In this document: piece by piece, positions 1 to 11,627 of the stretch
Layout of the letters: each line of letters begins with the position of its first letter
Numbering within the stretch: the first letter of the stretch is position 1
From: a virus
Taxonomy: Duplodnaviria > Heunggongvirae > Uroviricota > Caudoviricetes
IMG/VR virus record: IMGVR_UViG_2531839179_000018
Coordinates: 1-11,627 of that record
Strand: one strand, 5' to 3'
Length of the DNA stretch: 11,627 bases
Program-made: the position numbers and the translations under genes
The notes under the pieces: model-generated
Told to the model about the DNA's origin: nothing
The model's input: the letters and a program-made list of their open reading frames with translations, nothing else
The model's database searches: none

Positions 1-163
1 CACAACATCCGAGGACAGCATCGTCCGCCAGCCTACAGAAGTCCGGAAAGCCATGGAAGGTCGTTGGGAGGAGGTACGAATTCTATCATGCAAAAAATAC
101 GTAAAATCGATAACGCCTAGAAATCATTCAATACTCGCACTATCGAAAGTTTACCAGCCAACC

Positions 164-192
164 GCGGCACGTTCCTGCATACGACGTGCCGC
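164..192. other. Perfect 9-bp inverted repeat (gcggcacgt / acgtgccgc) with an 11-nt loop, just beyond the stop of the last tail gene
   Basis: Read directly from sequence: 164-172 is the reverse complement of 184-192. No clear U-run follows on either strand, so the terminator role is uncertain. Confidence 0.35.
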
Positions 193-200
193 AGCTTCTG

Positions 201-824
201 TTATTCCACGATAAAATTCCTAACCGAATTCAAATCCTTCAGACTATTCAGCTCTTCCTTCAGCTCCCGCTGACGGCGATAAATCTCGTCATTGCGCTCA
301 ACCTGTGCCTGAGCCATTGCTGCCGCCAGTTCTTCCAGTTCCGGCATCGACAGTTTCACCTGCTGATTATCGGCATCACCCCACGTCATCACGTCCCGTA
401 CAATGTCGGATTTCGCAGCCATTACCACCGGATAAAGGCGGCCCAGTGAGTTGGGGCCAGCATTCCAGATACGACCGTTCCATTCAAACGTGAACGGCTT
501 CGCCTCCTGTTCTGTGCGCCATGCTTCAATTCCCTGACGTCTGGCCTCTCTGGCCGCTTCCAGCATTTCTGGTGTCACAGTGAATGGGGCTATCTCACCC
601 CATTTGCCGCTTTGCAGTTCCTGCCAGATTTGCTGACCCGTCGAAGCGACATCATCAGCGGTGGCTGTGTAGGGGACTGCCTGGTCCCTGTCGTCAAAAA
701 AAACGTCACAGTCTACTGCGCCACTTTCGGTATAACGGGGATTAATGATTTTTTTAATTTCCACGGTGCATTCCTCACGATGTGCGAATAAAAAGCCCGG
801 GCATTGCGCCAGAGACATGTGCAT
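201..824 (-). CDS. Tail-fibre-associated protein, putative fibre assembly chaperone (weak call)
   Basis: 207-aa ORF directly downstream of the Stf-like fibre gene, the position usually held by a Tfa/chaperone. No motif I can name with certainty. It overlaps the fibre gene by 50 nt; a GTG at 762-764 just after the fibre stop is a plausible true start. Confidence 0.45.
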   Translation of the reverse strand: MHMSLAQCPGFLFAHREECTVEIKKIINPRYTESGAVDCDVFFDDRDQAVPYTATADDVASTGQQIWQELQSGKWGEIAPFTVTPEMLEAAREARRQGIEAWRTEQEAKPFTFEWNGRIWNAGPNSLGRLYPVVMAAKSDIVRDVMTWGDADNQQVKLSMPELEELAAAMAQAQVERNDEIYRRQRELKEELNSLKDLNSVRNFIVE

Positions 825-2043
825 CCGGCACCCCGGACAGGGCGCAATATGACCCCGGTAATGAATGCTCTGAACATCCCGTAATGAAAAATTGTGGGGA
901 TGCTATATACGTTCCGGTGGGAGTACTGGTCACTGAAATCCCCACCGGTCCCAGTCGTGAGCCTCTGTATGACCGCCCCCTGACAAGTCTGATGACTTTA
1001 TCACCGTCAGCTTCTCCCTGGTACGCAGCAATAATCAGCCCGCCAATGTCAGGGTCTCCCCATCTGTTGCGGACAGAGCTCGCCACGATTCTGTAAATAA
1101 TATCTTCTGTGGTTATATTTATTTTCACCCAGCCAGTCAGTCTGGATATGGGCCAGTAGCAGTAGCGGGTGTGATAAATGGGGCCGTTAATGCCGTAAAA
1201 AGTAAGGGATTTGGCTCTGTACCTCGGTTCTGTTGTCTCAGGGCGTGCATCAGTCCACCGGATGCTGAGCACCCCTTCAAACCGTGTGTCAGGTATGATG
1301 ATGTCGTAGGGGCCAGCAACGGAATATTCACCTGGCAGCGCATTCCTTACCCAGGCCAGGAAATCACTCTTAGTGTCAAAACGGATAACATCTTCAGGCA
1401 GAAAAGCACGCCCAAAGCCGAATGCGCCGGGTATCGCCAGACGGCCTTTTGTCCGGTCGTAAATGTCGCTCTGTGCTTCCATCGTGGCTGCACTTTTCAG
1501 CCCCAGATTATCCCGGGACTTCTGTTGTGCCTTTTCGCCTGCTGCTGCGATTTCAGACAGATGGTTAGCCGTTTTCAGAGTGCCGGTCAGCGCAGCATCA
1601 ATGTCATTTTTGGCCTGTTCTGCTGCGCGGGCATAACCTGCGGCTGCCGCCACATCCTGCGCCGTCTGCTGTGCGTTTCCGGCTGCGGCCCCGGCGCTCT
1701 GCTGCGCCTGCGCCACCATTTCCTCAAAGCGTTTGACGACATCCGGTTTCAGGTCGCCCTCATCAGGAGCAATCAGAAAGTCATTCAGCGTGCCGGGCTT
1801 TGAGTCCTCATATACAGCAATGTCGCCAACGTTGTACTCGTTGCGCCAGTCCTGTTTCAGATACACACCATATTTTCCAGTCCGCGCATGGAAACAGTAT
1901 TCACCATCGTTTCCTGTCATCACATCAGCAACAGTGTGCATAACCACTTCCGGGGTGTTTACCCGGGATTTCAGAATAATATGGTATCCGGACATGGGGA
2001 TACCTGCGCCATCAGTCAGCGCACCTGATATCACTACAGACAT
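775..2043 (-). CDS. Side tail fibre protein with lambda-Stf-type N-terminal domain
   Basis: 422-aa ORF. The N-terminus (MSVVISGALTDGAGIP...VYEDSKPGTLNDFL) matches the conserved prophage tail-fibre N-terminal domain pattern of lambda Stf, followed by an Ala/Gln-rich coiled-coil-like stretch. The C-terminal ~100 aa are compositionally odd. Confidence 0.7.
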   Translation of the reverse strand: MSVVISGALTDGAGIPMSGYHIILKSRVNTPEVVMHTVADVMTGNDGEYCFHARTGKYGVYLKQDWRNEYNVGDIAVYEDSKPGTLNDFLIAPDEGDLKPDVVKRFEEMVAQAQQSAGAAAGNAQQTAQDVAAAAGYARAAEQAKNDIDAALTGTLKTANHLSEIAAAGEKAQQKSRDNLGLKSAATMEAQSDIYDRTKGRLAIPGAFGFGRAFLPEDVIRFDTKSDFLAWVRNALPGEYSVAGPYDIIIPDTRFEGVLSIRWTDARPETTEPRYRAKSLTFYGINGPIYHTRYCYWPISRLTGWVKINITTEDIIYRIVASSVRNRWGDPDIGGLIIAAYQGEADGDKVIRLVRGRSYRGSRLGPVGISVTSTPTGTYIASPQFFITGCSEHSLPGSYCALSGVPDAHVSGAMPGLFIRTS

Positions 2044-2066
2044 TGTTTTTCTCGCGATAAATTAAA

Positions 2067-2612
2067 TCAGGAAGAACCTTCCGGAGAGACGGGCCATTCA
2101 ATGGCGTTGTATGAGGATTTATCAGTGATGGCGCTGAAATCCATCGCCTGCAGTGATTTCGCGTAAATACGACAGGCTTTCAGCTTTTCTTTATCTTCGT
2201 CGCTGATTAACCCCAGCAGCAGGTCTTCTTCCCATTCCCCTGTCCGGGCACTGACCTGAGCCAGAAGGGCATCACGCTCATCTTCCGCTTTGAGTCTGTA
2301 GTCAAAGACAAATTCATCATTGCGGTAAAACCAGTAACCCGGCGCGGTAATCCGTCGGTTAGCGGTAATATCAGGAACTTCAATAACACTGGCATTGCGT
2401 GGCTCGATGCCTGTCACATCCTTACCGACCCACACCACACGACCGTCTCCGGTGTAAGCTATTTTTATTGTGTCGCTGGCGAAATTCTTCAGCTCTTCAT
2501 ACCAGTTTTTTCCGTCTTCTGAAAAAAGCCAGGTGACCGAATATCGTTTTGTCATCTGATATTGTTCTGCTGTTTTCGGATTACCCGCAGTAATATTTTT
2601 TAAATGCAACAT
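2067..2612 (-). CDS. Tail fibre assembly chaperone (P2 gpG / Mu U family)
   Basis: 181-aa ORF. N-terminus MLHLKNITAGNPKTAEQYQMTK...SEDGKNWYEELKNF closely resembles P2 gpG, and the C-terminus ends in the typical IEWPxxP motif. It starts 2 nt after the fibre stop. Confidence 0.8.
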   Translation of the reverse strand: MLHLKNITAGNPKTAEQYQMTKRYSVTWLFSEDGKNWYEELKNFASDTIKIAYTGDGRVVWVGKDVTGIEPRNASVIEVPDITANRRITAPGYWFYRNDEFVFDYRLKAEDERDALLAQVSARTGEWEEDLLLGLISDEDKEKLKACRIYAKSLQAMDFSAITDKSSYNAIEWPVSPEGSS

Positions 2613-2614
2613 TG

Positions 2615-3817
2615 TTAAATACTCGCTACGTTATACCAGGTGCCATTAATCAGTTTTTGCAGTGGTCGGTAATACACACCGTCAACGTTATCCGCTGAGT
2701 TACGGCCGGTATCCGATATCGCCATCCCTGACAGCCCGTGTCCCGAAGGTGCGCAAAATCTCCACGAAACGGTGTTACTGCCGGGGCTGTAATACATTTC
2801 ATGGCCATACCGTACATCCTGTACCCCCTCTGTTCGATATTTATAGCGGGCATCGAAGTTTCCGTAATTTAACGGAATTACCTGTCCGTTAACAGTGAAC
2901 ACTATGCTGTTATCCGGGTTTCTCTGGCTGAAAAAATGCCAGCCTGAATCATCACCAAGCTCTGCAACAACAGGCCTGGATGGATTACCCCACAAACAAA
3001 ACGCTGCATTTTTCGTGGAGTTGTTGGCGCTGGATAACGTGAATTTTCTGGCAGTTCCGGCCTGAATATTCTTAAAAGCAATAGCCACGCCATTCTGAAA
3101 ACGAAATACATGCTGTCCATTCGCATAAACATCCAGCAGACCATCGCCATTTTGTTTAAACCCGGTATCGTTATCTCCTAAAACGATTGAACTTCCACCT
3201 AACGCATTCGTCGTACCAATGCCAAGGCAACCATTAATGACGGCATTAACCAGAATATTTAGTGTATCCCATTTGAGATTCATCAGGTCTTTAACCCGGC
3301 CGCCAGCGAGGCGGTGTCTCCATTTGAAATATTCATTACCGTTATCCGCCGTTTCAAACCACATGTAGGAATCGGTGTCTGCATCCGAATCATTTTTAAA
3401 TCCAATCTTCGCCCAGTCAGTATTCCGAATCCAGGCGAGGATTGAGTCGTTTTCAAAAGTAAGTCCACCGGACAAGGTATCGCCTTCCTGATGAACATAG
3501 CGTTGATCTGACTGCTCTTTACTGTAAACCTGAAGATTATCCCGTGCCGTCCCTTTATTCTGAAGGTCTGACAGATTGTTCTTCTGCCGCAGGAATATCC
3601 TTTTCGGATCCTCAAGAAGATTTACCCAGCCCGCACTGTCGGAGCCTTCAGGATCGGTCAGGTTATCGTCTGTGGTATTCAGCCAGACCGCTGTTGTTGC
3701 GACTCCGGCGAGAATGGCTCCTTTTGCATATCCACCAATGGCCCCCGCAAAACCGGCATTATACGTGTACAAACCGCCAGCCTGGGCGAACCGTATTGCT
3801 GCGGTAATATCGTACAT
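2615..3817 (-). CDS. Tail fibre protein, major C-terminal portion (P2 gpH / Mu S-like); 3' segment of a gene interrupted at a G10 tract
   Basis: 400-aa ORF containing the conserved fibre C-terminal block ([32 protein letters not shown]...[10 protein letters not shown]). Its frame stays open upstream of the ATG through the homopolymer to a stop at 3872-3874. Confidence 0.8.
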
Positions 3818-3824
3818 CAGACCG

Positions 3825-4016
3825 TTAAAATCCTTGCCGTGTGGCGGTCCCCCCCCCCGCTGAGACCGCTGTCATGGTCGTCGGAGGAAAACCTGAATCA
3901 TACGCAGCATTACCGCTCTCTCTGGTCTGCTGTGTCGCCTTGTCCGGGATACGGTTTTTATCTCCGGTACTCGCAAAGGGGACCGCCAGCTGGCGGGGTT
4001 TATCACTGGCCTTCAT
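3825..4016 (-). CDS. Tail fibre protein, N-terminal segment (5' part of the interrupted fibre gene)
   Basis: 63-aa ORF with a strong Shine-Dalgarno (AAGGAG, 7-nt spacing) before its ATG. It reads through the G10 tract as Gly-Gly-Gly and terminates 8 codons later, in a different frame from the 400-aa ORF. Confidence 0.6.
3849..3858. repeat. Homopolymeric tract, C10 on the plus strand (G10 in the coding sense) inside the tail fibre gene
   Basis: Counted directly from sequence. It lies exactly at the frame change between ORF 3825-4016 and ORF 2615-3817. Confidence 0.95.
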
Positions 4017-4608
4017 TACGGGACTCCTTTAAAACTACTGAAACATAAACACCCGGCGGGGACGGCAGTGCACCCGACGACTGGATAATCGCCAGTTCTG
4101 CCGACGAGAGCGCGGACTCAAAGACGTAACTCATCCTCAGCCCGCCATTATTCAGAACATAAGCCCGGCGTTTTTTTCCGAACATAAACCTCAGCATCCG
4201 GTTAATATCCGGAACGGAACAGTCAGTAATATTCGACATGGCTTTCATCAGGATCAGTCGCCGGTATATGGCATCAGTCAGGTCAACAGTCCGGGTAACC
4301 GATTTTCCGTTGTAAAACGGTGCCTGATTAAACGGGCGGGAATCATCCATTACCGGGGTGTCCATCCTGGACTCGCTGAAGCCCAGGTAATTAAAATCGT
4401 CCTTTACCGTCAGCCGGCGACTGACACCCACAATCTTTCCCCAGACATCAAGACCATACTTTTCTGCGGTATCGATGTTCCAGATAAGACCATAAAAATC
4501 ACTGATAAAACTGTCGGGGGAAAGCGCTGCGTTAAAGCTGTTAATGAGGGCATTGAGTCGGGAGCTGGCAGCATACTGCGCAAGCACAGTGGCAGCCACA
4601 TTCTGCAC
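4003..4608 (-). CDS. Baseplate/tail protein in the gpI / Mu gp48 position
   Basis: 201-aa ORF between the J-like gene and the fibre gene. The call rests on synteny with P2 (V-W-J-I-H-G) and Mu (gp45-gp48, S, U); I cannot confirm the sequence family by eye. Confidence 0.45.
4024..4028 (-). promoter_or_regulatory. Shine-Dalgarno sequence for the tail fibre gene start at 4016
   Basis: The minus-strand mRNA reads AAAGGAGUCCCGUA-AUG, giving an AGGAG core 7 nt upstream of the ATG. Confidence 0.6.
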
Positions 4609-4609
4609 G

Positions 4610-5392
4610 TTATGCCTCCTGGAGTTTCACACTGATATCCGACACATCCAGAACCGGAATCTCATCTATCCCGAAAGTGACAGCCGTTGTCCATGACGAA
4701 CCGTCACGGCTCACAGTAAGGCCCAGAATATCAATATGTTCCGGATCGGTTTTGTAAATGCCGGCATAGTAGCGCCCGGCAGAGACAACAGAGGCAACTC
4801 TTGCCCGCAGACCACCATCTGTACCATTAAATGCGTCCAGCACGGATTGCTGTACCTGTCGGGTAATATCTGAAGGCAGGTAGTCACTTTTTTTCAGCGT
4901 CACACTGACATGCAGACTGACGGGTTTGAGTGTCTGCCAGCTGATCACGTATTCAGGATACGGCGGATCGTACTCCTTATCTGCAACAGTGAACGTTGTG
5001 TTGCCATTCATATCAATACCCGGCGGAGCCTTACGCCAGATGGCCGCCGCGATATCTGCCGGGCTGCCGCCGTACACGCCAACATAAAGCGAACCGGGTG
5101 TTAATGGATACTGACTGACTCCGGCTTTTTGTTCTGTTTTTTTCGGATTATGGGTGACGTAAACATCCACCACGTTTTCTACCGTGGAGAGTATTTCACC
5201 CCGGATGGCTTCCAGAATATTCCGGGCATTACGGGCAACTGAATTACGTCGGCGGTTTTCAAAGTCCGCACGGGTTTCCTCATCGCTGCCCGGCACACCG
5301 GCACGGGCGTTAGTGACACCTGACCAGCCAGGTATTGCCTTATAAATTTTATTCAGCGTCCCCACAGGACAGCCGACGGGGCCGGTGGACAA
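4610..5392 (-). CDS. Baseplate J-like protein, C-terminal portion (3' segment of an apparently frameshifted gene)
   Basis: 260-aa ORF that begins at TTG with no Shine-Dalgarno. Its frame is open a further ~20 codons upstream and overlaps the end of ORF 5395-5847; the two ORFs together (~410 aa) match baseplate-J size and position. Confidence 0.6.
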   Translation of the reverse strand: MSTGPVGCPVGTLNKIYKAIPGWSGVTNARAGVPGSDEETRADFENRRRNSVARNARNILEAIRGEILSTVENVVDVYVTHNPKKTEQKAGVSQYPLTPGSLYVGVYGGSPADIAAAIWRKAPPGIDMNGNTTFTVADKEYDPPYPEYVISWQTLKPVSLHVSVTLKKSDYLPSDITRQVQQSVLDAFNGTDGGLRARVASVVSAGRYYAGIYKTDPEHIDILGLTVSRDGSSWTTAVTFGIDEIPVLDVSDISVKLQEA

Positions 5393-5394
5393 AT

Positions 5395-5847
5395 TCAGAA
5401 ATACCGCATCAACCTGCCCTGATGCGCCGATAGTGACGTCTGACTGACATACTTATAACCGGCCTCATCCTGCGCCATACTGCTCGCCGGGATCAGCGTG
5501 CCAACCAGCCCGGTACAGGTCGCTGTTACTGTCGTACCTGTGGCCCCACGGCGCTCCAGGAAATAAATCCTGCCTATTGCATCCTGAAAGCGACCACTGA
5601 AAAAGTCAGGGTTGATCTGGTTAACGATATACAGCAACTGATCGTTTTTATCCGCAATAATGGCGCTTTCGCTGGATGCAAGTTGTCCCTGCGGACTGCT
5701 CAGACTGGTACTCATGGCCCCGCCCAGCGCCGCCGAAAAATCAGCAAGCCTGCCGCTCAGAATATCCGCTTCATCCGGCACATTCAGCCCGCTATCCGAA
5801 ATCTGTACAGCGGGCACTGCGGTAGAAAAAGATTTATTTTCACTCAT
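5395..5847 (-). CDS. Baseplate J-like protein, N-terminal portion (5' segment of an apparently frameshifted gene)
   Basis: 150-aa ORF whose start overlaps the upstream gene by 4 nt. It stops at TGA (5395-5397), 2 nt before the downstream ORF's first codon, which is in another frame. Confidence 0.6.
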   Translation of the reverse strand: MSENKSFSTAVPAVQISDSGLNVPDEADILSGRLADFSAALGGAMSTSLSSPQGQLASSESAIIADKNDQLLYIVNQINPDFFSGRFQDAIGRIYFLERRGATGTTVTATCTGLVGTLIPASSMAQDEAGYKYVSQTSLSAHQGRLMRYF

Positions 5848-6200
5848 AGCAGTACCGTAAAAATGTCATTATTGGTATCTGTAATACGCAGCACACCTGT
5901 TACTGTCCGGGTTTGATCAGTTGTGACCTGGCAGACAGCGGCGCTCACGGTCGGCAGTTTAAGTGCTTCCTGTTGCAGAGTGGCATTCACCAGTTGTGTG
6001 CCGGGCCAGTGTCCGAGGATGCGTGGCCAGTAAGGTATGCCAGCCGTTGAGTCGTACCAGCACTCCCCCAGAAAAGTACTGCACGCACACGCCACATCCT
6101 GAGCTACCGCATGGGGATTATCAGTAATGGCAAGATTTCCGGTATCATCAAGCAGGATATCCCATGTCCCGGTGTCAAGAAGAAGTGATCGTGACTGCAT
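5844..6200 (-). CDS. Small baseplate protein in the Mu gp46 / P2 gpW position
   Basis: 118-aa ORF between the spike and J-like genes. The call is by synteny and size only. Confidence 0.45.
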   Translation of the reverse strand: MQSRSLLLDTGTWDILLDDTGNLAITDNPHAVAQDVACACSTFLGECWYDSTAGIPYWPRILGHWPGTQLVNATLQQEALKLPTVSAAVCQVTTDQTRTVTGVLRITDTNNDIFTVLL

Positions 6201-6212
6201 GTTTTCTCCTGT

Positions 6213-6890
6213 TTACCGGGGTCCCTGCGTGGTTGAGCCGCCGGACTCAACGCCGCCGTGAACGTGGTTTCCAAAATCAATACCCCCGATGTTCGAACCG
6301 CCGGAAAGCCTGGACTGCCCGGTAACGTTAAGCCCCTTACTGACGGCGGTATCGCCGTTCAGCGCAATTTGTGGTGAGTTAACGGTGAAGCTTTTCGGCG
6401 CATTAATCACACCCTCAGGCGCGGATATCTCCACTTTCCAGGGAGATACAATCCGTATCTGGTTGTCATCAAATACCACAAACTGGACGGGATCACCGTT
6501 GAGCACGCCACCCAGCCAGATGGCATCAGCATAATTATGGGTACGCTTTGATCCCGGCATCGCAGCCTGACGCGTGGCTTTTACCGCACTGATATCCCGA
6601 TCGCAGATGGCAAGAAAACCGATATCCCCCACATGTGGCGGCATAATCACCGCATTACCGCCCCCCTGTAGTCGCCATACGGGAATGTTATAAATCACCT
6701 CATGTTCAACCGGGGAACCGTCTGCTGCAACGCCCATTACCATCGGTCGGGCCTCAATAAATCCCTCTTCCACGGCTACCACCCGTCCCAGAGTGATAAA
6801 CGCATGACGTCCGAGAAACTGCCGCAGCATAAAGTCCTGTGCATTGATTTCGCTGTTCACGTCTGTCGGGTTACTGAGTGGTTGTGCCAT
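6213..6890 (-). CDS. Baseplate central spike protein (P2 gpV / Mu gp45-like)
   Basis: 225-aa ORF of the right size and position for a spike protein, with a Gly-rich C-terminus carrying an HxH motif (GIDFGNHVHGGVESGG), as seen in spike apex domains. A Met at residue 21 is an alternative start lying after the upstream stop. Confidence 0.65.
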   Translation of the reverse strand: MAQPLSNPTDVNSEINAQDFMLRQFLGRHAFITLGRVVAVEEGFIEARPMVMGVAADGSPVEHEVIYNIPVWRLQGGGNAVIMPPHVGDIGFLAICDRDISAVKATRQAAMPGSKRTHNYADAIWLGGVLNGDPVQFVVFDDNQIRIVSPWKVEISAPEGVINAPKSFTVNSPQIALNGDTAVSKGLNVTGQSRLSGGSNIGGIDFGNHVHGGVESGGSTTQGPR

Positions 6891-7740
6891 TTTCTTCAGC
6901 CCTCATCATGGTACAGTTGGAACTCCACGGACCGCCCACGGTTCGCGAAGTAATGGTGTGTATCACCCCTGTGATCGTATAATCGCCCGTCATATCAGGC
7001 AGTGACGATTCCAGATGCGCTGGCCTGCCAGTAAAGAGATCGGGGCAGAATATCGTGGTGGCGCTGAGTCCGGTCATGGTGTAAACCGGATAGCCAGTCA
7101 GTCCGTGATCCGGCGAAATCAGTACCGGCGGAATATTCCGGTTCTGCCCTTTCGGCCAGATGGTGACTTTCTCCACATTCCCCAGATCAATGTTAATATC
7201 GGCGGCTGAAGCGACATCCAGCATTTGTTGTACAACATTACCGGAAAAATGCGGGTCAGACAGACTGCGGCTGACCCCCTGGTTTTCAAATCCAAGCCCG
7301 ACAGTTGACGCCAGCGCACGGATAATATCTGCAACCGCAACATCGCCCTTTGCGCTGAAATCTGCCGCCGGCTGATTACGCAGATTAAAATGAATCTGTC
7401 CTGTCAGAATGAGCGGAATATCCGGCGCCTGGTTGTAGTCGGCGTATGCATCAGTAATATCACCTTCAAAAATAAGCCGCCCGTCGGCCCACAGCCGCAT
7501 TTTATTTGCGGTACTCTGCTCCTGTCGCCACACACCGCGCCAGCTTAAATTCGTCATATGCGCCGGTGACATTCCCCAGATATACAGCGTGATTTGTGTA
7601 CCAGCCACCCCTCCATATACGGCAATACTGGCAAAACAGCTTGCGTCGGTAATGGTCAGCATATTGCCCTGGCCATTACCAAACGTTCGTCCGTCTGAAA
7701 GAGTGAACTCCACCGTTATTTTACGTTGTCTGTAGCTCAT
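6871..7740 (-). CDS. Tail/baseplate protein, possibly hub-like (Mu gp44 position)
   Basis: 289-aa ORF immediately upstream of the spike gene, with a start that overlaps the stop of the upstream fragment. Function is inferred from position only. Confidence 0.4.
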
Positions 7741-7959
7741 ATCAGTTCCTCAGGTAACAGCCAGTAGAGCCGGTACCGGGATCCGAGCCCCCGCCAGTCA
7801 GGGTCACTATTCCCCTCCGTGTCGGTAAAAAACAGGTCCCCCTGAAACGGCAGGTATCCGTACCGGACAATCCGGTTATTATTCAGACACAGCACGCCAT
7901 ACAGGCACGGTTCACCATTAACAATGATATCGATATACATCCCCGTAGTACGCTGATTC
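7737..7959 (-). pseudogene. 3' remnant (~74 codons) of a phage tail gene truncated by the IS66-family insertion
   Basis: The reading frame is open from the IS66 end at 7960 down to the stop at 7737-7739, and is translationally coupled to the next gene. The 5' part of the gene is replaced by IS sequence. Confidence 0.45.
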
Positions 7960-8897
7960 GTAAGCGCCCCGAGAAGTACGTAGCGTAAGGATTATTTTAC
8001 AGACGAGAAGTTCCAGGGAAGCAGTTCATGCACTTGGTTCGACGGCCAGTCATTGAGCTTCTCGATCACTTCGCGCAACCAGTCCTCCGGCTCCACTTCG
8101 TTCTGTTTGCAGGTGACCAGCAGACTGTAGATGATCGCCGCACTTTCTCCTCCCTTGTCTGAACCGAAAAAGAGATAATTTTTTCTTCCAACCGCCACCG
8201 ATCGTAACGCGTTTTCACCGATGTTGTTGTCTATTTCCACCCAGCCGTCACGACAGAACTCGTTCAGCGCATTCCAGTGATTCAGGATATAGTCGAACGC
8301 CTTCGCCATCTCCGCATGTTTCGACAGCGTTTTCCTCTGCAACTGTATCCAGTCGTACAACGACTGCATCAACTGGACGCTTCTGGCTTTTCTGACTGCA
8401 AGCCGTTCCTCTGCCGGACTGCCACGTATCTCCGCTTCTATATCGTATAACTCTGCTATCCGTCTGAGCGCTTCCTGAGTCATTTCTGTCGGACGGCGCA
8501 CATCCTCGTCATGGATTTTTCGGCGGGCGTGGGCCAGGCACCCGGCTTCCTTCACCCGGCCCGCTTCGTACAGTACGTTATAACCTGCATAGGCATCAGC
8601 CTGCAGTACGCCCTGATACTTTGCCAGGTGGAGCTGCGGATGTTCTCCTTTGCGATCTGCCGAATACGCGAACCAGACGGCTGCCGGCAGGGATGAACCC
8701 GCATTACGATCATCCCTGACGTATACCCACAGACGACCCGTTTTCGTCTTTCCGTTCCCCGGGGCCAGTACTTTCACCGGAGTGTCATCTGCGTGCACCT
8801 TTCCTGCCTCCAGAACATAGTCATTCAGCGCTATATACAGAGGACGGAGTTTGTCTGCCATTTCTGATACCCAGCGCACCATGGTATTACGGCTCAG
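7960..8897 (-). mobile_element. IS66-family insertion sequence, truncated: terminal repeat end plus the 3' part of tnpC
   Basis: The end begins with GTAAGCG at 7960, typical of IS66-family terminal repeats, and carries the tnpC C-terminal ORF. The element is cut at 8897/8898 by the IS3-family end. Confidence 0.7.
7992..8882 (-). pseudogene. IS66-family transposase TnpC, C-terminal fragment (N-terminal ~220 aa missing)
   Basis: 296-aa ORF carrying the C-terminal catalytic region of IS66 TnpC-type transposases (DDTPVKVL...QADAYAGY...HARRK). Full-length TnpC is about 520 aa. Confidence 0.8.
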
Positions 8898-9224
8898 TGA
8901 GGTAGCCTGAGTTTAACGGACACTCCTTCCTGAAATAGAATGGCATCAGAAGGAGCTAATAATGAGCAGAAAAACCCAACGTTACTCTAAAGAGTTCAAA
9001 GCCGAAGCTGTCAGAACGGTTCTTGAAAATCAACTTTCGATCAGTGAAGGCGCTTCCCGATTATCCCTTCCTGAAGGCACTTTAGGACAATGGGTTACCG
9101 CCGCCAGAAAAGGGCTCGGTACTCCTGGTTCCCGCACGGTGGCTGAACTGGAATCTGAAATTCTGCAACTGCGTAAGGCGTTAAATGAAGCTCGCCTTGA
9201 GCGAGATATATTAAAAAAAGCAAC
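8898..9224 (+). mobile_element. IS3-family element (IS600-like), 5' end only: left terminal repeat plus orfA up to the frameshift window
   Basis: The left end TGAGGTAGCCTGAGTTTAACGG resembles the IS911 left end. OrfA begins at 8962 with a Shine-Dalgarno, and the element is cut at 9224 by IS30. Confidence 0.7.
8962..9224 (+). pseudogene. IS3-family OrfA (IS600-like), truncated after ...DILKKAT by IS30
   Basis: Translation MSRKTQRYSKEFKAEAVRTVLENQLSISEGASRLS... has an HTH and leucine-zipper-like OrfA architecture. The six-frame ORF (8962-9330) runs artificially into the IS30 terminal repeat. Confidence 0.75.
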
Positions 9225-10445
9225 TGTAGATTCAATTGGTCAACGCAACAGTTATGTGAAAACATGGGGTTGCGGAGGTTTTTTGAATGAGACGAACATT
9301 TACAGCAGAGGAAAAAGCCTCTGTTTTTGAACTATGGAAGAACGGAACAGGCTTCAGTGAAATAGCGAATATCCTGGGTTCAAAACCCGGAACGATCTTC
9401 ACTATGTTAAGGGATACTGGCGGCATAAAACCCCATGAGCGTAAGCGGGCTGTAGCTCACCTGACACTGTCTGAGCGCGAGGAGATACGAGCTGGTTTGT
9501 CAGCCAAAATGAGCATTCGTGCGATAGCTACTGCGCTGAATCGCAGTCCTTCGACGATCTCACGTGAAGTTCAGCGTAATCGGGGCAGACGCTATTACAA
9601 AGCTGTTGATGCTAATAACCGAGCCAACAGAATGGCGAAAAGGCCAAAACCGTGCTTACTGGATCAAAATTTACCATTGCGAAAGCTTGTTCTGGAAAAG
9701 CTGGAGATGAAATGGTCTCCAGAGCAAATATCAGGATGGTTAAGGCGAACAAAACCACGTCAAAAAACGCTGCGAATATCACCTGAGACAATTTATAAAA
9801 CGCTGTACTTTCGTAGCCGTGAAGCGCTACACCACCTGAATATACAGCATCTGCGACGGTCGCATAGCCTTCGCCATGGCAGGCGTCATACCCGCAAAGG
9901 CGAAAGAGGTACGATTAACATAGTGAACGGAACACCAATTCACGAACGTTCCCGAAATATCGATAACAGACGCTCTCTGGGGCATTGGGAGGGCGATTTA
10001 GTCTCAGGTACAAAAAACTCTCATATAGCCACACTTGTAGACCGAAAATCACGTTATACGATCATCCTTAGACTCAGGGGCAAAGATTCTGTCTCAGTAA
10101 ATCAGGCTCTTACCGACAAATTCCTGAGTTTACCGTCAGAACTCAGAAAATCACTGACATGGGACAGAGGAATGGAACTGGCCAGACATCTAGAATTTAC
10201 TGTCAGCACCGGCGTTAAAGTTTACTTCTGCGATCCTCAGAGTCCTTGGCAGCGGGGAACAAATGAGAACACAAATGGGCTAATTCGGCAGTACTTTCCT
10301 AAAAAGACATGTCTTGCCCAATATACTCAACATGAACTAGATCTGGTTGCTGCTCAGCTAAACAACAGACCGAGAAAGACACTGAAGTTCAAAACACCGA
10401 AAGAGATAATTGAAAGGGGTGTTGCATTGACAGATTGAATCTACA
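9225..10445 (+). mobile_element. IS30, complete (1221 bp) with 26-bp imperfect terminal inverted repeats
   Basis: Left repeat 9225-9250 (tgtagattcaattggtcaacgcaaca) and right repeat 10420-10445 (reverse complement tgtagattcaatctgtcaatgcaaca) match at 23 of 26 positions. Length and single-transposase organisation match IS30. Confidence 0.9.
9287..10438 (+). CDS. insI: IS30 transposase (383 aa), intact
   Basis: Full-length ORF with an N-terminal HTH region and a DDE-type catalytic core; its stop lies inside the right terminal repeat. Confidence 0.9.
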
Positions 10446-10708
10446 GTAGCCTTTTTTAATATTTCATTCTCCATTTCAATGCGTTGTAGCTTTTTCCTCA
10501 GCTTACGTATTTCGATTTGTTCTGGTGTTATCGGAGAGGCTTTTGGTGTTTTGCCCTGACGCTCATCACGCAGTTGTTTGACCCATCTTGTCATTGTGGA
10601 AAGGCCAACATCCATAGCTTTGGCGGCATCTGCCACCGTGTATTTCTGGTCAACAACCAGTTGAGCGGATTCGCGTTTAAACTCTGCGCTAAAATTTCTT
10701 TTTTTCAT
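10446..10708 (-). pseudogene. insN: IS911 OrfA, truncated after ...EILKKAT by IS30
   Basis: Translation [51 protein letters not shown]... is the IS911 OrfA N-terminus as I recall it. The six-frame ORF (10358-10744) is a chimera that adds upstream codons and reads into IS30. Confidence 0.8.
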
Positions 10709-10780
10709 TGGAGCACCTGTGTTGTTCTGAGGTGAGCATATCACCTCTGTTCAGGTGGCCAAATTCAGTGTGCCACTTCA
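10446..10780 (-). mobile_element. IS911 (IS3 family), 5' end only, inverted relative to the IS600-like fragment
   Basis: On the minus strand the element begins TGAAGTGGCACACTGAATTTGGCCACC at 10780 and OrfA starts at 10708. It is cut at 10446 by the IS30 right end. Confidence 0.8.
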
Positions 10781-11627
10781 TATCTTAAACTACCGGAATG
10801 AACTGCTGCATGGAGAAACGCTTTACCTAGATAATCCAAGATCCAACAAAAAAGGAAGAACCGTGCGCACAGTTGATAACTATATCGCCCTGCTCTGTTC
10901 GTTGTTACGTTTTGCGTATCAGTCGGGATTTATATCAACCAAACCATTTGAAGGAGTAAAAAAATTACAGCGAAACAGAATAAAGCCTGACCCGTTATCT
11001 AAAACAGAATTCAATGCATTAATGGAAAGTGAAAAAGGACAGAGCCAAAACTTGTGGAAATTTGCCGTTTACTCCGGGCTTCGTCACGGGGAACTGGCAG
11101 CTCTGGCGTGGGAGGATGTGGATTTCGAGAAGGGAATTGTGAATGTCAGAAGAAACCTGACGATACTTGATATGTTCGGTCCCCCAAAAACAAATGCCGG
11201 GATCCGGACGGTAACATTACTGCAGCCGGCTCTTGAAGCACTGAAGGAGCAATACAAACTGACCGGGCATCATCGCAAAAGCGAAATCACTTTTTATCAT
11301 CGGGAGTACGGCAGAACTGAAAAGCAAAAACTGCATTTTGTTTTCATGCCCAGGGTGTGTAACGAAAAACAGAAACCTTATTACTCGGTAAGCAGTTTGG
11401 GTGCAAGATGGAATGCAGCAGTAAAACGTGCTGGTATTCGCCGCCGTAATCCGTACCATACGCGACATACTTTTGCCTGCTGGCTGTTGACGGCAGGAGC
11501 GAACCCGGCATTTATAGCCAGCCAGATGGGGCATGAAACTGCGCAAATGGTGTATGAAATTTACGGTATGTGGATTGATGACATGAACGACGAACAGATA
11601 GCCATGTTGAATGCGCGGTTATCGTAG
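10781..11627 (+). pseudogene. Tyrosine recombinase (phage integrase), 5'-truncated; C-terminal catalytic domain present
   Basis: C-terminus carries catalytic-domain motifs (HTRHTFA...MGHETAQMVYEIY with the tyrosine nucleophile). The N-terminal domains are absent; sequence upstream of 10781 is the IS911 end, and the ORF's apparent start (GTG at 10755) lies inside it. Confidence 0.8.

Follow-up and report, generated by a model that had tools for sequence, protein, structure and literature searches.

[quoted passage not shown] The collar spike of Vibrio phage XM1, gp40, has 839 amino acids; its gene lies apart from those of the tail fibres, and the protein attaches to gp4 and gp5 of the neck (PMC10457771). 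The DUF4376 family includes the fibre chaperones V22 gp27 and A5 gp9 (PMC7289586, PMC10579305), and a requirement for fibre folding or activity has been demonstrated only for V22 gp27 (PMC7289586). Further points of comparison are the gpH/gpG pair of P2 and the invertible host-range segments of the Mu G, P1 C and e14 P type. Chaperones of the V22 gp27 type are characterised by a helical body and beta-hairpins, similar to the intramolecular chaperone domains of T5 pb1 and K1F.

The locus described here occupies positions 201-4016 of a viral DNA stretch of 11,627 nucleotides, referred to below as the window. It very probably comprises the four genes that close the late (tail) operon of a temperate prophage with a contractile tail, and forms a mobile host-recognition module (Table 1). 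Minus-strand ORFs were present at 201-824 (207 amino acids), 775-2043 (422 amino acids) and 2067-2612 (181 amino acids), as well as at 2615-3817 and 3825-4016. All four module genes are co-directional, and their family matches agree with an earlier sequence-only reading of two co-directional pairs of fibre and helper genes of different ancestry. The gene identities, their conserved order, the mosaic joints and the decay of this copy are the observed part of the account. No Rfam family and no tRNA was found in the window, and promoter and terminator consensus scans of positions 1-4700 gave counts not above the shuffled expectation.

Table 1. Features of the fibre module and its immediate surroundings in the window
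Feature	Position	Strand	Description
Fibre 1	2615-4016	(-)	Pseudogene in the window copy; ~110-aa N-terminal lineage-specific anchor plus P2 gpH-like distal part (2618-3496)
Tfa (tail fibre assembly protein), serving fibre 1	2067-2612	(-)	181 aa; Caudo_TAP
Fibre 2	775-2043	(-)	422 aa; lambda Stf-type N-terminal domain
Fibre 2 N-terminal anchor domain, lambda Stf type	1651..2043	(-)	Residues 1-131; PF08400
Fibre 2 shaft, Ala/Gln-rich	1474..1650	(-)	Residues 132-190; recombination joint near 1648
Fibre 2 C-terminal receptor-binding region	778..1473	(-)	Residues 191-422
DUF4376-family protein	201..764	(-)	187 aa from GTG 764 (probable start); proposed fibre 2 chaperone/'cap'
GC-rich hairpin	155..200	(-)	Directly past the DUF4376 stop codon; possible terminator
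G10 run, coding strand	3849..3858	(-)	Cause of the fibre 1 frameshift
DUF2612 baseplate wedge protein	4003..4608	(-)	Context; the fibre 1 anchor probably attaches to it

The first fibre pair and the decay of this copy

The distal 293 amino acids of fibre 1 were 68% identical to residues 392-669 of P2 gpH (BLASTP, E = 1e-138), with the alignment confined to this distal part, which also showed 81% DNA identity to the P2 H gene. The Tfa gene, which starts 2 nt past the fibre 1 stop codon, encodes a protein that matched Caudo_TAP (PF02413, E = 2.4e-26) and was 39% identical to P2 gpG over its full length (E = 6e-46). The earlier description of a P2 gpH/gpG-like fibre with its chaperone is therefore borne out for the distal fibre part and for Tfa, and the likeness extends to the gene order, the gpG-like gene lying directly downstream of the fibre. 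The anchor, however, sets this fibre apart from P2, as neither fibre 1 fragment matched PF12571, the P2-type N-terminal tail-collar anchor, in a Pfam search. It accompanies instead a DUF2612 wedge of the XM1 gp17 type, a protein that matched PF11041 (E = 5.6e-66) and the XM1 gp17 baseplate wedge (7kh1, E = 7.8e-8). Among IMG/VR loci holding both DUF2612 and fibre 1, the fibre N-terminus was 95-100% identical and the C-terminus 56 to 99%. Fibre 1 would be built from a lineage-specific N-terminal anchor, travelling with the DUF2612/J-type baseplate wedge, joined to a P2 gpH-type distal receptor-binding part, and the Caudo_TAP chaperone would come next after it.

A second difference from P2 is that the reading frame of fibre 1 is broken in the window. 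Where a single open fibre gene had been drawn over 2615-4016, two ORFs in different frames were found, of 63 amino acids (3825-4016) and 400 amino acids (2615-3817). The break falls in a plus-strand run of ten C residues at 3849-3858, corresponding to G10 on the coding strand, and deletion of one G from the run restored a fibre 1 of 466 amino acids. The homologue in enteroinvasive E. coli (EIEC) VL46 is intact, with 410 amino acids. In the window the tract is G10 followed by A (11 nt), while VL46 has GGGGGGGGTA (G8TA) and seven IMG/VR relatives have GGGAGGTATA, each of 10 nt.

A frameshift that lies exactly in a G10 homopolymer, and that a one-base change reverses, is what would be expected of a phase-variable, slipped-strand switch by which fibre 1 is turned off, leaving fibre 2 alone on display. 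The relatives, however, do not conserve the tract, and phase variation was for this reason rejected as the main reading; it is a most improbable one. The baseplate J gene carries a frameshift too, and the prophage is truncated, so the G10 frameshift is more simply put down to ordinary decay or to a sequencing error in the homopolymer.

Insertion sequences cut the prophage off upstream of the baseplate hub. With fibre 1 frameshifted and the prophage decayed, the window copy cannot be a working host-range module and is dead. Of the proposed host-range module with two receptor-binding fibres, the mosaic two-fibre set thus stands, but not as a functioning unit in this copy. Loci in enteroinvasive E. 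coli match the window locus at 96-97% identity.

The second fibre and its DUF4376 partner

Profile searches of the ORFs at 775-2043 and 201-824, which the sequence-only reading had suggested, placed the first in phage_tail_N (PF08400, E = 2.2e-70, over residues 1-131) and the second in DUF4376 (PF14301, E = 2.9e-15). The fibre 2 N-domain also matched the solved collar domain of lambda Stf (9e7m, E = 7.3e-16), which upholds the lambda Stf-type assignment made beforehand, and residues 1-212 matched the XM1 gp40 collar spike (7kjk_A3, E = 7.3e-6). The C-terminal part of about 230 amino acids had been called unusual in composition and its 3' end uncertain. It proved instead to be a conserved domain, with the homologues of four other phages or prophages aligning to the last residue. 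The predicted structure of this C-terminus is a low-confidence model (pLDDT 64.6). Members of this receptor-binding domain family are also found fused to a P2-type PF12571 anchor. In fibre 2, an Ig-like N-terminal anchor of the lambda Stf type would be followed by a short shaft of coiled coil and by the C-terminal receptor-binding domain.

The resemblance to the lambda lom-stf-tfa arrangement lies in the homologous Ig-like anchor and in the lambdoid Shigella prophages that carry the same receptor-binding domain and DUF4376 after lom. In related lambdoid loci Stf follows lom, whereas the window fibre 2 is not placed after J/lom: it lies behind the Tfa of another fibre, inside a contractile-tail operon and downstream of the spike, hub, J and DUF2612 baseplate genes. 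At the C-terminus, fibre 2 carries a domain other than the T4 gp37-like tip found in lambda Stf. The helper differs as well, as the gene directly downstream of fibre 2 gave no Caudo_TAP match in the Pfam search and belongs to DUF4376.

The DUF4376 protein scored 57 bits against PF14301, for which the cut-off is 25 bits, and matched phrog_1141 (E = 8.7e-87). The longest ORF extends up to an ATG at 824 and overlaps fibre 2 by 50 nt (775-824), as had been pointed out. The homologues, however, begin at the position equivalent to 764 (MQIKEI...), and GTG 764 is preceded, at a distance of 6 nt, by a GAGGAA ribosome-binding site that overlaps the fibre 2 TGA stop. The true start is probably GTG 764, 10 nt from the fibre 2 stop, and because of this likely start the overlap is most likely an artefact of choosing the longest ORF.

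DUF4376 was adjacent to the receptor-binding domain in all related loci, and the two were still neighbours in Av-05-like virulent phages, where identity falls to 30-38%. The window protein resembles the helpers in the V22 gp26/gp27 and A5 gp8/gp9 pairs in having a DUF4376 domain at the C-terminus and a beta-strand region at the N-terminus, in being encoded immediately after the fibre gene, and in size (187 as against 195 amino acids); V22 also has a DUF2612/XM1-type baseplate (PMC10579305). From these parallels we infer that DUF4376 acts as an intermolecular chaperone of fibre 2, most likely trimerising the fibre tip as a chaperone or transient cap in the manner of Alteromonas phage V22 gp27. 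The kinship with V22 gp27 is drawn through the Pfam model, and the enterobacterial chaperone role is putative. The earlier view of a downstream protein belonging with the fibre was supported, and what had been left as an unknown accessory is now a chaperone candidate.

Beyond the DUF4376 gene, the hairpin had a minimum free energy of -31.2 kcal/mol (z = -2.97; 1 of 200 shuffles folded as well) and may be a terminator. About 100 nt downstream of DUF4376 were conserved in the Stx2e phage phiP27, in Rac-SA53 and in vB_Apl-pPE4 (pPE4). Relatives of the window prophage carry sitABCD cargo just past the tail genes, and in EAEC 042 the tail end of prophage 042p3 is where sitABCD is located (PMC2808357). 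The place of the hairpin is between the phage late genes and sitD, which is convergent with them in these relatives.

Recurrence of the gene order and its mosaic joints

The four-gene order was found at a prophage end in EIEC VL46 (beside sitD), KY178, phiP27 (L54-L57), pPE4 (gp67-70) and Rac-SA53 (tail1-4), so that the two-fibre arrangement is indeed present in related prophages, as the earlier reading had proposed to search for. Of 5426 complete E. coli genomes, 101 contained the junction from Tfa to the Stf N-domain (StfN). The arrangement recurs, and is already annotated, in E. coli and Shigella prophages. Identities to the window in phiP27, Rac-SA53 and pPE4 were 74-88% for Tfa, 83-85% for StfN and 76-80% for DUF4376, and only ~30-37% for the fibre 2 receptor-binding part; fibre 2 length ranged from 422 to 1061 amino acids. 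The remaining tail and baseplate genes of these phages were unrelated by BLASTP, and a broken fibre 1 frame is a further difference of the window. In an all-against-all BLASTP, VL46, phiP27 and pPE4 had little in common beyond the four genes, except for the lysis genes of phiP27 and pPE4 and weak baseplate J and tape-measure matches between VL46 and pPE4. This indicates transfer of the module among contractile tails that are otherwise unrelated.

In DNA sequence, the receptor-binding part and DUF4376 matched the Stf cassette in remnants of lambdoid Shigella prophages with 96% identity. Similarity to one such lambdoid Stf locus (L014), at 96%, ends at 1648, and similarity to phiP27, Rac-SA53 and pPE4 begins at 1649. 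Of the 73 IMG/VR loci that carry this receptor-binding domain, 24-25 had lom followed by Stf and ~33 had Tfa followed by StfN; the N-domain was only 50-75% identical in the lom-Stf loci. One locus of the order lom-Stf-DUF4376-ipaH was confirmed with Pfam. Judged by sequence comparison, fibre 2 and DUF4376 are a side-tail-fibre cassette of lambdoid prophages. The recurrence of the four-gene order on unrelated tails, together with the Stf-DUF4376 pair after lom in lambdoid Shigella prophages, supports the mosaic module that had been predicted. Such a module would evolve by swapping cassettes at four conserved joints. One lies within fibre 1, one where the Stf N-domain ends (~1648), one where the receptor-binding domain meets DUF4376 (~780), and one ~100 nt after DUF4376.

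The same close identity to a Shigella lambdoid cassette could mean that fibre 2 and DUF4376 are debris of a neighbouring lambdoid prophage, joined to this tail operon by recombination or insertion-sequence activity. Several copies of the cassette occur per Shigella genome (up to three loci per genome in IMG/VR), and the locus is decayed. The two pairs, however, are separated by neither an insertion sequence nor a lambdoid gene, and the junction itself (Tfa stop, ~23 nt, StfN start) is also found in complete, isolated or inducible phiP27, pPE4 and Rac-SA53, besides the complete E. coli genomes counted above. Moreover, the N-domain allele of at least 84% identity was located solely behind Tfa in the IMG/VR loci and never behind lom. 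Such debris is very unlikely.

Two consecutive sets of fibre C-terminus and helper gene are also reminiscent of G or C segments, and the prophage is heavily rearranged by insertion sequences, as might be the case if an invertible host-range segment like those of Mu (G), P1 (C) or e14 (P) had left a remnant here, with one set as the alternative and the invertase lost. Against this, both sets lie on the minus strand and fibre 2 has its own full N-terminal anchor and start codon. The best inverted repeat in positions 1-5000 was 29 nt at 72%, inside fibre 1 and not beyond chance. The window ORFs are tail, transposase and tyrosine-integrase genes only, with no serine recombinase among them. The modules of complete phiP27 and pPE4 are likewise co-directional, ending at attR or an integrase, and no invertase is present in the annotated stretch adjacent to the module. 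An invertible segment, which the sequence-only reading had also discounted, was rejected on the co-directional genes and the lack of invertase and crossover repeats in the window and its complete relatives, and has next to no likelihood.

Placement of the second fibre and significance of the module

Returning to the mobile mosaic module, its two fibres are inferred to sit on one virion, and in intact relatives they would confer two receptor specificities. How a lambda Stf-type anchor is held on such a virion is less obvious, because the gpV/gpM collar site is covered by the sheath in contractile tails. A near-identical Stf N-domain was present in three tail lineages, and an all-against-all BLASTP of the three detected no shared docking partner for it. 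XM1 offers a parallel, as its gp40 collar spike has a homologous N-terminal domain and coiled coil and represents a fibre of this anchor type in a contractile-tailed phage whose baseplate is simple. The 422-residue fibre 2 is, however, only about half as long as gp40, and gp40 is not encoded among tail fibre genes. When the neck proteins of a relative, whose sheath is of the E217/Pa193 type, were compared with the PDB, no usable XM1 match was obtained (terminator against XM1 gp5, only E = 0.74; other neck ORFs, none). A literature search on the pPE4 and Rac-SA53 virions returned nothing useful.

One tentative and rather unlikely possibility is that in phiP27, Rac-SA53 and the sit prophage group fibre 2 is mounted off the baseplate, as a neck collar of fibres like XM1 gp40. 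A variant in which the Stf anchor docks onto the fibre 1-Tfa complex, giving a branched fibre, is less likely than the neck collar. If the neck collar is correct, the virion would have two tiers of receptor-binding fibres, and the anchor would grip a ring formed by proteins of the tube or terminator fold common to all long-tailed phages, which would explain one near-identical anchor on three unrelated tails.

There is little to gain from the window copy itself, a decayed and annotated prophage end. What it yields is a cleaner annotation, in which fibre 1 is a pseudogene, DUF4376 probably starts at GTG 764 and is best read as a fibre 2 chaperone. The lambdoid Stf and DUF4376 cassette is present as a second fibre set in at least three unrelated contractile-tail lineages and provides a concrete case of host-range modules crossing phage morphotypes.

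Fibre 1 and the state of the prophage

The tail genes of the window, assigned with Pfam and PHROGs, are listed in the table with the surrounding features; the four module genes (fibre 1, its chaperone Tfa, fibre 2 and the DUF4376 gene) come last in transcription order, after the DUF2612 gene.

Features of the window within and around the truncated prophage
Feature	Position	Strand	Remarks
GC-rich hairpin	155-200		directly 3' of DUF4376 stop codon; -31 kcal/mol, z -3.0
DUF4376 protein, longest ORF	201-824	minus	module gene
Fibre 2	775-2043	minus	module gene; PF08400 at residues 1-131, E 2.2e-70
Tfa	2067-2612	minus	module gene; Caudo_TAP protein, 181 aa
Fibre 1, main ORF	2615-3817	minus	module gene; 400 aa
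Fibre 1, N-terminal part	3825-4016	minus	separate 63-aa ORF, different frame
Ten-G run in fibre 1	3849-3858		coding strand
DUF2612 wedge protein	4003-4608	minus	XM1 gp17 match, E 7.8e-8
Baseplate J-like gene, second piece	4610-5392	minus	260 aa; frameshifted
Baseplate J-like gene, first piece	5395-5847	minus	150 aa; frameshifted
Sheath-initiator-like gene	5844-6200	minus	
Spike with gpV apex motif	6213-6890	minus	
Hub	6871-7740	minus	matches E217 gp41
Baseplate plug fragment	7737-7940	minus	first in transcription order; matches Pam3 gp18
IS66-family transposase fragment	7992-8882		adjoins truncated prophage
Two HTH_Tnp_1 transposase fragments			either side of IS30 copy
IS30 copy	9287-10438		99.7% identical to IS30 in K-12-like strains
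Tyrosine integrase gene	10755-11627		continues past window edge

The main ORF of fibre 1 shares 68% identity with residues 392-669 of P2 gpH (81% at the DNA level), and full-length identity of Tfa to P2 gpG is 39%. The sequence-only reading of two co-directional fibre-plus-accessory cassettes was essentially right, except that fibre 1 is not an open gene: it is frameshifted within the ten-G run, and removal of one G gives a continuous fibre of 466 amino acids. The site is 11 nt long in the window (G10 then A) and 10 nt in relatives, of which seven IMG/VR loci read GGGAGGTATA and the prophage of enteroinvasive E. coli VL46 reads GGGGGGGGTA, so the frameshift is either private to the window copy or a homopolymer sequencing error; the run could be real decay or such an error. 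The homopolymer seems, from this series, to have grown stepwise, and it is unlikely to be a phase-variable tract.

In every locus with the DUF2612 gene, the N-terminal ~110 amino acids of fibre 1 keep 95-100% identity, whereas identity of the distal part ranges from 56 to 99%, indicating linkage of the anchor to the baseplate and of the distal part to Tfa. Within the P2 gpH-like distal region, a 201-nt segment (window 2888-3088) stands in place of an unrelated 33-nt segment in VL46 (L001 14888-14920), a small cassette swap.

The nearest complete genomes to window 1-4700 are those of enteroinvasive E. coli (96-97% identity), and in VL46 the same genes end a complete contractile-tail prophage. 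The wedge, hub and plug matches, together with a relative's sheath that matches those of Pa193 and E217, assign the tail to the 'simple baseplate' group. In the window this prophage breaks off immediately upstream of the plug fragment, and the transposase fragments, IS30 copy and integrase gene follow in 7940-11627; the baseplate J-like gene, a single 413-aa gene in VL46, is in two pieces. The proposed mosaic host-range module with two distinct fibres has support for the gene family; the window copy itself is a dead remnant.

Fibre 2 and the DUF4376 protein

The N-terminal part of fibre 2 matches the solved collar domain of lambda Stf (E 7.3e-16) and, more weakly, the collar spike gp40 of Vibrio phage XM1 (E 7.3e-6). 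Its C terminus had been considered unusual in composition, leaving the 3' end of the gene uncertain; instead, the final ~230 amino acids form a conserved domain that aligns through its last residue with four homologues, namely phiP27 L56, Rac-SA53 tail3, pPE4 gp69 and an E. coli KY178 prophage protein. Relatives of this receptor-binding domain at 48% identity are joined instead to a P2-type PF12571 anchor. The first half of the domain is present three times in tandem in the 1061-aa Rac-SA53 tail3 (L005 1208-4393), with the motif IYDRT.G.LA.PGAFG(F/Y)G in the repeated sub-domain, an arrangement reminiscent of the duplicated knob reported in Alteromonas phage A5.

The 50-nt overlap between fibre 2 and the downstream ORF was real only as a product of longest-ORF choice. 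DUF4376 homologues, most of them 187-188 amino acids in databases, begin at the equivalent of GTG 764, and a GAGGAA lies 6 nt 5' of this codon, overlapped by the fibre 2 TGA stop codon, making GTG 764 the likely start. Spacing is tight within each fibre-helper pair, which suggests translational coupling in each.

The pairing of receptor-binding domain and DUF4376 persists at identities as low as 30-38% in virulent phages such as Av-05. The DUF4376 family includes V22 gp27, which is required for an active fibre, and A5 gp9, for which modelling gave a trimer capping the tip of the fibre (PMC7289586, PMC10579305). By analogy, we infer that the DUF4376 protein is the chaperone of fibre 2. Its predicted structure, three N-terminal strands and a helix-hairpin body, agrees with the published description; fold searches with the model did not confirm the published-type fold.

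Recurrence of the module and its mosaic joints

The order fibre, Tfa, Stf-type fibre, DUF4376 ends the genomes of phiP27, vB_Apl-pPE4 and Rac-SA53, and also prophages at other chromosomal sites. When all ORFs of VL46, phiP27 and pPE4 were compared by BLASTP, little was common besides the four module genes, the exceptions being lysis genes shared by phiP27 with pPE4, and weak matches for J and the tape measure between VL46 and pPE4. An invertible segment was excluded as a reading of the module.

At the DNA level, 102-780 and 1649-3209 are conserved with the phiP27 group and 780-1648 is swapped; 231-1648 is 96% identical to a lambdoid Shigella prophage remnant, whose N-domain shows only weak similarity. 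Of the 73 IMG/VR loci carrying the receptor-binding domain, 24-25 have Stf after lom, its N-domain allele being 50-75% identical; 27 have an allele of at least 84% identity after Tfa, and about six have a third allele after Tfa. In one lambdoid locus the order lom, Stf, DUF4376, ipaH-type effector gene was confirmed. Of 5426 complete E. coli genomes, 101 contain the junction between Tfa and the Stf N-domain. Fibre 2 and DUF4376 could be regarded as debris of a neighbouring lambdoid prophage; this is unlikely, because the junction also occurs in complete phages and this N-domain allele is confined to the Tfa context.

The module also adjoins cargo. Window base 1 falls immediately past the position of the sitD stop codon in VL46, and a prophage described in EAEC 042 carries sitABCD at its tail end (PMC2808357). 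Lying between the late genes of the phage and, in relatives, the convergent sitD, the hairpin lacks a clear U-run on the phage strand; it may act as a terminator in both directions. Window 81-350 (the DUF4376 3' end and ~120 nt downstream) is ~81% identical to DNA that lies without annotation towards the right end of several Stx2a-converting phages, and may be left over from the same cassette. In two lambdoid Shigella loci of IMG/VR (L014 9468-12538 and L012), an ipaH-type effector gene (LRR plus NEL E3 ligase) lies directly past DUF4376 on the opposite strand, and the ~97-nt equivalent of window 92-188 is inverted ~3.2 kb further along, as if cargo had been inserted or inverted at this sequence. 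In the P-EibA, C, D and E phage records, ORF-191 encodes a DUF4376 homologue (~40% identity) upstream of the immunoglobulin-binding eib genes carried by ECOR-9 prophages, so eib shares with sitABCD and ipaH the cargo position after the fibre chaperone.

Possible attachment of a lambda-type anchor to a contractile tail

The gene identities of the module are established; each component falls in a known family, and both RefSeq and published phage genomes already carry annotations of this arrangement. From the conserved intact operon, intact relatives would be expected to display both fibres on one virion. Elsewhere in sequenced phage isolates, the Stf N-domain is nearly confined to lambda-like phages and others that are non-contractile. 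In lambda these domains clasp the tube at the gpV/gpM junction (PMC12617516), and the collar-spike N-domains of XM1 bind the neck (PMC10457771). By analogy, the neck is a plausible candidate site for fibre 2, since no other ring of that kind is exposed on a sheathed tail.

Follow-up and report, generated by a model that had tools for sequence, protein, structure and literature searches.

Flanks, lesions and intact relatives of a contractile-tail baseplate and fibre module point to a dead temperate myovirus prophage in Shigella dysenteriae 155-74

Results

The locus and its flanks

The stretch analysed here (the window, 11,627 nucleotides) matches part of a contig of S. dysenteriae 155-74 (AFFZ01000026.1) at 100% identity along its full 11627 bases. 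In that contig the order is dbpA, ttcA, a truncated integrase, an IS30 cluster, an IS66 fragment, the phage genes from the hub through to the DUF4376 gene, sitDCBA, uspF and ompN. An earlier note had placed a tail module at positions 2067-7740, with the order hub, spike, small baseplate protein, J-like wedge, I-position protein, fibre and chaperone. ORF calls recovered exactly this order, all on the minus strand (Table 1), and profile searches assigned every ORF to contractile-tail baseplate or fibre families, as the note had proposed. Its view of the ORFs as such needs amending, however, since the J-type wedge and fibre genes are each split into two fragments by a single-indel frameshift. The extent was also too narrow: a plug remnant lies beyond one end of the module, and a second fibre gene and a DUF4376 gene beyond the other.

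Table 1. Features of the window (coordinates from its first nucleotide).
Feature	Coordinates	Strand	Product and state	Family or match
DUF4376 protein, after second fibre	201..824	-	207 aa	PF14301 DUF4376 (precomputed list for identical locus)
Second tail fibre	775..2043	-	422 aa	Prophage tail fibre N-terminal domain PF08400 phage_tail_N, E 2e-70
Tail fibre assembly chaperone	2067..2612	-	181 aa, intact	PF02413 Caudo_TAP, E 2e-26; phrog_136
Tail fibre pseudogene	2615..4016	-	63-aa + 400-aa fragments; frameshift in C10 tract 3849-3858	
Outer wedge protein DUF2612 / Phage_Wedge1	4003..4608	-	201 aa, intact	PF11041, E 6e-66
Baseplate J-type wedge pseudogene	4610..5847	-	150-aa + 260-aa fragments; 4-bp deletion at 5444	
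Sheath initiator	5844..6200	-	118 aa, intact	Pam3 gp21 and E217 gp34 (PDB); phrog_120
Central spike	6213..6890	-	225 aa, intact; C-terminal apex motif	PF18352 N-terminal domain + PF18946 GpV Apex
Baseplate hub	6871..7740	-	289 aa, intact	PF22759 E217_GP41
Plug gene remnant	7737..7959	-	67-aa ORF of 100-aa protein; 5' end gone	PF22479 Pam3_gp18
IS66-family transposase fragment	7960..8897	-	N-terminus missing	NF033517 transpos_IS66, profile positions 125-386 of 387
Nested IS cluster	8898..10780	.		NCBIfam IS3 and IS30 matches
Rac-type integrase (IntR) fragment	10782..11627	+	C-terminal 281 aa	99% identity to K-12 IntR residues 131-411

The upstream side of the module has been replaced by insertion sequences, as the earlier note had said. 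Homology of the plug gene to intact prophages stops at 7959, where an IS66 fragment takes the place of everything upstream. This junction is not an assembly artefact, because it also occurs in two other complete genomes, both of which retain head genes and sheath fragments. Next comes the nested cluster, made up of an IS600-type orfA fragment, a complete IS30 (transposase 9287-10438) and an inverted IS911-type orfA fragment, which matches K-12-type loci annotated as IS600, IS30 and IS911 as a single piece at 99.7% identity. The cluster has removed the N-terminal 130 aa of the Rac-type integrase, whose remaining fragment represents the opposite end of the original prophage; past it lie only chromosomal ttcA and then dbpA. 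The sit island of Shigella has been described as unstable, rearranged and IS-ridden (PMC7545054).

Neither ORF calls nor profile searches found a sheath, tube, head or lysis gene in the window, in agreement with the earlier note. That note had suggested looking to the left of the window for sheath and tube genes, whereas the upstream side of the operon is the right-hand, high-coordinate side. We inspected 4-6 kb of source-contig flank on both sides and found no gene for sheath, tube, tape measure, tube initiator or lysis. On the side opposite the integrase, the second fibre pair gives way to sitDCBA, uspF and ompN.

Baseplate genes

The plug remnant matches PF22479 (E 6e-13; hmmscan) over profile positions 37-99 of 101; intact relatives encode the full 100-aa protein. 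For the hub, the sole Pfam match is PF22759 (32.7 bits vs. a cut-off of 27), with phrog_196 baseplate hub alongside it (E 6e-64), while its direct PDB sequence match to the Pam3 gp19 hub reaches only E 0.54. Its DNA is 100% identical to the hub gene of a prophage in E. coli CFSAN029787. The small protein that follows the spike matches two PDB sequences, the sheath initiator gp21 of Pam3 (E 1.5e-7) and gp34 of E217 (E 1.3e-6); PF10934 appears in a precomputed domain list for the identical locus, and our own hmmscan returned no family for it. By sequence, the hub, plug, sheath initiator and outer wedge are of E217/Pam3-type families, with only Baseplate_J shared with Mu and P2.

The J gene lacks one CTGA unit at 5440-5447 relative to the CFSAN029787 copies, and putting it back yields a 413-aa ORF. 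The intact homologue matches Baseplate_J (PF04865; 48.8 bits vs. a cut-off of 21.1) and E217 gp44 (E 6e-25). As Baseplate_J is common to all simple myovirus baseplates, it does not discriminate for or against a Mu/e14 type. A second wedge gene lies directly downstream of J, as in the pair that forms a wedge triplex. Its DUF2612 product matches the ‘baseplate wedge protein gp17’ of PDB 7kh1 (E 8e-8) and, weakly, E217 gp45. Going by the published Pam3 and E217 structures, we infer a J:DUF2612 stoichiometry of 2:1, with DUF2612 the expected fibre-docking subunit.

The description of the module as Mu/e14-like survives for gene order, which parallels Mu gp44-45-46-47-48-S-U, but not for homology of the hub, small protein and I-position protein. 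The order itself is common to simple myovirus baseplates, and it is not specific to Mu because Pantoea phage PA-1 has it too. Pfam places Mu gp44, gp46 and gp48, e14 YmfQ, and P2 I and W in families other than those of the window genes. A hub of the Mu gp44 / P2 gpD type was considered: Mu gp44 matches PF22255, PF21683, PF21929 and PF05954, none of them the family of the window hub, and the two show no significant BLASTP match. Likewise, the I-position protein is DUF2612 and not of the Mu gp48/YmfQ (PF10076) or P2 I (PF09684) type. BLASTP against e14 proteins gave no match at E < 0.01, and BLASTP of the baseplate genes against Mu or P2 gave nothing except the spike C-terminus, whose last 80 aa share 30% identity with Mu gp45 (E 2e-8). 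Despite this match, and the similarity of fibre and chaperone to Mu S and U/U', the module is almost certainly not a Mu/e14-family tail module related to the e14 jayE-ymfQ-stfP-tfaP remnant; the entire virion module of intact relatives consists of E217-, Pa193-, XM1- and Pam3-named families.

Fibres and chaperone

The fibre gene has one additional C at 3858 relative to the CFSAN029787 copy, and deleting one C yields a 466-aa ORF. The frameshift falls within a single-base run that different assemblies give at different lengths (10, 11 or 13 C; poly-G as read in the fibre gene of Shigella copies), and part of this variation could be sequencing error.

The earlier note had also called the module mosaic. 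This holds: near 3625-3637, within the fibre gene, a lineage-specific N-terminus is joined to a P2 gpH-like distal part (core about 2912-3451). Residues 1-131 are 42% identical to the N-terminus of the PA-1 fibre, and residues 108-400 of the larger fragment are 68% identical to P2 gpH 392-669 over 293 aa (E 7e-138), with 81% DNA identity to P2 over 576 bp. In windowed comparison with gpH, identity is 73-90% in the core and 20-57% in the distal ~90 aa (the tip). The G+C content of the fibre region is 0.45-0.47, vs. 0.51-0.55 in the baseplate genes. A P2 H/G-like appearance had been noted for fibre C-terminus and chaperone together; it fits the distal fibre, and the chaperone does belong to the Caudo_TAP family of P2 G and Mu U, but it is closer to Mu U' (45% identity) than to Mu U or P2 G (39% each).

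The second fibre matches phrog_2636 tail fibre (E 2e-203), and its region aligns with the fibre region of phiP27 at 84% DNA identity. The DUF4376 gene is the last phage gene before sitD, and in the syntenic CFSAN029787 prophage a RefSeq-annotated DUF4376 protein likewise adjoins sitD.

Intact relatives

E. coli CFSAN029787 holds two copies of the module, 98% identical (98-100% for copies overall), within full prophages. These encode terminase, portal, capsid and head-completion proteins, sheath (DUF3383 / E217_gp31_N), tube, plug, a Dit-like protein, a tape-measure protein with a lytic-transglycosylase domain, a holin-lysozyme cassette and tRNAs. One adjoins ipaH and the other sitABCD; in intact relatives these effector or transporter genes directly follow the fibre genes. 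The six intact window genes are 99.7-100% identical to their counterparts in complete prophages, and differences between copies are concentrated in the fibre/chaperone region (about 85 of 115 within 2000-3500). We regard these relatives as an uncultured temperate myovirus lineage with an E217/Pam3-type virion, a lysis region of lambdoid type and a fibre tip of P2/Mu type.

Discussion

The earlier note had left a prophage remnant and a tailocin-like unit undecided. The flanks, the lesions and the intact, head-bearing relatives now settle it for the former: positions 201-11627 are very probably the remnant of a temperate myovirus at the Rac/ttcA site of S. dysenteriae 155-74. All the marks of a cryptic prophage are present, namely an integrase at a known attachment site, structural genes, inactivating lesions (two frameshifts, in J and fibre; two truncations, of plug and integrase) and missing modules. 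We therefore read the locus as an ordinary phage remnant of a kind already known, and not as a particle-making system.

The live ancestor would have combined a lambdoid lysis and early region with an E217/Pam3-type virion, and its cargo, sitABCD, would have lain behind the tail-fibre genes. By analogy with the Pam3 (PMC9942802) and E217 (PMC10329688) structures, from which we take the assembly roles, its tail tip would have comprised a trimeric hub bearing a trimeric spike, six copies of the plug as monomers, a hexameric sheath initiator and six triplexes for the wedge, in each of which two J subunits join one DUF2612 subunit. The lineage-specific N-terminus of the fibre would dock on the DUF2612 subunit, and its distal part, probably acquired from the P2/Mu fibre pool, would be folded by the Caudo_TAP chaperone. 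An IS-mediated deletion from integrase to plug would then have taken away regulation, lysis, head, sheath, tube, tape-measure and tube-initiator genes. The module cannot work because of this deletion, the truncation of plug and integrase, and the frameshifts in J and fibre. It is probably not expressed. A promoter scan was uninformative, with 9 sites vs. 13.3 expected by chance. Its retention may reflect no more than recent decay and a position beside a useful transporter, sitABCD.

The intact hub, spike, sheath initiator, DUF2612 wedge, chaperone and second fibre might instead be kept for resident related prophages, supplied in trans or held as a recombination reservoir for host-range cassettes. 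The prophage family is multicopy in relatives (2-3 places in CFSAN029787), the near-identity of the intact genes to live copies would allow use in trans by a sibling prophage, and the clustering of copy differences in the fibre/chaperone region would suit a cassette reservoir. However, the upstream side retains neither a promoter nor a late activator, recent decay predicts equally high identity, and what few substitutions the hub, spike and sheath initiator genes have are non-synonymous. Purifying selection has thus left no mark on them, though in numbers too small for a test. We consider retention for either use very unlikely.

A tailocin reading, in which the module would belong to a headless contractile particle that kills competitors, with sheath and tube encoded nearby or elsewhere, has a negligible probability: several baseplate genes, the chaperone and the second fibre are intact and the window holds no head genes, but an R-type cluster would keep sheath, tube and tape measure together, where here the 4-6 kb flanks hold none of these and lead to ttcA/dbpA and sitDCBA/uspF/ompN, the essential J wedge is among the broken genes, and near-identical copies elsewhere sit with terminase, portal and capsid genes instead of in a capsid- and packaging-free lineage, with head-gene remnants even in the genomes that share the IS66/plug junction.

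Returning to the prophage remnant, two further readings concern its lineage. The lineage may be a main vehicle bringing ipaH and sitABCD to Shigella and related invasive E. coli, and the fibre poly-G tract could turn fibre expression on and off as a slipped-strand switch or be a preferred IS110-family target. Taken jointly, we think these unlikely. Both may be trivial: it is known in outline that prophages carry ipaH and sit, and the gene with the variable poly-G tract is dead, so that its length changes may come from neutral slippage or from sequencing noise.

Comparison with known systems

Among cultured phages, the nearest relative is Pantoea phage PA-1 (OQ847583), a temperate myovirus with 40-61% identity and the same gene order. 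The row runs from sheath, tube, chaperone and tape measure through a Dit-like protein to plug (52%), hub (40%), spike (45%), sheath initiator (61%), J (57%), DUF2612 (ORF078, 60%) and fibre, the last alike at its N-terminus (42%). In contrast to the window module, PA-1 is a complete phage, with its own distal fibre part and a tailspike and without a Caudo_TAP chaperone; similarity at the DNA level is restricted to a 96-bp terminase match. Pseudomonas phages E217 and Pa193 and cyanophage Pam3, whose baseplates have been solved by cryo-EM, have the same plug, hub, sheath initiator, J and outer wedge families, which implies, by analogy, the same architecture of hub and spike, plug and six triplexes. 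They are distant in sequence, however. E217 is a virulent phage with additional cap proteins (gp37/gp38), and the fibres of Pam3 attach by disulfides, whereas the fibre here is a P2/Mu-type chimera in a broken module.

Homology to the fibre and chaperone pairs of P2 (gpH/gpG) and Mu (S with U, U') lies in the distal fibre and in the shared chaperone family, but the baseplate-attaching N-terminus of the window fibre is not P2-like. Mu gp44-gp48 and e14 of E. coli K-12 (jayE, ymfQ, stfP, tfaP) show the same order of functional roles, and e14 is also alike in being the tail end of a cryptic prophage with a pseudogenised J gene. Finally, in the PAI sit and Rac-site cryptic prophages of Shigella and E. 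coli, sitABCD immediately adjoins phage fibre genes, and the integrase here is the Rac IntR at ttcA. Among infant-gut coliphages, sitABCD has been reported on lambda-type phages (PMC6969025); the vehicle here, as known from its genes, has instead a contractile tail.

A truncated and frameshifted gene row

ORF calls put every gene of the baseplate and fibre row on the minus strand, and gene families were assigned from Pfam, PHROG and a precomputed list for the identical locus. The observation in the earlier note was partly confirmed: all of the ORFs it had listed are real and were recovered in its order, but the J-type and fibre genes are each split, and the module exceeds 2067-7740 on both sides. 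Rfam and tRNA scans of the window gave no matches. A scan for promoters and terminators gave a count at or below chance, which is silent on expression.

Features of the baseplate and fibre locus and of its right flank
Feature	Position	Strand	Length and remarks
Plug remnant ORF	7940..7737	-	67 aa; C-terminal two-thirds of the Pam3 gp18 plug family
Hub	7740..6871	-	289 aa
Spike with GpV apex motif	6890..6213	-	225 aa
Small baseplate protein	6200..5844	-	118 aa
J-type protein, two fragments	5847..5395 + 5392..4610	-	150 + 260 aa
DUF2612 protein	4608..4003	-	201 aa
Fibre, two fragments	4016..3825 + 3817..2615	-	63 + 400 aa
Caudo_TAP chaperone	2612..2067	-	181 aa
Second fibre	2043..775	-	422 aa; prophage tail fibre N-terminal domain PF08400
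DUF4376 protein	824..201	-	207 aa
IS66-family transposase fragment	right of plug remnant		N-terminally truncated
IS600'/IS30/IS911' cluster	right of IS66 fragment		nested
Integrase fragment	right of IS cluster

Two annotations deserve comment. The 118-aa protein received no family in a Pfam hmmscan, yet the precomputed list gives PF10934 (Sheath_initiator) for the identical gene; PDB sequence matches side with PF10934, and the two Pfam sources evidently differ. The truncated J fragment (5395-5847) is matched end to end (E 8e-102) by phrog_30339, a group of 150 positions with no known function, which appears to be a pseudogene fragment catalogued as a protein family.

Intact relatives are complete prophages

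At least 80% of the module was present at 97-99% identity in 9 of 5426 complete E. coli genomes. E. coli CFSAN029787 carries two copies, each closing a complete prophage. These prophages encode small and large terminase subunits, a DUF1073 portal, a head morphogenesis protein, a DUF2213 protein, a cement protein and the capsid, as well as proteins of the neck and terminator, a DUF3383 sheath and the tube. At the tail end come a tape measure bearing a lytic transglycosylase domain, a Dit-like protein and a complete 100-aa plug, then the genes of the window; a holin-lysozyme-spanin cassette and four tRNAs lie upstream of the structural genes. In precomputed Pfam matches on other copies of the locus, nearly every virion gene was named for a protein of E217, Pa193, XM1 or Pam3.

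Because these intact relatives make heads, the lineage is that of a phage and not of a tailocin. Membership in a tailocin, which the earlier note had weighed against a dead prophage, was rejected: near-identical copies sit in complete prophages with head genes, and the locus has no sheath or tube genes. The lesions in J, fibre and plug and the insertion sequence (IS) and chromosomal flanks likewise settle the choice in favour of a prophage remnant.

When the 19-kb structural module of an intact prophage was compared with deposited phages by megablast, the terminase genes alone matched, so no close sequenced phage can be named for the intact lineage. This uncultured phage lineage is a mildly interesting by-product of the analysis.

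The two CFSAN029787 prophages differ in what follows their fibres. In one (L001), ipaH, which encodes a type III effector ubiquitin ligase, comes directly after the tail-fibre genes (17887-19650 of that copy); in the other (L002), sitABCD directly follows the fibre genes (16551-20000), and the second fibre and DUF4376 genes are the same as those of the window. The L002 fibre has 410 aa, compared with 466 aa for the repaired window fibre, and 2894-3088 has no BLAST match in L002, while L001 matches the window throughout. The window thus joins the fibre allele of one sibling to the downstream genes of the other, consistent with a swap of the fibre cassette between copies. These siblings, without a close sequenced phage relative, are worth study for how sit and ipaH genes move.

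Stepwise decay at the Rac attachment site

Looking up the 150-aa J fragment by exact protein match led to a 612-kb contig, AFFZ01000026.1 (assembly GCA_000211935.2), of Shigella dysenteriae 155-74, serotype 2 (AFFZ01000000; PMC4374849), to which the window is 100% identical over its full length. Gene order in the contig runs from a PAS-GGDEF gene through a CorA-type gene, dbpA and ttcA to the integrase fragment, IS30 and the IS66 fragment, and continues from hub through DUF4376 to sitDCBA, uspF and ompN. Residues 131-411 of IntR, the Rac integrase of E. coli K-12, match the integrase fragment at 99% identity, and IntR adjoins ttcA in K-12 as well; this places the element at the Rac attachment site. 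Insertion sequences are all that separates the truncated integrase from the truncated plug gene. Sheath, tube, tape-measure, head and lysis genes were found on neither side of the locus in the contig flanks; the earlier note's statements that the window is without sheath, tube, head and lysis genes and that insertion sequences have replaced its upstream side both hold, and the sheath and tube genes it had proposed to seek in the adjoining sequence are likewise missing there.

Homology to the intact prophage extends to 7959, where it stops 80 nt before the plug start codon. The IS66/plug and IS66/IS600 junctions recur in the complete genomes CP026824.1 and CP027027.1, which still hold head genes and sheath fragments beyond the IS cluster; the IS911/intR junction was seen in 155-74 only. 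Because two further complete genomes share the IS66/plug junction, it cannot be an assembly artefact, and the comparison shows stepwise decay, in which an IS-associated loss of tube through plug came first, followed by a larger deletion reaching the integrase. An exact-match scan for the IS66/plug junction in contigs of a one-genome-per-species collection gave no match.

Two indels, and no others, were counted between the window and the intact copies. In the J gene, the (CTGA)3 repeat at 5440-5447 is one CTGA unit short, and in the fibre gene the homopolymer at 3849-3858 is longer by one C; once each is reverted, the ORFs are 413 aa (J) and 466 aa (fibre) with no internal stop. The J deletion also occurs in a differently decayed copy (L017, L018, L023, L024), which keeps the tape-measure, Dit-like and plug genes and in which IS elements cut the sheath, tube and DUF2612 genes. 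The deletion is therefore old, or conversion has spread it. Identity between the surviving genes and their intact versions is 99.7-100%, and the decay is thus recent; synonymous and non-synonymous counts in the intact genes are too low for a selection test.

Within the IS cluster (8898-10780), an IS600-type fragment, a complete IS30 and an inverted IS911-type fragment are nested. Unbroken, this trio shares 99.7% identity with a locus found in E. coli strains, some of them K-12-derived, and the composite is conserved as a unit across different chromosomal contexts.

The locus is thus an ordinary IS-eroded prophage remnant. The sit island beside it has been described as unstable and rearranged (PMC7545054, a review), and sitABCD is known to encode a transporter for iron and manganese that plays a part when Shigella grows in cells (PMC4746246). 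We infer that the remnant owes its persistence to its young age and its position beside sit. It adds one more case of IS-driven prophage decay in Shigella, next to a virulence-associated transporter, and is of little importance in itself.

A variable homopolymer in the fibre gene

The fibre frameshift sits in a poly-C tract (3849-3858), which reads as poly-G on the coding strand and varies in length by assembly: 10 C in the window, L007 and L010, 11 C in L006, L008 and L011, and 13 C in L009. At this site the intact copies in CFSAN029787 carry A followed by eight Cs or an interrupted ATACCTCCC; both of these are in frame, and every Shigella-type contig seen was out of frame. This variation, a mildly interesting by-product, could reflect slipped-strand events or homopolymer sequencing error. 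An IS110-family element (DEDD_Tnp_IS110) lies exactly within the tract in two further complete genomes, at a site equivalent to window position ~3853 (L019, about 13648-15102; L025, about 13914-15110), and divides it into runs of 4-5 C and 5-6 C. The tract may be a target that this element prefers, or may itself have been shaped by the element.

The mosaic joint lies inside the fibre gene

Residues 1-131 of the repaired fibre are 42% identical to the fibre N-terminus of Pantoea phage PA-1 (OQ847583), and the fibre aligns to Mu S from residue 127. At residue 174 (466-aa, CFSAN029787 numbering; residue 108 of the 400-aa window fragment) begins an alignment to P2 gpH 392-669 at 68% identity. Measured against gpH, identity is 73-90% in residues 189-368 and 20-57% in residues 369-454, and it returns to 75% over the final 12. 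In DNA, window positions 2909-3485 share 81% identity with P2 H. G+C, at 0.51-0.55 across the baseplate genes, drops to 0.45-0.47 within 2250-3500. Together, the alignments and the G+C drop place a joint within the fibre gene at about 3625-3637. The mosaic nature proposed earlier is thereby supported, although 'P2-type' describes the distal two-thirds of the fibre, which are gpH-like with a diverged tip. The chaperone does belong to the same family as P2 G but is nearer to Mu U' (45% vs 39%). The second fibre, DUF4376 and sitABCD genes form a further unit, whose fibre part is 84% identical in DNA to phiP27.

The baseplate is of the E217/Pam3 type

The earlier note had read the row as Mu/e14-like. 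Gene order does agree, but that order is common to simple contractile-tail baseplates, and family membership does not follow it. Pfam places Mu gp44 in GPD/Gp44-like families, Mu gp46 in PF07409, Mu gp48 and e14 YmfQ in PF10076, P2 I in PF09684 and P2 W in GPW_gp25. The window proteins instead fall in PF22759 (E217 gp41 hub), PF22479 (Pam3 gp18 plug) and PF11041 DUF2612 (Phage_Wedge1 in the precomputed list); Baseplate_J is the sole family that the module shares with its Mu and P2 counterparts. BLASTP matches to Mu and P2 were limited to the spike C-terminus (30% to gp45), fibre and chaperone, and BLASTP against e14 gave none. Mu/e14 membership was accordingly rejected, since the families differ for the hub and the I-position protein and e14 has no match. 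The profile searches that the note had named as its check place the ORFs in contractile-tail baseplate families of the E217/Pam3 type.

Searches of PDB sequences agreed: J matched E217 gp44 (6e-25), the DUF2612 protein matched wedge gp17 of PDB 7kh1 (8e-8), and the 118-aa protein matched the sheath initiators Pam3 gp21 and E217 gp34. Assembly roles were assigned by homology to Pam3 and E217. A hub trimer and a spike trimer would form the centre of the assembled tip, on which a tube initiator and six plug monomers would dock; the sheath initiator and six wedge triplexes, each of two J and one DUF2612 protein, would ring this centre, with the outer wedge subunit bearing the fibres. Host binding by the fibres would then be signalled through the triplex, freeing the spike, and the sheath would contract. 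Such a baseplate is not buildable here, because the sheath, tube, tape measure and tube initiator are absent, the plug is truncated, and J and fibre are frameshifted.

Gene order alone mislabels the module as Mu/e14-like, where profile families place it with E217/Pam3-type baseplates, and Pfam, PHROG, PDB-sequence and synteny evidence concur; the Pam3 paper itself compares its six-component baseplate with that of Mu. Among cultured phages, PA-1 shares the gene order, and its baseplate proteins are each 40-61% identical to those of the module.

Follow-up and report, generated by a model that had tools for sequence, protein, structure and literature searches.

Gene content and decay of the locus

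The stretch of DNA analysed here, referred to as the window, is 11,627 nucleotides long, and the genes on its minus strand form the tail module of a myovirus (Table 1). They encode the hub (E217_GP41), spike, sheath initiator, baseplate J, a DUF2612 wedge protein and a tail fibre, and the module continues with a Caudo_TAP chaperone, a second fibre (phage_tail_N) and a DUF4376 gene. The second tail-fibre gene (775-2043, Prophage tail fibre N-terminal domain) is intact and lies downstream of the chaperone. It is overlapped by the DUF4376 gene (201-824), whose ORF contains an A8/T8 run at 696-703. The same module was found in nine complete E. coli genomes, several of them of human stool origin, with 97-99% identity, and there the fibre gene is intact and encodes 410 or 466 aa. 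The intact prophage of E. coli FDAARGOS_943 has the T3SS effector gene ipaH3 after it (L001, 10988-12703), and in the Shigella loci (L015) the prophage remnant adjoins a sitABCD-like ABC transporter operon.

Table 1. Features of the prophage remnant and its flank, in window coordinates
Feature	Position	Strand	Remark
Tail-fibre assembly chaperone (Caudo_TAP), intact	2067..2612	-	Domain match
3' fragment of the tail-fibre gene	2615..3871	-	Gp34_trimer Pfam match; C-terminal 293 aa 68% identical to P2 gpH
85-nt segment at the probable mosaic joint in the fibre	3400..3485	-	94-99% identical to P2 H, P1 S, P7 Sv' and SfMu fibre genes
5' fragment of the tail-fibre gene, 63 aa	3825..4016	-	Shine-Dalgarno AAGGAG at 4024-4029
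G10 homopolymer	3849..3858	-	Frameshift allele of a length-variable tract; from comparison with relatives, unoccupied form of an ISEc20 insertion site
DUF2612 / baseplate wedge gene	4003..4608	-	Overlaps the fibre start by 14 nt
Baseplate J/gp47, split into 150-aa and 260-aa ORFs	4610..5847	-	4-bp deletion near 5449
Baseplate-plug gene, 3' two-thirds	7737..7959	-	Homology to intact prophages ends at 7959
IS66-family transposase fragment, 296 aa	7992..8882	-	Abuts the truncation; more IS genes to ~10744

The prophage is truncated at 7959, since homology to the intact prophages ends there, inside the baseplate-plug gene. This gene has no 5' end in the window, and the upstream part of the element is missing. 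Beyond the truncation and the IS66-family fragment lie IS3-type OrfA genes (8962-9330 and 10358-10744), an IS30-like transposase gene (9287-10438) and an ORF of the phage integrase family (10755-11627) that runs off the end of the window. The lesion in baseplate J is the loss of one repeat unit, from (GTCA)3 to (GTCA)2, and the E. coli relatives keep a gene of 413 aa. Within the Shigella sub-lineage, L020 (CP026836) alone retains (GTCA)3, and every other locus has (GTCA)2. This retention conflicts with the SNP tree and suggests that slippage at the GTCA repeat is recurrent. The truncation at the IS66 fragment, the loss of the 5' end of the plug gene and the 4-bp deletion in baseplate J are inactivating lesions additional to that of the fibre gene, and the prophage is a dead remnant.

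The split tail-fibre gene

The ten G are at 3858-3849 on the minus strand, which is the coding sense, and appear as C10 on the plus strand. The minus strand from 3860 to 3840 reads GC GGGGGGGGGG ACCGCCAC, within the wider context ...ACAGCGGTCTCAGC GGGGGGGGGG ACCGCCACACGG.... This run is the sole homopolymer of at least nine bases in the window, the second longest being an A8. The expectation of a G10/C10 run in dinucleotide shuffles is 0.07, and such a run was present in 7 of 200 shuffles.

The ATG of the fibre gene at 4016 follows its Shine-Dalgarno motif at a spacing of 7 nt. From this start the frame runs for 56 codons to ...SAGGG, continues as TATRQGF and stops at 3825. A second frame stays open over 418 codons between 3871 and its stop at 2615, and translation from the earliest ATG in it, at 3817, gives a product of 400 aa. 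The G10 run lies between the two, and a run of nine or twelve G joins them; deletion of one G in silico fused the 63-codon and 3' frames into a fibre of 466 aa. A preliminary description of the sequence had placed a splitting G10 run at this position, with a strong Shine-Dalgarno motif before the start at 4016, a 400-codon ORF in the other frame that stays open upstream through the tract, and fusion of both parts with 9 or 12 G. The sequence and its ORFs agree with each of these points, the G12 case being realised in strain L026 with a 467-aa ORF. Its figure of 56 codons into the tract is likewise correct, and the stop that it put eight codons further on comes after seven sense codons.

Residues 174-466 of the fused fibre are 67.9% identical to P2 gpH (tblastn, E 4e-123), and residues 1-173, which include the tract, gave no match among sequenced phages. 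The fibre is therefore a mosaic, and its designation as P2 gpH-like holds for the C-terminal 293 residues but not for the N-terminal ~170. The 85-nt segment within the gene also occurs in hundreds of E. coli prophage fibres, with flanks that are far more diverged, and is probably a recombination joint for the exchange of fibre tips.

The tract site in homologous prophages

The common sequence of homologues at the tract site is GGGAGGTATA, with the codons GCG GGA GGT ATA CCG (AGGIP). It was found in seven of the nine complete E. coli genomes, in both GTDB matches, S. flexneri among them, and in 12 of 13 IMG/VR matches. Two of the nine E. coli genomes carry G8+TA (GCG GGG GGG GTA CCG, AGGVP), which is in frame, and proteins with AGGVPP were found on 16 and 8 contigs. 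The long G run is limited to a sub-lineage marked by a GTG to ACG change (V46T) just upstream, all named members of which are Shigella. Scanning of metagenome contigs for the tract with variable spacing yielded zero matches, and scanning of genome contigs yielded two, both with the ancestral GGGAGGTATA. The comparison with homologous prophages that had been proposed with the preliminary description thus finds the long tract absent from the intact homologues of E. coli and S. flexneri. Since the functional homologues have either GGGAGGTATA or a G8TA that is stable and in frame, conservation in the working gene does not extend to the long tract.

The distribution of these alleles suggests a stepwise origin of the run. 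A GGGAGGTATA-type site (GCG GGA GGT ATA, AGGI) would have changed to G8+TA (AGGV) in some E. coli, and in the V46T sub-lineage of Shigella a T-to-G substitution together with the gain of one G would have produced G10+A. The change from GGGAGGTATA to GGGGGGGGTA needs three substitutions in a span of eight bases, each of which introduces a G, and the DNA around them is otherwise about 99% identical (window versus L001-L009). Slippage does not explain these three clustered changes to G that separate GGGAGGTATA from G8TA. Further T-to-G changes that extend a run recur in the right flank of the tract (TA to GA), in L023 (GGGGGTG to G7) and at yfdF-fadL.

Length alleles in Shigella

Sister loci were retrieved by an exact match to the DUF2612 wedge protein, with the 400-aa ORF as a second handle. 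The G10 allele was found at the DNA level in L010-L014, L021 and L049, and its exact 63-aa product on at least 12 contigs from several S. dysenteriae assemblies (NCBI and Logan). This product is recorded as a hypothetical protein of S. dysenteriae, and the exact 400-aa product as 'putative tail fiber protein [Shigella dysenteriae 1012]'. G11 was found in that strain (L017), with a product on 20 contigs, G12 in L026 and G6 in L027, and the G13 product occurs on 2 contigs. The loci with G6, G10, G11 and G12 display 0-1 differences across 1.3 kb of flanking sequence. Products of G7, G8, G14, G16 and G17 had no exact match in the protein collection.

The reading frame across the tract varies accordingly among these alleles. 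In a small sample at the DNA level, the tract preserves the frame in two of five empty alleles. The G12 locus has an intact fibre ORF of 467 aa, yet it retains the frameshift in baseplate J, and the G6 locus is in frame at the tract and has a nonsense codon at position 77. Exact look-ups of proteins miss in-frame alleles in fragmented assemblies, where long ORFs run off short contigs, and the apparent rarity of in-frame alleles may reflect this bias. Replication slippage is most likely the cause of the differences in length, which bears out the proposal that the tract is a substrate for slipped-strand mispairing, although a part of the spread between G10, G11, G12 and G13 could be due to homopolymer miscalling.

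ISEc20 insertions within the tract

An insertion of 1.45 kb lies exactly within the tract in seven distinct records, always in a single orientation, and the inserted element is annotated in RefSeq as ISEc20 of the IS110 family. Its boundaries read CAGC-G5 / TGCCCC...GTAAC / G4-TACC in CP026836, CP119446, CP026846 and CP026877 (G5/IS/G4+TA hereafter), and a T-to-G variant of this allele is present in JARKNR010000001. In CP027027 and UYIS01000021 the boundaries are CAGC-G6 / IS / G5-ACC (G6/IS/G5+A). The G10+A allele of the window is one G short of the sum of the two flanks in G6/IS/G5+A, and G8+TA is likewise one G short of the sum in G5/IS/G4+TA. The insertion of ISEc20 inside this very tract in several complete genomes is the new observation of this study, and this role of the tract could not have been seen in the window by itself, on which the preliminary description was based.

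Of 5426 complete E. coli genomes, 1463 carry ISEc20, and the roughly 20 of its sites that were examined elsewhere mostly have G runs at their borders. Five unrelated E. coli loci have a left run of 6-8 G and a right run of 3-6 G. On IMG/VR prophage contigs about 15 sites were compared, and most of them have G4-G8 on the left and G1-G5 on the right. Three IMG/VR copies (L056, L060 and L070) have GTAACG or ATAACG at the left instead of a G run. This flank resembles the right end of ISEc20 plus one G, as if these copies had landed beside a mimic of the donor junction or a remnant of the IS. Alleles without the element are also rich in G. At yfdF-fadL in E. coli (L030 versus L051-L054) they are G6, G9, G9TG and G5TTG, and in a CP4-like region (L032 versus L074-L076) they are G7, G11 and G20. 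A run as long as G20 is most unusual in E. coli, and it could be either an expansion or an assembly error. From the occupied relatives, the G-run flanks and the G-run empty alleles elsewhere, it is shown at the level of sequence comparison that ISEc20 inserts preferentially at the tract, and the window has the unoccupied counterpart of this site.

The 5' non-coding region of ISEc20 spans 227 nt (L020 4478-4704, in IS orientation) and holds CTGCCCCCAG and CCGGGGGGTG in one long hairpin, with a C5 and a G6 run. It also contains the 9-nt sequence TAATAGGGG, which equals the last bases of the other end of the element. The minimum free energy fold pairs the C5 run with the G6 run, a pairing that does not in itself amount to a bridge-RNA architecture, and an Rfam search of ISEc20 and its junctions matched no family. 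The two runs and TAATAGGGG might be candidate guides of a bridge RNA, for a poly-G/C target and for the donor junction. Literature searches on ISEc20 and ISSfl4 turned up no account of a target preference.

Insertion or excision

Polarised SNPs divide the Shigella loci into two clades. One consists of the five G5/IS/G4+TA loci, and its sister clade contains L015 (occupied), L027 (G6), L014 (G10) and a subclade formed by the window (G10), L017 (G11) and L026 (G12). On these SNPs a single gain of the IS with two or three later losses is roughly equal in parsimony to two separate gains, and either arrival or departure of the IS may lie behind the empty and occupied alleles.

The empty alleles may be footprints of excision, a tentative reading with less than even odds. 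Here the ancestor would be G5/IS/G4+TA and then G6/IS/G5+A, from which transposase-mediated excision would leave G10+A, and a deletion between the G5 and G6 repeats would leave G6+A. It is consistent with the presence of the IS in each of the five sister-clade loci and in L015 of the clade of the window, and with the identity of the ISEc20 copies in L015, L020 and L022 over 1447 nt. It also conforms to the G counts, as the occupied total equals the empty total plus one in both fibre pairs (5+4 against G8, 6+5 against G10), and a 6+4 site at yfdF-fadL fits the G9 allele there by the same pattern. Moreover, the G6+A of L027 corresponds to one flanking repeat of G6/IS/G5+A, and a marker further downstream is common to L027 and L015. 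However, two independent insertions into an empty G run are about equally parsimonious, and an element specific for site and orientation would land alike in every case; homogeneity of the copies within a genome would by itself make the IS copies identical; and the junction of a tandem copy shows G4, which would predict another footprint. A rule taken from that G4 junction, by which insertion adds four G, was rejected: it fits yfdF-fadL only with a G6 parent and does not fit the fibre alleles. The rule of one additional G fits all three pairs but on assumed parents, and is tentative. Excision in this form refines the explanation preferred below and does not replace it.

A further proposal, more speculative than excision footprints and to our judgement rather unlikely in its full form, is that ISEc20 is RNA-guided, targets long G/C homopolymers and resizes the run through rounds of insertion and excision, so that the G10 of the window would be its footprint. 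As the register of crossover within a homopolymer is ambiguous, such rounds could lengthen or shorten the run. If this were true, ISEc20 would both make and feed hypermutable tracts at its own sites and would cause frameshifts even after leaving, and the tracts covered would be G6-G13 here, G6-G9 at yfdF-fadL and G7-G20 in the CP4-like region.

Nature of the frameshift and fate of the gene

The explanation that we prefer, with a probability of about 0.75, is that the fibre gene is an unstable poly-G frameshift pseudogene in a dead prophage, that its tract is an attachment site of ISEc20 and that there is no switch. On this account the window belongs to a Shigella dysenteriae-type genome with the decayed tail module of a myovirus prophage. 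The frameshift allele in its fibre gene (G10+A) is genuine and heritable, and the tract is prone to mutation. As for other frameshift pseudogenes, intact orthologues exist, here in nine E. coli genomes, and the disrupted allele is reproduced in independent isolates. Since the prophage is truncated and carries other lesions, the changes in length would be neutral decay rather than adaptive ON/OFF switching, with presumably no functional fibre protein made. Residual use of the fibre in trans is possible, as the fibre, the chaperone and the second fibre downstream are otherwise intact.

An error of homopolymer sequencing or assembly, with a true tract of 9 (or 12) G and an intact gene, was one of the two readings offered with the preliminary description and is improbable. 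Long G runs are error-prone on several platforms, and assemblies of very similar strains differ by giving 10, 11, 12 or 13 G. However, the exact G10 product recurs on 12 contigs across independent runs and assemblies of NCBI and Logan, and the fused G9 protein is absent from a collection of 15 billion proteins, in a look-up that is biased against long ORFs. In addition, the second frameshift common to the same strains is a deletion of a 4-bp repeat unit, which is atypical of read errors.

The other reading offered was an adaptive phase-variable switch, in which slipped-strand changes would turn a functional receptor-binding fibre ON and OFF; we give it slightly less credence still. It draws on near-identical strains with OFF alleles (G10, G11, G13) and one ON allele (G12), and on the intact chaperone and 3' part of the fibre in the window. 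Against it stand the truncation in the baseplate-plug gene, the baseplate J frameshift that the G12 strain shares, the nonsense codon in the in-frame G6 strain (L027), the interruption of the gene by an IS in seven genomes, and the functional homologues of E. coli and S. flexneri with GGGAGGTATA or a stable in-frame G8TA in place of the tract. A repeat within the ORF that shifts the frame and is polymorphic in length among relatives, as in a contingency locus, is present; a functional context and retention of the tract in working homologues, which belong to such a locus as well, are absent (truncation, frameshift, GGGAGGTATA). In view of these lesions, there is no evident context in which turning the fibre on or off would make a difference.

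Programmed recoding, by which +1 ribosomal frameshifting or transcriptional slippage on the G run would yield the full-length fibre, can be set aside as very improbable: long homopolymers can promote slippage of polymerase or ribosome and the downstream frame is open through the tract, but the shift needed differs between alleles (+1 for G10 and G13, -1 for G11, none for G6 and G12), the intact homologues are one ORF without the slippery site, and an Rfam search of the related region gave no element.

The G10 run is a hypermutable homopolymer lesion in a pseudogene that doubles as an attachment site of ISEc20. In annotation the locus should be labelled as a split fibre pseudogene in a prophage remnant, neither 'repaired' as an error nor presented as a phase-variable receptor-binding protein. 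Its interest lies more in the possible link between ISEc20 and homopolymer instability than in a fibre 'switch'. Genomes that are nearly identical show a single ISEc20 site in occupied, empty and length-variant form, and this natural series suggests that a common element of the IS110 family selects poly-G runs. If confirmed, such selection would explain where ISEc20 lands, would tie a recombinase of the bridge-RNA type to homopolymer instability, and would be a caution that a long G run in E. coli or Shigella may point to an IS site, whether present or former.

Comparison with known systems

Hypermutable polyG tracts are known from receptor-binding genes of Campylobacter phages (Sorensen et al. 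2021, Cell Rep 35:109214, cited in PMC10877375). The two cases share a poly-G run in a phage receptor-binding gene, lengths that shift the frame, differences between relatives, and both ON and OFF alleles. They differ in that the tract described here lies in a truncated and multiply mutated remnant, is absent from functional homologues and displays no sign of selection for switching. The tract is mutationally akin to a contingency locus but fails to be one by function.

Pseudogene formation and genome decay driven by IS elements have been described for Shigella, with ISEc20 among the listed IS (Hawkey et al. 2020, PMC7373316). The locus conforms to that picture in its richness in IS, its prophage cut by an IS and its frameshifts at short repeats. 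In contrast to the present analysis, PMC7373316 describes neither this tract nor a preference of ISEc20 for G runs.

A close molecular parallel for the insertions is IS621, a site-specific element of the IS110 family guided by a bridge RNA (Durrant et al. 2024, PMC11208160), in the supplement to which ISEc20 is placed with ISSfl4. Similar to IS621, ISEc20 encodes a transposase with DEDD_Tnp_IS110 and Transposase_20 domains behind about 227 nt of 5' non-coding DNA, inserts in one orientation into one type of sequence, and is bordered by the flanking motif at either end. Its 5' region, with the C5 and G6 runs and the 9-nt copy of the opposite end, may be a further point in common. Unlike that of IS621, the target is a homopolymer and not a unique sequence of REP type, and the bridge RNA is a candidate without a match in Rfam. 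A homopolymer target makes the crossover register ambiguous, and the flanks of ISEc20 vary (G4-G8 on the left, G1-G6 on the right).

IS492 of Pseudoalteromonas atlantica, another member of the IS110 family, undergoes precise excision as a mechanism of phase variation. The present case differs from IS492 in that excision of ISEc20 is putative and the empty allele of the window is itself out of frame. As with IS492, close relatives have the same intragenic site either occupied or empty, and here the two states differ by the element plus one base.

Follow-up and report, generated by a model that had tools for sequence, protein, structure and literature searches.

The question raised by this locus is how two open reading frames, lying one behind the other on the minus strand and in different frames, are to be read: as two genes, as one gene that the ribosome follows across a change of frame, as one gene that has been broken, or as an error in a single sequence record. 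The window analysed here, that is the whole stretch of 11,627 nucleotides, matches a contig of a Shigella dysenteriae draft assembly (AFFZ01000026.1 in GCA_000211935.2) with 100% identity along all its 11627 nt, and the gene under study belongs to a cryptic myovirus-type prophage remnant beside the sitABCD island of this species.

In the mechanical list of open reading frames, an ATG-started ORF of 150 amino acids occupies positions 5395-5847 (-) and stops at a TGA (5395-5397), followed by a TTG-started ORF of 260 amino acids at 4610-5392 (-), in the -1 (+2) frame with respect to the first. Translation of the minus strand in three frames shows that exactly 20 codons are open upstream of the TTG at 5392 (VCQSDVTIGASGQVDAVFLN), up to a TAA, and that the downstream frame runs across the TTG as VCQSDVTIGASGQVDAVFLN-LSTGP... 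The first ORF ends in ...YVSQTSLSAHQGRLMRYF*; its codons 1-136 are those of the intact protein described below, while its final 14 (TSLSAHQGRLMRYF) are out of frame. The initiation signals of the two ORFs were also inspected. The ATG of the first overlaps the stop codon of the gene upstream (ATGA), an arrangement that suggests translational coupling between the two. No GGAG, GAGG or AGGA is found at a usable distance within the 25 nt (GCAGGTTGATGCGGTATTTCTGAAT) preceding the TTG, nor is a Shine-Dalgarno motif present ahead of the GTG at 5365; such motifs are present at the neighbouring genes, namely AGGAG for the gene at 6200 and AGGAGG for the gene at 4608. An earlier note on this DNA had described the two ORFs in these terms, with a second ORF in the -1 frame that begins with TTG, lacks a Shine-Dalgarno sequence and is open for about 20 codons upstream, and both the ORF list and the translation agree with it. 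The tandem repeat that it had reported in the mRNA sense at the frame change was likewise found, as GTCAGTCAG at 5440-5448 (-).

The family to which the locus belongs becomes visible only through an intact orthologue. Specifically, the intact protein (P0031) matches the Pfam family Baseplate_J (PF04865) with 45.9 bits, against a gathering cut-off of 21.1 bits, over residues 90-241, that is, across the position of the break at residue 136. The two halves in the window score 13.1 and 18.3 bits against the same model, both under the cut-off, the domain being cut in two by the break, and a search of each half with Pfam and NCBIfam gave no significant match. In addition, residues 16-344 of the intact protein align continuously with residues 7-342 of gp44, a baseplate protein of solved structure from Pseudomonas phage E217 (8env/8eon; 8env_J, E=2e-25), the motif SDVTI directly after the break being kept in this alignment, and further structural matches were obtained with 9b45 gp45-a and 7kh1 gp16. 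The claim of the earlier note that a baseplate J-like gene is split in two is thus borne out by a domain match that spans the break.

Conservation around the break points in the same direction. Among the 118 homologous clusters listed, 109 are single proteins of 404-417 amino acids with at least 97% of the query covered, from Salmonella, Serratia, Xenorhabdus, Photorhabdus, Klebsiella, Enterobacter, Pantoea and Dickeya; homologues occurring as two separate genes were looked for in these clusters and no lineage with such a layout was found, the short matches being partial or truncated. When 122 full-length homologues (395-420 amino acids) are aligned, the region of the break shows no gaps and has the consensus.IPAGS.A.D..GY.Y.S.....I...G.V...F.N...G.I.CP.G, and the break falls inside the conserved ungapped block SDVTI...G.V..F.N. 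The order of the neighbouring genes (hub, spike, sheath initiator, J, DUF2612/wedge-1, tail fibre and tail-fibre assembly protein) is that of a contractile-tail baseplate module. The intact orthologue matches the Baseplate J/gp47 family, whose members include E217 gp44, phage Mu gp47 and P2 gpJ, and the locus shares with the systems of this family the succession of gp25-like sheath initiator, J, wedge-1 (DUF2612) and tail fibre; unlike these members, the gene in the window carries a -4 frameshift that breaks it at residue 136. The window does not encode one unbroken polypeptide of about 400-420 amino acids, the reading being divided there between ORFs of 150 and 260 amino acids in different frames, and the locus is therefore a pseudogene of the J/gp47 family rather than a functional member of it. 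A megablast search against phage genomes returned only parts of the tail fibre, and no cultured phage with the J gene at the nucleotide level.

The nature of the lesion follows from the comparison with close relatives. When positions 4400-6300 were used as a megablast query against complete E. coli genomes, seven chromosomes of enteroinvasive E. coli (EIEC), all of the ipaH-carrying enteroinvasive type, were matched at 99.2-99.4% identity, and the stretch matched in each of them exceeds the query by 4 nt and contains a single gene, of 1242 nt and 413 amino acids, annotated as a "baseplate J/gp47 family protein". In the alignment, one GTCA at the repeat is the sole indel inside the J gene: intact orthologues have GTCAGTCAGTCAG where the window has GTCAGTCAG. 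The intact tract, TAT GTC AGT CAG TCA GAC (Y V S Q S D), is thus (GTCA)3G, and that of the window is (GTCA)2G, after which the remaining 3' portion of the J frame (4610..5439, -) is in frame with the intact protein as far as the stop. The lesion is a deletion of four nucleotides, one GTCA unit gone within the repeat, and not a one-nucleotide indel beside it. The earlier note had predicted that a single-nucleotide indel would restore one protein of about 410 amino acids; one +1 insertion would indeed also restore the frame, but the actual change is the loss of four nucleotides. The alignment to intact J proteins and related strains that it had proposed as a check places the frameshift at the GTCA repeat itself.

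The 9-mer GTCAGTCAG occurs twice in the window, against 0.08 occurrences expected. The second copy, at 5111-5119, also lies in the J gene and encodes VSQ in GVSQY; it is not a lesion, two units being present there in intact relatives as well. Tandem Repeats Finder does not report the tract at the break, which is too short for it.

The history of the tract can be followed one step further back with the Salmonella orthologue (413 amino acids; L034:1001-2242), which has the imperfect tract GTCAGTCTGTCAG, with Leu in place of Gln. Given the series formed by Salmonella (GTCAGTCTGTCAG), E. coli (GTCAGTCAGTCAG) and the window (GTCAGTCAG), three units in frame are the ancestral state and, since the Salmonella tract is imperfect, a T>A change (Leu>Gln) made the tract a perfect (GTCA)3 within the clade of E. 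coli and Shigella, with the contraction coming later. A perfect short tandem repeat that has become shorter by exactly one unit bears the textbook signature of slipped-strand mispairing. Replication slippage is, from this signature, the most likely route from (GTCA)3G to (GTCA)2G, and the case resembles the slippage indels of Streisinger and of Levinson and Gutman, one unit being lost here from a perfect three-unit tetranucleotide tract, with no unusual difference from them. Following the deletion, translation would proceed after residue 136 through 14 out-of-frame codons and terminate at the TGA at 5395-5397, and the 3' two-thirds of the gene, which have no ribosome-binding site, would very probably not be made.

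The two-unit allele is not confined to the window. It is carried by 24 further loci, comprising S. dysenteriae and S. boydii assemblies, assemblies of SRA runs and IMG/VR contigs. The exact 150-amino-acid product is found on 65 contigs, all named Shigella dysenteriae, and ten loci with this product (the source contig and nine others, which come from distinct NCBI drafts and from Logan assemblies of different runs) have two units in every case (10/10). Three more variants of 150 amino acids share the same out-of-frame tail, on 150 (P0003), 29 (P0006) and 5 contigs, the third of them, P0011, coming from S. boydii ATCC 9905. Two units are present at all variant loci, including the complete chromosomes CP026807, CP045784, CP026823, CP026824 and CP027027. 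The four product variants differ by the single changes S83F, G122S, A125G and A141V, the last in the shifted frame, and such single changes are consistent with pseudogene drift. Overall, the Shigella haplotype cluster has two units at every one of its 25 loci, window included, and all 13 loci of the intact type have three; among IMG/VR contigs the counts are 4 and 7, respectively. No four-unit allele was met in the pattern scan of viral contigs, and no one-unit allele in any aligned locus. An exact-pattern scan for the repeat region in genome contigs, which hold one genome per species and an E. coli representative without the prophage, gave no match. The frameshift is real and inherited, and the variety of the assemblies that carry the allele suggests that it does not depend on the sequencing platform.

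The module around the gene has decayed as well. Several of its genes are intact on the minus strand: the gp25-like sheath-initiator gene directly upstream of J (5844..6200; PF10934 Sheath_initiator, matched on the identical product of the source contig, L005), the DUF2612/baseplate wedge-1 gene directly downstream (4003..4608), the spike gene (6213-6890) and the baseplate hub gene (6871-7740). Homology to the intact prophage ends at position 7959, within the baseplate plug gene (7737..7959, -), whose 5' end is removed so that 74 of 100 codons remain and about 27 are missing. This truncation is bounded by the remnant of an IS66-family transposase (7992..8882, -; 296 of about 512 amino acids), which begins a pile of insertion sequences reaching to 10744: an IS3-family orfA (8962-9330), a complete IS30 transposase (9287-10438) and a second IS3-family orfA on the opposite strand (10358-10744). 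A fragment of a phage-type integrase (10755-11627) then runs off the end of the window. The EIEC relatives have genes for the Dit-like protein, tape measure, tube and sheath, all of which are absent here. On the other side of J, the tail-fibre gene (2615-4016, -) is split into ORFs of 63 (3825-4016) and 400 amino acids (2615-3817) by a frameshifting poly-G run (G10; 3849..3858, -) that reads G8T in the intact EIEC relative. Sister assemblies show lengths of 10, 11 or 13 for this run, none of them in frame, and the run may be either hypermutable or prone to assembly error. The earlier suggestion that the split gene marks a decaying module fits the plug gene cut by IS66, the missing upstream tail genes and the frameshifted tail fibre.

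Taken with these lesions, the two ORFs very probably are one J/gp47 gene, inactivated by the loss of a GTCA unit within a decayed cryptic prophage and inherited as a neutral pseudogene; we hold this reading with high confidence. What can be asked of it next is whether the unit was lost once or several times. Over a 1.6-kb segment covering gp25 and J, with 40 variable sites and few informative SNPs, one backbone haplotype is common to all two-unit alleles. This backbone includes a derived T that is absent from most intact alleles and from Salmonella; it is found in no three-unit allele, and private SNPs are the only differences among the two-unit alleles. The surroundings of the allele are of four kinds. 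In the window type, the locus is adjacent to sitD, the plug is cut by IS66 and an integrase follows; a second type (L037 and L038) has the same sit-adjacent pile of insertion sequences, beyond which sheath remnants follow, and its tail-fibre region contains an IS110-family element; a third (L015-L020) is flanked by IS66, with plug and tape measure intact and an IS3-family element in DUF2612; in the fourth, from S. boydii (L035), another integrase stands directly after J. Since the lesion is common to all and the insertion-sequence lesions differ, the simplest account is that one deletion is older than the insertion-sequence damage. A single old deletion is, on haplotype grounds, the most likely origin of the two-unit alleles; it would predate the lineage-specific insertion-sequence lesions and go back to an ancestor from which several lineages of S. 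dysenteriae and S. boydii descend.

Alternatively, the GTCA unit might have been lost repeatedly, as at a hot spot, in separate Shigella lineages or prophage copies, or have been spread by gene conversion between copies. The presence of the allele in four structural contexts and under two species names would agree with this, as would the slippage-prone nature of short tandem repeats and the mosaic patterns shown by this prophage family. The single shared backbone, differing by private SNPs only and found in no intact allele, argues against it. Recurrence or gene conversion is accordingly considered unlikely, and a small probability is kept for it because the informative sites are few.

Shortening of the gene by other means does occur. 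In E. coli ECMA0423 (L032) and S. flexneri SFBU1023 (L033), the only two loci returned by the related-locus search of genome contigs, only J residues 180-413 are present (positions 3001-3698), a truncation that is different from the GTCA loss and probably independent of it.

A less probable reading, to which we give very little credit, regards the GTCA tract as a phase-variable contingency switch that would turn the tail module reversibly on and off. Tetranucleotide repeats in coding regions are the classic phase-variation switches of Haemophilus and Neisseria. The locus resembles the contingency loci of Haemophilus influenzae and Neisseria in having a coding tetranucleotide repeat whose unit number sets the frame, and alleles with two and with three units are both found in nature. 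It differs from them in that there are only two or three units, far below the numbers of known switches, that these are fixed within lineages and that the surrounding module is not functional. Tract length does not vary among close isolates: none of the 25 loci of the cluster has reverted, and it is the haplotype that sets the state of the tract, not switching at the level of the strain. Moreover, an ON state would itself be non-functional, owing to the loss of the upstream genes and the frameshift in the tail fibre.

Rejoining of the two ORFs by the ribosome has even less in its favour, and we attach almost no probability to it. The first ORF ends in UAU UUC UGA (5395-5403), where, with the A site empty, tRNA-Phe could move by -1 on U-UUC-UGA (UUC to UUU); such a slip would place the ribosome exactly in the J frame and yield a near-full-length J. 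No X XXY YYZ heptamer exists in 5380-5460, however, and the 85 nt downstream (5310-5394) fold at -24.7 kcal/mol, no more stably than shuffled sequences do (z = -0.32). Homologues have one continuous ORF and the recoding site is not conserved; furthermore, the product would still have the wrong sequence over 14 residues, where conserved positions (I, G.V, F) are replaced. The slip site is probably coincidental, because TTTCTG is shared with the intact genes and is not followed by a stimulatory structure. That a low-frequency GTCA switch or an occasional -1 read-through at U-UUC-UGA still lets some cells make the J-like protein is, in our judgement, very improbable; if it were true, the protein would perhaps serve a domesticated tail-derived structure.

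The remaining two readings have scarcely any likelihood left. An arrangement as two functional genes, whose N- and C-terminal fragments would be made separately and then assemble, is suggested by the length of both ORFs and by annotation pipelines that call them as genes, but the second ORF has only a weak TTG or GTG start without Shine-Dalgarno, the break lies within a conserved domain and not at its boundary, no homologue lineage has this layout, and the 150-amino-acid fragments gather changes (F83, S122, G125, V141) as expected without constraint. An error of sequencing or assembly in one record, with the real gene intact, was the alternative left by the earlier note, and it draws on the origin of the window in a draft assembly and on the nearby homopolymer that varies among assemblies, but it is excluded by the identical two-unit allele at the 24 other loci, from complete chromosomes, drafts, Logan assemblies and IMG/VR, at a tetranucleotide repeat that is not a typical error site and that never differs between assemblies, whereas the poly-G run does.

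The broken J gene thus stands as a pseudogene in a genomic setting of a familiar kind. The left end of the window (positions 1-200) lies directly against sitD, in the sitABCD island for an iron/manganese transporter, and the same junction is seen in EIEC CFSAN029787 (loci compared: L003:4143-5000 and L005:13848-14705); the variable island on which sitABCD is located is known first from S. flexneri, where it was described (PMC7545054). In EIEC copies of this type of prophage, ipaH genes for type III secretion effectors are located just past the tail-fibre genes (L001:10588-12351, L002:12992-13905, L004:965-2791), and these EIEC strains carry the module in two or three copies, one of which has a frameshift in its tape-measure gene. 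Expansion of insertion sequences and massive pseudogenisation are well-known traits of Shigella genomes (PMC8072062). The window is alike in its phage tail genes adjacent to sitD, its pile of IS66, IS3 and IS30 elements and its frameshifts, as in pseudogenisation driven by insertion sequences and point mutation; the lesion in J, being a microsatellite contraction, is unlike the insertions typical of Shigella.

The frameshift in J is ordinary prophage decay and has little importance beyond annotation, where two "hypothetical proteins" in Shigella genomes become one frameshifted baseplate J pseudogene. Within these limits, the locus offers a clean and datable case of pseudogenisation by microsatellite contraction, in which a substitution perfected the repeat first and the loss of a unit followed, and the -4 allele could mark a lineage that groups S. 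dysenteriae with S. boydii.

Follow-up and report, generated by a model that had tools for sequence, protein, structure and literature searches.

In the cyanophage Pam3, six monomers of gp18 wedge between the hub-spike complex and the wedge ring of the baseplate, and the protein folds into a two-layered beta-sheet followed by a C-terminal helix (PMC9942802). Its gene belongs to a module that runs from gp17 to gp24 (PMC9942802), and the same gene order is found in the prophages considered here. The family is already curated both in Pfam (PF22479, Pam3_gp18, "Cyanophage baseplate Pam3 plug gp18") and at NCBI. In Shigella, genome degradation through the expansion of IS600 and IS911, and through deletion between homologous IS copies, has been documented (Hawkey et al., 2020; PMC7373316). 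ISSfl3 and IS30 lie outside the five common IS of that study, which does not mention the present locus and in whose main text the terms "prophage" and "IS66" are absent.

An intact prophage with a Pam3-like module occupies the Rac attachment region of Escherichia coli CFSAN029787 (NZ_CP011416.1, 4676080-4720300; about 44 kb), between sitABCD/uspF and ttcA, and served as the reference. Its tail genes follow the order tube-initiator-like, plug, hub, spike, sheath initiator and wedge, in agreement with gp17-gp23 of Pam3. The window, by which we mean the whole 11,627-nucleotide stretch of viral DNA analysed, is very probably what is left of such a prophage, once about 44 kb long, that integrated beside sitABCD at the Rac/ttcA site in Shigella dysenteriae and was reduced by stepwise IS-driven decay. 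The prophage combines a lambdoid early region with a contractile-tail module of the E217/Pam3 type. Window and reference share the same neighbors, with sitABCD and the tail-fibre end on one side and intR on the other, and are 96-100% identical on both sides of a cluster of IS elements, the two flanks of the window being collinear and in the same orientation within the one reference prophage. They differ in that the reference retains 35,779 bp absent from the window and has intact baseplate J and fibre genes, while carrying an IS2 insertion of its own and a frameshifted tape-measure-like gene. The features of the window are collected in Table 1.

Table 1. Phage-derived and IS-derived features of the window, with the basis of each assignment.
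Feature	Coordinates	Strand	Basis or remark
Fibre and fibre-assembly genes			PGAP names and Pfam
Baseplate J gene			PGAP name
Wedge protein gene			DUF2612 / Phage_Wedge1
Sheath initiator gene			PF10934
Spike gene			GpV Apex motif
Baseplate hub gene, 289 aa, intact	6871..7740	-	PHROG 196, E 5.5e-64; PF22759 E217_GP41; PGAP "baseplate hub protein"
ATGA overlap, hub start / plug stop	7737..7740	-	Sequence; also in intact prophage
3' remnant of phage baseplate plug gene	7737..7959	-	Identity to WP_000890114.1; PF22479; PHROG 349
ISSfl3 (IS66 family), 3' 938 bp: right terminal repeat and last 301 of 533 tnpC codons	7960..8897	-	Identity, Pfam
tnpC stop TAA	7992..7994	-	In frame with plug remnant, 32 nt inside IS end
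IS600 left end: terminal repeat TGAGGTAGCC... and 5' part of orfA; cuts ISSfl3 tnpC	8898..9224	+	HTH_Tnp_1 domain
Complete IS30, 1221 bp, 383-aa transposase	9225..10445	+	Terminal repeats TGTAGATTCAAT / ATTGAATCTACA
IS911 left end: terminal repeat ...GTGCCACTTCA and 5' part of orfA	10446..10780	-	Inverted relative to IS600 part
3' two-thirds of Rac-type integrase gene intR	10781..11627	+	Phage_integrase domain; far edge of missing segment

Homology to the reference prophage is broken exactly at 7959/7960 and at 10780/10781, and everything between these points (7960-10780) is IS material. The first of these breaks had drawn attention in a sequence-only reading, which held that an IS66 end (GTAAGCG...) at 7960 interrupts a gene, and comparison with other genomes bears this out: in megablast searches the match to the intact prophage stops at 7959, and independent copies of ISSfl3 match from 7960 onward. 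On the plus strand the sequence reads ...ACGCTGATTC up to 7959 and GTAAGCGCCCCGAGAAG... from 7960 (in a longer reading, ...GTAGTACGCTGATTC and GTAAGCGCCCCGAGAAGTACGTAGCGTAAGGATTATTTTAC...), so split that GTAAGCGCCCCGAGAAG begins where phage homology stops. The terminal repeat starts GTAAGCG, which we take to be typical of the IS66 family. When the interval 7400-8400 was compared with complete E. coli genomes by megablast, the portion up to 7959 matched chromosomal prophages at up to 100% identity, with "baseplate hub protein" and "phage baseplate plug family protein" annotated left of the break, and the portion from 7960 (7960-8400) matched "IS66-like element ISSfl3 family transposase", as found in Shigella and enteroinvasive E. 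coli (EIEC), at 99.3-99.6% nucleotide identity. No E. coli record in the complete-genome megablast spanned 7959/7960 (0 records covered at least 80% of the junction query), and an exact search of a one-genome-per-species collection, in which Shigella is presumably not listed apart from E. coli, with the 40-nt junction TCCCCGTAGTACGCTGATTCGTAAGCGCCCCGAGAAGTAC returned no match. All genes around the break lie on the minus strand.

The interrupted gene, which the sequence-only reading had described as a tail gene with some 74 codons left and had proposed to name by protein comparison, encodes the baseplate plug protein. The remnant, read from 7959 to 7737, is 223 nt long (74 codons and one extra nucleotide) and ends in TGA; its product is 100% identical to residues 27-100 of the 100-aa protein WP_000890114.1 of E. 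coli CFSAN029787. The intact CFSAN029787 gene has 303 nt, which places the IS entry point after nt 80, in codon 27; of the 100 codons the window retains the final 74 and the stop, and the opening 80 nt, ATG included, are absent. Against PF22479 the remnant scored 56.1 bits (E 5.6e-15; curated cut-off, 24.2 bits), with a match spanning profile positions 30-99 of 101, and against PHROG 349 it gave an E-value of 2e-19, so that its similarity to phage proteins, the lack of which would have suggested non-coding spacer, is clear. Its position agrees with this assignment: as Pam3 gp18 lies between gp17 and gp19, the plug gene lies between a tube-initiator-like gene and the hub gene, the hub being present in the window and the upstream neighbor, annotated "phage baseplate protein", in the intact reference. 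A blastn search in distant mode with the 223-nt remnant found no match in a phage collection; the identification comes instead from prophages of E. coli and from protein profiles. For the 67-aa ORF of the remnant, the sole match in an exact-protein look-up was one short contig that ends at the junction, and its sequence is not in the clustered protein collection.

Unlike Pam3 gp18, the window's plug protein lacks its first 26 residues and its start codon, and, given the fold of gp18, the loss probably removes the first beta-strands. A complete plug coding sequence with a start of its own is absent from the window. With these losses, the copy is a pseudogene, very probably a dead gene fragment.

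What lies to the right of the break is likewise a fragment. A full copy of ISSfl3 (locus L008) ends ...GGGGCGCTTAC (longer reading, ...TAATCCTTACGCTACGTACTTCTCGGGGCGCTTAC), at the same terminus as that found at 7960, with the same tnpC C-terminus and a stop codon placed 32 nt inside it; GTAAGCG opens the left end of this copy as well, and its tnpC has 1602 nt, or 533 codons. The window differs from it in holding only the 3' 938 bp. The tnpC fragment matches DDE_Tnp_IS66 (PF03050, E 3.2e-82, profile positions 42-283 of 284) and the IS66 C-terminal element (PF13817, E 1.4e-13), matches that concern the C-terminal 296-301 residues only. Instead of the tnpA-tnpB-tnpC organisation between two terminal repeats that marks a complete IS66 element, the window has a piece without tnpA, tnpB, the first 232 tnpC codons and the left repeat, cut at 8897/8898 by IS600; with these parts gone, it cannot transpose. 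Insertion of an IS66-type element is expected to produce an 8-bp target duplication. In the window the other end of the element and its flank are deleted, and searches turned up no genome whose plug gene carries a complete ISSfl3, so that the duplication (candidate GCTGATTC) is not visible; for simple transposition, the reciprocal junction would consist of the ISSfl3 left end and GCTGATTCAGGCGAATGG. The flanks of the full copy at L008 show no matching 8-bp duplication. A prior origin of the ISSfl3/IS600 junction on a large E. coli plasmid was considered and rejected, ISSfl3 being broken at another place there.

The remainder of the cluster consists of IS600, IS30 and IS911 sequences. IS30 carries the PGAP name "IS30-like element IS30 family transposase" and is placed after the homologous ...ILKKAT codon of both the IS600 orfA and the IS911 orfA. 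The segment at 10446..10780 is presumably IS911, an assignment that draws on the repeat and InsN sequences of that element and on the context of the K-12 annotation. Its terminus abuts intR, the junction reading ...CACTTCA and then TATCTTAAACTACC. E. coli K-12 has, in KpLE2 beside fecE, the same 1,883-bp IS600'-IS30-IS911' chimera with the same internal junctions and 99.6% identity; the K-12 chimera differs in its flanking DNA and has no association with ISSfl3 or with a Rac-site prophage. Movement of the IS600'-IS30-IS911' block as a single transposon was rejected, given that the repeats at its two outer ends do not resemble each other and that its flanks derive from separate loci.

The sequence-only reading proposed that the deletion be sized against an intact homologous prophage. 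Measured in this way, the window lacks positions 7675-43453 of the CFSAN029787 locus (L002), or 35,779 bp, a figure that includes the reference's own IS2, so that the phage DNA lost comes to about 34.4 kb, to which any difference in the Shigella ancestor has to be added; the reference being an E. coli genome, the number of bases lost in that ancestor may differ by about 1.3 kb or more. The missing interval holds the 5' end of the plug gene together with the tube-initiator-like, tape-measure-like, tube and sheath genes; the neck, head, terminase and lysis genes and four tRNA genes; and the replication and immunity genes, the recE/gam region and xisR. On the far side of the loss, intR is 100% identical to that of CFSAN029787 from 10780/10781 and lacks its first 388-389 of 1236 nt, its stop forming the end of the window. 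The tail genes that remain are not all whole. Two lesions set them apart from the E. coli reference: baseplate J has lost 4 bp after 5439 and is thereby split into two ORFs, of 150 and 260 aa, and the tail-fibre gene is thrown out of frame by a run of ten C residues at 3849-3858. Lacking its sheath, tube and tape-measure genes, the prophage can no longer build a tail.

Two further complete chromosomes of S. dysenteriae, CP027027.1 and CP026824.1, allow the ISSfl3 insertion and the large loss to be placed in order. Both are 100% identical to the window over 7683-10340, an interval that takes in the plug remnant, the ISSfl3 fragment, the left part of IS600 and most of IS30, and both have the same truncated tnpC ORF. 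Past IS30, IS600 resumes in these sister genomes with orfB and its right end, and directly against it stands the sheath gene, at position 11707 of the reference locus. The sisters keep at least 6.6 kb more phage DNA than the window, the locus examined stopping there, and lack only positions 7675-11706, or 4,032 bp. The plug, ISSfl3, IS600 and IS30 junctions are thus common to all three, yet no more than 4,032 bp are missing from the sisters; the insertion of ISSfl3 therefore preceded the large loss. Judging from these genomes, the loss took at least two steps, and the 36-kb loss is a later, lineage-specific one whose new junction lies on the IS30/IS911/intR side. The view that position 7960 is the boundary of an IS-mediated deletion accordingly stands insofar as it marks the edge of the 35,779-bp loss, and has to be amended insofar as the insertion junction is older than the large deletion. 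Look-ups by exact sequence assign the ORFs of the window to S. dysenteriae, and the IS911/intR hybrid ORF recurs in the S. dysenteriae draft AAMJ02000020.1, with ttcA and dbpA downstream.

These comparisons suggest a history in four steps. ISSfl3 would first have transposed into codon 27 of the 100 codons of the plug gene, creating the 7959/7960 junction. IS600 carrying IS30 would then have come to lie inside ISSfl3 tnpC, at 8897/8898. In a third step the 5' part of ISSfl3, the first 80 nt of the plug gene and neighboring tail genes would have been lost, giving the state of the sister genomes, in which 4,032 bp are missing. Finally, in the window's lineage, IS30 would have become joined to the inverted IS911 left end that abuts intR, bringing the total loss to 35,779 bp. 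The fixed points of this history, namely the segment identities, the junction positions, the size of the loss and the left junctions held in common with the sisters, are observed; from them we infer the order of the second and third steps and the mechanism of the fourth.

For the fourth step, homologous recombination between this IS30 and a second, directly oriented IS30 residing within an IS911 in intR is probably the mechanism. The occurrence of the same IS600'-IS30-IS911' chimera in K-12 indicates that copies of IS30 in both contexts exist to recombine. The partner is hypothetical: a genome with IS911::IS30 at nt 388 of intR was looked for without success, the only matches to the hybrid ORFs being this IS911/intR junction again, in AAMJ02000020.1, and E. 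coli loci unrelated to it.

Alternatively, a transposase might have made the large deletion, through one-ended or intramolecular transposition of an IS911 or IS600 end (adjacent deletion), that started either in the IS cluster and ran into intR, or at an IS in intR and ran into ISSfl3. Such an event would yield the same final structure. The outer ends of 8898-10780 are intact termini of the IS3 family that abut unrelated interiors (ISSfl3 tnpC and intR) and share no target duplication, which is exactly what adjacent deletions leave behind, and the junction between the IS600 right end and the sheath gene in the sister genomes looks alike. This explanation is nevertheless considered unlikely, if worth keeping in mind, as the IS911 fragment has no orfB and the block joins the left ends of two different IS3-family elements, whose terminal repeats are unlike each other. 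The IS911 end must then have come with IS30, for which recombination is the simpler route, and the identical chimera at an unrelated K-12 locus also points to exchange between IS30 copies.

A different question is whether the junction retains any function. The sequence-only reading noted that the tnpC stop is in frame with the plug remnant, and this is correct: the remnant's stop follows the TAA at 7994-7992 by 255 nt (85 codons), in one shared frame that contains no other stop between the two, and the minus-strand reading from 8000 ends ...LLPEELI and a stop codon at 7737-7739. The shared frame has no evident meaning, however. Its chance, estimated as 1/3 for the frame multiplied by about 0.6 for an open linker of 11 codons, is roughly 1-in-5, so that the in-frame stop is a coincidence not beyond chance expectation and without function. 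A fusion or read-through product of TnpC and plug was rejected on the grounds of the intervening TAA and the chance nature of the frame.

The same reading considered the remnant to be still translationally coupled to the hub gene. An overlapping start and stop is indeed present, the hub ATG (7740-7738) sharing bases with the remnant's TGA (7739-7737). The same 4-base ATGA overlap is found in the intact CFSAN029787 prophage; it is thus the native gene arrangement, untouched sequence that is a by-product without function here, and there is no reason to think that selection maintains it. Coupling requires that the remnant be translated, and the remnant is without its native start codon and ribosome-binding site, so that the claim of coupling goes beyond what the overlap can support. 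The sole start left is an internal ATG at 7940 which ACGGGG abuts directly, and without spacing this offers no usable Shine-Dalgarno sequence.

A functional arrangement might still be imagined, in which read-through from the ISSfl3 end by way of tnpC and the linker feeds ribosomes into the remnant and the ATGA overlap sustains expression of the hub and of the baseplate genes that follow it, so that the tail module would be a domesticated one. The single frame shared by the tnpC stop and the remnant, the intact overlap, and the intact hub, spike and sheath-initiator ORFs of the window would fit with such an arrangement. It is very improbable, given the TAA that intervenes and a shared frame expected by chance about once in five cases. 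Moreover, an oppositely oriented IS600 separates tnpC both from the 5' part that belongs to it and from the promoter region of the IS, no promoter-like site was seen on the minus strand from 9100 to 7746, and the remnant's one start has GGGG directly against it. The sheath, tube, tape-measure and tube-initiator genes are deleted, and the baseplate J and fibre genes are frameshifted. Slimmer still is the prospect that the block of plug remnant, hub, spike and sheath initiator has been kept, and is expressed by read-through from the IS cluster with ribosomes passing from the ATG at 7940 over the ATGA overlap into the hub, as a domesticated baseplate fragment. The hub, spike and sheath-initiator ORFs are intact also in CP027027.1, one of the two sister genomes examined; in CP026824.1 the spike and sheath-initiator ORFs appear to be broken into shorter pieces.

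An assembly artefact, a mis-join at a repeated IS, might be suspected in IS-rich Shigella genomes, which are prone to mis-assembly, the more so as one short-read contig terminates exactly at the 7959/7960 junction, but this is the least credible explanation of all and was rejected because independent assemblies agree, the 7959/7960 and 8897/8898 junctions being identical in the two other complete chromosomes (100% across 7959/7960) and the IS911/intR junction being present in the independent draft AAMJ02000020.1.

The four facts on which the sequence-only reading was built are all present in the sequence where it placed them, and the evidence supports its interpretation with three refinements: the ISSfl3 junction is an older insertion scar, the in-frame stop is coincidental, and the overlap does not amount to demonstrated coupling. 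ISSfl3 is a catalogued IS, and the interruption of genes by IS elements and deletion between copies of them form the documented route of genome degradation in Shigella (PMC7373316). The IS66/plug junction makes no open question testable. Beyond annotation the significance is small. Exact coordinates are now available for a nested IS cluster and the pseudogene fragments that flank it, the disrupted gene has been named as that of the baseplate plug, and the loss has been sized at about 36 kb. The locus illustrates neatly, step by step, how IS elements erode a prophage in Shigella, which is already well documented.

The IS cluster between the baseplate plug remnant and the truncated Rac-type integrase gene, intR, contains a chimera in which the left part of IS600, a complete IS30 and an inverted left part of IS911 follow one another (table). 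Sequence comparison revealed the same chimera at 99.6% identity, with identical internal junctions, adjoining fecE in the KpLE2 element of E. coli K-12, a locus that is unrelated to the one in the window. Furthermore, IS30 lies after the '...ILKKAT' codon, which is homologous in the orfA genes of IS600 and IS911 (both IS3-family), in each of these elements. The recurrence of the chimera at the K-12 locus, together with this shared insertion point, suggests that there is a hot spot for IS30 and that IS30 x IS30 exchange has occurred repeatedly.

Coordinates of the IS chimera, the hybrid ORF and the tRNA genes of the comparator prophage (L002, the Rac-site prophage of E. coli CFSAN029787)
Feature	Size	Position	Description
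IS600-IS30-IS911 chimera	1,883 bp	window 8898-10780	IS600 left part, complete IS30, inverted IS911 left part
Hybrid ORF	290 aa	window 10755-11627	GTG start; IS911 terminal repeat into truncated intR
Four tRNA genes (Val, Thr, Arg, Ile)		L002 25189-25495	between late-regulator region and lysis genes

The GTG start codon of the hybrid ORF is located inside the IS911 terminal repeat, and its reading frame enters truncated intR, giving an IS end/integrase hybrid that is without the N-terminal 129 residues of IntR. This hybrid ORF was called as a gene in the S. dysenteriae draft AAMJ02000020.1.

The 'intact' prophage of CFSAN029787 used for comparison is itself partly decayed, as its tape-measure-like lytic transglycosylase gene is frameshifted and its DUF977 gene holds IS2. 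Relative to this prophage, the window is missing 4 bp (CTGA) at 5439-5440. This deletion breaks the baseplate J/gp47 gene into two ORFs, one of 150 aa (5395-5847), whose product appears in the annotation of many S. dysenteriae genomes, and one of 260 aa (4610-5392).

The tail-fibre gene is frameshifted, yielding ORFs 3825-4016 and 2615-3817, by a run of ten C residues at 3849-3858, where the E. coli reference has TATACCTCC. In the sister S. dysenteriae chromosomes CP027027.1 and CP026824.1, an IS110-family element is found within exactly this run, which in the window may represent either the target site before insertion or a footprint left by excision. Towards the C-terminal end of the tail-fibre gene (400 aa), ~195 bp (2894-3088) failed to align to the reference, which has just 27 bp at the equivalent place, and identity in the flanking region (121-2893) falls to 96%. 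This unaligned stretch and the reduced flanking identity suggest that the region is mosaic and concerned with host range.

Follow-up and report, generated by a model that had tools for sequence, protein, structure and literature searches.

The block of insertion sequences (ISs) at positions 7960–10780 of the window, i.e. the whole 11,627-nucleotide stretch of DNA analyzed here, is probably (at roughly 70%) the scar of a deletion that ISs brought about in several steps within one prophage located at the ttcA (Rac) site and carrying sitABCD at its far end. Since the tail module and the integrase gene intR are collinear and 35.8 to 38.5 kb apart in intact genomes, the block marks an internal deletion of approximately 35.8 kb. 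The window was identical to contig AFFZ01000026.1 of Shigella dysenteriae 155-74 (100% over 11,627 bases; strain name according to PMC4374849), where it constitutes the entire remnant from the first base behind the sitD stop codon to the stop codon of intR. On this contig sitABCD is located to the left and ttcA-dbpA-zntB-dgcM-smrA to the right.

Four genomes listed in RefSeq as E. coli (CFSAN029787, VL46, RMDEC364 and RMDEC332) carried the tail module and intR on one strand within one prophage between sitD and ttcA. The spacing between both ranged from 35.8 kb to 38.5 kb (strain RMDEC332), and VL46 and RMDEC364 were spaced as CFSAN029787. In the latter strain the tail module (4675880–4683673) and intR (4719454–4720300) are orientated into the same direction, and the interval is occupied by contiguous tail, head, terminase, lysis, replication, immunity, recE/gam and xisR genes. 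Both flanks of the window were collinear with the intact prophage copies, and compared to these about 35.8 kb are missing between the plug gene and nt 389 of intR. This comparison with relatives supports the claim of the first-pass annotation that the block is a rearrangement scar.

The left flank consists of the distal part of the prophage (1–7736, minus strand) with genes for hub, spike, sheath initiator, baseplate J, wedge, tail fibres and tail-fibre assembly. It starts right after the sitD stop codon and is 97.8% identical to CFSAN029787 4675880–4683673. Gene labels were taken from the CFSAN029787 annotation and from the Pfam labels of identical genes in the loci L006 (CP027027.1) and L023 (AFFZ01000026.1). 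The baseplate J gene and one tail-fibre gene are frameshifted in the remnant. The adjacent gene (7737–7959, minus strand) represents the last 223 nt of a baseplate-plug gene of the Pam3_gp18 family with a full length of 303 nt; as had been claimed for it before, the 5' part is missing, with 80 nt lost at the ISSfl3 end. Position 7959 aligns to position 15674 of locus L004, within the coding sequence 15452–15754, and an intact plug protein of 100 amino acids was present in the loci L019, L024 and L025.

The right flank (10781–11627, plus strand) contains the 3' 847 of the 1236 nt of intR, the integrase gene of the ttcA-site (Rac-site) prophage, and is 100% identical to intR of CFSAN029787. The fragment retained the catalytic domain, while the N-terminal 130 codons are gone, and the window ends with its stop codon. 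The ttcA gene is located 51 bp past this stop codon in the loci L007, L023 and L029, an arrangement also present in CFSAN029787.

Head and lysis genes had been presumed lost from the sequence alone. The intact copies confirmed this, and in total the genes for tail tube, sheath, tape-measure, neck, head, terminase and lysis were removed. The loss extends past them to the entire early region, to xis and to nt 1–389 of int. No capacity for excision or for the formation of particles was found: xis, the full int gene and the head, lysis and replication genes are all part of the lost 35.8 kb. Without xis and with a truncated int the remnant is unable to excise, and sitABCD is therefore fixed in place. 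The prophage is a dead remnant. We read the locus as a single dead ttcA-site prophage remnant and not as a join of unrelated elements; this is of importance mainly for annotation and explains why sitABCD is fixed beside ttcA in this Shigella lineage.

The assignment of 7960–10780 to four ISs, three of them truncated, was correct to the base. It was checked by blastn of the window against reference copies of the elements, which were built from retrieved loci. The first element (7960–8897, minus strand) comprises nt 1817–2754 of the 2754-bp ISSfl3 of the IS66 family with 99.6% identity. Its reference was obtained from locus L002, where an 8-bp duplication (GACTTCCC) flanks the element. The natural right terminus GTAAGCG is located at 7960. 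The ORF 7992–8882 corresponds to the 296 C-terminal codons of tnpC, and its product matched NF033517 (transpos_IS66) with E = 1.8e-93 at profile positions 125–386 only. Terminus and TnpC thus place the element in the family; it is a fragment that has lost its left end together with tnpA and tnpB.

The second element (8898–9224, plus strand) corresponds to nt 1–327 of IS600 of the IS3 family with 100% identity to a 1264-bp reference, which was rebuilt from locus L006 with terminal inverted repeats present. It starts with the natural left end TGAGGTAGCC at 8898 and still has its left inverted repeat, and orfA (start at 8962) is preserved in its 5' part up to a cut right behind the A-rich frameshift motif, so that 26% of the element is left. 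The ORF was recognized by NCBIfam as the N-terminus of an IS3-family protein.

The third element (9225–10445, plus strand) is a complete IS30 of 1221 bp, as identified by blastn. The transposase ORF (9287–10438, 383 amino acids) is intact and matched NF033563 (transpos_IS30, E = 3e-82), the terminal inverted repeats match at 23 of 26 positions, and a single synonymous difference distinguishes the element from the K-12 copy, with an identical transposase protein. It is flanked by AC and GT and thus has no 2-bp target duplication; this is due to a later rearrangement and is no evidence against membership in IS30.

The fourth element (10446–10780, minus strand) represents nt 1–335 of the approximately 1249-bp IS911 of the IS3 family with 100% identity. 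The reference was the RefSeq-annotated copy of E. coli O121 (locus L008), which is flanked by a 3-bp duplication (GAA). The natural left terminus is located at 10780, and the 27% of the element that are left comprise the left inverted repeat and the beginning of orfA (ATG at 10708). Its cut site is homologous to that of IS600.

Blastn found nothing else of the four elements in the window, which bears out the earlier statement that the fragments are without partner ends. The elements go by the same names in the RefSeq annotation of the E. coli records that match, and the ORFs were assigned by NCBIfam to transposases of the IS66, IS3 and IS30 families. With identities of 99.6–100% chance matches are no issue.

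Two complete genomes, CP026824.1 (L005) and CP027027.1 (L006), carried the prophage/ISSfl3/IS600 junctions of the window with sheath and head genes retained. Locus L006 is 99.985% identical to window positions 3853–10340. Here, IS600 is complete and contains a simple IS30 insertion with a 2-bp duplication (AC); its right end abuts the sheath gene at the position corresponding to L004 19707, and past this point neck and head genes follow. The scar did not originate from one event: both loci preserve an earlier state with a deletion of only about 4 kb. The description of the cluster as nested in the first-pass annotation applies in part. IS30 is truly inserted into IS600 as seen in the relatives, but at the other joins deletions have left an end directly against the interior of a neighbouring sequence.

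In addition, CP027027.1 carried at least three complete IS911 copies with an IS30 inside (IS911::IS30), in which the junction between IS911 nt 335 and the right end of IS30 is identical to that of the window. IS30 has an AC duplication in these compounds, and one compound is itself flanked by a 3-bp duplication (TTA). The IS600 part of the window was 100% identical to IS600 copies of CP027027.1 (L006, L016), as was the IS911 part to IS911 of E. coli O121 (L008) and to copies of CP027027.1 (L015–L018). IS600::IS30 and IS911::IS30 compounds, with IS30 just after the frameshift motif of orfA, are both widespread in E. coli (match classes 328–1883 and 1–1548). Their internal junctions are the two IS30 junctions of the window; in the window, however, one half of each compound is joined via a single IS30 without the 2-bp duplication. 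The presence of IS911::IS30 compounds in CP027027.1 indicates that the final step was most likely the fusion of two direct IS30 copies.

The following order of events is proposed. ISSfl3 would first have inserted into the baseplate-plug gene. Subsequently, IS600 would have become placed with the sheath gene on one side and the interior of ISSfl3 on the other, with the loss of about 4 kb of tail genes and of the left two thirds of ISSfl3. The state presumably reached by then, IS600 with a simple IS30 insertion and its AC duplication, survives in CP026824.1 and CP027027.1. In the lineage of 155-74 and 1012 an IS911 in intR may then have carried an IS30 in the same orientation at the homologous position of orfA. 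We infer this third step, because no genome was found that carries IS911 or IS911::IS30 at this site of intR together with the 5' part of the gene: there was none among 5,426 E. coli genomes, and look-ups of the truncated integrase products of 290 and 201 amino acids returned only contigs of the window type, near-intact intR, or IS600 elsewhere in intR (AFGE01000031.1). The two direct IS30 copies, one in IS600 and one in the IS911 of intR, would finally have fused into one, either by RecA-dependent homologous recombination or by IS30 end-joining (site-specific dimerisation) followed by dimer dissolution. The fusion would have removed the 3' part of IS600, the remaining prophage (about 31.7 kb), the 5' part of intR and the 3' part of IS911, leaving the product IS600'-IS30-'IS911 without target duplication. 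SNPs that reveal a crossover were not found within IS30.

The same deletion could have been generated by IS30 transposition, if the IS30 within IS600 attacked a preferred target, an uninterrupted IS911 in intR, on the same molecule. IS30 has a hot-spot target specificity, and intramolecular targeting of hot spots gives deletions (PMC9333248); furthermore, IS30 had previously used exactly this site in IS911 as well as the homologous site in IS600, and the product lacks a target duplication as predicted by this route. However, the route needs a second independent insertion at exactly nt 335 of IS911 in matching orientation, whereas a ready-made IS911::IS30 with that junction is present in multiple copies in a close relative. 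Moreover, no uninterrupted IS911 was found at this site of intR, neither in the 5,426 E. coli genomes nor in the truncated-integrase look-ups. We therefore consider this route unlikely, and prefer the fusion of two direct IS30 copies.

A chimera of the same architecture and with the same breakpoints (IS600 nt 1–327, complete IS30, IS911 nt 335–1) is present in the fec/nanXY region (KpLE2) of E. coli K-12 (locus L001, 5001–6882). It is 99.6% identical to the window over 1883 bp with 7 sequence differences; its flanks, however, are an ISEc52 fragment and the fragment of an MFS transporter gene, compared to ISSfl3' and intR' in the window. The window might accordingly have acquired an old, pre-formed 1883-bp unit by recombination or by transposition from its outward-facing IS3-family left ends. 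The unit is indeed bounded by two natural left ends of the IS3 family in inverted orientation, and K-12 and related strains share the architecture with 99.6–99.7% identity between different flanks. Against this, the loci L005 and L006 share the left junctions of the window and yet have an intact IS600::IS30, and the chimera therefore postdates those junctions. Furthermore, the block is flanked by CAG and TAT and thus without target duplication, and it differs from K-12 at 7 sites but matches by 100% the IS600 copies of CP027027.1 and the IS911 copies of CP027027.1 and O121. A pre-formed unit is therefore rejected as highly improbable. Based on the state in L005 and L006 the chimera of the window was formed locally, and the two chimeras originated in parallel instead of being inherited as one block; the one of K-12 apparently arose separately.

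These data lead us to a broader suggestion, tentative and with slightly less than even odds: IS30 repeatedly inserts just downstream of the orfA frameshift signal of IS3-family elements (IS600, IS911) and disables their transposase, the compounds are still mobilised as units by intact copies, and the scattered IS30 homology predisposes to large deletions. If true, repeated targeting by IS30 would explain the independent IS600'-IS30-'IS911 chimeras in E. coli K-12 and S. dysenteriae. ISs riding within other ISs, such as IS600::IS30 and IS911::IS30, supply repeats for large deletions, and look-alike chimeras in unrelated lineages can mislead analyses based on synteny or IS typing.

An assembly artefact would require that an assembler crossed the multi-copy 1.2-kb IS30 and misjoined the IS600::IS30 of the prophage to an IS911::IS30 in intR. 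The window is derived from a draft contig, a collapse of IS30 repeats would yield exactly such a join, and both types of compounds are present in relatives. Additionally, both assemblies that span the IS30 bridge (155-74 and 1012) are drafts, and the deletion was read from the contigs of the locus. The searches in complete genomes were negative: among 5,426 complete E. coli genomes there was neither a plug/ISSfl3 nor an IS911/intR junction and no record with at least 80% of 7600–11627, and an exact-pattern scan of a species-representative genome collection for the IS911/intR junction gave 0 matches. Against an artefact, contig AAMJ02000020.1 of S. dysenteriae 1012 contains window positions 8330–11627 followed by ttcA, and this chain of junctions thus recurs in another strain, which differs in serotype and was sequenced at another centre. 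The IS911/intR junction was also found in a Logan contig, and the same type of chimera is present in complete-genome RefSeq records of E. coli K-12. A misassembly of repeats, which the first-pass annotation had considered as a refutation of the scar, is largely answered, as four of the five junctions were found again in a second strain of a separate sequencing project and the fifth in two complete genomes. We regard an artefact as very improbable.

The first-pass annotation had further proposed that the rearrangement placed an integrase fragment of an unrelated element beside the tail module, a reading favoured by the heavily rearranged genomes of Shigella (PMC7373316) and made from a window in which no intact reference is visible; it is refuted, since the fragment is the intR of the same prophage, still next to ttcA and collinear with the tail module in four genomes, and since sitABCD and ttcA keep their ancestral order and orientation in AFFZ01000026.1.

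The locus is a routine case of the IS-driven genome decay typical of Shigella, a phenomenon already known. IS-mediated deletions between homologous copies were described as typical of this genus (Hawkey et al. 2020, PMC7373316), and nothing essential differs here, besides that the window is a prophage instance in which the mediating repeat, IS30, is a passenger in two other ISs. IS30 is able to join the ends of distant copies and to generate deletions; direct copies can be fused by the transposase with loss of the intervening DNA (Olasz et al. 2022, PMC9333248). These pathways, as well as deletions by hot-spot targeting, were demonstrated on plasmids and engineered chromosomes, whereas the pathway proposed for the window is deduced from its end product only. 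The Rac prophage of E. coli K-12, a defective lambdoid prophage at ttcA, occupies the same integration site, and intR and xisR are shared by the intact relatives of the window prophage. It is likewise a decayed remnant but decayed by a different route. In contrast to Rac, the Pfam labels of the window prophage indicate a structural module with an E217-like contractile tail, and sitABCD is located at the distal end of this prophage.

Sequence reading and comparison with complete E. coli genomes revealed five sharp junctions between positions 7700 and 11000 of the window. The limits of the elements were determined by blastn of the window against full-length reference copies assembled from fetched loci. 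These were: ISSfl3 with 2754 bp, bounded by an 8-bp duplication (locus L002), IS600 with 1264 bp, rebuilt from CP027027.1 (locus L006), IS911 with ~ 1249 bp and a 3-bp duplication (E. coli O121, locus L008) and the K-12 copy of IS30. The block consists of ISSfl3 nt 2754-1817 at 7960-8897 (99.6% identity), IS600 nt 1-327 at 8898-9224 (100%), a complete IS30 (nt 1-1221) at 9225-10445 with one synonymous difference to K-12, and IS911 nt 335-1 at 10446-10780 (100%). The four elements and their coordinates had thus been recognized exactly by the first-pass annotation, and the family assignments agree with NCBIfam. Blastn found no further pieces of these elements elsewhere in the window. Each junction connects a natural IS terminus with interior sequence. 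IS30 encodes an intact transposase and has no 2-bp duplication around it, its flanks being AC and GT.

The IS600 and IS911 OrfA starts run into the IS30 ends as hybrid ORFs of 122 aa (8962-9330, plus strand) and 116 aa (10358-10708, minus strand), respectively, which retain the helix-turn-helix part only. Thousands of public assemblies contain an annotated copy of the 116-aa ORF, which starts with IS911 orfA and continues into the right end of IS30.

Contig AFFZ01000026.1 (GCA_000211935.2, locus L023), identified through its baseplate-hub protein, matches the window at 100% over all 11,627 bases. AFFZ01000000 has been listed as Shigella dysenteriae 155-74, serotype 2 (PMC4374849). The window reaches exactly from the first base after sitD to the integrase stop codon, with sitABCD on the left and ttcA-dbpA-zntB-dgcM-smrA on the right.

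Window 10781-11627 matches the last 847 nt (3' part) of the intR gene of E. coli CFSAN029787 at 100% identity; the gene order there is xisR, intR, ttcA. The counterpart of the tail module in this genome (97.8% identity) lies on the same strand as intR and 35.8 kb away, and the interval is one collinear prophage. It comprises plug, baseplate, tape-measure, tube, sheath, neck, head, portal and terminase genes as well as lysis genes, tRNAs, replication and immunity genes, recE/gam and xisR. The spacing is the same in VL46 and RMDEC364 and amounts to 38.5 kb in RMDEC332. The earlier interpretation as a rearrangement scar in a prophage is partly supported; the view that the integrase fragment is unrelated is wrong, since intR is the prophage's own. 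Window position 7959 corresponds to position 15674 of L004, a locus with the plug and sheath genes, and lies within the 303-nt plug gene; position 10781 corresponds to intR nt 390. The IS block therefore replaces ~ 35.8 kb interior to a single prophage. Since order and orientation of both chromosomal flanks are still ancestral, a deletion is indicated rather than an inversion.

The sitABCD iron/manganese transporter operon is located at the distal end of the ttcA-site prophage, with uspF on one side and the tail-fibre genes on the other (AFFZ01000026.1 and L004), and is now locked in place because xis and int are lost. In AFGE01000031.1 a complete IS600 (locus L030, 832-2095) is located at a different site of intR, 40 nt into the gene; the integrase of this prophage has therefore been the target of at least two independent IS insertions.

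The truncated ISSfl3 ORF was also present in two complete genomes, CP026824.1 and CP027027.1. The latter matches window 3853-10340 with 99.985% identity (L006) and therefore shares the plug-ISSfl3, ISSfl3-IS600 and IS600-IS30 junctions. Here, IS600 is complete, and the IS30 inside it is a simple insertion with the duplication AC. The sheath gene adjoins the IS600 right end 170 nt from its own 3' end, followed by neck and head genes. Judged from these alignments, the earlier state lacked only ~ 4.0 kb (L004 15675-19706) and the left two thirds of ISSfl3. Later gains of both genomes are an IS110-family element of 1449 bp, placed at window position 3853, and a ~ 0.9-kb IS inside IS30, resulting in three levels of IS nesting. 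This smaller IS (L006 7629-8542 and the CP026824.1 equivalent) is located at window-equivalent 10340, with a DDE_Tnp_1-type transposase and a CTAG-like duplication.

Three complete 2.47-kb compounds of IS911 with an inserted IS30 were found at different loci of CP027027.1 (L016-L018), structured as IS911 nt 1-335, IS30 and IS911 nt 334-1249. The L016 compound is bounded by the 3-bp duplication TTA, so that the IS30-disabled IS911 still moved as a unit. Furthermore, IS600 with an inserted IS30 was present at at least two loci of CP027027.1, and both combinations occur frequently among E. coli genomes (hit classes 1-1548 and 328-1883). IS30 follows nt 327 in IS600 and nt 335 in IS911. These positions are homologous and both come directly after the A-rich frameshift motif of orfA, but the two insertions have opposite orientations. 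The insertion points are 9224/9225 and 10445/10446 in the window, 9658 and 7520 in L006, and 6263 and 7484 in L016-L018. IS3-family elements thus seem to contain a target preferred by IS30.

The simplest explanation of the scar is a route from an L006-type state via fusion of two IS30 copies. An IS911-IS30 compound would have been located in intR, its IS30 oriented like the one in IS600, and fusion would then have reduced both copies to one, deleting the 3' part of IS600, ~ 31.7 kb of prophage, the 5' part of intR and the 3' part of IS911. The fusion may have been RecA-dependent or due to IS30 itself, which can connect the ends of two copies, also over long distances, and subsequently resolve the resulting dimer (PMC9333248). 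Since neither the E. coli genome junction search nor the integrase look-ups yielded a genome with IS911 in intR and the intR 5' part still attached, we infer the step of IS911 into intR. A weaker alternative to the fusion is a transposase-driven IS30 deletion into the hot spot of an uninterrupted IS911. Misassembly by collapse of the IS30 repeat is very improbable: such a collapse in the draft source assembly would give exactly this join, but S. dysenteriae 1012, of another serotype and sequencing centre, carries window 8330-11627 in one contig continuing into ttcA, the IS911-intR junction recurs in a separate read-set assembly, and the three left junctions are present in two complete genomes.

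Two of the tail genes are frameshifted. At 3849-3858, where intact relatives have ATACCTCCC, the window shows a C10 run (G10 in the coding direction); the additional base shifts the frame of the tail-fibre gene, leaving split ORFs at 3825-4016 and 2615-3817 (minus strand). The 1449-bp IS110-family element of CP026824.1 and CP027027.1 lies within this run (G6, IS, G5), which may be the target of the element, its footprint or a slippage-prone tract. The baseplate J/gp47 gene (4610-5847, minus strand) carries a frameshift near 5392-5397, which splits it into a 150-aa and a 260-aa ORF, compared with 413 aa in CFSAN029787 and loci L019, L024 and L025. The same split was found in L006, L020-L023 and L026-L028 and is therefore older than the IS scar. 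Within the tail-fibre gene, 201 nt (2888-3088) have no counterpart in CFSAN029787 (33 nt there), and to the left identity falls from 98.7% to 96.3%; such mosaicism is usual for tail-fibre genes.

The fec/nanXY region of E. coli K-12 shows the same architecture of truncated IS600, IS30 and truncated IS911 with 99.6% identity, whereas its flanks differ from those of the window and its block differs at 7 sites. At 100% identity, the IS600 half of the window matches the IS600 copies of CP027027.1; the IS911 half likewise matches the copies of IS911 in both CP027027.1 and E. coli O121. Because of these matches and differences, and because the L006-type intermediate already has the left junctions of the window, the two chimeras are parallel; one inherited block common to both was rejected on the same grounds. 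What the IS block represents is an ordinary scar of an IS-mediated deletion within a dead prophage, fully consistent with known Shigella genome decay (PMC7373316).

Follow-up and report, generated by a model that had tools for sequence, protein, structure and literature searches.

An IS30 copy with probably exchanged flanks joins IS600 and IS911 at the IS30 hot spot of IS3-family orfA genes

Introduction

[quoted passage not shown] Through both hot-spot targeting and IR-targeting, its IR-IR junctions generate deletions, inversions and exchange of the flank at an IS30 end, all without a target-site duplication (PMC9333248). That source, citing Olasz et al. 1998, also gives the LHS of phage lambda as an experimentally defined natural IS30 hot spot whose left part ends at lambda 33290 (PMC9333248). 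According to a second source, which cites Kiss et al. 2007, IS30-family transposases target imperfect palindromes that are GC-biased in the middle and AT-rich towards the outside (PMC9927407).

Arrangements in which IS30 is nested in IS3-family elements are present in annotated genomes. In the KpLE2 region of Escherichia coli K-12, IS30D (insI3) stands between a fragment of IS911B and a fragment of IS600 (insM) (NC_000913.3, 4507125-4509006), while in the CP4-6 region of the same strain IS30A interrupts IS911A. In E. coli K1G, an ISEhe3 fragment is followed by IS30, inserted at bp 334 of IS911, and by the 3' part of IS911, with no direct repeat; its authors called this arrangement 'interesting' and offered no mechanism for it (PMC13463583, 2026). 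A preference of IS30 for the frameshift window of IS3-family elements had only anecdotal mention in the literature that we searched, which excluded key primary papers.

Here we analysed a stretch of 11,627 nucleotides of viral DNA (IMGVR_UViG_2531839179_000018:1-11627, hereafter the window), in which IS30 lies between the 5' parts of IS600 and IS911. The window is an ordinary case of a known kind, namely an IS30 nested in an IS3-family element and with its flanks probably exchanged later, as in IS30D of K-12.

Results

IS30 lies between fragments of two different IS3-family elements

The window was 100% identical to the draft contig AFFZ01000026.1 (assembly GCA_000211935.2), and its IS content and nearest relatives indicate that the source genome is most likely a Shigella. 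To the left of the IS block we found a prophage tail and baseplate module, which adjoins an ipaH-type effector gene in related genomes, and to its right an integrase followed by ttcA-, dbpA- and corA-like genes. We read this truncated integrase as a putative Rac-type intR, because it stands beside homologues of ttcA and dbpA; the genes by the integrase at locus L018 are ATP_bind_3 (ttcA-like), DbpA and CorA. The arrangement of the window as a whole was found in none of the complete E. coli genomes. The features of the block and of its outer neighbours are collected in Table 1.

Table 1. Position and content of the IS600-IS30-IS911 block and of its outer neighbours, numbered from the first nucleotide of the window.
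Feature	Position	Strand	Content
IS66-family transposase (TnpC), 3' fragment	7992..8882	-	outer left neighbour; DDE_Tnp_IS66 (E=3e-82) and IS66_C
IS600 nt 1-327	8898..9224	+	left inverted repeat, orfA codons 1-87 plus 2 nt; HTH_Tnp_1
Chimeric ORF, 122 aa	8962..9330	+	IS600 OrfA residues 1-87 running into the IS30 left end; HTH_Tnp_1
IS600 slippery run A AAA AAA	9213-9219	+	followed by gcaac, 9220-9224
Complete IS30	9225..10445	+	IRL 9225-9250, IRR 10420-10445, ORF 9287-10438
IS911 nt 1-335	10446..10780	-	left inverted repeat, orfA codons 1-87 plus 2 nt; HTH_Tnp_1
IS911 slippery heptamer A AAA AAG	10451-10457	-	followed by GCTAC, 10446-10450
Phage-type tyrosine integrase, 3' part	10781..11627	+	outer right neighbour, cut by the IS911 end; Pfam Phage_integrase

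The IS30 of the window is an intact element, 1221 bp long, that ends in imperfect inverted repeats of 26 bp (IRL TGTAGATTCAATTGGTCAACGCAACA, IRR ending ...GACAGATTGAATCTACA; 23/26 positions complementary), and its transposase ORF is likewise intact, encoding 383 aa with the Pfam domains HTH_38 (E=1.6e-23) and rve (E=4e-14). For the alignment of the two arms we used full-length reference copies of IS600 and IS911 taken from Shigella virulence plasmids. The left arm was identical over 327/327 positions to the beginning of IS600 (reference L004, from a Shigella flexneri plasmid), and the right arm, in reverse complement, over 335/335 positions to the beginning of IS911 (reference L005, from pWR501). 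Since the OrfA proteins of IS600 and IS911 share only about 29-31% identity, the two arms belong to different elements, in agreement with the original prediction that IS30 sits between two distinct orfA pieces. A reading in which both pieces derive from one element was rejected on the same grounds, each arm being 100% identical to a different reference.

Each arm breaks off in orfA after the middle base of the Thr88 codon, nt 263 (...ILKKAT/, the slash marking the break), so that the alignments bore out the predicted cut at an identical codon and placed exact and homologous breaks at nt 327 of IS600 and nt 335 of IS911. The break had been put 6 nt after the slippery heptamer; the actual distance is 5 nt in both elements, A AAA AAA gca ac/ in IS600 and A AAA AAG gct ac/ in IS911. 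The IS600 fragment retains the left IR, orfA (HTH_Tnp_1, PF01527, E=2.7e-20) and the slippery A7 run, and is a non-functional element, with orfB and the right end missing. Similarly, the IS911 fragment consists of the left IR, orfA (PF01527, E=4.6e-14) and the A AAA AAG heptamer, without orfB and without the right end.

IS30 is preceded by AC and followed by GT; as had been noted beforehand, these two dinucleotides are reverse complements and not a direct repeat. Because the 2-bp target-site duplication is absent around the window IS30, yet present in unrearranged relatives (L011, L017, L006, L002 and L062), the window IS30 is an IS30 member whose flanks were probably swapped after insertion. 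We also considered whether other ends of IS30 would yield a duplication and discarded this, the element being exactly 1221 bp long, with canonical IRs and with the same ends in every comparator. At the outer borders, the IS66 fragment adjoins the left end of IS600 at 8897/8898, a junction shared with the Shigella loci L011 and L017, and the triplets flanking the whole block (cag, 8895-8897, vs tat, 10781-10783) form no 3-bp direct repeat. The 122-aa chimeric protein had an exact match in 14,496 blocks of a public collection; a second assembly carrying the whole arrangement was not seen among the best 10 of these 14,496 blocks.

The shared break point is the favoured landing site of IS30

The position of IS30 insertions was examined by an exact-match scan for the IS30 left end in species-representative genomes, which gave 35 loci in about 25 species, and by searching metagenome contigs for the right end, which gave at least 120 loci. 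Among the matches listed, about 70% of the 217 sampled IS30 ends (150-154) had an IS3-family orfA as their direct neighbour, joined at ...LKKA/ or at the residues that come next, (T/A/S)A(Y/F/L)(F/L).... The sampled ends came from Escherichia, Kluyvera, Serratia, Yersinia, Erwinia, Rahnella, Ferrimonas, Shewanella and metagenomes, and clustering of the host IS3-family elements gave at least 5 groups for the 5' side and about 10-14 for the 3' side. So many host clusters imply many independent events rather than the spread of one nested element.

Base frequencies gave an IS30 half-site consensus T-N-A-A-N-A-A-N-G-C-N-N-N/, which was visible also in flanks without IS3 homology. We then trained a weight matrix on 34 such half-sites, each lacking IS3 homology and the A5RGS motif and having a flank of 400 nt or more, and used this empirical matrix together with the lambda LHS coordinates (PMC9333248) as a stand-in for the published IS30 consensus. 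With the matrix trained outside IS3 elements, nt 327 ranked first among the 1232 positions of IS600 (14.0 bits, next best 7.6), and nt 335 first among the 1218 positions of IS911 (17.6 bits, next best 6.9). Both half-sites of the window scored 11.6 bits, against a maximum of 10.6 among the 17,716 half-sites of window positions 1-8890. In phage lambda, position 33291 was the top matrix site within 33200-33520, in agreement with the left part of LHS ending at 33290. LHS resembles the IS600 and IS911 sites in being a near-palindrome, A-rich on the outside and GC in the core; it differs from them in being located among phage genes instead of within an IS element, and in scoring 14.9 bits vs 17.6 for the IS911 site.

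The site thus fits both an independently derived matrix and the published lambda hot spot, and the agreement of the two break points is far beyond chance. The IS30 hot spot in IS3-family orfA is real, and the codon at which IS600 and IS911 are both broken is the favoured landing site of IS30. The coding stretch itself, TTA AAA AAG GCN NNN GCN T(A/T)Y TTY (...LKKA-x-A-(F/Y/L)(F/L)), is near-palindromic, and because of this IS30 is found inserted in both orientations, in 13 and 9 simple cases, respectively.

Simple insertions and reciprocal junctions occur in related genomes

Two sister Shigella chromosomes, L011 (CP026824.1) and L017 (CP027027.1), match positions 1-10340 of the window, including the junction of IS66 with IS600. 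Their IS30 is followed by ACAGCGTATTTTG... (ACAGCG...), i.e. by IS600 from nt 326 on, and they are simple IS600::IS30 insertions with an AC duplication. In these two chromosomes IS30 is itself interrupted at nt 1113-1116 by an insertion of 914 bp that is missing from the window IS30. The corresponding simple state of IS911 was found in E. coli CH4797, where IS911::IS30 shows a GT duplication and the same orientation as in the window, and in CP4-6 of K-12. The latter shares with the window the exact position in IS911 (nt 335); unlike the window, it keeps both IS911 halves and an AC duplication, and its IS30 is reversed relative to IS911.

At the integrase itself, a 201-aa integrase fragment as query revealed no precursor in which IS911::IS30 interrupts intR, and IS911 was seen there solely in this draft assembly; in the other samples the gene was uninterrupted or an IS600 end lay nearby. 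IS600::IS30, as in L011 and L017, was thus the only parental state seen at the window locus.

The junction of IRR with the IS600 3' part was present in 1090 of the 5426 complete E. coli genomes, and that of the IS911 3' part with IRL in 811 of them, on chromosomes and on plasmids. The reciprocal product (IS911 3' part in reverse complement, IS30, IS600 3' part) would read ...CAAGAGCGCGGT/TGTAGATT...GAATCTACA/ACAGCGTATTTTG. A reciprocal chimera was found in E. coli ATCC 8739, where the 3' part of an IS911-like element (ISEc52-like), IS30 and the 3' part of IS600 are flanked by GT...AC, and a junction of this kind was also present in metagenomes. Both the unrearranged states and the reciprocal junction for which the original prediction had suggested a search therefore exist.

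KpLE2 displays four states of one region: in strain 118UI IS30 occupies IS600, and an uninterrupted IS911 lies 3.6 kb from it; in CH4797 the IS600 is whole and IS30 occupies IS911; K-12 has the chimera, the intervening 4.36 kb being deleted; and ATCC 8739 has the reciprocal chimera. No KpLE2 strain with IS30 in both IS600 and IS911 was seen.

The same block, IS600(1-327)-IS30-IS911(335-1), occurs in 380 of the 5426 complete E. coli genomes and is always bounded by both IS left ends. The KpLE2 block of K-12 has the same architecture, the same break points and the same AC...GT dinucleotides as the window; its outer neighbours are an ISEc52-like fragment and yjhE', those of the window the IS66 fragment and intR'. 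Over 1883 bp the two blocks show 7 differences, of which 2 are in the IS600 arm, 1 in IS30 and 4 in the IS911 arm, the last comprising an A6 vs A5 run 7 nt from the junction and 3 substitutions. The K1G arrangement is likewise similar to the window in having IS30 at the IS911 site, another IS3-family element opposite and no duplication, and unlike it in the partner element and in the IS911 half that is retained.

Flank exchange is frequent among IS30 copies

We classified the flanks of 60 IS30 copies for which both were readable. Simple insertions at an IS3-family site with a 2-bp duplication accounted for 22/60; a duplication was also present in 7/60 copies with neither flank classed as an IS3-family site and in a further 7/60 with just one flank so classed. 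The remaining 24/60 copies had no duplication. Three of these 24 were chimeras with the head-to-head layout seen in the window (the K-12 type, L138 and L149, the latter two with other partners), and three were tail-to-tail chimeras (the ATCC 8739 type, plus L093). Several further copies combined one IS3-site flank with one flank of another site that was also seen as a simple insertion, as L159 and L110 do with the L028 site; this joining of flanks from occupied sites is the pattern predicted by exchange between resident copies. Flank exchange between IS30 copies is commonplace.

Discussion

These data are best explained, in our view and with a probability of roughly 55%, by a window IS30 that is a recombinant copy, with flanks drawn from two different occupied IS30 hot spots. 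The IS30 transposase favours a near-palindromic target, cut with a 2-bp stagger; the -1 frameshift heptamer with the next few codons is the best match to such a target in both IS600 and IS911, and IS30 lands repeatedly at this site of IS3-family orfA, in either orientation. At the window locus, a simple insertion with an AC duplication occurred in the IS600 copy beside the IS66 fragment, a state that persists in sister Shigella, and a second IS30 would have entered the same codon of an IS911 copy within intR. Homologous recombination dependent on RecA, or else the IR-targeting pathway of IS30 itself, would then have swapped the flanks of these two resident copies. The expected outcome is the order IS600 5' end, AC, IS30, GT, IS911 5' end with no duplication, and both IS600 and IS911 would be permanently inactivated. 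The rearrangement would have been a large inversion or deletion, by which the prophage tail module came to stand beside intR-ttcA. The original prediction, two independent insertions at one hot spot followed by recombination between the IS30 copies, is thereby supported, each of the checks that it suggested having had a favourable outcome; the hot spot and an IS600::IS30 in situ were found, and a simple IS911::IS30 at this intR position was not.

The main competitor, possible although on balance unlikely, needs neither a second insertion nor homologous recombination. Here IS30 would have occupied only IS600, and an active IR-IR junction made from this copy, as a dimer or minicircle, would have attacked with one end an IS911 hot spot that was still unoccupied on the same chromosome. 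The result would be a deletion or an inversion with the IS30 end as its exact border. For IS30, intramolecular rearrangements of both types that target a hot spot and set out from the edge of one IR are documented (PMC9333248); those rearrangements were shown in the laboratory, on plasmids and on the K-12 chromosome, whereas the window presents the end product alone. The attacked site would have been the top-scoring target within IS911. KpLE2 also speaks for such a route, since the single-occupancy strains 118UI and CH4797 have an empty hot spot 3.6 kb away, double occupancy was not seen, and the K-12 chimera equals the state of either strain plus a 4.36-kb deletion. However, the junction itself does not distinguish this route from exchange between two copies, its sequence being identical under both, and in many other chimeras each of the two joined sites is known to carry IS30, for which exchange between resident copies is the better fit.

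Descent from a chimera of the K-12 type (IS30D in KpLE2), with the outer flanks replaced by recombination within the 327-bp and 335-bp arms, appears improbable. It would account for the presence of the same block, with both IS left ends as its exact borders, in K-12 and throughout the 380 genomes mentioned above. Against it stand the 7 differences in 1883 bp, including the A6 vs A5 run and the 3 substitutions of the IS911 arm, and the 100% identity of the window arms to Shigella copies of IS600 and IS911; moreover, the simple IS600::IS30 that sister genomes carry at this locus is not derivable from a chimera. Because of these differences, of the other neighbours and of the unrearranged states in sister genomes, an independent origin is likelier than shared descent, and the chimeras of the window and of K-12 IS30D are probably independent in origin.

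We regard as slightly more doubtful still an assembly artefact, in which a simple IS600::IS30 and a simple IS911::IS30 were mis-joined across the 1221-bp repeat. The window is a contig of a draft, its intR-to-IS911 context was found in no other assembly, and in both of the complete sister genomes the insertion is a simple one; nevertheless, chimeras of the same kind are common and occur in finished genomes (K-12 and ATCC 8739), and the window IS30 lacks the 914-bp insertion of the sister genomes, which points to a different lineage state. Finally, movement of the block as a unit, i.e. as a pseudo-composite transposon using its two outward-facing IS3-family left ends, could explain why it is bounded precisely by the IS600 IRL and the IS911 IRL in two unrelated contexts, but is effectively refuted by the absence of a 3-bp duplication (cag left, tat right) and by the sister genomes, in which the left junction already exists within a whole IS600, and the differences from the K-12 block also speak against a single mobile unit.

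The window is in itself of small import, being a further, probably independent, case of an arrangement annotated in E. coli K-12. In the Shigella genome, the block marks a rearrangement breakpoint at which a prophage tail module now adjoins intR-ttcA. Of greater interest is how broad and how precise the preference of IS30 for the frameshift window of IS3-family elements is. We tentatively suggest, holding this for somewhat less than an even chance, that IS30 is a 'transposon of transposons' whose natural niche may be the site of programmed frameshifting in IS3-family elements, of which a dozen or more distinct ones serve as hosts. Each IS30 insertion at the orfA codon separates orfA from orfB, and the host IS3-family element is therefore inactivated. 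If not yet described, this would be a clean natural case of safe-haven targeting and, at the same time, of antagonism between elements, and the niche, if true, would explain the chimeric IS3-IS30-IS3 junctions that recur in annotations. The pattern helps annotators to read loci listed as 'partial IS3 transposase, IS30, partial IS3 transposase', predicts the positions of IS30-driven breakpoints in IS-rich genomes such as those of Shigella, and gives a simple natural means of studying how target sequences are read by a DDE transposase.

IS30 favours one position of IS3-family orfA

Of the 217 IS30 ends sampled among the matches listed from species-representative genomes and metagenome contigs (loci L025-L184), roughly 70% adjoined IS3-family orfA at a single codon position (directly after ...LKKA). 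The hosts at this position were a dozen or more distinct elements found in many genera, and IS30 occurred there in either orientation. A matrix trained on non-IS3 sites placed this same orfA position first among the predicted targets, both in IS600 and in IS911.

In the window, two ORFs run from OrfA into an IS30 end (Table); these truncated IS600 and IS911 OrfA products are predicted proteins, which might act as regulators if made. The 122-aa IS600-type predicted product was found in 14,496 blocks of a public gene collection, many of which, among the matches listed, were adjoined by a serine-protease autotransporter gene.

Table. Features of the window and nucleotides bordering IS30 at sampled loci
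Feature	Location	Strand	Remark
Contractile-tail prophage module: tail fibre, tail fibre assembly, baseplate J, spike, hub	window 201-7940
IS66-family TnpC fragment	window 7992-8882		after tail module
ORF: IS600 OrfA residues 1-87 (HTH region) continuing into IS30 end	window 8962-9330	+
ORF: IS911 OrfA residues 1-87 (HTH region) continuing into IS30 end	window 10358-10744	-
GC (native) beside half-site ..GGCTTTTTTTAATATGTCCCGT	e.g. L105, L112, L126		metagenome loci
AC beside half-site ..GGCTTTTTTTAATATGTCCCGT	e.g. L104, L155, L177		metagenome loci
GT beside half-site ..GGCTTTTTTTAATATGTCCCGT	e.g. L068		metagenome locus
GCA beside half-site ..GGCTTTTTTTAATATGTCCCGT	e.g. L110		metagenome locus

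Rearrangements around the IS elements

At the K-12 KpLE2 locus, which carries the IS600-IS30-IS911 chimera (L003, NC_000913.3 4507125-4509801), the IS911B 5' fragment and "IS911B-1" are annotated as pieces of a single element. Comparison of L003 with L006, L063 and L061 showed that 118UI and CH4797 contain a complete IS911 (about 99.5% identity to the reference) as well as the IS911B-1 fragment (about 96%, ISEc52-like). Since both strains hold both, the two K-12 pieces derive from different elements. K-12 represents a deletion of 4.36 kb, in which a BCCT transporter gene and a fragment of a DUF2254 gene were lost.

The tail module of the window ends abruptly at about 7960 and gives way to the TnpC fragment; in related genomes the same module extends through tape-measure and sheath genes, and an ipaH-type effector gene (LRR and NEL domain) adjoins it. 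On the other side, the left end of IS911 truncates an integrase at window 10780/10781. In another sample (L023, position 27/28), an IS600 left end lies in the same integrase gene, and because the two junctions differ by 1 nt, two different IS3-family elements have entered this gene at nearly identical places.

In the sister Shigella chromosomes CP026824.1 (L011) and CP027027.1 (L017), IS30 was interrupted at nt 1113-1116 by an element of 914 bp, which the window IS30 is without. This element has terminal inverted repeats (GCTGTGTCCCTTAATTACG... / ...GATTAAGGGACACAGC), and its insertion is accompanied by a 4-bp duplication, CTAG.

Nucleotides touching IS30

In the metagenome loci, the 2 nt abutting IS30 varied beside one host half-site (Table). 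AC and GT match the dinucleotides duplicated at the IS600 and IS911 sites. The variable dinucleotide looks like the 2-bp spacer of the previous donor site, carried over via an IR-IR junction. If true, such carry-over would constitute a "memory" of the origin of an IS30 copy.

Follow-up and report, generated by a model that had tools for sequence, protein, structure and literature searches.

A probable intR pseudogene, cut at an IS911 end, in the remnant of a Rac-type prophage beside ttcA in Shigella

The closest described counterpart of the locus presented here is the cryptic Rac prophage of Escherichia coli K-12, whose integrase IntR (b1345) is the product of the same gene, with the same ttcA neighbour and the same att position. 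In K-12, attL is placed in the 5' end of ttcA, and XisR (YdaQ) has been identified as the excisionase, which Rac excision also requires (PMC4632033). Through IntR and XisR, the K-12 prophage still excises at low frequency (PMC4632033). The locus described below is without intR codons 1-130 and without xisR, and judging from its sequence it would not be able to do the same.

The paradigm of the heterobivalent tyrosine recombinases is lambda Int, and full-length IntR has the same three-part architecture. C-terminal fragments of lambda Int without the arm domain can still bind core sites and cleave them; they are not known to recombine attP with attB, or attL with attR. The remnant is even more truncated than the lambda C65 fragment, as half of the core-binding domain is also missing. 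Int needs its arm-binding domain for the arm sites and its core-binding and catalytic domains for the core sites (PMC1807965), and IntR shares with lambda Int the dependence on arm-site binding and on an excisionase (PMC1807965). Sequence similarity between the two proteins is nevertheless too low for a phmmer search with IntR to find lambda Int.

Prophage “grounding” and IS-driven decay form a well-described pattern (PMC6379469, PMC7545054). The same IS-driven loss of the integrase and the same deletional decay, with sitABCD kept, are seen in cryptic (“grounded”) prophages and in the “PAI sit” island, rich in IS elements, of Shigella and EIEC, and the remnant described here does not differ from grounded prophages in kind. 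The intR pseudogene is of a known kind and is already in GenBank, and the locus is one more case of IS-driven genome reduction in Shigella. Its practical meaning lies in annotation, where the open reading frame (ORF) should be labeled as an intR pseudogene with a missing N-terminus and not as an integrase; beyond this it is of little importance.

The window, i.e., the whole stretch of DNA that was analyzed, consists of the 11,627 nucleotides of IMG/VR virus record IMGVR_UViG_2531839179_000018, positions 1 to 11,627. From left to right, its features are the following:

201-7940, minus strand: surviving tail-fiber and baseplate module, 96-99% identical to EIEC prophage positions 4675880-4683673, with matches to PHROG tail families.
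7960-8897, minus strand: IS66-family fragment, with the terminal GTAAGCG... and the 3' two-thirds of the transposase gene (NCBIfam transpos_IS66, positions 125-386 of 387).
8898-9224, plus strand: IS600 left-end stub of 327 bp, with the left terminal repeat (IRL) and the 5' part of orfA.
9225-10445, plus strand: complete IS30 of 1221 bp, with its transposase at 9287-10438 (NCBIfam transpos_IS30, E 3e-82) and its terminal repeats read.
10446-10780, minus strand: IS911 left-end stub of 335 bp, with the IRL, the 5' UTR hairpin and codons 1-88 of orfA, cut by IS30 and 100% identical to other IS911 copies.
10755-11627, plus strand: fusion ORF of 290 aa, made of nine IS911-derived codons (the ninth a hybrid) and IntR residues 131-411, identical to GenBank EDX34054.1.
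10781-11627, plus strand: 3' part of intR, nucleotides 390-1236 of 1236, with half of the core-binding region and the complete catalytic domain, assigned by 847/847 identity, PF00589 and motif positions.
10863-11627, plus strand: alternative ORF of 254 aa from an internal GTG, with AAGGAAG upstream at a 5-nt spacing, the form annotated in most public Shigella assemblies.

The fusion ORF starts with a GTG inside the IS911 end, according to the ORF listing and the translation of the window. On the plus strand, the IS911 left end (...GGCCAAATTCAGTGTGCCACTTCA) stops at position 10780, which is the last base of the reverse complement of its left terminal repeat (GGTGGCCAAATTCAGTGTGCCACTTCA), and intR begins at 10781. 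The ORF therefore consists of eight full IS911 codons plus two bases (VAKFSVPL, then a hybrid CA|T histidine codon with CA from IS911 and T390 from intR), followed by the 281 residues 131-411 of IntR. This bears out the preliminary description, in which an IS911 terminus cuts into the 5' side of a tyrosine recombinase gene, some 280 residues that include the catalytic motifs are left, and the frame continues for nine codons into the IS911 repeat with an in-frame GTG. The intR part is identical at 847/847 nucleotides to intR of E. coli CFSAN029787, an EIEC genome (NZ_CP011416.1), as well as to that of four further EIEC-like genomes, and it is 95-99% identical to intR of about 2900 other complete E. 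coli genomes (95-100% over all 2919). In GenBank, the 290-aa product is the “Rac prophage; integrase [Shigella dysenteriae 1012]” of a serotype 4 isolate (AAMJ00000000), on a contig where the ORF is followed by ttcA, dbpA, zntB and dgcM.

In Pfam searches, full-length IntR (411 aa) has an Arm-DNA-bind_2 domain at residues 5-69 (E 3e-26) and a Phage_integrase catalytic domain at 205-391. Two SAM-like matches represent the core-binding region, one at 82-139 (21.4 bits against a cut-off of 22.6) and one at 83-187 (16.8 bits against 22.3); both fall just under the gathering score, so the limits of the core-binding region (~82-187) are approximate. With the break at residue 131, the arm domain is lost entirely and the core-binding region loses residues 82-130; about 74 residues of pre-catalytic sequence are left. 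In the remnant ORF, Pfam detects Phage_integrase alone (PF00589, residues 84-270, E 1.4e-23; score 83.9 bits, cut-off 27.1), with no arm-binding or SAM-like match, and the ORF also matches integrase families PHROG 1 and PHROG 216. The earlier view of a protein reduced to its catalytic domain is thus right for the arm-binding part, but it overstates the loss of the core-binding part, only about half of which is gone. All of the catalytic motifs are kept (GLR231HGE, PK266T, YHTR358HT, GH381 and IY391G in IntR numbering), and in an alignment R231, K266, R358, H381 and Y391 fall on active-site residues of Tn1549 Int (6EMY, E 5e-8), the best relative with a solved structure. The remnant is therefore a tyrosine recombinase in the sense of PF00589, by a profile match above the gathering score and by its catalytic residues; compared with a functional integrase of the lambda Int type, it is without the arm domain, a complete core-binding domain and an adjacent excisionase gene. 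The truncated gene is a case of genuine homology and not of chance. A phmmer search of the PDB with IntR residues 70-210 gave chance-level matches only, so that the limits of the core-binding region are those of the Pfam matches, and a single-sequence AlphaFold2 model of the remnant (mean pLDDT 33.6) was discarded as unusable.

At window positions 11461-11475 (IntR 355-359, YHTRH), the first histidine of the HxxR motif aligns with Tyr355 in the comparison with Tn1549 Int, and His356 is adjacent. The same is seen in full-length IntR, so either the family as a whole has this feature or the alignment is shifted, and the truncation is not its cause.

The original setting of the gene can be read from CFSAN029787, where a single ~48.3-kb prophage, flanked by 43-bp att repeats, contains both the tail module and intR. 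The order there is uspF, att, sitABCD, tail fibers, baseplate, tail, head, terminase, lysis, tRNAs, late regulators, replication, immunity, recE/gam, xisR, intR, and then the att within ttcA; in intact prophages, intR lies between the excisionase gene xisR and the host gene ttcA. Window positions 1-7959 correspond to EIEC 4675880-4683673 and positions 10780-11627 to 4719453-4720300. The 35,779 bp in between (4683674-4719452), including xisR, are replaced in the window by 2.8 kb of IS debris at 7960-10779. Neither xisR nor the 5' DNA of intR is present in the window, six related loci (L010-L015) are likewise without them, and an intact integrase N-terminus contiguous upstream was not found in any of seven related loci.

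Both ends of the prophage can be located on neighboring contigs. In AAMJ02000020.1, ttcA begins 51 bp after the intR stop, and the proximal 43-bp att copy covers ttcA codons 3-17, at 59-101 bp to the right of the window (contig positions 3354-3396). The preliminary description had suggested looking for an att site or a tRNA gene immediately right of the window: the att site is indeed there, in the 5' end of ttcA, while no tRNA gene occurs in 10 kb of flank. AFFZ01000026.1, which is 100.000% identical to window positions 1-10824, extends leftward into sitDCBA, the distal att, uspF and ompN. The sitDCBA iron/manganese ABC transporter lies directly left of window position 1 (contig positions 10825-14667), inside the prophage and near the distal att and uspF, and the distal 43-bp att copy is found between sitA and uspF (14625-14667). 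As in a Rac-type prophage at ttcA, intR adjoins ttcA, and att repeats lie in the 5' end of ttcA and at the distal end. Computed from these coordinates, the att-to-att distance in the genome type of the window is ~15.5 kb, compared to ~48.3 kb in the intact prophage. Within the surviving tail module, the baseplate J/gp47 gene (4610-5847, minus strand), a single 413-aa ORF in the EIEC prophage, is frameshifted into ORFs of 150 and 260 aa, and therefore this module is also decaying.

Together, these data make it very probable that the ORF is an intR pseudogene, the remnant of a Rac-type lambdoid prophage that was inserted into the ttcA gene of a Shigella belonging to the S. dysenteriae / S. boydii group and was gutted by IS elements and deletion. 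In the proposed model, an ancestral prophage of ~48 kb would have carried sitABCD as cargo. The IS911 left end would have come to rest at intR nucleotides 389/390, and IS-associated deletions and rearrangements, involving IS911, IS30, IS600 and the IS66-family element, would then have removed intR codons 1-130 and xisR, in what was presumably that order. The same losses would have taken the recombination, immunity, replication, lysis and head genes, leaving ~15.5 kb between the two att copies, where sitABCD and tail genes survive alongside IS debris and the 3' part of intR. The resulting island would be fixed, or “grounded”. Since the remnant has no arm domain, half a core-binding domain, no excisionase and no recognizable promoter, it cannot plausibly be expected to recombine att sites, in either integration or excision. 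The counterpoint is that the ORF is intact with all of its catalytic motifs and that the open frame is conserved in more than 100 Shigella contigs. The idea of an inactive integrase with its prophage locked in place thus fits the missing arm domain and xisR, although what is locked is a gutted ~15.5-kb remnant and not a whole prophage. The ORF would then mark an immobile Rac-type prophage whose sitABCD cargo is now fixed in the Shigella chromosome. The 5' part of intR and xisR could persist at a distant chromosomal site, which would mean an inversion rather than a deletion.

Several start codons are available to the remnant. Its frame is open for 17 codons upstream of intR codon 131, up to a stop at 10728, and the probability of meeting at least one ATG, GTG or TTG in the 16 sense codons upstream of the junction is ~0.55. 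Because a chance start is thus expected ~55% of the time, the in-frame GTG in the IS911 end is not special, and its presence is incidental. This GTG, at 10755, had been put forward as a possible start; it is in frame, but it has no Shine-Dalgarno pairing (anti-SD duplex +1.0 kcal/mol), it lies just downstream of a stable hairpin, and most annotations start further along. The GTG at 10770 has AGGTGG 11 nt upstream, and the one at 10863 has AAGGAAG 5 nt upstream, with an anti-SD duplex of -5.6 kcal/mol. In public annotations, the 254-aa form that starts at GTG 10863 predominates; it is present on 136 Shigella contigs, where it goes by “site-specific integrase [Shigella dysenteriae]” or by “Transposase [Shigella boydii]”. 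A consensus scan of the plus strand from IS30 to ttcA (window 10300-11100 and AAMJ02000020.1 2300-3450) found no sigma-70-like site, a result that, with so simple a scan, is compatible with read-through from the IS30 transposase gene or with a non-consensus promoter. The indigenous promoter of IS3-family elements at the IRL points inward, into the element (PMC2909936, PMC3299598). The remnant is probably not expressed.

The truncation has parallels in other Shigella genomes, where three types of junction can be distinguished. In type A, that of the window, IS911 adjoins intR at nucleotide 390. In type B (L010-L012, junction 5919/5920), the left end (IRL) of IS600 adjoins nucleotide 391, a single base away from where IS911 joins in type A; the frame reaches only five codons into the IS and offers no start codon there. 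In type C (L014, junction 5962/5963), it is the right end (IRR) of IS600 that adjoins nucleotide 440. All three fall within 50 bp (window 10781-10831) and keep the same 254-aa ORF beside ttcA, and these junction types could serve as lineage markers. The remnant copies differ by 0-2 nt, so that they carry no information on selection, and a comparison of synonymous and non-synonymous changes is uninformative. Clustered junctions may reflect a hotspot, insertion targeted beside an existing IS end, or serial modification of a single event. IS911 without OrfA has been reported to favor targets carrying IS ends (PMC3299598), and this preference could be the cause of the adjacent insertions. When targets resembling IS911 or IS600 ends were searched for in intact intR, the best 20-mers matched at 11-15 of 20 positions, no better than shuffled sequences, and none was near nucleotides 390-440.

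Is the 3' end of intR being kept for a reason? It may serve as the promoter or 5' leader of ttcA, with deletions approaching ttcA without crossing into it, a reading that is compatible with a pseudogene. Rac integration replaces the ttcA N-terminus and its upstream region (PMC4632033), the start of ttcA follows so closely on the intR stop, and at least 797 bp of intR remain beside ttcA in all of the loci examined. However, no consensus sigma-70 site is found on the plus strand in the last 1 kb before ttcA, and the clustering of the breakpoints at nucleotides 390-440, rather than nearer to ttcA, is left unexplained, so this reading is unlikely, if worth keeping in mind. Distinctly less probable is a broader proposal in which IS3-family elements preferentially land, or are retained, at intR nucleotides ~390-440 in Shigella and the truncated integrase is kept either for a function, such as interference with the integrase of any Rac-like phage that enters, or as ttcA-driving DNA.

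A retained function of the protein itself is also very doubtful. It would require that the truncated integrase be expressed, from the IS-borne GTG or from GTG 10863, and kept as a dominant-negative form against Rac-like phage integrases, or else for arm-independent cleavage or Holliday-junction resolution. The intact reading frame and catalytic motifs, the persistence of the same 254-aa ORF behind three different IS junctions, and the reasonable Shine-Dalgarno sequence of GTG 10863 all speak for such a role. However, with a divergence of 0-2 nt there has been no time for the frame to decay, the scans gave no promoter-like site, the protein is without half of its core-binding domain, and the IS-borne start is absent in type B. 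One of the two differences in type B and one of the two in type C are non-synonymous, and both of these lie upstream of GTG 10863, which also goes against it.

A simple IS911 insertion, splitting an otherwise intact integrase whose 5' half would lie just beyond the IS, is highly improbable and, for the window, refuted. The clean joint between the IS911 terminal repeat and intR at nucleotides 389/390 is what such an event would leave. The IS911 of the window is however incomplete: only its left 335 bp are present, the remainder is replaced by IS30, and upstream come the IS600 stub, the IS66-family fragment and the tail genes instead of the missing half of intR. A complete IS911::IS30 form is seen only in PSSP01000001.1 and in strain CH4797. 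In PSSP01000001.1, IS911 is complete apart from the inserted IS30, around which a GT target duplication is seen. On its IRR side, this IS911 adjoins unrelated prophage DNA and not intR, and the flanking triplets are unequal (GAT vs. TAT), without target duplication. Even the least rearranged form is hence a deletion or recombination joint and not a simple insertion. The claim that IS911 reduced the integrase thus holds for the terminus found at the break, but not for an insertion of IS911 alone, given the 35,779 bp that are missing.

That the junction is an assembly artefact of repeated IS copies can be set aside almost entirely: IS911, IS30 and IS600 are multicopy and often break or mis-join assemblies, and the draft contig AAMJ02000020.1 begins within the IS66 fragment, but the identical junction occurs in at least four independent assemblies (AAMJ02000020.1, AFFZ01000026.1, UYIS01000021.1 and PSSP01000001.1), among which are contigs of 612 kb and 712 kb and a record of 5.1 Mb, and the one mismatch and three indels over 3.3 kb between the window and AAMJ02000020.1 indicate independent data. 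The junction is therefore real. It is absent in its exact form from the GTDB species-representative genomes and from complete E. coli genomes.

The IS pile that now replaces the prophage DNA varies between strains. The left flank of IS30 is the rest of IS911 in PSSP01000001.1 and the IS600 stub in the window, while in UYIS01000021.1 it is an inverted IS30, after which come the 3' portion of IS600 and then phage head genes; these varied flanks show ongoing rearrangement mediated by IS30, IS600 and IS911. Locus H29, with a match that looked continuous from the tail genes into IS600, proved to belong to another prophage, one that carries ipaH, and does not bear on the arrangement. In UYIS01000021.1 (L009, L013), the IS30 beside the IS911 stub is inverted, and a second IS30 is located at the IS600 stub, ~14 kb away, with a head-gene segment between the two copies. 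This arrangement is an inversion/deletion isomer of that of the window. At the other edge of the pile, the baseplate-plug gene (7737-7959) is cut to 67 codons by the IS66-family terminus (GTAAGCGCCCCGAG... at 7960), and the IS66-family transposase gene is itself cut by the IS600 left end at 8898.

The collapsed IS600'-IS30-'IS911 block also occurs outside of the prophage. In the fec/KpLE2 region of K-12 (NCM3722), a block 99.7% identical to window positions 8898-10780 has the same internal junctions, whereas neither outer flank is shared: in K-12 the block lies between fragments of ISEc52 and of an MFS gene, and in the window between the IS66 fragment and intR'. There is no target duplication around the block in the window (CAG vs. 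TAT). Strain CH4797 has the uncollapsed arrangement, in contrast to the window and K-12. In the block, IS30 adjoins IS600 and IS911 at homologous positions of orfA (after ...ATATTAAAAAAAGCAAC and ...ATATTAAAAAAGGCTAC, respectively), which suggests that there is an IS30 hotspot in the orfA of IS3-family elements and that insertion there was followed by recombination between IS30 copies.
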